Source of the DNA: an uncultured Arcobacteraceae bacterium
GTDB lineage: Bacteria; Campylobacterota; Campylobacteria; Campylobacterales; Arcobacteraceae
NCBI GenBank assembly: GCA_964022095.1
Contig: CAXHZO010000023.1
Span: forward strand, 1-34,834
Length of the DNA: 34,834 bases
Direction: 5' to 3'
Shown here in pieces: positions 1-34,834 of the stretch. The notes under the pieces are model-generated. The model was not told where the DNA came from and did no database searches. It saw nothing but the letters and a program-made list of their open reading frames with translations. A program made the translations under genes and the position numbers. How positions within the stretch are numbered: position 1 is the stretch's first letter; each line of letters starts with the position of its first letter.

Positions 1-315
1 AAATTAATGTTTGGTAGTGATAGTGCTCCTCATCCAAAACATAAAAAAGAGTGTTGTGGTTGTGCAGCAGGTGTATTTACTTCGCCTATAGCTTTGCAAG
101 TATTAACAGATCTTTTCGAAAAACATGATTGCTTAGATAATTTAAATTCATTTGTATCATTAAATGCACAAAAAATTTACGATAAGAATCCAGTAAAGAA
201 AACTATAAAATTAATCAAAAAAGATTTTACAGTACCAGCAATTTATGAGTTTGAAAATGAAAATGTTGTTCCTATGTATGCGGGTGAAGTTATACCTTGG
301 AGCTTAGAAGATTAA
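1..315 (+). CDS. pyrC: Dihydroorotase, C-terminal part (5' truncated by window)
   Basis: FGSDSAPHP...[11 protein letters not shown] motif of homodimeric dihydroorotases; frame open from base 1. Confidence 0.93.
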
Positions 316-321
316 AAACGA

Positions 322-1416
322 TTATTTCGTTTTTTCTTCTAATAGTCTTTCGATTGTATCTTTTCTAACTTTAGCTTTTTCTTCTCTATCTTTTCTCATT
401 TCTCTTAGAACATCAAGTGTTCCTTGTTTTTCTCTATCTAAATTAGATTTTATTTGAATTGCTTTTCTATTATTTGAAATACCAGAAACTGCTGAGAATT
501 TTTCTTTTTTATTTATATATATTTTTGCTGATGATGAGTTTGCATTTTTATTGAAAACTATAACATCATCTACTTTTAATCCTAAGATATCTTCAGCTGT
601 TAGTTCTGTTTCTGCCATTATAGAATCTATATTCATTCTAGCCCCAGAAATTAATGTCTTGATATCTTGTTTTCTACTTGATTTTCTATTTTTACCTTCA
701 CTAAATACCTTTTCTACAATTTTTGTAAGAAGTGGTTCAAAGTATGATATAGGATAACATATAGATAAAAATCCAGACTCTTCATCTACTGTAATTTCTA
801 AAACTACTAGAAGTACAATTTCATGATCTGATACAATTTGAATAGCATTTGCATTTGTATCTCTTGATTCTATTTTGAAGTTTAATGTAGATATTTCTGC
901 CCATGTTTTGTGTAGGTTTTTAATAAATACATTATAAAAATGTTCTAATATTTCTATTTCTATTTCTGTTAATTCTCTATTTAGATTATCACTTGTATTT
1001 ATAGCACCAGAACCAAGTAACTCAGCAATAATTTTATGTGAAATAGCAGGGTTACACTCAATCACAACTCTACCTTCTAAAGGTTTAATTGATAAGGTAT
1101 TTAGCGATGTAATTTGAGGAATTGAAAGAATAAATTCACCATATGTCATTTGTTCAATAGAGTATAATTTAACATCAACTATTTTTCTAAGCATTGCTGA
1201 AAGATCTGTAATAAAATCTCTAAGCATTTTATCATGCATTGTATTAAATGCTTTAAATTGCTCTGCTGTGATTCTATTTGGTTTTTTAAAGTCATAAATA
1301 GAGTAGTTTTTCTCTTTTGATATTGGTTTCTCTATTGGAGAACTGTCAATATCTTCACCCTGTTCAGCAATATCTAAAAGTGCATCAATTTCATCTTGAC
1401 TTAAAAATTCAGCCAT
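322..1416 (-). CDS. fliM: Flagellar motor switch protein FliM
   Basis: N-terminal LSQDEIDALL CheY-binding motif, YDFKKP, EQMTYGEFI, SpoA-like C-terminal domain. Confidence 0.96.
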   Translation of the reverse strand: MAEFLSQDEIDALLDIAEQGEDIDSSPIEKPISKEKNYSIYDFKKPNRITAEQFKAFNTMHDKMLRDFITDLSAMLRKIVDVKLYSIEQMTYGEFILSIPQITSLNTLSIKPLEGRVVIECNPAISHKIIAELLGSGAINTSDNLNRELTEIEIEILEHFYNVFIKNLHKTWAEISTLNFKIESRDTNANAIQIVSDHEIVLLVVLEITVDEESGFLSICYPISYFEPLLTKIVEKVFSEGKNRKSSRKQDIKTLISGARMNIDSIMAETELTAEDILGLKVDDVIVFNKNANSSSAKIYINKKEKFSAVSGISNNRKAIQIKSNLDREKQGTLDVLREMRKDREEKAKVRKDTIERLLEEKTK

Positions 1417-1417
1417 A

Positions 1418-2467
1418 TTATCCTCTTACTTCTATATCAACATCTAGCGCACCCATTTCTTTAATCATTTTGATTGTGTCAATGATTTCAGTCATAGGTA
1501 GCTTCATAACTTTCATAGCTCTTACTAAATCTGTTACTGTTGGCGTGCCTTTAGTATTTATCATAGCATTATTTATATCTACTGCTGGCTTGTCTGCAAT
1601 TTTAATATCATCCCCAATATCAACACCTTTATTTATTTTAGGATCTTTCCATTGGTTTTCAGTTAATCCTGATTGTTTAATTCTAAGGGTAAAATTATCC
1701 CTAGCAATTGTAACTGGATCAATTTTGATATCGCCACCTGCAATAACTGTTTCTCTACTCATATCAATAATAAGTTTCTTTTTAAAGCTTGAATCAAGTG
1801 GTATATTTTCTACCATAGATATAAATTTTACCATAGACATGTTTCTTGGTTTTTTAATATCAATAGTTCTAGTATCAAGTGCTTTTGCTAATCTTGTGCC
1901 AAATAAATTATTTACTTTTGTTTCAATCAAATCAGCGGTTTTTGCTGAGCTTTTATATAAACTTAATTCTATAGAATTCTCTTTTGATAAATCATAATCT
2001 ATCTCATTTTCAACCATAGCTCCATCATAAATAAAGCCAGTTGTTAAGTTGTTTTCATTTGCTACAATTGTACCTTGTGCAAGGGCATATACTTTTCCAT
2101 CAACACCTTTTAATTGTGTAATTAAAAGTTCTCCATGATCAACTGACTTTGCATCACCAATTGTTGATACTTTTACTTTTATTTTATCACCTTGTCTTGA
2201 AAAAGCAGGAAGCTGACCTGTTACCATAACTGCGGCAATATTTTTAGAGTTAATTGAGCCAGATGGAATTTTTATATATGAGTTTCTAAGTAGGTTTTGT
2301 AAACTTTGCATGGTGAATTTTGCTTTGTCCCCAGTTCCTGCAAGTCCAACTACTAAACCATAACCGATAAGTTGGTTATCTCTAATTCCAATTATATTTG
2401 AGATGTCTTTTACTTTTTGTGAATACAAAGATGAGAATAGCAGTATAAAAATTAATAAATATTTCAA
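1418..2467 (-). CDS. flgI: Flagellar P-ring protein FlgI
   Basis: Signal peptide; GIRDNQLIGYGLVVGLAGTGD, NIAAVMVT, VYALAQG; TTG start with AGGAGG RBS. Confidence 0.97.
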   Translation of the reverse strand: MKYLLIFILLFSSLYSQKVKDISNIIGIRDNQLIGYGLVVGLAGTGDKAKFTMQSLQNLLRNSYIKIPSGSINSKNIAAVMVTGQLPAFSRQGDKIKVKVSTIGDAKSVDHGELLITQLKGVDGKVYALAQGTIVANENNLTTGFIYDGAMVENEIDYDLSKENSIELSLYKSSAKTADLIETKVNNLFGTRLAKALDTRTIDIKKPRNMSMVKFISMVENIPLDSSFKKKLIIDMSRETVIAGGDIKIDPVTIARDNFTLRIKQSGLTENQWKDPKINKGVDIGDDIKIADKPAVDINNAMINTKGTPTVTDLVRAMKVMKLPMTEIIDTIKMIKEMGALDVDIEVRG

Positions 2468-2495
2468 GTAGTATCCTCCTTTGTTAATTGAAATT

Positions 2496-2529
2496 ATTTT
2501 ATCGAAAATTTAATAAAAAAAGGTATAAT
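2496..2529. promoter_or_regulatory. Back-to-back sigma70-type promoters for flgI-fliM (minus strand TAAAAT, 2496-2501) and the plus-strand flagellar operon (TATAAT, 2524-2529)
   Basis: -10 hexamers on opposite strands in the 94-bp divergent intergenic region. Confidence 0.55.
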
Positions 2530-2561
2530 CTACAAATAAAATTATTTTTAGGGTTTCAAAT

Positions 2562-3695
2562 TTGGATATTTATATTTATGGGAATAGTGGATTTAAAAAA
2601 GAAATTCATGCAACTCTAGATCATGCTAACATAAAATTTAAACTTGATGATAATACTATTATTAAAGATATAAATACTTTAGAAGAGTTAAAAGATACCA
2701 TAAAAAATAACCCTGATAATATATACTTAATTGATGATGAAAAAATCATAAAAAAGAATTCTAAAATAAAGTTTTTAACGCCTAAAGATGGCATTGAGGA
2801 GACTTTCTTACTTGATAATGGAATACCAGATGTTTCTGTTGATTCTTTTTCTGATATTCCAAAATACATTATTCGAAAACATGATGAACAAAAGAGTTTA
2901 GATGAAGATATTCAAAACTCTATAATTGATATTGTTGATGAAGCATATGAAAGCGATACTAAAAGTTCTAAAAGTGAAAAAAATATAGATGATGATATTG
3001 ATGTTTTTGATACAGAAAATATAGAACTTGATGATGAATTATCTATGCTTTTATCAAAAGAAGAGGATAAAAAAGAGTTAGATGATTTAGATTTAGATAT
3101 AAATTTAGATGATTTAGATGATATTTTAAAAGATGATTCTATAAAAGAAGATGATTTAGAAGATACACTAAATGATGAAGAGTTTTCAAAATTAATGAAC
3201 TTTGATGAAGATGTTGGTTTAGAAAATACTTCTTCTGATTATGACTCTGATGAAAATATTGTTAGCGAAGATGATAAAAAAGAAAAAGTTGAAGACTTAG
3301 AAAATCATAGTGTTCAAGCACAAGAAAATGAGATTGATGATTTAGATGACTTTTTACAAGATTTATCTAGCGAAGATTTACCTAATTTTGATACAATAGA
3401 TGAAGATGAAAATAGTGAAATAAAAACTGAAATACAAGAAGAAATTTCTGAACCTTCAAAAGGAGATAATATGGCTAGTGAGTTTTCTGAACTAGATGCA
3501 TTAAGTGAAAGTGATGTTTTAGACGCCTTAAGTAATTTAGATGATACCTCAAGTAGTACTACAGCTGTTAGTAAAGCTTCTTCAGTTGAAGAAAAAATAG
3601 AATTACAAAGCTCAAATATTAATGAAATAAGTACATTAATAACTCAACTACTGAAAAATAAAACTTTAGAGATTACAATCAAGATTAAAGATTAG
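2562..3695 (+). CDS. Highly acidic protein with receiver-like N-terminus; probable ChePep-like polar chemotaxis/flagellar scaffold
   Basis: N-terminal beta/alpha pattern ending YLIDD, long D/E-rich low-complexity middle, C-terminal LLKNKTLEITIKIKD; first gene of flagellar operon; architecture matches Campylobacterota ChePep as I recall it. Confidence 0.55.
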   Translation: MDIYIYGNSGFKKEIHATLDHANIKFKLDDNTIIKDINTLEELKDTIKNNPDNIYLIDDEKIIKKNSKIKFLTPKDGIEETFLLDNGIPDVSVDSFSDIPKYIIRKHDEQKSLDEDIQNSIIDIVDEAYESDTKSSKSEKNIDDDIDVFDTENIELDDELSMLLSKEEDKKELDDLDLDINLDDLDDILKDDSIKEDDLEDTLNDEEFSKLMNFDEDVGLENTSSDYDSDENIVSEDDKKEKVEDLENHSVQAQENEIDDLDDFLQDLSSEDLPNFDTIDEDENSEIKTEIQEEISEPSKGDNMASEFSELDALSESDVLDALSNLDDTSSSTTAVSKASSVEEKIELQSSNINEISTLITQLLKNKTLEITIKIKD

Positions 3696-3697
3696 TA

Positions 3698-3958
3698 ATG
3701 GATTTATTGTCAATTGCTGAAAATACAGTAAAGATTATTTTAATACTAGGATTACCTTCACTTTTAGTTAGTATGGTTATTGGTTTATTAATCTCTATTT
3801 TTCAAGCAGTTACACAAGTTAGTGATGCATCATTAGCATTCGTGCCTAAAATGATTTTTGTATCAGCTTTTATTTTGATTTCTCTTCCTTGGATTGGTGA
3901 TCATATTGAAACTTATACAAAAGATTTATGGGATTTGATTTTAGTTTTTGGTAATTAA
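3698..3958 (+). CDS. fliQ: Flagellar export protein FliQ
   Basis: 86 aa, two hydrophobic helices, GLLISIFQAVTQVSDASLAFVPK. Confidence 0.96.
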   Translation: MDLLSIAENTVKIILILGLPSLLVSMVIGLLISIFQAVTQVSDASLAFVPKMIFVSAFILISLPWIGDHIETYTKDLWDLILVFGN

Positions 3959-3960
3959 TT

Positions 3961-4365
3961 ATGATTCAAAAACTTTATAATTTAAAAAAAACACAAACAG
4001 ATCAAATGCTCATGCAAAAAGGTCAATTAATGACCCAAATTGAGAAAATTGATTCAGAAATTTTATTGACAAAAAACAGTATTGATACAGCAACTGTAGA
4101 AAAATTTGGAGCAATTTCAGATTTTACTATTTTAACAATGCATAAAAATACTATGCGAGCTCACATTAAAAAACTACAAGAGAGAAAACATGTTTTAAAC
4201 TCTCAAGTTGAAAAATTAATAGATCAAATAGTAGAATTGCAAAAAGAGCAAGAACAGTTTGGATACTTGCTGGAAGAAGAAAAAAAAGAAGCACTTAGAA
4301 AACTTTTACTTGCAGAACAAGAAGCTTCTGAAGAGTATATTCAAAGTAAATATATTAGTGGATAG
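3961..4365 (+). CDS. fliJ: FliJ-like flagellar export protein (two-helix coiled coil)
   Basis: 134 aa coiled-coil pattern with EQEASEE-type C-terminus; directly upstream of a MotE-like gene, as for fliJ in other flagellar loci. Confidence 0.65.
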   Translation: MIQKLYNLKKTQTDQMLMQKGQLMTQIEKIDSEILLTKNSIDTATVEKFGAISDFTILTMHKNTMRAHIKKLQERKHVLNSQVEKLIDQIVELQKEQEQFGYLLEEEKKEALRKLLLAEQEASEEYIQSKYISG

Positions 4366-4376
4366 AGGATTTTATA

Positions 4377-4859
4377 TTGTATAGATTTATATTTATAATT
4401 TTAATAGCAGTTTTTTCTTACGCTCAAGAAGAAACAATTAGCTCTTTAACAAAAGAAAAATTAGAAGTTATTGCTCTAAAAAAAGAGCTAAATGATTTTT
4501 ATAATCAAAAAGAGAAAGAGTATAACGAAAGAAAAAAAGAGCTTGAAGATATACAAGTTAAAATAGAAAAAGAGAAAAAAGATATACAGGCAATACATGA
4601 TAAAAATCTAGCTCTTTTACAAGATATTGAAAATACTGTTGAGAGCAAAACAGCAAAAATTTACAATGGAATGAAGCCAAAAATCGCAGCATCAATTTTT
4701 GATGAAATGATAAACGAAGGCAAAATTGATGATGTTTTTGATATAATCTTAAAATTAAAAGAAAAAAAAGTTACAGCACTAATGAAGTATTTAAGTGTTC
4801 AAAGTGCGATGATAATTACAGAAAAACTTGAAAATTTTAGTGCAAAGGTGAAGGAATAA
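4377..4859 (+). CDS. MotE/FlbB/FlgY-like periplasmic flagellar protein (coiled coil + MgtE-N-like domain)
   Basis: Signal peptide, coiled coil, AKIYNGMKPKIAASIF motif; TTG start with GAGGA RBS. Confidence 0.75.
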   Translation: MYRFIFIILIAVFSYAQEETISSLTKEKLEVIALKKELNDFYNQKEKEYNERKKELEDIQVKIEKEKKDIQAIHDKNLALLQDIENTVESKTAKIYNGMKPKIAASIFDEMINEGKIDDVFDIILKLKEKKVTALMKYLSVQSAMIITEKLENFSAKVKE

Positions 4860-4860
4860 T

Positions 4861-5391
4861 ATGGCAGAAGAAGAAAAAGAAGAAGTAAAACAATCTGGAG
4901 GAGGAAAGGGATTAATAATAGTATTAATCGCTTTAGTAGTAATTTTATTACTAGCAGTTGTAGGTGGAGGTTATTTCTTATATTCACAAGGTGTGCTTAA
5001 TCCAAACCAAACGCAGCAAGAACAAGTTACAAAAGAGGATGGATCAAATGATTCAGAAACTTTTAAAGCAGATATCAATGATTTAGTTTTAAATATAACT
5101 AACTCTAAAGGTAGAGAAAAGTTAATGAAATTATCTTTTTCTATAAAAAGTAGTGAACCTTCAATTGCTGCATTAATTGAAGAATATAAAGCAGAAGTTA
5201 TTGATGTAGTAATTGCTCAAATAAGTGCAAGAAGTTCTGAAGAGTTATTAACTGTTGGTGGTAAAAATTTATTAAAAGATGAATTAATCTCAGATATAAA
5301 TAACGTACTAAATGAAGTTACTGCTTCTAATGATGATGTGAAAAGAGATAGCGTTCAAAAAGTTCTATTCACTTCATTTGTAATTAAATAG
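4861..5391 (+). CDS. fliL: Flagellar basal body-associated protein FliL
   Basis: Single N-terminal TM; LVLNI, ELLTVGGKNLLKDELISDIN, VLFTSFVIK. Confidence 0.94.
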   Translation: MAEEEKEEVKQSGGGKGLIIVLIALVVILLLAVVGGGYFLYSQGVLNPNQTQQEQVTKEDGSNDSETFKADINDLVLNITNSKGREKLMKLSFSIKSSEPSIAALIEEYKAEVIDVVIAQISARSSEELLTVGGKNLLKDELISDINNVLNEVTASNDDVKRDSVQKVLFTSFVIK

Positions 5392-5397
5392 TAGATT

Positions 5398-5826
5398 ATG
5401 ATAGTAGCTGTAAAAAGAAATAAAAAACAGAAGTTTTTCAAAATTGCTTCTTTGTTTTTAGTAATTGCAATGTTCATTGGGTACTATTATTATATGAGCG
5501 CTGAGTTTGAAGAGAAACAAAAAATTGAACTTGAGCAAAAAAAAGCAATGGAAATTGAAAAAGAAAAACAAGCTACTATGCAAAAAAACTTTGAGAGAAC
5601 GCTATTATCAGAAATTGAAAAAGCTGTAGATTTAATAGGTCAAGCACATGTAAAACATGTAAAAATAATAGAAAATAAGTTAGTAATTATATGTGAACCT
5701 GATACTAATTTAGAAGCCTTAATGGTTAGATATGGAACTATGGCTTTAACTAAGAAAACATTAAATGAAATTATCATTGCAATTGATATAAATTATGTTG
5801 TAGAGAGTAAATTAAATGCAAGTTAA
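5398..5826 (+). CDS. Hypothetical single-pass membrane protein in flagellar operon (TM + coiled coil + small alpha/beta domain)
   Basis: Basic N-terminus, TM FKIASLFLVIAMFIGYYYY, EK-rich coiled coil; overlaps flgH start by 11 nt. Confidence 0.8.
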   Translation: MIVAVKRNKKQKFFKIASLFLVIAMFIGYYYYMSAEFEEKQKIELEQKKAMEIEKEKQATMQKNFERTLLSEIEKAVDLIGQAHVKHVKIIENKLVIICEPDTNLEALMVRYGTMALTKKTLNEIIIAIDINYVVESKLNAS

Positions 5827-6514
5827 ATACTTATTACCAATCGCAAGCTTAGTTTTTTTTACAGCTTGTAGTGCTACTAATCAAAATGAAATAGTATTTG
5901 AGAAACCTCTAGCTCAAGTTCCTAAAAAACCACCAGTTGTAAAAAAGAATAAAGGTTCTTTATACTCAATGGAAGGTACATCATTATTTGCTGATAAAAA
6001 AGATTTACAAATTGGTGATATTATTCAAATATTAATTGATGAAGAGTTAGACTCTAATTCAAATAATAAAAGAGAATTAAGCAATTCAAGCAATACAAAT
6101 CTAGGTGGTGGAGTTTTTACTTCAACAGGTGGAGGTGTTGTTGGTAGTGTTGCAAATGAACTTAATAGAAATGTTGGTGTTGGGTTTGGAACAAATAGTG
6201 CAAACAGCGATGCTGGCTCAGTTAAAACTCAATTTGAAGAGACTTTTTCCACTACAATTTCTGCAATAATACAAGAGACATATCAAAATGGAAACTATTA
6301 TATTAGAGGTACAAAAGAGTTGTTAATAGAAGGACAGAAACAAAAAATTATTGTTACGGGTGTAATTAGACCTTATGATATTACTTCTGATAATTCTATA
6401 AACTCATCTCAAATTGCTAATTTAAAACTTTTATATGATAAAGATGGTACAGAATCAGATATTCTTGAAACACCATGGGGAACAAAGTTACTAAGAAGCA
6501 TTTGGCCATTTTAA
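5816..6514 (+). CDS. flgH: Flagellar L-ring lipoprotein FlgH
   Basis: Lipobox FFTAC; LFADKK..IGDII, NGNYYIRG, GVIRPYDI, C-terminal PW...WPF. Confidence 0.96.
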   Translation: MQVKYLLPIASLVFFTACSATNQNEIVFEKPLAQVPKKPPVVKKNKGSLYSMEGTSLFADKKDLQIGDIIQILIDEELDSNSNNKRELSNSSNTNLGGGVFTSTGGGVVGSVANELNRNVGVGFGTNSANSDAGSVKTQFEETFSTTISAIIQETYQNGNYYIRGTKELLIEGQKQKIIVTGVIRPYDITSDNSINSSQIANLKLLYDKDGTESDILETPWGTKLLRSIWPF

Positions 6515-6521
6515 TCTAATT

Positions 6522-6543
6522 TTAAGAAATGTAATGCAATAAT
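6522..6543 (+). promoter_or_regulatory. Putative internal sigma70-type promoter for flgK-fliD (TTAAG-N11-AATAAT with TG extension)
   Basis: Same TTAAG-N11-(-10) spacing as upstream of fliS and the DAHP synthase gene; -10 is imperfect. Confidence 0.4.
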
Positions 6544-6570
6544 TGAGAAATTATTCTGAAAGGAGTCTCA

Positions 6571-8412
6571 ATGCTAAATTCTATAAACGTATCAGGTTCA
6601 GGACTTAATGCTGCAAAGACAGCTGTTGAAAATGTATCAAATAATATAGCTAATGAGAGTACTCCTGGTTATAAAAAAAGAGTAGTACAATTAAGTGAAC
6701 TAGAACAAATGGACACACGTTTTACAGGACGTGGAGTTGATGCTAGTAGTGCTTATAGAATAACTTCTCAATATATGTTTGATAAGCTTCTTTCAGAAAA
6801 CAGTACAACTAATTATTATGATAAATTATCAAATATGTTAGGTAGTGTAGAAACAATGTTTTCAGAAACTGATTCAAGTGGTTTTTCTGCAGACTTAAAT
6901 AGATATTTTCAATCTGTTGAAAACTTAAGATCAAACCCTAATTCAGAAGTATACAGAACAACAATGACATCTCATGCAAATGCTTTAGTTGATTCTTTAC
7001 AAAATCTTTACAGCTCAATTGAGCAACAACAAAAGTTAGAAAAAACTGAGTTAAATGAAAATGTTGATATCGTAAATAGTATATTATCTGATATTGGTGT
7101 AGTTAATGAAAAACTTGGCCAATTAACTGAATCTTCTAATGATTTATTAGATAGAAGAGATCAACTAGAAACACAACTTGCTAAATATGTAGATATTGAA
7201 GTTGATAGAACTGATGGAGACTATGAGCTAAAAGTTGCAGGTATGGTAGCTGTAAGATACAATACAAATGTAAGAGAATTAGCTGTTTCTGAAGAAAAAA
7301 TTAATCAAACAGATAAATATGTAAAAGATAACAATAATAATGAATCAATAATTGAATTCTCTGATGGAGCATTTGACAATACTGATACATTATCATACAA
7401 ATTAAATAATGAATATGAAGTTTCAGTAACATTTGGTGAAACATTTACTGATGTTGAAGGGAACAGTATTACTGTTGGAAGTAATAACTATATTAGAGCC
7501 TTAGCTGCAAAAATAAATGTAGATCCAAATATGCAAGATTATGTTAGTGCATATAATGGTACTAGATTTACTGATGCTGCAACTGGTGAGTTAATTACTG
7601 ATGATACCCAAGATAACTATTTAAGAGTAGAGTCTAAGGTTTCTGGCTTAGAAGGTTCATTTGAGGGAAGAATATCTCTTCTAGAAAATAATGCTTCTGG
7701 TGATCTTATTTCAAGGGATTCATTTTATAAAGATGATTACCAAAGTGCAGAAGCGGAAGATAGAGTTTTCCTTTCTATTTATGATCAAGAAATTACTCCT
7801 AAAAATGGTATATTAAAAGCTCAAACTGAAAATTTAAGTTCTGATAATTATAGTAATAAATATCAAACATATTTAGATCAGCTGGACTCTTTTGCTCATA
7901 CTTTAGCTGATTTATCAAATAGTTATATTCAAACAGGAACTGATGAATATATTTATGGTGAGAATTCTAGTGAAAAAATTGATGCAGGAACTATTAATGA
8001 ATTAGGGTTATTTACTGGTTCTAGTGTTGAGGATCTAACTTTTAATGCAAGTAGAGTTAATGATTTAAACCAACAAGATTTGGATTATTTAGCTACTTTA
8101 CAATGGAAAAAAGATATCTCATTTACAGGAAAAGAGCAAGATAGCTCATTAAACGAAGTTAGTTCTTTAGCTGAGTATTTTCAAAATATAAAAGTAAATG
8201 TCTCTTCAGATGTTGAAACTAATGATTTTTTATTAGAGACTCAAGAAAATGTTGAAATATCATTAAAATCTTCATATGACGAATTAGTAAAAGTTGATAA
8301 AGATGAAGAGATGATAAATCTTATGAAATTTCAAGCTGCATATACTGCAAATGCAAAAGTAATTACTGCAATTGATGAAATGATTCAAGTATTACTTGGT
8401 CTTAAAAGATAA
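6571..8412 (+). CDS. flgK: Flagellar hook-associated protein FlgK
   Basis: SGLNAA...SNNIAN.STPGYKKR; NDLLDRRD; C-terminal VDKDEEMINLMKFQAAYTANAKVI. Confidence 0.96.
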   Translation: MLNSINVSGSGLNAAKTAVENVSNNIANESTPGYKKRVVQLSELEQMDTRFTGRGVDASSAYRITSQYMFDKLLSENSTTNYYDKLSNMLGSVETMFSETDSSGFSADLNRYFQSVENLRSNPNSEVYRTTMTSHANALVDSLQNLYSSIEQQQKLEKTELNENVDIVNSILSDIGVVNEKLGQLTESSNDLLDRRDQLETQLAKYVDIEVDRTDGDYELKVAGMVAVRYNTNVRELAVSEEKINQTDKYVKDNNNNESIIEFSDGAFDNTDTLSYKLNNEYEVSVTFGETFTDVEGNSITVGSNNYIRALAAKINVDPNMQDYVSAYNGTRFTDAATGELITDDTQDNYLRVESKVSGLEGSFEGRISLLENNASGDLISRDSFYKDDYQSAEAEDRVFLSIYDQEITPKNGILKAQTENLSSDNYSNKYQTYLDQLDSFAHTLADLSNSYIQTGTDEYIYGENSSEKIDAGTINELGLFTGSSVEDLTFNASRVNDLNQQDLDYLATLQWKKDISFTGKEQDSSLNEVSSLAEYFQNIKVNVSSDVETNDFLLETQENVEISLKSSYDELVKVDKDEEMINLMKFQAAYTANAKVITAIDEMIQVLLGLKR

Positions 8413-8422
8413 AGGATAAATC

Positions 8423-9757
8423 ATGGCTGATGGTATTTTAGGATTAGGATCTGGACAAGCTGCCTCTTTAAATCAAGAGTTAATTGATAAATTAAAAGAC
8501 GCAGAAAGAAAAGCTAGAGTTGAGCCAATTGAATCTAGTATTGAAGATATTACATTAGAAAAAGAAGTTTTTAGTGAGATTGAAAGTAAAGTATCTGAAT
8601 TATTAGAAGCTATTAAACCTTTTGATTTATTTGTTTCTGGAGGAGTAAATGCCTTTAATGAAAAATCTGCAACTACATCTGGAGATTCTGTAGTATTTGA
8701 TGCTGCCGATGTATCAGTACTATCAAAGGGTGTTACAACTGTTGAGATTGTTACTTTAGCGCAAAAAGATGTATATCAAACGAATTCAGTTACTGAAGCT
8801 ACTAAAGATACAGTAGTAAATGCTGGATCATTAGATATTACTGTTAATGGAGTAACTGAAACATTTGATACAACTAACTTAACATATGAACAATTAGCTG
8901 ATGAAATTAATGCAAAAGATGGAATGAATGCTTCTGTTCAACAAGTAGGGACTGATTCTTTTAGATTAGTTGTAAAAAGTGCTGAATCAGGAATAGATAA
9001 TGCTTTAACAATTGGAGGAGCAGCTTCTACTTCTTTAGGTTTAGATTTAGCTGCTAATCATACACTAACATCGCAAGATATGAATGCATTTATTGATGGT
9101 GTTGAATATAATGTTTCAGCAAATGATCTTACAGTAGATGGATTAAAAATATCTGCAACAAAACAAGGAACATCATCAATTAATGTTGTTGATGACACAA
9201 CACAAGTATCAACTCAGATGCAAAATTTTGTTTCACTATACAATGAACTTGTAGCTACAATTAATGACTCAACTAGTGCTGATTCTCCAATAACAAATAG
9301 AAGTGGTTTAAGAGAAATTGTAAATCAAGTTAAAGAAAAATTATTTAGTACATACGGAACTAATTCTGATAAATCAATTTTTAATTATGGATTTGAATTA
9401 GATAAAACAGGAATACTAAGTATTGATGAGACAGTTTTTAATAAAGCTGTTGAAGAAGATTTAGATGGATTACAAGATTTATTTGTAGGTGTTGCTGAGA
9501 GTGAAGGTTTAGGAACACAATTAAAAGCTGTAATAGATGAAATGAGTTTTAGTGGTGGAGTATTAAATATATATGAAAATAATATGACATCTAGAGAAAC
9601 TACATTAGAAGAAGATAAAACAAAAGCAGAAGAAGCTCTTAATGCTAAATATGAACAATTAGCTTTACAATTTAGTTCATATGGTGCAATAATTAATCAA
9701 ATGGAATCATCTTTCTCTGGTCTAAAACTAATGATCCAGCAATCAACTGCTGGCTAA
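8423..9757 (+). CDS. fliD: Flagellar filament cap protein FliD
   Basis: N-terminal LGLGSG..LNQELIDKLKDAE, LAQKD, FVSLYNEL, C-terminal QFSSYGAIINQM. Confidence 0.94.
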   Translation: MADGILGLGSGQAASLNQELIDKLKDAERKARVEPIESSIEDITLEKEVFSEIESKVSELLEAIKPFDLFVSGGVNAFNEKSATTSGDSVVFDAADVSVLSKGVTTVEIVTLAQKDVYQTNSVTEATKDTVVNAGSLDITVNGVTETFDTTNLTYEQLADEINAKDGMNASVQQVGTDSFRLVVKSAESGIDNALTIGGAASTSLGLDLAANHTLTSQDMNAFIDGVEYNVSANDLTVDGLKISATKQGTSSINVVDDTTQVSTQMQNFVSLYNELVATINDSTSADSPITNRSGLREIVNQVKEKLFSTYGTNSDKSIFNYGFELDKTGILSIDETVFNKAVEEDLDGLQDLFVGVAESEGLGTQLKAVIDEMSFSGGVLNIYENNMTSRETTLEEDKTKAEEALNAKYEQLALQFSSYGAIINQMESSFSGLKLMIQQSTAG

Positions 9758-9768
9758 ATATAATTATT

Positions 9769-9801
9769 GAGAAAGAAAAATTATTTTCTTTCTCCTTTTT
9801 T
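9769..9801 (+). terminator. Intrinsic terminator after fliD
   Basis: 11-bp inverted repeat GAGAAAGAAAA / TTTTCTTTCTC (9769-9779 / 9784-9794) followed by a T tract. Confidence 0.7.
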
Positions 9802-9807
9802 ATTAAA

Positions 9808-9829
9808 TTAAGGAAATATATACTATACT
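9808..9829 (+). promoter_or_regulatory. Putative sigma70-type promoter for fliS (TTAAG-N11-TATACT)
   Basis: TTAAG at 9808, TATACT at 9824, downstream of the terminator; GGAG RBS precedes ATG 9863. Confidence 0.55.
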
Positions 9830-9862
9830 GTATAGCTAATTTGATTATTACGGAGTTACTAT

Positions 9863-10219
9863 ATGGGTTTAGAAATCTATAATCAACAAAATGCTGTATC
9901 TGATGATCCTTATGTTTTGATATTAAAACTTTATGAAGGTGTTATCAAATATCTTTCATTTGTAAAAAATGCAATGGAAGAAAATAATGTTGAAACAAAA
10001 TTTACTTATATTAATAAAACTATTGCTATTTTTGATGAATTAAGAAATATACTTGATTTTGATGGTGGTGATGTTGCATATTATTTAGATGGATTATATT
10101 TATATCAAATTGAGACGCTGTTTAGTGCTGGAATTGATGATAATGTAAACTCAATTAACCAAGTTATGAAAGTAACTCAAGGACTTATAGACGCATGGAA
10201 AGACGAAACAGGTCTTTAA
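9863..10219 (+). CDS. fliS: Flagellin chaperone FliS
   Basis: PYVLILKLYEG, ELRNILDFDGGDVAYYLDGLY, DAW. Confidence 0.94.
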   Translation: MGLEIYNQQNAVSDDPYVLILKLYEGVIKYLSFVKNAMEENNVETKFTYINKTIAIFDELRNILDFDGGDVAYYLDGLYLYQIETLFSAGIDDNVNSINQVMKVTQGLIDAWKDETGL

Positions 10220-10464
10220 AAGCTCTAAGTGAATTAAATTATATTGATTCACTTGAATCTTTTGAAAGAGCAGATGCAATTGTTAGATGGTATGAAAACT
10301 ATTTATCAGATCAAAAAATAGAAGACTTTGATTTAGAAATTGAAGACTTGAAAAAACTAGAAGAACTATTTTTTAAAAATATAAACTTTCTAAGAAATCA
10401 CAAAGAAGAGACTAGATTAGAGCTGGTAAATATAAAAAAAATGCAACAGTTTTTAAAAAACTAA
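10195..10464 (+). CDS. Small helical protein after fliS; putative FliT-like chaperone
   Basis: fliD-fliS-X position, 89 aa helical pattern; overlaps fliS by 25 nt. Confidence 0.55.
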   Translation: MERRNRSLKALSELNYIDSLESFERADAIVRWYENYLSDQKIEDFDLEIEDLKKLEELFFKNINFLRNHKEETRLELVNIKKMQQFLKN

Positions 10465-11433
10465 ATCTTCCAAATCTATAGCTATTTCATATAAGTATTG
10501 CCTAATATTTTTAGGTATATGTTTTATTCTACATTTCTCTTTAAACTTTTTATCCATAATAGCTTCACTTCTGGGACAAATATATATATGCTTTTCATTT
10601 ATTGCAATATTTATTTTATGAGAAATTGTAATCTCTTTTTGAAATAAAATTTCATCTCTTTGGGCATGACTTAATAAAAAACCTCTTTTTTTTAGGCTTA
10701 TATCTATAATTCTGATATTTAGATTATCATCATTTTTATTTTCAAATATCTCTAAGTCTTTTATTTTTATTAGTGGTTTTGTATTTAAATTTAATGAGTT
10801 CAAATCATTTTGTAAGAATTTAAAAGAGTTTTTAATACCATTTTTAAACTCACTTAATAACTTATCACTAAAATTGTGTCTAAAGTAGTTTCTTTTGTAC
10901 TTTTCATCACTATTAGACTCATCATAGAAGTAATTGAAGTTTTGCTCTTTAAGATAGCTTTGTAGCTGTTCTTTTGATACATCTAATAAGGGTTTATATA
11001 TTTTATAGTTTTCTCTTTGTTCAAATTCATTTAATCCAATAAGTTCAACTAATCCTGCACCTTTTGTTAGTTGCATTAAAAACCATTCTAATTTATCATT
11101 TAGTTGGTGTGCAGTAATTAAAGTTTCATAGTGATTTTTATTGATAATCTCTTCAAAAAAACTATATCTAATATCTCTAGCTTTTTTTTCAAAATTTGAG
11201 TTTGAGTTCAATTTCACATCTTTGATAAATATTTGTTTGTTGTATTTATTTGCAAGTTTTTTTGCGTAGTTTAACTCTTCTTTTGATTGTTCTCTTTGAT
11301 TGTAATTAACAATTGCTATATCAAAGGAAATATTTTGTTTTAAAAGTAGAAAGAATAGTGCAGTTGAGTCAATACCAGCAGAAAATGCTAGAAGATTTTT
11401 TGACTCTTTAATTGCACTAAACTTTAGGTTCAT
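10453..11433 (-). CDS. tilS: tRNA(Ile)-lysidine synthetase
   Basis: AFSAGIDS PP-loop, ARDIRY, TAHQLND, YKRNYFR. Confidence 0.95.
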   Translation of the reverse strand: MNLKFSAIKESKNLLAFSAGIDSTALFFLLLKQNISFDIAIVNYNQREQSKEELNYAKKLANKYNKQIFIKDVKLNSNSNFEKKARDIRYSFFEEIINKNHYETLITAHQLNDKLEWFLMQLTKGAGLVELIGLNEFEQRENYKIYKPLLDVSKEQLQSYLKEQNFNYFYDESNSDEKYKRNYFRHNFSDKLLSEFKNGIKNSFKFLQNDLNSLNLNTKPLIKIKDLEIFENKNDDNLNIRIIDISLKKRGFLLSHAQRDEILFQKEITISHKINIAINEKHIYICPRSEAIMDKKFKEKCRIKHIPKNIRQYLYEIAIDLEDLVF

Positions 11434-11435
11434 AA

Positions 11436-12776
11436 CTATTTGATTACTGTTGCTAGTAATTTATCTCCAACTAATTCAGTAACTTTTACAGTATAAATTT
11501 TACCAAATTTAATTTGTGTATCTTCACCTAATTCGTTATCATTAATATAAATTTCGCCATCAATTTCTGGTGCCCAAGTAGTTTTTCTAGCACTTAATAA
11601 ATACTCATGCTCATCACTTTCTCCATCTACATAAACTTCAAAAGTTTGCCCAACTTCTTTTTCTAATGACTGATTTGTTGTTTGTGCGATAATTTCACCT
11701 AAAGTCTCAGCTCTTTGATCAATAGTTTCTTGTTCAACTTTTGCTTCACTTTTAGCTGCATTTGTTCCTTCTTCATCTGAGTATGAAAAAACATTTGCTC
11801 TATCAAACTTAAACTGTTCAACATAATCACATAATGCATCAAAATCTTCTTGTGTTTCACTTGGATGACCTGCAATAAAAGTTGTTCTTACAAATGAATT
11901 TGGCTTTGATTTCATATGATTCATAAGTTCAGTTAATTGCTCAACACCTTTTCCTCTTTTCATAGTTCTAAGCATACTAGGAGTAATGTGCTGCAATGGC
12001 ATATCAAAGTAGTTCTCAAATACATTTGAATCAGCAATTTTATCAATTAAACTTAAAGTCGTTGTTGATGGGTAAAGGTATAGAATCCTAGCTGTTTTAA
12101 CACCTTGTATTTTTTCAACTTCACTTATTAATTGCTCTAGTCCATCTTTATGTCCTAAATCTCTTAAAAAAGATGATGAGTCTTGAGATACAAAAGAAAA
12201 GTCAATATAACCTTTTGTAACTAAAGATTTCACTTCTTTAATTAGTGATTCAAGTGTTCTTGAGTGAAGTTTTCCTTTAAATGAAGGAATAGCACAGAAT
12301 GAACAAGATTGGTTACATCCTTCACTTAGTTTTACGTATGCATGGTATGAAGAACCTGTTATAACTCTTTCATTTGTTTCATTTGCTAAAAATACTTCGT
12401 GAGAAAAGTTACTTCTTTTTTCATTAACAAGTGTGTCAATTCTATCATAGTCACCAACTCCAGTAAATACATCAATCTCTGGTAGCTCTTTTTGTAACTC
12501 TTCTTTATATCTTTCACTTAAACAACCTGCCATTACTAAAACAGATTCATCTTTTCTATCATCGTGAAGATTTAAAATTGTATTGATACTCTCTTCTTTT
12601 GCACTATCAATAAATCCACATGTATTTACAATAATTACATCTGCATTTTCAGTGTCATTTGTCATCTCATAGTCACTAAGTTTCCCTAGCATTACTTCTG
12701 AATCAACAAGGTTTTTAGTACAACCAAGACTTACCATATGTAAAGTTTTTTTAGGGTTTTGAGTAGTAAATTTCAT
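11436..12776 (-). CDS. rimO: Ribosomal protein S12 methylthiotransferase RimO
   Basis: SLGCTKNLVDSE, NTCGFI, CNQSCSFC radical SAM motif, APEIDG. Confidence 0.96.
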   Translation of the reverse strand: MKFTTQNPKKTLHMVSLGCTKNLVDSEVMLGKLSDYEMTNDTENADVIIVNTCGFIDSAKEESINTILNLHDDRKDESVLVMAGCLSERYKEELQKELPEIDVFTGVGDYDRIDTLVNEKRSNFSHEVFLANETNERVITGSSYHAYVKLSEGCNQSCSFCAIPSFKGKLHSRTLESLIKEVKSLVTKGYIDFSFVSQDSSSFLRDLGHKDGLEQLISEVEKIQGVKTARILYLYPSTTTLSLIDKIADSNVFENYFDMPLQHITPSMLRTMKRGKGVEQLTELMNHMKSKPNSFVRTTFIAGHPSETQEDFDALCDYVEQFKFDRANVFSYSDEEGTNAAKSEAKVEQETIDQRAETLGEIIAQTTNQSLEKEVGQTFEVYVDGESDEHEYLLSARKTTWAPEIDGEIYINDNELGEDTQIKFGKIYTVKVTELVGDKLLATVIK

Positions 12777-12824
12777 ATATAAATTGTTGCCTTAATTTTT
12801 TGCGAATTTTAGCATAATATTTTT

Positions 12825-13643
12825 TTAAAGCCAAATATTATCAAGAAGTCTTGTATTTCCAAATCTTGCAACTACTAAAATAATTGTGTTTTTTGGTTCA
12901 ATTGTAGTGATTTCATTAAAGTTTCTATCTACTATTGCTACATATTCTACATCTAGTGTTGACATTATTTCATATATTTTATTTTTCACTATTTGGCTAT
13001 CTCTTTCACCTTTTGCTATAAGAGAACCTGCCATGTAAAGTGATTTTGAAATAAGTGTGGCATCTTTTCTTTGTGTAGTATCTAAATAAATATTTCTACT
13101 ACTAAGAGCTAATCCATCATCTTCTCTTACTATTTCACATGGAATAATATTTATTGGTAAAAAGAGGTCTTTAACCATTTGTTGGATTAGTGATAATTGC
13201 TGAGCATCTTTTTTCCCAAAGTAAGCATTTGTTGGCTGTGTTATATTAAATAGTTTTAAAACAACTTGCAGTACTCCATCAAAATGCCCAGGTCTAGATT
13301 TCCCTTCAAGTACAAAAGAATTATTAGGTGCTTTTACAAGTACTTCTTCTTTTCCATACATTGTAGAAATATCAGGCATAAAAATATAATCTACTTTACA
13401 CATATCACAGATTTTTTTATCGGCTTCATCTTTTCTAGGATAGGCATCTAAATCTTCACCTGGTAAAAATTGAGTAGGGTTTACAAAAATAGAGACAATT
13501 ACTACATCGTTTTCTTCCCTTGCTTTTTTAATAAGTGATATATGTCCATTGTGTAGTGCTCCCATAGTAGGTACAAAACCAACAGTTCCATTTATATTAT
13601 TTCTAATATTTTGTAATTCTTCAATAGTTTTTAAAACTTCCAA
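12825..13643 (-). CDS. panC: Pantoate--beta-alanine ligase
   Basis: VPTMGALHNGH, SIFVNPTQF, RPGHFDGV, FGKKDAQQ, SSRN, RLLDN. Confidence 0.97.
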   Translation of the reverse strand: MEVLKTIEELQNIRNNINGTVGFVPTMGALHNGHISLIKKAREENDVVIVSIFVNPTQFLPGEDLDAYPRKDEADKKICDMCKVDYIFMPDISTMYGKEEVLVKAPNNSFVLEGKSRPGHFDGVLQVVLKLFNITQPTNAYFGKKDAQQLSLIQQMVKDLFLPINIIPCEIVREDDGLALSSRNIYLDTTQRKDATLISKSLYMAGSLIAKGERDSQIVKNKIYEIMSTLDVEYVAIVDRNFNEITTIEPKNTIILVVARFGNTRLLDNIWL

Positions 13644-13668
13644 GGCTGTTTTCCCTTATATTTAAATT

Positions 13669-14628
13669 TTACTTTTCATCATAATTTGGATTTAGTTTTA
13701 GTAAAACTAAATCTGCAATCATATTTCCAATTAGTGTTAAAAATGCCCCAATAATTAATATTCCCATAATAACTGGATAGTCATGACTTAATGCGCTTTG
13801 ATAAAATAGTAATCCCATTCCATCAATTGAAAATATAGTTTCTAAAATAACAGATCCGCCAATAATTCCTGGAAGTGAAAGCCCAAGAAGTGTAATAACT
13901 GGTGGATATAAATTTGGCAAGACAAAATATCTTAAAATTTCTTTTTGACTTAAACCTCTTGCTCTTGCAAAAAATATGTAATCAGATTTTAGTATCTCAA
14001 TTGTTAAACTTCTAATATAAAGTATCAAACTTCCAATTCCACTAAATACTATAATGAATATTGGTAACACTAAATGCCAAGCATAGTCTAAATAGTAAGC
14101 TATACTTCCATCATCTGGAACACTATGTAATCCAGCAATTGGTAAAACTTCAAAGTTTATTGCAAAAACTAACACTAAAATAAGTGCTAAATAAAATGAA
14201 GGCATAGAGAAACTAAGAAGAGATAATTGCCCTGTAAATCTATCAAAAAACGAGTTTTTACTAAATGCAGATTTAATACCAAAGTAAAGTGAAATGATAA
14301 ATATCAAAACCATTGATACGAGGTTTATTGTTAGTGTAACTGGAATACGACTAAGTATTTCATTTTTAACCATCTCTCCACTAGCAAATGATATTCCAAA
14401 ATCAAGTTGTAAGATTGAGATAATCCATGAAAAAAATTGTACATAAAGTGGCTTATCAAGGCCATAAATAGCTTTTAATTGTTCAATTGATTCAGGAGTT
14501 ATATTTGGGTTTAACTCACCACTTGCAAAAAATGAGTTAGGGGCTGCATTTATTGCTAGAAATGAAATCAAACTAATTATAAATAGCATGATGATAAGGT
14601 ATAATATTTTTTTAATAAATAATTTCAT
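13669..14628 (-). CDS. Peptide/nickel ABC transporter permease (DppB/OppB family)
   Basis: YGLDKPLYVQF, DFGIS, EAA loop ARARGLS, GGSVILETIF; start placed at ATG 14628 from -10 spacing. Confidence 0.9.
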   Translation of the reverse strand: MKLFIKKILYLIIMLFIISLISFLAINAAPNSFFASGELNPNITPESIEQLKAIYGLDKPLYVQFFSWIISILQLDFGISFASGEMVKNEILSRIPVTLTINLVSMVLIFIISLYFGIKSAFSKNSFFDRFTGQLSLLSFSMPSFYLALILVLVFAINFEVLPIAGLHSVPDDGSIAYYLDYAWHLVLPIFIIVFSGIGSLILYIRSLTIEILKSDYIFFARARGLSQKEILRYFVLPNLYPPVITLLGLSLPGIIGGSVILETIFSIDGMGLLFYQSALSHDYPVIMGILIIGAFLTLIGNMIADLVLLKLNPNYDEK

Positions 14629-14641
14629 AATGCGCATTATA
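14626..14641. promoter_or_regulatory. Palindromic bidirectional promoter between ABC permease and acpS
   Basis: Perfect 14-bp palindrome ATAATGCGCATTAT (14627-14640); TATAAT on minus strand, CATAAT on plus strand. Confidence 0.5.
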
Positions 14642-14658
14642 CAAAAGATAGGTTTAAA

Positions 14659-15009
14659 ATGATAGGAATAGATGTAACATCAGTGGATAGAATTGCAAAA
14701 ATGCATGATAGATTTGGAGTAAAGGCTTATGAAAAGTTTTTAAATCCAAAAGAAATAGAACTAGTAAGAAAACCAGAAACAGCTGCTGGATTTTGGGCAG
14801 CAAAAGAAGCTGCTAGTAAAGCTATTGGAACTGGTATTGGCTCATCATGTGGTTTTCATGATATTAAGATAACTAAGACGAAAAAAGGTGCACCTAAAAT
14901 AAAATATAGAAAAAAAGTTAGACAAAAGTTTAATATCAAAGATTCTCATCTTTCAATAACTCATGATAGGGGATTTGCAATTGCAGTTGTGGTTAATACT
15001 TTAAATTAA
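14659..15009 (+). CDS. acpS: Holo-[acyl-carrier-protein] synthase
   Basis: IGID, AGFWAAKEAASKA.GTG, LSITHD. Confidence 0.96.
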   Translation: MIGIDVTSVDRIAKMHDRFGVKAYEKFLNPKEIELVRKPETAAGFWAAKEAASKAIGTGIGSSCGFHDIKITKTKKGAPKIKYRKKVRQKFNIKDSHLSITHDRGFAIAVVVNTLN

Positions 15010-15404
15010 GAAGATTGCGTTTTAGAAGTTTTAGCTAAATATCTCTCAAGAATTATTTTAGCAGCAAGAGAATCAACTCTTCCATCTCTTTTGTATTTGA
15101 TTTCACCTTTCATTAAGTCTTCTGCTTCTACTGAACTCATATTTTCTTCTTGCAGTTCATGGGGGATTTGTAAGTCAAGTAAATTTATAAAATGAGCAAT
15201 TCTTTTTTGCATATCTTCACTTGCACTTGGATATCCAACAATTAGTTTTTCAATTTCCCACTCTTTTAAAAAAGCATTTACCTCATTTGCTGCTTGATTT
15301 CTGTTTTTTCTTAAAATAGCAGTTTGTGGAGTTACTATATTAGAACTAAGACTAATAGCAACTCCGATTCTTTTTAGACCAACATCAATGCAGGCTAGTT
15401 TCAA
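15006..15404 (-). CDS. ruvX: YqgF/RuvX family pre-16S rRNA nuclease / Holliday junction resolvase-like
   Basis: IDVGLKRIGVA, IVGYP, EENMSSVEA, VDSLAAKIIL. Confidence 0.93.
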   Translation of the reverse strand: MKLACIDVGLKRIGVAISLSSNIVTPQTAILRKNRNQAANEVNAFLKEWEIEKLIVGYPSASEDMQKRIAHFINLLDLQIPHELQEENMSSVEAEDLMKGEIKYKRDGRVDSLAAKIILERYLAKTSKTQSS

Positions 15405-16312
15405 GAGATAACCTCACTAGCTACATCAAATCTATTAGCAGTCATTAAGTGAATTTTTGGATGAAATTTATTTATTTCCCTAAATAAATCTCTACTTAAA
15501 TTCATACCTATTTTATACTCTTCTTCAGGAGAGATATTATGTGCAGCTTCAAGTTTATCAAGCCAATATTGAGGTACTTTTATTCCTGGAACTTGTGCAG
15601 ATAAGAATAATGCAGTTCTAAGTTTAGTAATTGGGAAAACCCCAAAGATAAGTTGTGCTTTTTTCTTATCACCTTCAACACCTTCTTTAGCATTATTAAA
15701 ACTCTCAAGTAGTTTCTTAGCTGTTTCTACATCAAAAACTGGTTGAGAAATAACTCCTAATGTTCCATTTTGAATCTTATTATGAATTTTCTTTTCAATT
15801 GAAGCATAAGATTTTGCATAAGAGTTTGTAACAGAAAATGGGAAAATTTGTTTAGGCTCTATTTTAAAAGGCCGTCCAGCAAAATCCATACCTAAGTTAA
15901 AAGATTTAATCATTTTTAAAAGCATAATTGAGTTTGCTTCAAATACACCTTTTGAGTGTGGTTGATCACTCATTTTTGCAGGATCTCCTGTAAGGGCTAG
16001 TATTGCTCTAACATCAAAATCATTTGCTCCCATAAGGTCTGATTGTAAGGCTATTTTATTTCTATCTCTCATACTCATTGTTGCAATTACAGGTTTATTA
16101 AACTCTTGTTGTAATTTTAATGAAGCAAATAGTGCGTTGTATTTAAGTTTTGCAAGAGGGTTATCTGTTGCTGAAAATCCATCTACTTTATTTTGTAAGT
16201 TAAATTTTTTGATTTTTTCAATAATATTGTGCATAGATGGTTCATGCTGTGGTGTTGTTTCTAGTGTTAAAAACTTGTCTTCTTGAAGTTTTTCTATTAG
16301 TGTTTCAAACAT
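15401..16312 (-). CDS. metF: 5,10-methylenetetrahydrofolate reductase
   Basis: LETTP, ATDNP, MRDRN, LALTGDP, ISQPVFD, HLMTAN. Confidence 0.88.
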   Translation of the reverse strand: MFETLIEKLQEDKFLTLETTPQHEPSMHNIIEKIKKFNLQNKVDGFSATDNPLAKLKYNALFASLKLQQEFNKPVIATMSMRDRNKIALQSDLMGANDFDVRAILALTGDPAKMSDQPHSKGVFEANSIMLLKMIKSFNLGMDFAGRPFKIEPKQIFPFSVTNSYAKSYASIEKKIHNKIQNGTLGVISQPVFDVETAKKLLESFNNAKEGVEGDKKKAQLIFGVFPITKLRTALFLSAQVPGIKVPQYWLDKLEAAHNISPEEEYKIGMNLSRDLFREINKFHPKIHLMTANRFDVASEVIS

Positions 16313-16336
16313 TTAAAAAATAGTCCTTTTATAATA

Positions 16337-16378
16337 TTTAGTAAAAATTAGATAATATTATACCCTTTAAAGACTAAA
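16337..16378. promoter_or_regulatory. Overlapping divergent promoters for metF (minus, TTTAG-N11-TATAAT) and serB (plus, TTTAG-N11-TAATAT)
   Basis: Both strands show TTTAG 11 nt ahead of overlapping -10 boxes around palindrome ATAATATTAT (16352-16361). Confidence 0.55.
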
Positions 16379-16392
16379 ACTAGGGAAAATAA

Positions 16393-17019
16393 ATGAAATT
16401 AGCAGTATTTGATTTTGATTCAACACTAATGGATGGGGAAACTATTGACTTTCTTGCAAAGCCATTAGGGCTTGAAGAAAAAGTAGCAGGTATTACTGAA
16501 AAAGCAATGGCTGGAGAATTAGATTTTTTTGAATCACTAATAGAAAGAGTATCTTTACTAAAAGGTTTAGAGTATTCAAAAGCGGTTGAAATATGTAAAG
16601 AATTACCATTAATGCCAGGTGCTTATGAACTTATTCCAGAATTAAAAAAAATGGGATACAAAGTTGTATGTTTTTCAGGTGGTTTTAGAATTGGTACATC
16701 ACCAGCGAAAGAAAAATTAGGATTAGATGCAGACTTTTCAAATGTACTTCATGAAAAAGATGGAGTTTTATCAGGATTAGTTGGTGGTGATATGATGTTT
16801 GGTTTCTCTAAAGGTGATATGATCCAAAGGTTACAAAATATCTTAGGAGTAACAAAAGAGGATACTTTAGTTTGTGGAGATGGTGCAAATGATCTATCAA
16901 TGTTTGCTCATGCAGACACTAGAATTGCATTTTGTGCAAAAGAAGTTCTTAAAAAAGAAGCGAATATCATAGTAGATACAAAAGATTTAACACAAATTTT
17001 AAATAAGATTCAAGGATAA
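16393..17019 (+). CDS. serB: Phosphoserine phosphatase
   Basis: HAD motif FDFDSTL, AMAGELDF, SGGF, GDGANDLSM. Confidence 0.96.
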   Translation: MKLAVFDFDSTLMDGETIDFLAKPLGLEEKVAGITEKAMAGELDFFESLIERVSLLKGLEYSKAVEICKELPLMPGAYELIPELKKMGYKVVCFSGGFRIGTSPAKEKLGLDADFSNVLHEKDGVLSGLVGGDMMFGFSKGDMIQRLQNILGVTKEDTLVCGDGANDLSMFAHADTRIAFCAKEVLKKEANIIVDTKDLTQILNKIQG

Positions 17020-17022
17020 AAA

Positions 17023-18015
17023 ATGAGTTTAAAAGAAGATATTAATTATTCACTTTGGTGTGATTTTATTGAAAGAGATTTCTTAGAAAATAGATTTCAA
17101 GAAATTATAAATAACCAAATTATTCAAGGTGCTACATCAAACCCAGCAATTTTTGAATCATCAATTTCAAATTCGACTGCGTACAAGCAGCAGCTAGATA
17201 TGTTACAAGCAAATAACGCAAAAACAATTTATGAAGAGTTAGCTCTTAAAGATATCAAAAGAGCAGCTGAGTTATTAAGTAATCTTCATAAAGAAGATGC
17301 AGATGATGGATTTATTTCAATTGAAGTTGATCCATTATTATGTGATGATGCTGCTGGTACTATTGAAGAAGGTATTAGATTAAATACTTTAATTGGTGCA
17401 GAAAATGTAATGATTAAAGTTCCTGCAACTGAAGCTGGATTTATTGCAATGAGGGAGTTAACTTCAAAAGGAATTCATGTAAATGCAACGCTGATTTTTT
17501 CAGTTGATCAAGCAATTAAATGTGCACAGGCATTAAATGAAGGTATCAAAGAATCAAATAAAGATATTAAAGCTGTTATCTCTGTATTTGTTTCTAGATT
17601 TGATAGATTAGTTGATGGAGAGTTTGCTTCAAAAGGTTTAGAAACTTCTAAATTAGGAATTATTAATGCAACTAAATGTTACCATGAAATCAATAAATTT
17701 GGAAATGCAAATATCAGAACTTTATTTGCTAGTACTGGTGTAAAGGGTGATGAATTATCTCCTTCATATTATGTTGACAGTTTAATTTATCCAAACTCAG
17801 TTAATACTGCACCTTTAGGTACTATTGAAGAGTGGTTAAAAGATGGCTCTAAAGAGCCAACTGAAATTATTACAGAAACTCAATGTGATGAATATTTTGA
17901 CATACTTTCAAATAAAGGAATAGTTATGGATGATATTTATTCAAAACTATTAAAAGATGGATTAGATTCATTTAAAGTATCTTTTCAAGATCTTCTTTCA
18001 AAACTTATTAAATAG
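17023..18015 (+). CDS. tal: Transaldolase
   Basis: GATSNPAIF, ISIEVDP, MIKVPAT, NATLIFS, SVFVSRFD, LFASTGVK. Confidence 0.96.
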   Translation: MSLKEDINYSLWCDFIERDFLENRFQEIINNQIIQGATSNPAIFESSISNSTAYKQQLDMLQANNAKTIYEELALKDIKRAAELLSNLHKEDADDGFISIEVDPLLCDDAAGTIEEGIRLNTLIGAENVMIKVPATEAGFIAMRELTSKGIHVNATLIFSVDQAIKCAQALNEGIKESNKDIKAVISVFVSRFDRLVDGEFASKGLETSKLGIINATKCYHEINKFGNANIRTLFASTGVKGDELSPSYYVDSLIYPNSVNTAPLGTIEEWLKDGSKEPTEIITETQCDEYFDILSNKGIVMDDIYSKLLKDGLDSFKVSFQDLLSKLIK

Positions 18016-18036
18016 TTAGCTCTTAGCTAACTGTTT
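18010..18036 (+). terminator. Hairpin/terminator after tal
   Basis: AAATAGTTAGC-TCTTA-GCTAACTGTTT inverted repeat with one G-U pair. Confidence 0.6.
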
Positions 18037-18084
18037 AAAAACCCCTAAATATTACAAATTGATAACAATTAAAAGCTAAACTTA

Positions 18085-18106
18085 TTAAGAGTTATTACGT
18101 TAAAAT
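18085..18106 (+). promoter_or_regulatory. Putative sigma70 promoter for DAHP synthase (TTAAG-N11-TAAAAT)
   Basis: TTAAG at 18085, TAAAAT at 18101, AAGGT RBS before ATG 18137. Confidence 0.55.
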
Positions 18107-18136
18107 TTCCCATTATTAAAAATAAAAGGTTATAAA

Positions 18137-19495
18137 ATGAAAAAATGGAATCCTAGTAGTTGGAGAGATTTTCCTATAAAGCAACAACCTGAATATAATG
18201 ACTTAGATAAGTTAAGTAAGGTTGAAAAAGAATTATCATCATATCCTCCTTTAATTTTTGCTGGTGAAGCATTAAAATTAAAAGAGCAATTAGCTGATGT
18301 TGTAAATGGAAAAGCTTTCTTATTACAAGGTGGTGATTGTGCAGAGTCTTTTGATGCATTTAACGCTGCAAATATAAAAGATTTATTTAAAGTAATGATG
18401 CAAATGGCTGTTGTTCTTACTTTTTCTGGAGGTTGTCCAGTTGTAAAAGTAGGTAGAATTGCAGGACAGTTTGCGAAACCTAGAAGTTCAGATTATGAAG
18501 ATGTAAATGGGATTTTATTACCTTCTTATAGAGGTGATATTATAAATGAAGTTGGGTTTGATGAGAAATCAAGAAAACCAAAGCCAAAAAAACTTTTAAA
18601 AGCATACAATCAAAGTGCAGCAACACTTAACCTTTTAAGAGCATTTGCAAGAGGTGGTATGGCTGACTTAAATCAAGTTAACCTATGGAATTTAGATTTT
18701 GTAAAAGATAACTATCTTGGTGAAAAATATCAAAGATTAGCAGATGAAATTACTAAAACTTTAACATTTATGGAAGCTTGTGGAATTAGTAGTGAAAATA
18801 CACCACAACTAAGTGAAACAACGCTATTTACATCTCATGAGGCATTATTATTAAACTATGAAGAAGCCTTAACAAGAAAAGACTCAATCACTGGTGATTG
18901 GTTTGACTGTTCGGCTCATATGTTATGGATTGGGGATAGAACTAGAAAACTAGATGAAGCACATATTGAATATTTCAGAGGTATTAAAAATCCAATTGGA
19001 TGTAAAGTAGGTCCAACAATGAAAGAAGATGAGTTAATCCAGTTAATTGATGCTTTAAATCCAGACAATGAAGCTGGAAGATTAAACTTAATCGTTAGAA
19101 TGGGTGCAAATAAAGTAGGGGATAATTTCCCTAAATTATTAAAAAGAGTAAAAGATGAAGGTAAAAATGTACTTTGGTCTTGTGATCCAATGCATGGTAA
19201 TACAATAAAAGCTGATAATGGCTATAAAACAAGAGATTTTGAAGCAATATTATCTGAAGTTAAAAAGTTCTTCCAAATACATAGATCTGAAGGTACTTAC
19301 GCAGGTGGAATTCATTTAGAAATGACAGGACAAAATGTAACTGAGTGTACAGGTTCTGCTTCTTCTGCTGTTACTCAAGAAGGACTTGCAAGTAGATACC
19401 ATACTCAATGTGATCCAAGATTAAATGCAGATCAAGCTTTAGAGTTATCATTTATGATAGCTGATACGTTAAAAGAAGCTAGAGAAAATATGTAA
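18137..19495 (+). CDS. Class II 3-deoxy-7-phosphoheptulonate (DAHP) synthase
   Basis: [53 protein letters not shown]. Confidence 0.97.
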
Positions 19496-19496
19496 T

Positions 19497-19525
19497 TTTA
19501 TACTAGGATAATCTCCTAGTGTAAA
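19497..19525. terminator. Hairpin terminator after DAHP synthase, possibly bidirectional
   Basis: TTTATACTAGGA-TAATC-TCCTAGTGTAAA between convergent genes. Confidence 0.65.
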
Positions 19526-19645
19526 TAATTAATTGTAATCTTCAAATATTTAAGCAAATATAATCTTAAATCAATTAAAGATTGTGAAAAGAAGTGTAGA
19601 TTTATTATTAGTTTATTACAAAATTAATAGCTAATGAAGAGCACT

Positions 19646-19987
19646 TTATAAAAAAGTGTTCTTATAATTCTCTTCATTCCAACCTACTATTACATCATCA
19701 TTGAATTCAATAACAGGTCTTTTAAAAAGCATTGGCTCTTTTACAAGCCATTCAAACTTTCCATTTTCATCTAAATTTAGTTCTTTTAGTTTTAGAGTTC
19801 TATATTTAGTACCTTTTGAATTAAATAAAATATTTATATCAGCTTTTGTAGTCCAAGTTTTTATTTTATCTTCAAGTGGTGATTCTTTTTTAAAATCAAA
19901 GAAATCCACTTCAATATTATTTTCTTTAAAAAATTTTAAAGCATTTCTAACACTATTACATGTTTTTATTCCATAAACTGTAATCAT
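19646..19987 (-). CDS. ArsC/Spx family thioredoxin-fold protein (YffB-like)
   Basis: YGIKTCNSVRNA (single Cys), PMLFKRPVI. Confidence 0.88.
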   Translation of the reverse strand: MITVYGIKTCNSVRNALKFFKENNIEVDFFDFKKESPLEDKIKTWTTKADINILFNSKGTKYRTLKLKELNLDENGKFEWLVKEPMLFKRPVIEFNDDVIVGWNEENYKNTFL

Positions 19988-19991
19988 AATA

Positions 19992-20282
19992 CTACTCTAT
20001 AATCTTTGGAACGATGAAATATCCATCTTCACTTTTAGGAGCATTATTTATTATATGCTTAGATAGTTCTAAATCTTGATTAGAAACATCTTCTCTAAGT
20101 GGAGTTCCACCTTCAATTGTACTAAAAGTAGCTTCGATATTTGATACATCAATTTCATTTAAATTTTCAACAAAGTTAATAATATCTCCAAGCTCAGATT
20201 TTAAACTCTCTTTTCTTGAGTCATCAATTTCTAAGCTTGATAGTTTTGCTAACTTTTCTATTAATTTATCATCAACAGTCAT
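19992..20282 (-). CDS. gatC: Asp/Glu-tRNA amidotransferase subunit C
   Basis: KLAKLSSL, TPLRED, NAP..EDGYFIVPKIIE. Confidence 0.95.
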   Translation of the reverse strand: MTVDDKLIEKLAKLSSLEIDDSRKESLKSELGDIINFVENLNEIDVSNIEATFSTIEGGTPLREDVSNQDLELSKHIINNAPKSEDGYFIVPKIIE

Positions 20283-20343
20283 AATTTCCCTTAGGTTTAA
20301 TATTGTTTGTATTTTATCTAAAAAAGTTTTTGTAAGGCTTTAA

Positions 20344-21222
20344 TTACTTATTACCATTACTTAAATATTCATGTGCAAGATATGAACTTCTTGCATATGG
20401 AGTACTATGTACAAACTCAAAACCTAAATCTAAAGCAATTTTTTTGTATCTTTCAAATTGCTCTGGCTTAACATACTCTAATACCTTTGCAAACTCTTTA
20501 GTTGGAGCTAAATATTGACCAATACTTAAAAATTTACAACCAACATCAATAAGATCTTTGAAAACCTGAACCATCTCTTCTTCTGTTTCACCAAGGCCAA
20601 CCATAAGTGCTGATTTAGTTTTGATTTTATCTCCACCTAGCTCTTTTAATCTTTTTAAAACATCTAAAGATCTTTGATATGTAGCACCTTTTCTAATTTT
20701 GTATAATCTTGGAACAGTTTCTATATTATGACCAATAATAACTGCACCTGAATCAACAACTTTTTTCAGTGAGTCATCATTTGCTTGAAAATCAGGAATA
20801 AGAATTTCAACTTGAGTGTCTTCTGTATTATTCAATATACTTTTTGTTACTTCATAAAAATGGTTTGCTCCCCCATCTTTTAAATCATCTCTAGCAGGAC
20901 TTGTAATTACTACAAATTTTAATCCAAGTTTTTGAACTGATAATGTGATTTGTTTAACTTCTTCTTCATTAACATATCCATTAGGATTACCTGTTTTAAC
21001 ATTACAATACTGACATCTTCTCGTACATAAATCACCTAAAATCATAAATGTTGCATTTTTCTTAGCAAAACATTCACTAATATTTGGGCACTTTGCTTCT
21101 TGACAAATAGTGTGTAATCCAGCATTATCAAGAAGTTTTTCCATCTCTTCTTGTGCTTTATTTGATAATTTCTTTCTAAGCCATACGGGTTTTTTAAATT
21201 CTATTTTATTATTTGCTGACAC
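20344..21222 (-). CDS. lipA: Lipoyl synthase
   Basis: CQEAKCPNISEC, CTRRCQYC, HNIETVPRL, GQYLAP, RSSY; GTG start. Confidence 0.97.
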   Translation of the reverse strand: MSANNKIEFKKPVWLRKKLSNKAQEEMEKLLDNAGLHTICQEAKCPNISECFAKKNATFMILGDLCTRRCQYCNVKTGNPNGYVNEEEVKQITLSVQKLGLKFVVITSPARDDLKDGGANHFYEVTKSILNNTEDTQVEILIPDFQANDDSLKKVVDSGAVIIGHNIETVPRLYKIRKGATYQRSLDVLKRLKELGGDKIKTKSALMVGLGETEEEMVQVFKDLIDVGCKFLSIGQYLAPTKEFAKVLEYVKPEQFERYKKIALDLGFEFVHSTPYARSSYLAHEYLSNGNK

Positions 21223-21939
21223 TTATTTTCCTTCTAATATTTTATTTAAATTTTCTTTTTCATTTTCTGTCAAATCTGATATTTTGAAATTTACATTAAA
21301 GCATTTTTCAAAAGCTTCTACTATTTTTTTCTGAGCTTCTTTTATATCTAAAACAATTCCTAAATCTTCTAAAGTAGATCCCATTAAAGAACTGTTATGT
21401 GTTTTGTATAGTGGTATAGAACCATGCTGAAAAATCAATTTACTTGTTCTTTTTTGAGCATTACCACCAATTTTTTTCCCATTAACAATAATATCATAGG
21501 CTTCAAACCCAACTTGACAAAAATCACTTTTCATTAAACTTATTTCTTTATTGTCTTTTACAAAAGATGGATTAAGACCTAATTCTTTGTAAAATGTTAA
21601 AAGAAATTGACAAATTCTTTCATAGGACTCTTTTACTCCAAGATTTTCTAGAACACTACTTGGAACTAGTAAACTATAAGAAATATCATGCCCATGAAAT
21701 AAAACACCACCTCCGGTGATTCTTTTTGAACAATTGTTGTTGTACTCTTCTTTAAACTCTTGATAATCATTTAAATCTTGACCTAAACCTATAGTAAAAG
21801 ATTTTTCCCACGAGTAAATTCTAAATACAATACTTTCTTCATTTTTAAATGAATTTACAAGTGCTTTATCAATAGCCATATTTTTTTTTGCGCTATTTGT
21901 ATTGGATAATATTAATCTTATTTCTTTATTTTCTAACAA
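21223..21939 (-). CDS. Lipoate-protein ligase A family protein, catalytic domain only (LipM-like octanoyltransferase candidate)
   Basis: NMAIDKAL, RITGGGVLFH, KKIGGNAQ, QHGSI; 238 aa with no LplA C-terminal domain. Confidence 0.88.
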   Translation of the reverse strand: MLENKEIRLILSNTNSAKKNMAIDKALVNSFKNEESIVFRIYSWEKSFTIGLGQDLNDYQEFKEEYNNNCSKRITGGGVLFHGHDISYSLLVPSSVLENLGVKESYERICQFLLTFYKELGLNPSFVKDNKEISLMKSDFCQVGFEAYDIIVNGKKIGGNAQKRTSKLIFQHGSIPLYKTHNSSLMGSTLEDLGIVLDIKEAQKKIVEAFEKCFNVNFKISDLTENEKENLNKILEGK

Positions 21940-22166
21940 AAAACTGTATCCTTTTTTTACTATTTGGTAATAAATTTTAAAACTTACGTCAATGTTTTTA
22001 TCAAATTAAGTATATTATAATTAAAAATACATAAAATACATTAAGTTTGATTAAAACTTAAGAAAATTATATAGTTAAAAATTTAAATTAAATTTAAGAA
22101 AGAGTAGAAATATATATTTTTCTGAGATAATTAAGAAAAAAATGTGATATTTTATAAGGAGACTAG

Positions 22167-24839
22167 ATGACAAAAGAGTTTTTAAATGATATTGATCCAG
22201 AAGAAACACTAGAATGGATTGAAGCCCTAGATGCAGTATTAGAAAAAGAGGGGCCAAAAAGAGCTCATTATCTTTTAGAGCAACTAATTGATAAGGCAAG
22301 AAGACGTGGTACTTATTTACCTTTTAAAACTACAACAGCATATTTAAATAGTATTGATGTTGATGATGAACCAAAAATGCCAGGTGATAGAGATATCGAG
22401 AAGAAAATTAGATCTGCTATTAGATGGAATGCAGCTATGATGGTACAAAGAGCTTCTAAGAAAAACTTAGAACTTGGTGGTCATATAGCATCTTTTCAAT
22501 CTTCTGCTACTTTATATGATGTAGGTTTTAACCACTTTTTTAGAGCACCAAATGAAAAAGATGGTGGAGATTTAGTATTTTATCAAGGGCATATATCTCC
22601 AGGTATATATGCAAGAAGTTTTGTTGAAGGTAGAATTACTGAAGCTCAAATGGATAACTTTAGACAAGAAGCTTTAGAAGATGGTTTATCTTCATACCCA
22701 CATCCAAAACTTATGCCAGAATATTGGCAGTTCCCAACAGTTTCTATGGGACTTGGACCAATACAAGCTATTTATCAAGCAAGATTTTTAAAATACTTAA
22801 CTGACAGAGGTATTAAAGATTGTAGTGAGCAAAAAGTATATTGTTACATGGGTGATGGTGAGTGTGATGAGCCAGAATCTTTAGGTGCAATTGGACTTGC
22901 AGGTAGAGAAGAATTAGATAACTTAGTATTTGTTATTAACTGTAACTTACAAAGACTTGATGGACCTGTAAGAGGAAATGGAAAAATAATCCAAGAACTT
23001 GAAGGAAACTTTAGAGGAAATGGTTGGAGAGTTGTTAAAGTTATTTGGGGTAGACACTGGGATGAACTATTAAGAAAAGATAAATCAGGTAAATTACTTC
23101 AATTAATGGAAGAGACTGTTGATGGTGAGTACCAAAACTTCAAACAAAAAGGTGGAGCTTACACAAGAGAGCATTTCTTTAATAAGTATCCAGAAACTGC
23201 AAAATTAGTTGAAAATATGTCTGATGATGAAATCAATGCATTAAATAGAGGTGGACATGATCCATTAAAAGTTTATGCAGCATATAAAGCAGCAGAAAAA
23301 ACAAAAGATAGACCAACTGTAATTTTAGCTAAAACTGTAAAAGGTTACGGAATGGGTGAAGCAGCTGAGGGTAAAAATATTGCTCACGGTGTTAAAAAAG
23401 TTGATGTTGATTCATTAAGACAATTTAGAGATAGATTTAGAATTCCATTTAATGATGAAGAGTTAGAAAAACTTCCATATTACACATTCTCTGAAGATTC
23501 ACCTGAAATGAAATATATGCGTGAGAGAAGAGAAGAGTTACATGGCCCACTTCCTCAAAGAAGACCAAAATTCACTGAGAAACTTGAAATTACTCCATTA
23601 GAAAAATTTAAACCAGTATTAGATGGAAGTGGAGATAGAGAAATTTCAACTACTATGGCATTTGTAAGAGTATTAAATGTTTTAGTAAAAGATAAAAAAA
23701 TTGGAAAAAGAATTGTTCCAATCGTTCCAGATGAAGCTAGAACATTTGGTATGGAAGGTATGTTTAGACAATTAGGTATCTACTCTTCAGAAGGTCAAAA
23801 ATATATTCCTCAAGATAGAGATCAAGTAGCATATTATAAAGAAGATAAAAAAGGACAAGTACTTCAAGAAGGTATTAATGAGCTTGGAGCAATGGGTTCT
23901 TGGGTAGCTGCAGCTACTTCATACTCAATTAATGATTGTCCTATGATTCCATTTTATATTTTCTACTCAATGTTTGGATTCCAAAGAACTGGCGATATTT
24001 GTTGGGCAGCAGGTGACCAAATGGCTAGAGGTTTCTTAGTTGGTGGAACATCAGGAAGAACAACATTAAATGGTGAAGGTTTACAACATGAAGATGGACA
24101 TTCACACATTATTGCTAATACAATTCCAAATTGTGTAACTTATGACCCAACATTCGGATATGAAGTTGCAGTTGTAGTTCAAAATGGTATTGAGAGAATG
24201 TATGGTGAAAACCAAGAAGATATTTTCTACTACATTACAACATTAAATGAAAATTATCAACAACCAGCAATGCCTGAAGGTGTTGAAGAGGGTATCTTAA
24301 AAGGTATTTACAAATATAAAACAATTGAATCTAAAAATAACTATAAAGTTAAATTATTAGGTTCTGGTTCTATTTTCCAACAAGTATTAGCAGCTGCTGA
24401 TGTTTTATCTAATGAGTATGGAATTGCATCTGAGATTTATTCTGTTACTTCATACAATGAGTTAACTAGACAAGCACAAGATGTTGAAAGAAACAACTTA
24501 TTAGATGTAGATAGTGAAGATAAGACTGCATATGTTGATGAAGTTTTAGGAAGTGATGATGAGAATATTATCATCTCTACAACAGATTATATGAAATCTT
24601 ACTCTGAGCAATTAGCTCCATTTGTAAAAGGTTCATTTAAAGCACTTGGTACTGATGGTTTTGGTAGATCAGATTCTAGAGCTAATTTAAGAAAGTTCTT
24701 TGAAGTTGATTCAGACTTTATTGTGTTTACAACTTTATCTCAATTATCAGATGCTGGAAAGATTGAAAAAACAGTTGTAAAAGAAGCTATGGCTAAATAT
24801 GGAATTGATGCAAATAAAATCAATCCAGTAAAAGCGTAA
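22167..24839 (+). CDS. aceE: Pyruvate dehydrogenase E1, homodimeric type
   Basis: DIDPEET.EW, LGGHIASFQSSA, GDGECDEPE TPP motif, GEGLQHEDG, LGTDGFGRSD. Confidence 0.98.
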   Translation: MTKEFLNDIDPEETLEWIEALDAVLEKEGPKRAHYLLEQLIDKARRRGTYLPFKTTTAYLNSIDVDDEPKMPGDRDIEKKIRSAIRWNAAMMVQRASKKNLELGGHIASFQSSATLYDVGFNHFFRAPNEKDGGDLVFYQGHISPGIYARSFVEGRITEAQMDNFRQEALEDGLSSYPHPKLMPEYWQFPTVSMGLGPIQAIYQARFLKYLTDRGIKDCSEQKVYCYMGDGECDEPESLGAIGLAGREELDNLVFVINCNLQRLDGPVRGNGKIIQELEGNFRGNGWRVVKVIWGRHWDELLRKDKSGKLLQLMEETVDGEYQNFKQKGGAYTREHFFNKYPETAKLVENMSDDEINALNRGGHDPLKVYAAYKAAEKTKDRPTVILAKTVKGYGMGEAAEGKNIAHGVKKVDVDSLRQFRDRFRIPFNDEELEKLPYYTFSEDSPEMKYMRERREELHGPLPQRRPKFTEKLEITPLEKFKPVLDGSGDREISTTMAFVRVLNVLVKDKKIGKRIVPIVPDEARTFGMEGMFRQLGIYSSEGQKYIPQDRDQVAYYKEDKKGQVLQEGINELGAMGSWVAAATSYSINDCPMIPFYIFYSMFGFQRTGDICWAAGDQMARGFLVGGTSGRTTLNGEGLQHEDGHSHIIANTIPNCVTYDPTFGYEVAVVVQNGIERMYGENQEDIFYYITTLNENYQQPAMPEGVEEGILKGIYKYKTIESKNNYKVKLLGSGSIFQQVLAAADVLSNEYGIASEIYSVTSYNELTRQAQDVERNNLLDVDSEDKTAYVDEVLGSDDENIIISTTDYMKSYSEQLAPFVKGSFKALGTDGFGRSDSRANLRKFFEVDSDFIVFTTLSQLSDAGKIEKTVVKEAMAKYGIDANKINPVKA

Positions 24840-24849
24840 GGAGTTAAAA

Positions 24850-26568
24850 ATGGCTAATATTGTAGATATTTTTATTCCTGATTTAGGTGCGGATAAAGAT
24901 GTAGATTTAATTGAGATTATGGTTGAAGTTGGTGATAGTGTTGAAGAAGAAGATGGTTTAATCACACTTGAAACAGAAAAAGCTTCTATGGATGTTCCTA
25001 CAACTCATGGTGGAATTGTAAAAGAGATTTTAGTAAAAGTTGGTGATAAAGTGAACTCTGGTGATTTAATTGCTAGAGTTGAAGTTGCTGATGAAGAAAG
25101 TTCTGAAGCTCCTGCTGAAAAAGTAGAAGAATCAAAAGAAGAAACACCTGCTCCAGCAGTTACAACTTCTTCAAACTCATCAAGTGAGGGTGATTTAAAA
25201 GCAGCTCAAGCTGAATTAGAAGCTATTAGTGCAAGTGGTGCTGAGGTTTCTTGTCAATTTGTAAATGAACAAACAATTTGTACTGTAATTGAAGAAATTC
25301 ATATTCCTGATTTAGGTGATGATAAAGATGTTGACCTAATTGAAGTTATGGTAGAAGTTGGTGAAACAGTTGCAATTGAACAAGGATTAGTTACATTAGA
25401 AACTGAAAAAGCTTCTATGGAAGTTCCAGCACCTCATGGTGGTGAAATTTTAGAATTATATGTTGAAGCTGGAATGAAAGTAAATAGTGGTGATTTAGTT
25501 TGTAAAATGACTAAAACAGTAGTTGTGGAATCAAAAAAACCCACACCAACAGCAGCAGTTGAAGAGAAAAAAGAAGAGAAAAAAGCACCTGTAACAGTAC
25601 AAGAAGTAGCAGCAACTTCTGCTCCTGTTGCAAATGCAGTATTAACTGAAAAATCTTCAAAAGTTTATGCCTCTCCATCAGTTAGAAAAGTAGCACGTGA
25701 GTTTGGAGTTGATTTAGGGTTTGTAAAAGGAAGTGGTAGAAAAGGAAGAATTCTTAAAGATGATATTAAAGCTTATGTAAAAGAGCAATTATCTAAACCA
25801 GCAGTTGCTGCCTCAAATGGTGGTAGCGGTCTTGGATTTAACTTACCAGAAGCAAAAGAGATTGACTTTAGTCAGTTTGGTGATACTGAGACTGTTGAGT
25901 TAAGTAGAATTCAAAAAATTTCTGGTCCATCATTACATAGAAATGCATTGGCTATGCCACATGTTACTCAGTTTGATGAAGCAGATATTACAGAAATGGA
26001 AAGCTTTAGAAAAGCACAAAATACAATTGCAGATGATTATAAATTATCTCCATTAGTGTTTGTATTAAAAGCTGTTGCAAAAGCATTAGAGATTCATCCT
26101 AAGTTTAATACATCATTAACACCAGATGGACAAAGTTTAGTTTATAAAAAATATTTCCATATTGCTGTTGCAGTTGATACTCCTAATGGATTAATGGTTC
26201 CTGTAATTAGAGATGTTGATAAAAAAGGTTTCAAGCAAATAGCTCTTGAATTAAAAGAGATTTCACAAAAAGCTAGAGATGGAAAACTAAAATCAACAGA
26301 CATGCAAGGTGCTTGTTTTACAATTTCAAGTCTTGGTGGTATTGGTGGTACTAAGTTTACTCCAATTATTAATGCTCCTGAAGTTGCAATTTTAGGTTTA
26401 TCAAAATCTGAAATGAAACCAGTTTGGGATGGTGAAAACTTTATTCCAAGATTGATGTTACCATTATCTTTATCTTATGACCACAAGGTTATAGATGGTG
26501 CAGATGGTGCAAGATTTACAACAACTTTATCTAAGCTTTTAAGCGATATTAGATTATTAAATTTATAA
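24850..26568 (+). CDS. aceF: Dihydrolipoamide acetyltransferase E2 with two lipoyl domains
   Basis: Two ETEKASM lipoyl domains, ASPSVRKVARE...GSGRKGRI binding domain, DHKVIDGA catalytic motif. Confidence 0.97.
   Translation: MANIVDIFIPDLGADKDVDLIEIMVEVGDSVEEEDGLITLETEKASMDVPTTHGGIVKEILVKVGDKVNSGDLIARVEVADEESSEAPAEKVEESKEETPAPAVTTSSNSSSEGDLKAAQAELEAISASGAEVSCQFVNEQTICTVIEEIHIPDLGDDKDVDLIEVMVEVGETVAIEQGLVTLETEKASMEVPAPHGGEILELYVEAGMKVNSGDLVCKMTKTVVVESKKPTPTAAVEEKKEEKKAPVTVQEVAATSAPVANAVLTEKSSKVYASPSVRKVAREFGVDLGFVKGSGRKGRILKDDIKAYVKEQLSKPAVAASNGGSGLGFNLPEAKEIDFSQFGDTETVELSRIQKISGPSLHRNALAMPHVTQFDEADITEMESFRKAQNTIADDYKLSPLVFVLKAVAKALEIHPKFNTSLTPDGQSLVYKKYFHIAVAVDTPNGLMVPVIRDVDKKGFKQIALELKEISQKARDGKLKSTDMQGACFTISSLGGIGGTKFTPIINAPEVAILGLSKSEMKPVWDGENFIPRLMLPLSLSYDHKVIDGADGARFTTTLSKLLSDIRLLNL
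24859..25087 (+). repeat. Lipoyl-domain repeat, copy in aceF; near-identical to 26587-26815
   Basis: 229-nt gap-free direct repeat, 5 amino-acid differences in 76. Confidence 0.9.
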
Positions 26569-26577
26569 GGAATAAAC

Positions 26578-28336
26578 ATGAGTAAAATTGTAGATATAAC
26601 TATTCCTGATTTAGGTGCAGATAAAGATGTAGATTTAATTGAAGTAATGGTTGAAATTGGTGATAGCGTTGAAGAAGAAGATGGACTTATTACACTTGAA
26701 ACTGAAAAAGCTTCAATGGATGTTCCAACAACTCATAGTGGAGTTGTAAAAGAGATTTTAGTAAAAGTTGGTGATAAAGTAAACTCTGGTGATTTAATCG
26801 CTAGAGTTGAAGTTGAAGAAGAGGGTGCTTTAGAAACTCCTGCTGCTGCAGCTGAAACAAAAGAAGAAACTTCTACAGCAAAACCACAAGCAACTGAAGT
26901 TTCTGTATCTTCTGATGCAAGTGAAGTAAAAGGTCAAGTATTAGTAATAGGTGCAGGACCTGGTGGTTATTCTGCTGCATTTAGATGTGCTGACTTGGGA
27001 TTAGATACTGTACTTGTTGAGAGACACTCAACTCTAGGTGGAGTTTGTTTAAATGTTGGATGTATTCCTTCAAAAGCACTTTTACATGTTGCTAAAGTTA
27101 TCGAAGAAGCTGAGCATATTAATCATGCAGGAATTAAGTTTGGTAATCCTCAAATTGATTTACCAGGAGTTGCAGCTTATAAATCAGGAGTTGTAAAAAA
27201 ACTTACTGATGGATTATCTGGTATGGCTAAAATGAGAAATGTTAAAGTTATCCAAGGTGTTGCAAACTTTATTGATGAAAAGAACGTAATTGTTGATGGT
27301 GCAGATGGAAAACAAACAAAAATAACTTTTGATAATTGTATTATTGCAGCTGGTTCTCAAAGCTCTAAAATGTCATTCATTCCACATGAAGATCCAAGAA
27401 TTTGGGATTCAACTAATGCTTTAGAAGTAAAAGAAGTTCCTAAGAAAATGTTAATTATGGGTGGTGGTATTATTGGACTTGAAATGGGTACAGTTTACCA
27501 AAAACTTGGAAGTGAAGTTGATGTTGTAATTAGAGGTCCTCAAGTTATGACTGGAACTGATAAAGATATTGTAAAAGTTTATACTAAAGCAAATGAAGAT
27601 AGATTTAATTTCATGTTTAAAACTCAAACACAAGCTATTATTCCTAAAGAAGATGGTATCTATGTTGAGTTTAAAGGTGATAATGCACCTGAACCACAAA
27701 TGTATGATGCCGTTTTAGTTGCTATGGGTAGAACTCCAAATGGACTAAAAATTGGTTTAGAAAATACTGGTGTTGAAGTTGATGATAAAGGCTTTATTTC
27801 AGTTGATAATCAAATGAGAACAAAAGTTTCTCATATTTTTGCAATTGGAGATATTATTGGTGGACCAATGTTAGCACATAAAGCTGTTCATGAAGGTCAT
27901 GTGGCAGCTGAAGTAATTGCAGGTCATAAAGTATTCTTTGAACCTAAACAAATTCCAGGAATTGCATATACATTCCCAGAAATTGCAACAGCAGGTCTTA
28001 GCGAAATAGAAGCTAAAGAGCAAGGTATTAATTATGAAGTGTCATCTTTCCCTTGGGCAGCTTCAGGTAGAGCATTAGCAGCAGATGTTGCAGGTGCAGG
28101 TATGACAAAACTTATCTTTGATAAAGATACTCACCAATTAATTGGTGGAGCAATTGTTGGAGATAATGCAGGTGAATTACTAGGTGAAATTTCACTAGCA
28201 CTTGAAATGGATTGTGATGCGGAAGATATTGGATTAACAATTCATGCTCACCCAACACTACATGAATCAGTAGGTATGTGTGCAGAGATTTTCCATGGAA
28301 GTATTACAGACCTTCCAAATCCAAAAGCTGTAAAGA

Positions 28337-28344
<8 letters not shown>
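26578..28344 (+). CDS. lpdA: Dihydrolipoamide dehydrogenase E3 with N-terminal lipoyl domain
   Basis: Lipoyl domain, GAGPGG, GGVCLNVGCIPSK, GGGIIGLE, HAHPTLHE. Confidence 0.97.
26587..26815 (+). repeat. Lipoyl-domain repeat, copy in lpdA
   Basis: Direct repeat of 24859-25087. Confidence 0.9.
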
Positions 28345-29570
<1,226 letters not shown>

Positions 29571-29605
29571 TTAAAAAAATTATTAATTATAAAATTAAGA
29601 TTTTA

Positions 29606-29614
29606 TGATATAAT
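29606..29614 (+). promoter_or_regulatory. Extended -10 promoter (TGaTATAAT) for the TolC gene
   Basis: TGATATAAT about 30 nt upstream of ATG, with AAGGA RBS. Confidence 0.55.
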
Positions 29615-29643
29615 AAAACCACTATAACACAAGGACTTCTTTT

Positions 29644-31086
29644 ATGAAAAAAGTATTTATTATGATTATTTCTATAGTTTCATTGTATTCTGCAGATAAT
29701 GAAATAACTTTAAATGATGCAATAAAAACTGCATTAGAAAATAATAAACAAGCTAAGATTTCAAAGATAGCTTTAGATATTGCAAAAGCACAGTATGAAC
29801 AGGCGTTAAGTGCAAACTATCCTGCTTTAAATGCAATGATTGCAGGGCAAAGAAAAAAAGAGGATGTGATTTATCAACAAAGAGGTGCCATTAGTTTGCC
29901 TTCTTCAACTGCAAAATCATTAGCACTTTCAAATATGCTAGCTAGTGGATTAGATTTAGCTACTGCTCAAGCACAAATTAATTCATTACCTGCTGGTGCA
30001 TTTGACAATCAAACATTGTCAATTGATACTGACACAACAGCTATGGGTAGAGATACAGTAAAAGCTTCATTAAATATTTTATATCCGTTATTTACTGGTG
30101 GTAAAATATCTGCAATAATAGAGCAAGCTAAGTTAAATAAACTAATAAATGCAAATAATATAACAAGAGCAAATCAAGATGTAATTTTTGATATCAAAAA
30201 ATACTTTTATGGATACATGCTTACAAATGAACTTTACAAAATATCAAAATCGACTCTTGATAGAATGAAACTTATTTCTCAATTAACTAAAGAGTTTTAT
30301 GAAGGTGGATTAAATTTAAATATTAAAAAAACTGACTATTTATCAGTTCAAGTGACTGTAACTTTGATTGAATCAATTGTTGCAAAACTAGAACAAAATA
30401 GAGAACTTGTAAAATCAGCACTCGCAAATACTATGGGATTATCATGGAATAGTGTAATCACTCCTGTATATAGTGATAGTACTATTTTACCAGCAAATTA
30501 TATTTTAAGTGATTTAATTAAAGAAGCTTATAGATCTAATATTGATATTAAAAATATGGATATAGCACTAAAAATAAAAAGTGAACAAATAAAAGAAGCA
30601 AAAGCAGGCCACTATCCTACAGTTGCACTGATGGGAGAAGTTTCACATACATATAACTCATATGAATATGGATATCTAGCTGATGATAAAGAGAACCAAT
30701 GGAATGTAGGTTTTGCAGTTGATATTCCTTTATTTGATGGTTTAAAAACTACTAATAGTGTAAAAGAAAAAAGTTTAGATAAAAAAAGAATGTATTTACT
30801 TCAAGATATGCTAAAAGAAGGTGTTGCTTTACAAATTAAAAATGAGCTAACAAAAGCATCAATTGGATTTAAACAAATACAAACTTTAAAAAAGAGCAAA
30901 AAACTAGCTAGTGAAAATAGAAAGTTAAATATCAAAGGTTATCAAATCGGAGCAATTGATCCTGAAGATGTAATTCAAACACAATATATTGAAGCTTATG
31001 TAAAAGCAGATTATTTAAAATATGAACATGATTACTTATTATCTTTAGCAACAATTGATAAATTAATTGGACAAGAACTTAAATAG
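29644..31086 (+). CDS. TolC family outer-membrane efflux protein
   Basis: Signal peptide, LNDAIKTALENN, YPLFTGG, IPLFDG, two-repeat OEP pattern. Confidence 0.92.
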   Translation: MKKVFIMIISIVSLYSADNEITLNDAIKTALENNKQAKISKIALDIAKAQYEQALSANYPALNAMIAGQRKKEDVIYQQRGAISLPSSTAKSLALSNMLASGLDLATAQAQINSLPAGAFDNQTLSIDTDTTAMGRDTVKASLNILYPLFTGGKISAIIEQAKLNKLINANNITRANQDVIFDIKKYFYGYMLTNELYKISKSTLDRMKLISQLTKEFYEGGLNLNIKKTDYLSVQVTVTLIESIVAKLEQNRELVKSALANTMGLSWNSVITPVYSDSTILPANYILSDLIKEAYRSNIDIKNMDIALKIKSEQIKEAKAGHYPTVALMGEVSHTYNSYEYGYLADDKENQWNVGFAVDIPLFDGLKTTNSVKEKSLDKKRMYLLQDMLKEGVALQIKNELTKASIGFKQIQTLKKSKKLASENRKLNIKGYQIGAIDPEDVIQTQYIEAYVKADYLKYEHDYLLSLATIDKLIGQELK

Positions 31087-31113
31087 ATATTTGTAAAACT
31101 ATAATTAATATTT

Positions 31114-31132
31114 TTAAGATATAATATCTTAA
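31114..31132 (+). promoter_or_regulatory. -10 box TATAAT (31120-31125) inside a 9-1-9 palindrome; probable leaderless promoter
   Basis: TTAAGATAT-A-ATATCTTAA; ATG 6 nt after -10; no SD. Confidence 0.55.
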
Positions 31133-32562
31133 TGAAAAAGATATTAATTATTTTAGATGGAATTGTTGCAAAGAAGCTTATGCATAGAATTGTGGAGGCT
31201 AATACAGGTGATAACAACTATGATGTTGTTTATATGAGTGATCTTATATTACCTGTACAAAAGCCTTCAAACTTTACTTTTTACAAACTAGACCCAACTT
31301 CAAAATCTAAACTAGCAATGGTTTTAGATAAAAATATTCACACAGAAGTATTAATTGCACTTAACTCAAAAGATGAAATGCTAAATGTAATAAAAAACAT
31401 TAGAGAACATAAACAAAATCTTCAAATGACAGTGTTAGATTATTGGGGAATAAAAGTAAATGATCCTCACATAAATATTTATAGAGGTATTGATGTATTA
31501 GCAAATGGTATGGTTGAAAAACTTCCTAATGTTCCTGTTTTAGCTCAAAATATTGGATTAAAACAAGGTGAAATTATGGAAATTAGAGTTCCATTTGGTA
31601 GTTCATATGCTTATAGATATATAGGTTCAATTGAACAAAAAGATTGGAAGATTTTTGGTTTATATAGAAATCAAAAAATGATACCAATAAAACCATCTTT
31701 AGTCTTAAAACCAAATGACTTAATTTTAGTTATAGGTAAGCCAAAAGTTTTAATGCAAGTGTATAATGCTATTGGAAAAACACAAGGTCAATTTCCTATG
31801 CCTTTTGGTAGCAATATATATCTATATCTTGACTTATATTTACAAGATGAAAAAAGTGTTAAAAAAGCATTAGATGAAGCTAAATTTTTAAATCAAAAAC
31901 TAAAAAACCAGAAATTAATTGTAAAAATCACTAGGCCAACATCAGTTGATATTATGAATTTTATTAAAGATGAATTAAGATATTTTACAACTATAACTTT
32001 ACAAATTGATTATGCAAATAAAGGCTTCAATAAAATAATAAAAGAAGACTCTAGAAAATATGATATTGGTATGATTATGTTAACTCAAGAAATGTTTAAA
32101 AACAAAGATGATGTTAAAGGTGTTTTAGAGTTAAAAGTTCCGATTTTTAAAATAGGAAAAGAAAAATTGAAATCTGTTAAAAATACAGTTGTAGTTTTAA
32201 ATGATACAAAATCATATGAACAAATTTCTCCAGTAGTATTTGATTTTGCCAGTCAAATAAAAACAAAAACAAAGATTTTTGATTTAGATCCAGTTGGTGA
32301 AGAAGAAGATAAAACAAATCTATTAAATCACTTTGAAAATTTATCAAAAATATTTAATGAGAGATTAGAAATTATTTCAAGTAATAATAATCCAATTAGA
32401 GAATTAAAAAAACAAAAGCATATGTTGCAGGTTCTTCCTTTAAAAGAAGATATGTTTAATAAAAGATTTTCAATTAAGTTTTTATATACAAATAGTGATT
32501 TTATTTCATTTGATATGAATAAATATAATCAACTATTAGTACCAGTTGCCCAAGAAGAATAA
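31132..32562 (+). CDS. TrkA-C (RCK) domain protein, COG3400-like
   Basis: Degenerate Rossmann N-terminus; GEIMEIRVPFGSSYAYR..I...WKIFGLYR...LKPNDLILVIG RCK-C motif. Confidence 0.8.
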   Translation: MKKILIILDGIVAKKLMHRIVEANTGDNNYDVVYMSDLILPVQKPSNFTFYKLDPTSKSKLAMVLDKNIHTEVLIALNSKDEMLNVIKNIREHKQNLQMTVLDYWGIKVNDPHINIYRGIDVLANGMVEKLPNVPVLAQNIGLKQGEIMEIRVPFGSSYAYRYIGSIEQKDWKIFGLYRNQKMIPIKPSLVLKPNDLILVIGKPKVLMQVYNAIGKTQGQFPMPFGSNIYLYLDLYLQDEKSVKKALDEAKFLNQKLKNQKLIVKITRPTSVDIMNFIKDELRYFTTITLQIDYANKGFNKIIKEDSRKYDIGMIMLTQEMFKNKDDVKGVLELKVPIFKIGKEKLKSVKNTVVVLNDTKSYEQISPVVFDFASQIKTKTKIFDLDPVGEEEDKTNLLNHFENLSKIFNERLEIISSNNNPIRELKKQKHMLQVLPLKEDMFNKRFSIKFLYTNSDFISFDMNKYNQLLVPVAQEE

Positions 32563-32575
32563 AGGAAAAAACTAA

Positions 32576-33709
32576 ATGCATTTTGAAAAATATCCATTTG
32601 AAAGATTAAATGAATTATTAGCTGATATTAAACCAAATGAAAATTATGAGTTATCAGCATTAACTATTGGTGAACCAAAATTTGAAACACCAAAGTTTAT
32701 TCAAGAAGAGTTAAGAAATAGTACAGACTTACTGAAAAAGTACCCAGCAAGTGCAGGTCTTCCTGAACTAAAAGAAGCTATGATAAGTTTTGTTGCTACA
32801 AGATTTAATGTTGATTTAAATATGAATCAAATTATTCCAACTTTTGGAACAAGAGAAGTATTATTTAATTTCCCTCAATTTGCTTTATTTGATAAAAAGG
32901 ATCCTGTAATTGCATTTACCAATCCTTTTTACCAAATTTATGAAGGTGCTGCAGTTGCTAGTAGAGCTGAGGTTATTCATATAAATCTAACAAAAGAGAA
33001 TAACTTTAAAGCACAACTTAGTGATGAAGATTTAAAAAAATGTGATTTAGTAGTGTTAAACTATCCAAATAACCCAACATCTGCTTCAATGACTTTAGAT
33101 GAATTAGTATCATGGGTTAAAAAAGCTTTAGAGTTAGATTTTATTTTAATAAATGATGAGTGCTATAGTGAGATTTATTTTGATGAATCATCTAAACCAG
33201 TTACGCTTTTAGAAGCTAGTATTAAAGCTGGAAATGACAAGTTTAAAAATGTACTTGTAATGAATTCTATTTCAAAAAGAAGTTCTGCCCCAGGTCTTAG
33301 AAGTGGTTTTATTGCTGGTGATGAAGAGATTTTAAAAGAGTATATGAAGTATAGAACTTATGTAGGTTGTGCTTCTCCTGTGCCTTTACAAAAAGCAGCT
33401 GCAGTTGCTTGGAATGATCAAACTCATGTAGATGGTTTTAGAGCTATTTATAAAAAGAATTTTGAAATAGCAAAAGAGCTTTTAGGAACAAATATTCCAG
33501 AAGCAACGTTTTATATTTGGTTAGAAGTAAAAGATGAATTAGAATTTACTAAAAACTTATTCAAAGAAAAGCATATCAAAGTATTGCCAGGAAGCTTTTT
33601 AGGTAGAGAAGGTATTGGTAAAGGTTATGTAAGAATTGCATTAGTTGAAAATGAAGTAAAAACAAAAGAAGTATTACAAAGATTAAAGGATTTTATTGAT
33701 GGAAAGTGA
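32576..33709 (+). CDS. dapC: Succinyldiaminopimelate transaminase (PLP class I/II)
   Basis: YPFERL, LTIGEP, NPFYQIYEGAA, DECYSEIY, SISKRSSAPGLRSGF. Confidence 0.9.
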   Translation: MHFEKYPFERLNELLADIKPNENYELSALTIGEPKFETPKFIQEELRNSTDLLKKYPASAGLPELKEAMISFVATRFNVDLNMNQIIPTFGTREVLFNFPQFALFDKKDPVIAFTNPFYQIYEGAAVASRAEVIHINLTKENNFKAQLSDEDLKKCDLVVLNYPNNPTSASMTLDELVSWVKKALELDFILINDECYSEIYFDESSKPVTLLEASIKAGNDKFKNVLVMNSISKRSSAPGLRSGFIAGDEEILKEYMKYRTYVGCASPVPLQKAAAVAWNDQTHVDGFRAIYKKNFEIAKELLGTNIPEATFYIWLEVKDELEFTKNLFKEKHIKVLPGSFLGREGIGKGYVRIALVENEVKTKEVLQRLKDFIDGK

Positions 33710-34280
33710 AGATTTATTTCAAGCTAGAACAAACCCAGATTTTTTAAAGTATTTAGAAGAATCAAGGGTTAATTCTATAAAAAATGCAGATATAGCTTTA
33801 ATGTATGAGACATTAGATTCTATGCTTATTTTAGATTTAGAAGAAGAAAAAATTAATGAACTTTATTCAAATATTTTAAAAACTGCTTTTGAAAATGTTG
33901 AAAAAATTGTTAATAATGATAAAAAACTAAAACTAGTTGATAATGATTTACTTTATGTTAGAGCATTATATGAACATGCAATTGAAAAATGGTCATATGA
34001 AAATTTTGTTGGAGCAAAAGAATTAGTATTTGTTATTGCAAATATAATTGAAGATGAAAAACTAGAAAAAGCTTTAAATGTTTTACTTGTAACTTTATCT
34101 CAAAATGTTCAACTAGATGATTTTTATGATTCAAAAGTAAACTTAGAAATCGCAACAGAAGATGAAGTATATGGATACTTTATTGTTGATTTCAAATTTG
34201 ATACAGATGAGTTTTTAAAACAAAATGAAGAGCTTTTAAAGACTGAATACAAAAACTTAAAACACTTATTAGGAAAATGA
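33699..34280 (+). CDS. Hypothetical acidic alpha-helical protein
   Basis: Open frame with AAGGA RBS, packed between dapC and murC; ATG 33699 preferred over TTG 33696. Confidence 0.8.
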   Translation: MESEDLFQARTNPDFLKYLEESRVNSIKNADIALMYETLDSMLILDLEEEKINELYSNILKTAFENVEKIVNNDKKLKLVDNDLLYVRALYEHAIEKWSYENFVGAKELVFVIANIIEDEKLEKALNVLLVTLSQNVQLDDFYDSKVNLEIATEDEVYGYFIVDFKFDTDEFLKQNEELLKTEYKNLKHLLGK

Positions 34281-34834
34281 TTGAAAGTACATTTTATAGG
34301 AATTGGTGGAATTGGTCTTTCTGCCTTAGCAAGATTTTTAAACAATGATGGTCATGAGATTAGTGGTTCTGATATGAAAAGCTCTCCTATTACTAAAGAG
34401 CTTGAAAATGAAGGTATCAAAGTATCTTGCCCTCAAGATTCAAAGAATATAAATGAAGATTATGATTTAGTTATCTATTCAGCTGCTGTAACAGATGAAA
34501 ATCCAGAATTAATTGAAGCTAGATTAAAACAAATTAGAACACTATCTAGAAAAGAAGCTTTACCTATTGTTTTAGGTGATAAAAAAAACTATTGTGTAGC
34601 TGGAGCCCATGGTAAATCAACAACAACTGCAATCTTAGCTTCTATTTTACAAAGTAGTGCTTTAATTGGTGCTATTTCAAAAGATTTTGGTTCAAACTTT
34701 AGGTATGTAAATGATTTAGTTGCTTTTGAAGCAGATGAGTCAGATGCTTCTTTTTTACTTTCAAATCCATACTGTGCAATTGTTACAAATGCAGAACCTG
34801 AGCATATGGAATATTATCATTATGATTATGATAA
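34281..34834 (+). CDS. murC: UDP-N-acetylmuramate--L-alanine ligase (3' truncated by window)
   Basis: TTG start, MKVHFIGIGGIGLSALARFL, SGSD, VAGAHGKSTTT, EADESD, TNAEPEH; absent from the ORF track because it runs off the end. Confidence 0.95.
   Translation, partial: MKVHFIGIGGIGLSALARFLNNDGHEISGSDMKSSPITKELENEGIKVSCPQDSKNINEDYDLVIYSAAVTDENPELIEARLKQIRTLSRKEALPIVLGDKKNYCVAGAHGKSTTTAILASILQSSALIGAISKDFGSNFRYVNDLVAFEADESDASFLLSNPYCAIVTNAEPEHMEYYHYDYD

Follow-up and report, generated by a model that had tools for sequence, protein, structure and literature searches.

Dihydrolipoyl dehydrogenases (E3) normally carry a Glu at the end of strand beta2, which forms hydrogen bonds with the ribose hydroxyls in the adenosine half of NAD+, while a 2'-phosphate is repelled by it. 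The NADP-dependent pyruvate dehydrogenases (PDH) known to us are all E. coli enzymes, obtained by engineering or by evolution in the laboratory. Natural NADP-using lipoamide dehydrogenases have reportedly been found in anaerobic glycine and purine fermenters, and these serve glycine-cleavage or glycine-reductase systems, not a PDH complex; as E3s accepting NADP(H), they resemble what is predicted below for LpdA. Pyruvate oxidation is also said to yield NADPH in Helicobacter and Campylobacter, by the PFOR-flavodoxin-FqrB route. That route belongs to the same phylum as LpdA, but the analogy is a physiological one only, the proteins being unrelated and the chemistry oxygen-sensitive.

Among the closest described relatives is the E. 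coli enzyme, Lpd, which is common to several complexes, as stated for PDH and OGDH by Bouzon et al. (2021; PMC8406311). The same paper gives no activity with NADP+ and a kcat/KM of 830 with NAD+ for wild-type Lpd, as against 12.8 (NAD+) and 7.8 (NADP+) for E205G, and 5.4 and 6.5, respectively, for E205A. Loss of E205 lowers NAD+ efficiency 65- to 150-fold, and the E205 single mutants are dual rather than NADP-specific (ratio 0.6–1.9); the laboratory-evolved single mutants are slow (kcat/KM 6.5–10.6), and a five-change variant has a 100-fold preference for NADP+ (PMC8406311). An NADPH-auxotrophic E. coli delta-maeA delta-lpd strain is presented in that paper as a stringent selection host for oxidoreductases specific to NADP+. 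Because of the E205G and E205A kinetics, an E3 without the beta2 Glu is expected to be a poor NAD+ enzyme unless the loss is compensated. According to a table in PMC5817062, the NADP-directed redesign of Lpd by Bocanegra et al. (1993) consisted of E205V, M206R, F207K, D208H and P212R, and the redesign of glutathione reductase (Gor) of A179G, A183G, V197E, R198M, K199F, H200D and R204P.

In literature searches of sources other than subscription journals and old scans, neither a natural NADP-linked PDH complex nor any comment on the coenzyme use of Arcobacter Lpd was found. Papers matching an NADP+-dependent pyruvate dehydrogenase either cited the 1993 engineering work or, by title, apparently concerned the eukaryotic pyruvate:NADP+ oxidoreductase. 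Published accounts, Arcobacter genome papers included, present the PDH complex as a source of NADH (PMC3958643, PMC5495459, PMC2147049).

Organization of the PDH operon

The window, meaning the whole stretch of DNA analysed (34,834 nt), contains a contiguous operon in the order aceE-aceF-lpdA, with lpdA as its last gene. The features referred to below are:

20344..21939, minus strand: lipoylation genes, two ORFs divergent from the PDH operon
20344..21222, minus strand: radical-SAM protein, likely lipoyl synthase (Pfam Radical_SAM 2.1e-23; the lipA call is by position only)
21223..21939, minus strand: LplA/LipB-family ligase or octanoyltransferase (Pfam LplA-B_cat 3.1e-23)
22167..24839, plus strand: aceE, homodimeric-type pyruvate dehydrogenase E1, 890 aa (Pfam PDH_E1_M 3.9e-110, Transketolase_N, Transketolase_C_1)
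24850..26568, plus strand: aceF, E2 acetyltransferase, 572 aa (Pfam 2-oxoacid_dh 2.7e-78, two Biotin_lipoyl, E3_binding)
26578..28344, plus strand: lpdA, dihydrolipoyl dehydrogenase (E3) with N-terminal lipoyl domain, 588 aa (ORF translation, profile matches)
26593..26805, plus strand: lipoyl domain of LpdA, residues 6–76, with the ETEKA lipoyl-lysine motif at 41–45 (Pfam Biotin_lipoyl 8.3e-18)
27046..27063, plus strand: CLNVGC, residues 157–162 (motif position in LpdA), which we take to be the redox-active E3 disulfide
27364..27762, plus strand: NAD(P)-binding domain, residues 263–395, with boundaries transferred from E. coli Lpd 150–282, which we take to be the corresponding domain
27460..27565, plus strand: dinucleotide fingerprint and beta2 loop, GGGIIG (295–300)...VDVV-I318-R319-G320-P321-QVM-T325-GTDKD (translation)
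27529..27534, plus strand: I318-R319, candidate coenzyme-specificity pair, aligned with E. coli Lpd E205-M206 and Gor V197-R198
28249..28266, plus strand: HPTLHE, residues 558–563 (hand count on the translation), identical to HPTLHE of E. coli Lpd when aligned and presumably the His...Glu acid-base pair of E3

The lpdA gene encodes a genuine E3. LpdA scores 465.8 bits against NCBIfam TIGR01350, whose curated equivalog cut-off is 408.8, with all other families scored falling under their respective cut-offs, and its Pfam matches are Pyr_redox_2 (1.1e-62), Pyr_redox_dim (6.7e-31) and Biotin_lipoyl, the E3 part spanning residues 120–565. Over this part it is 67% identical to E. coli Lpd (PDB 4jdr/4jq9; E = 8.5e-207), with which it shares the FAD fingerprint, CLNVGC, HPTLHE and the gene order. 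In an alignment with E. coli Lpd, Gor and SthA, one Cys column of CLNVGC (C44 in the first row) and K53 are invariant. Unlike E. coli Lpd, LpdA has an additional lipoyl domain at its N-terminus, and in this lipoyl-linker-E3 architecture it resembles Neisseria P64k (PDB 1ojt/1bhy; 5u25). The fusion of lipoyl domain and E3 is evident from the alignment of 5u25 with LpdA residues 4–583 (E = 3.5e-198); the Neisseria loop, however, reads VVEMMDGLMQGAD and is of the NAD type, unlike that of LpdA.

The partner of LpdA is AceF, which comprises two lipoyl domains, an E3-binding domain (Pfam E3_binding 6e-15) and a catalytic domain. The E2 catalytic family PF00198 has a single match genome-wide, which is aceF itself, and no GcvH was found above the cut-off in a profile search of the genome. 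With one E2 and no GcvH above the cut-off, the loop change touches PDH alone, whereas E. coli Lpd serves several complexes. The divergent lipoylation genes, with the radical-SAM gene likely encoding the lipoyl synthase, would supply the cofactor for the E2 and for the lipoyl domain of LpdA.

Coenzyme loop of LpdA

Positions 27460–27565 encode GGGIIGLEMGTVYQKLGSEVDVVIRGPQVMTGTDKD, which the initial annotation had read as an NADP-type fingerprint, and the particulars on which it relied hold up. I318 (codon 27529–27531) lies 23 residues past G295 when counted on the translation, as had been claimed, with R319 encoded by 27532–27534 and VDVVIRGP beginning at residue 314. The E. coli E3 string that had been given for comparison is borne out by alignment to PDB 4jdr and, independently, to the K-12 lpd gene taken by accession. 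The residue mapping is secure because of the identity of LpdA to a solved E3, and places I318, R319, G320, P321 and T325 on E205, M206, F207, D208 and P212 of E. coli Lpd, and on V197, R198, K199, H200 and R204 of E. coli Gor. Both acidic residues of the E. coli loop are absent, as had been noted, E205 being replaced by I318 and D208 by P321. Members of the E3 family usually have an acidic residue where beta2 ends, a feature that does not enter into the definition of the TIGR01350 model.

The five mapped positions are exactly those exchanged in both the Lpd and the Gor redesigns. The Ile-Arg pair matches two of the five exchanges of the engineered NADP-dependent E. coli PDH, E205V and M206R, which are indeed, as had been stated, among those tabulated (PMC5817062). 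LpdA is NADP-like at only two of the seven classical NADP positions. Where beta2 ends, its hydrophobic residue and the Arg that follows match V197-R198 of the NADPH-dependent glutathione reductase column for column, as had been proposed, and I318 stands in place of the acidic residue that marks the C-terminus of this strand in NAD+-type enzymes. The second Arg six residues on (Gor R204) is T325 in LpdA, the basic K199 and H200 correspond to G320 and P321, which are neither basic nor E3-like, and in place of A179 and A183 (GxGxxA and the Ala four residues later) LpdA retains G300 and G304, the latter in LEMG. Retention of GxGxxG and the Thr at the position of the second Arg had been named as signs against an NADP site, and both are present.

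Like the engineered and evolved NADP+-accepting forms of E. coli Lpd, LpdA has E205 replaced by a small or hydrophobic residue, and R319 equals M206R exactly. Those enzymes, however, are artificial and carry one to five changes, in contrast to the ∼34 clade-specific substitutions of the LpdA clade, and the redesigned K-H-...-R reads G-P-...-T in LpdA, in a form kept clade-wide by selection. Gor, on the other hand, is only 26% identical to LpdA overall and has a different disulfide substrate, and LpdA lacks equivalents of its K199, H200 and R204, although some relatives of LpdA have acquired equivalents of A179, A183 or R204.

Distribution and origin of the Ile-Arg pair

The motif [IV]-R-G was present in all of the 120 best database homologues of LpdA, with the Arg invariant. 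In a family sample of 151 genomes, 82 had an E3 orthologue (one per genome); 61 of these were of the Ile-Arg (IR) type and the remaining 21 had E-M (EM type), and every one of the 61 IR-type genomes had Arg at the R319 position. Poseidonibacter ostreae, Halarcobacter ebronensis and Malaciobacter pacificus are among the cultivable carriers of the IR type. Alignment across relatives had been suggested initially as a check on clade conservation, and the pair is conserved in both sets: [IV]-R-G is neither a chance nor a private variant, but is fixed in the clade. These genome counts overstate the number of events, because related genomes are not independent and the change is a single one. More widely, an acidic residue (Glu or Asp) occupies the I318 position in 145 of 150 diverse E3-like cluster representatives; the other five lack it, so far as is known without consequence. 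P0224, P0238 and P0263, three diverse E3-like representatives that read x-R here, score above the TIGR01350 cut-off and lie closest to the Bacillus-type E3 1ebd.

The IR-type E3s form one clade with a support of 100. Support remained at 100 after removal of columns 295–331 and was 100/100 when a careful tree was built under a mixture model with Gammaproteobacteria as the root. Glu is found in E. coli and in all 40 loci bearing gammaproteobacterial titles. As this clade is nested among E-type sequences, the IR state arose once. Its stem, at 0.33, is the longest internal branch. Both types of lpd lie within aceE-aceF-lpd, as the third gene in every locus examined; the lipoyl domain is missing from many IR-type E3s, whose matches start at query residue 112–116.

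The change is not confined to the loop. Residue sets of IR- and EM-type E3s are disjoint at 34 positions, 25 of which fall within the NAD(P) domain (9.5 expected), so that clade-specific substitutions are concentrated in that domain. Lpd identity is 5–12 points under AceE identity in cross-type pairs, but from 1.6 points below to 9.4 above it in same-type pairs. Taken with the concentration in the NAD(P) domain, this indicates that the remodelling is specific to E3.

Within the IR clade, sequences of some members appear to drift further toward NADP features. Both Gor-like Ala residues (GxGxxA and LEMA) occur in two loci (L052 and L053), and GxGxxA together with the second Arg in another sequence (P0116). 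Among the 120 best homologues, LEMA alone is found in six and the second Arg in five, the latter also in L178 and L195 (VVRGKQLMRG). Position 321 is Lys in some relatives (VRGK) and, as a point against an NADP site, Glu in one IR subclade (IRGE). No reversion to Glu at position 318 was seen among the IR-type sequences examined.

Gene content

The genome carrying LpdA encodes G6PD, a monomeric IDH and malic enzyme, as well as two POR/OOR-type enzymes. Compensation for missing NADPH sources was considered as a reason for the IR type and rejected, since G6PD, present in 25 of the 61 IR-type genomes but in only 3 of the 21 of EM type, shows the opposite pattern. The structural side of the initial interpretation, an NADP-type site, is supported, but the suggestion that it serves NADPH supply finds no support in gene content, because other NADPH sources are present and G6PD does not track the E3 type. 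PntB was found in only 1 of the 151 family genomes, whose completeness is 85%, and there as a fragment, so it cannot separate the E3 types.

Campylobacter and Helicobacter, to our knowledge, lack NuoF. In the LpdA genome and in carriers of both E3 types there is a NuoF-like ORF that scores ∼490–530 bits, short of the curated cut-off (558.65), and respiration of NADH would be possible with it; its presence in carriers of both types led us to reject the absence of an NADH sink as the reason for the IR type. A second, NAD-type E3 in the LpdA genome was likewise rejected, the sole other relative being 29% identical and having an NADP-like V-R-S-Q-R loop.

Coenzyme use by LpdA

The pyridine-nucleotide pocket of LpdA appears to have been rebuilt to the NADP type, with Glu changed to Ile (Val in relatives), followed by Arg, and with the Asp lost. 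Serving solely the PDH complex encoded alongside it, LpdA would reoxidise dihydrolipoyl-E2 with NADP+, preferentially or about equally with NAD+, and if it does, pyruvate oxidation in the IR clade would yield NADPH. Judged from the residues, we regard it as fairly likely that LpdA works no less well with NADP+ than with NAD+, and its complex probably makes NADPH. We infer that Arg319 would bind the 2'-phosphate and that NADP+ would be the acceptor in vivo.

It is possible, though unlikely, that the E3 is dual-specific and that the loss of Glu merely relaxed its specificity, in which case NAD+ would be the main acceptor in vivo and mostly NADH would be made. The cellular NAD+ pool is much larger than that of NADP+; moreover, LpdA retains GxGxxG without the second Arg, the genome encodes a NuoF-like protein and has further sources of NADPH, and E. 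coli E205G and E205A perform about equally with both coenzymes (PMC8406311). Nevertheless, a 65- to 150-fold loss of NAD+ efficiency is unlikely to be tolerated clade-wide without some gain, Arg319 is invariant across the IR-type sequences examined, and within the clade more NADP-type residues arise while Glu is never regained. The E3 could also still be NAD+-specific, with the loop serving, for example, weaker NADH inhibition in microaerobic growth, or being a neutral relic of the fast stem. Coenzyme choice is not always predicted by sequence fingerprints, five of the 150 diverse representatives also lack the acidic residue, and gene content offers no correlate of an NADPH role. We nonetheless find this improbable, given that the substituted residues are those of an NADPH enzyme in the same columns and the same superfamily, that the surplus substitutions cluster in the NAD(P) domain, and that removal of the Glu was experimentally sufficient for NADP+ use (PMC8406311); nor is an invariant Arg expected of a neutral relic.

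The fused lipoyl domain of LpdA, and NADPH being the usual reductant among its disulfide-reductase relatives, would also fit an enzyme that runs mainly backwards, reducing lipoyl groups with NADPH and using its own lipoyl domain to shuttle dithiols for antioxidant purposes or other disulfide reduction, with PDH as a secondary role. We consider this very improbable, as many IR-type E3s have no lipoyl domain, lpd is always third in aceE-aceF-lpd in the loci examined, and the E2 carries an E3-binding domain.

Implications

The use of NADP+ by LpdA may be part of a wider history, which we put forward tentatively and at somewhat less than even confidence: a PDH operon acquired from Gammaproteobacteria, whose E3 was converted once, by a burst of change in the nucleotide domain, would have given rise to a clade-wide NADP+-preferring PDH, retained by most PDH-bearing Arcobacteraceae and transferred to at least one Sulfurospirillum-labelled genome. 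If true, this would be a dated coenzyme switch of single origin after horizontal transfer, with both sister types available for comparison in the same operon. Metabolic engineering would gain as well: an E3 tuned by nature could supply NADPH to engineered strains and act as an optimised template for NADPH-producing PDH. For the phylum, such a complex would be an oxygen-tolerant counterpart of the NADPH-linked PFOR-flavodoxin-FqrB route, and metabolic models and flux readings would change for Arcobacteraceae, including the food- and water-borne species.

The pyruvate dehydrogenase operon

The genes aceE, aceF and lpdA form a compact operon on the + strand of the window, with two divergent genes upstream that are probably a lipoylation pair.

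Genes of the pyruvate dehydrogenase (PDH) region
20344-21939, - strand: LplA/LipB-family gene and radical-SAM gene (probably lipoyl synthase), divergent, upstream of the PDH operon
22167..24839, + strand: aceE; Pfam PDH E1 domains
24850..26568, + strand: aceF; Pfam two lipoyl domains, E3-binding domain and acyltransferase core
26578..28344, + strand: lpdA; Pfam lipoyl domain (6-76), then full flavoprotein disulfide reductase (120-565)

LpdA is a member of the dihydrolipoyl dehydrogenase (E3) family on all structural criteria tested. It passes the NCBIfam equivalog TIGR01350 (465.8 bits, cut-off 408.8), was above the cut-off in no other NCBIfam family scored, shares 67% identity with E. coli Lpd across the E3 part, and carries the CLNVGC disulfide (residues 157-162) and the HPTLHE motif. 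The Neisseria proteins 1ojt, 1bhy and 5u25 have the same lipoyl-E3 architecture. The sole family feature that it lacks is the usual NAD+-type signature, in place of which there is I318 and no acidic residue. The genome, 99.99% complete, encodes no E2 besides AceF and has no GcvH above its cut-off, and LpdA therefore serves PDH alone. The lipoylation genes beside the operon, together with the single E2, look like a self-contained lipoyl-PDH module.

The coenzyme loop

The initial annotation, which proposed an NADP-type site in LpdA, had read GGGIIG at residues 295-300 and the loop VDVV-I318-R319-G320-P321-QVM-T325-GTDKD, and this reading is exact, with window coordinates 27460-27565 coding for residues 295-330. 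Residues were mapped through two independent alignments, to PDB 4jdr and to K-12 lpd, gor and sthA (by accession), both of which bear out that the acidic residues of E. coli E3 at these sites (E205 = I318, D208 = P321) are absent from LpdA.

Equivalent residues at the seven coenzyme columns
LpdA G300: E. coli Lpd G187, E. coli Gor A179
LpdA G304: E. coli Lpd G191, E. coli Gor A183
LpdA I318: E. coli Lpd E205, E. coli Gor V197
LpdA R319: E. coli Lpd M206, E. coli Gor R198
LpdA G320: E. coli Lpd F207, E. coli Gor K199
LpdA P321: E. coli Lpd D208, E. coli Gor H200
LpdA T325: E. coli Lpd P212, E. coli Gor R204

Both classical redesigns, as their table rows in PMC5817062 give them, swapped residues among these same columns (Gor: A179G A183G V197E R198M K199F H200D R204P; Lpd: E205V M206R F207K D208H P212R). 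The portion of that source on Rossmann folds describes how an acidic residue ending beta2 binds the ribose hydroxyls and repels a 2'-phosphate, its place being taken by basic residues in NADP enzymes (PMC5817062). Two columns of LpdA (I318, R319) are NADP-like, G300 and G304 are NAD-like, and the remaining three resemble neither type. Its likeness to the NADPH site of E. coli glutathione reductase covers the central pair and stops short of the full seven-residue pattern.

The same genome encodes a flavoprotein disulfide reductase paralogue of 435 aa (L002, C3:196281-197585, - strand), 26-29% identical to LpdA, with a GxGxxA fingerprint and an NADP-like V-R-S-Q-R loop. This paralogue reaches the curated threshold in none of the NCBIfam families scored, its best result being NF004947 at 352.5, where 592 is required.

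Conservation and distribution

The Ile-Arg pair, whose conservation in the clade the initial annotation had left to be established, is conserved as [IV]-R-G (IR type) in 120/120 best matches (78-100% identity) from a collection of 5.8 billion proteins. Among 151 sampled Arcobacteraceae genomes a match was found in 88, six of them having only a 28-34% identical paralogue; all 82 orthologues were read individually, 61 being IR type and 21 carrying E-M-[QL]-D...P (EM type), the latter 66-71% identical to LpdA. In both types lpd is the third gene of aceE-aceF-lpd (the window and one other IR locus, three EM loci).

By comparison, E or D occupies the beta2 position in 145 of 150 diverse representatives (50%-identity clusters), and Glu in all 40 gammaproteobacterial-titled loci among the 80 nearest genome loci. 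An E3 orthologue was found in only 19 of the 401 genomes of a phylum sample, one being the window's own, a further 17 coming from the 23 other Arcobacteraceae genomes and the last from another family. This wider distribution is consistent with the grouping of Arcobacter type-I PDH with Gammaproteobacteria, as stated in the relevant part of PMC3958643.

An IR-type LpdA of 80% identity is labelled as from a Dysnectes brevis transcriptome (P0084, EukProt), its source most likely being an associated or contaminating Arcobacteraceae bacterium. The five diverse representatives without an acidic beta2 residue are P0224, P0238, P0263, P0193 and P0229, four of which pass TIGR01350, with P0229 missing it (407.1 against 408.8). 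The first three have x-R at this position and Bacillus-type E3 1ebd as their nearest solved structure, and may be independent NADP-type E3s. NADP-accepting E3s are also known from anaerobic glycine fermenters, and these three clusters may belong to that kind of E3.

Evolution of the IR type

Three trees were built: a quick tree, the same without the fingerprint columns (query 295-331), and a careful mixture-model tree also without them. The quick tree held 78 of the 82 orthologues and 10 representatives, leaving out three partial sequences, L057 and the paralogue L087 (not among the 82). One branch (SH-aLRT 100, stem 0.25) separates all 58 IR rows, a grouping unchanged when the columns are dropped. 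In the mixture-model tree (18 of 61 IR sequences plus L195, 9 of 21 EM, and 12 of 40 gammaproteobacterial loci with E. coli), Arcobacteraceae E3s form a clade (100/99) at whose base the EM lineages take no settled order, and within which the IR clade (100/100) has the longest internal branch (stem 0.33). Every outgroup carries Glu, which makes the IR state a derived one with a single origin.

L195, from a genome of another family in the same order (G397), falls within the IR clade, its terminal branch being long (0.27), and this placement points to a probable horizontal transfer out of Arcobacteraceae. It matches L178, from a record titled MAG: Sulfurospirillum sp.; L178/L195 is the sole E3 orthologue outside Arcobacteraceae in the 401-genome sample, and its loop, VVRGKQLMRG, is the most completely NADP-like. 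Elsewhere in the clade, L052/L053 combine GxGxxA with LEMA, and P0116 has GxGxxA and the second Arg. LEMA occurs in 6 and the second Arg in 5 of the 120 best matches, the latter also in L178/L195, and a return of Glu was seen in no IR-clade sequence examined.

The IR/EM divergence is specific to the E3. Across five operons, Lpd identity lies 5-12 points under AceE identity in cross-type pairs, compared with 1.6 points below to 9.4 above it in same-type pairs. Residue sets are disjoint between 58 IR and 20 EM rows at 34 alignment positions, of which 25 fall in residues 263-395, presumably the NAD(P) domain by transfer of its limits from E. coli Lpd 150-282, against 9.5 expected (hypergeometric P ~1e-8, descriptive only because the rows are kin).

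Some IR-type E3s (~585-604 aa) have the N-terminal lipoyl domain and others (~475-480 aa) do not, and all 21 EM-type E3s are without it, which implies a gain or loss of the domain inside the IR clade.

Coenzyme use and its alternatives

With the Glu missing clade-wide, the adjacent Arg invariant and a burst of substitutions in the nucleotide domain, E3s of the LpdA type would most simply have been selected to bind NADP+. On this sequence evidence LpdA probably uses NADP+ at least as efficiently as NAD+, and a strict preference for NADP+ is conceivable, though we lean slightly away from it. Counting against an NADP reading are the Glu at position 321 in one IR subclade, the lack of a Lys/His pair, and the retained GxGxxG and missing second Arg, the last two having been raised by the initial annotation and upheld by alignment (G300, T325).

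Loss of the Glu has been selected before, NADPH-auxotrophic E. coli having repeatedly yielded Lpd E205G or E205A (PMC8406311). In Table 3 of that paper, wild-type Lpd has a kcat/KM of 830 with NAD+ and no activity with NADP+, and E205G has 12.8 and 7.8, respectively; a five-change engineered Lpd is described there with a 100-fold preference for NADP+. A dual-specific E3 with NAD+ dominant in vivo, for which the E205G values offer a likeness, is rather unlikely given the invariant Arg. Retention of NAD+ specificity, with the loop serving another purpose, appears less likely still beside the clade-wide loss of Glu. An E3 running in reverse as an NADPH-driven lipoyl reductase is very improbable for the third gene of a PDH operon.

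A further point against an NADP-linked PDH is that gene content (PntB, G6PD, other enzymes, NuoF-like) revealed no physiological motive for it. PntB was matched in 1 of 151 family genomes, by a fragment of 95 positions, and that genome is 85% complete; G6PD is commoner with the IR type (25/61 genomes against 3/21 for EM), the window's genome also encodes monomeric IDH, malic enzyme and POR/OOR-type enzymes, and a NuoF-like gene was found alongside both types. In at least three genera (g8, g9 and g15) where PDH E3 matches are rare or absent, most genomes have only weak NuoF-like matches (E ~1e-17), and PDH-bearing genera have strong ones (E ~1e-150); PDH and the NuoF-like gene seem to co-occur across Arcobacteraceae.

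The NADP-accepting E3s in the relevant parts of PMC5817062 and PMC8406311 are variants of the E. coli enzyme obtained by engineering or evolution. Searches of the open-access literature turned up neither a natural PDH complex linked to NADP nor the NADP-type E3 feature in Arcobacteraceae, the latter in keeping with the initial impression that it was undescribed there. Arcobacter genome papers, in the parts that concern PDH, treat it as ordinary or NADH-producing (PMC3958643, PMC5495459, PMC2147049).
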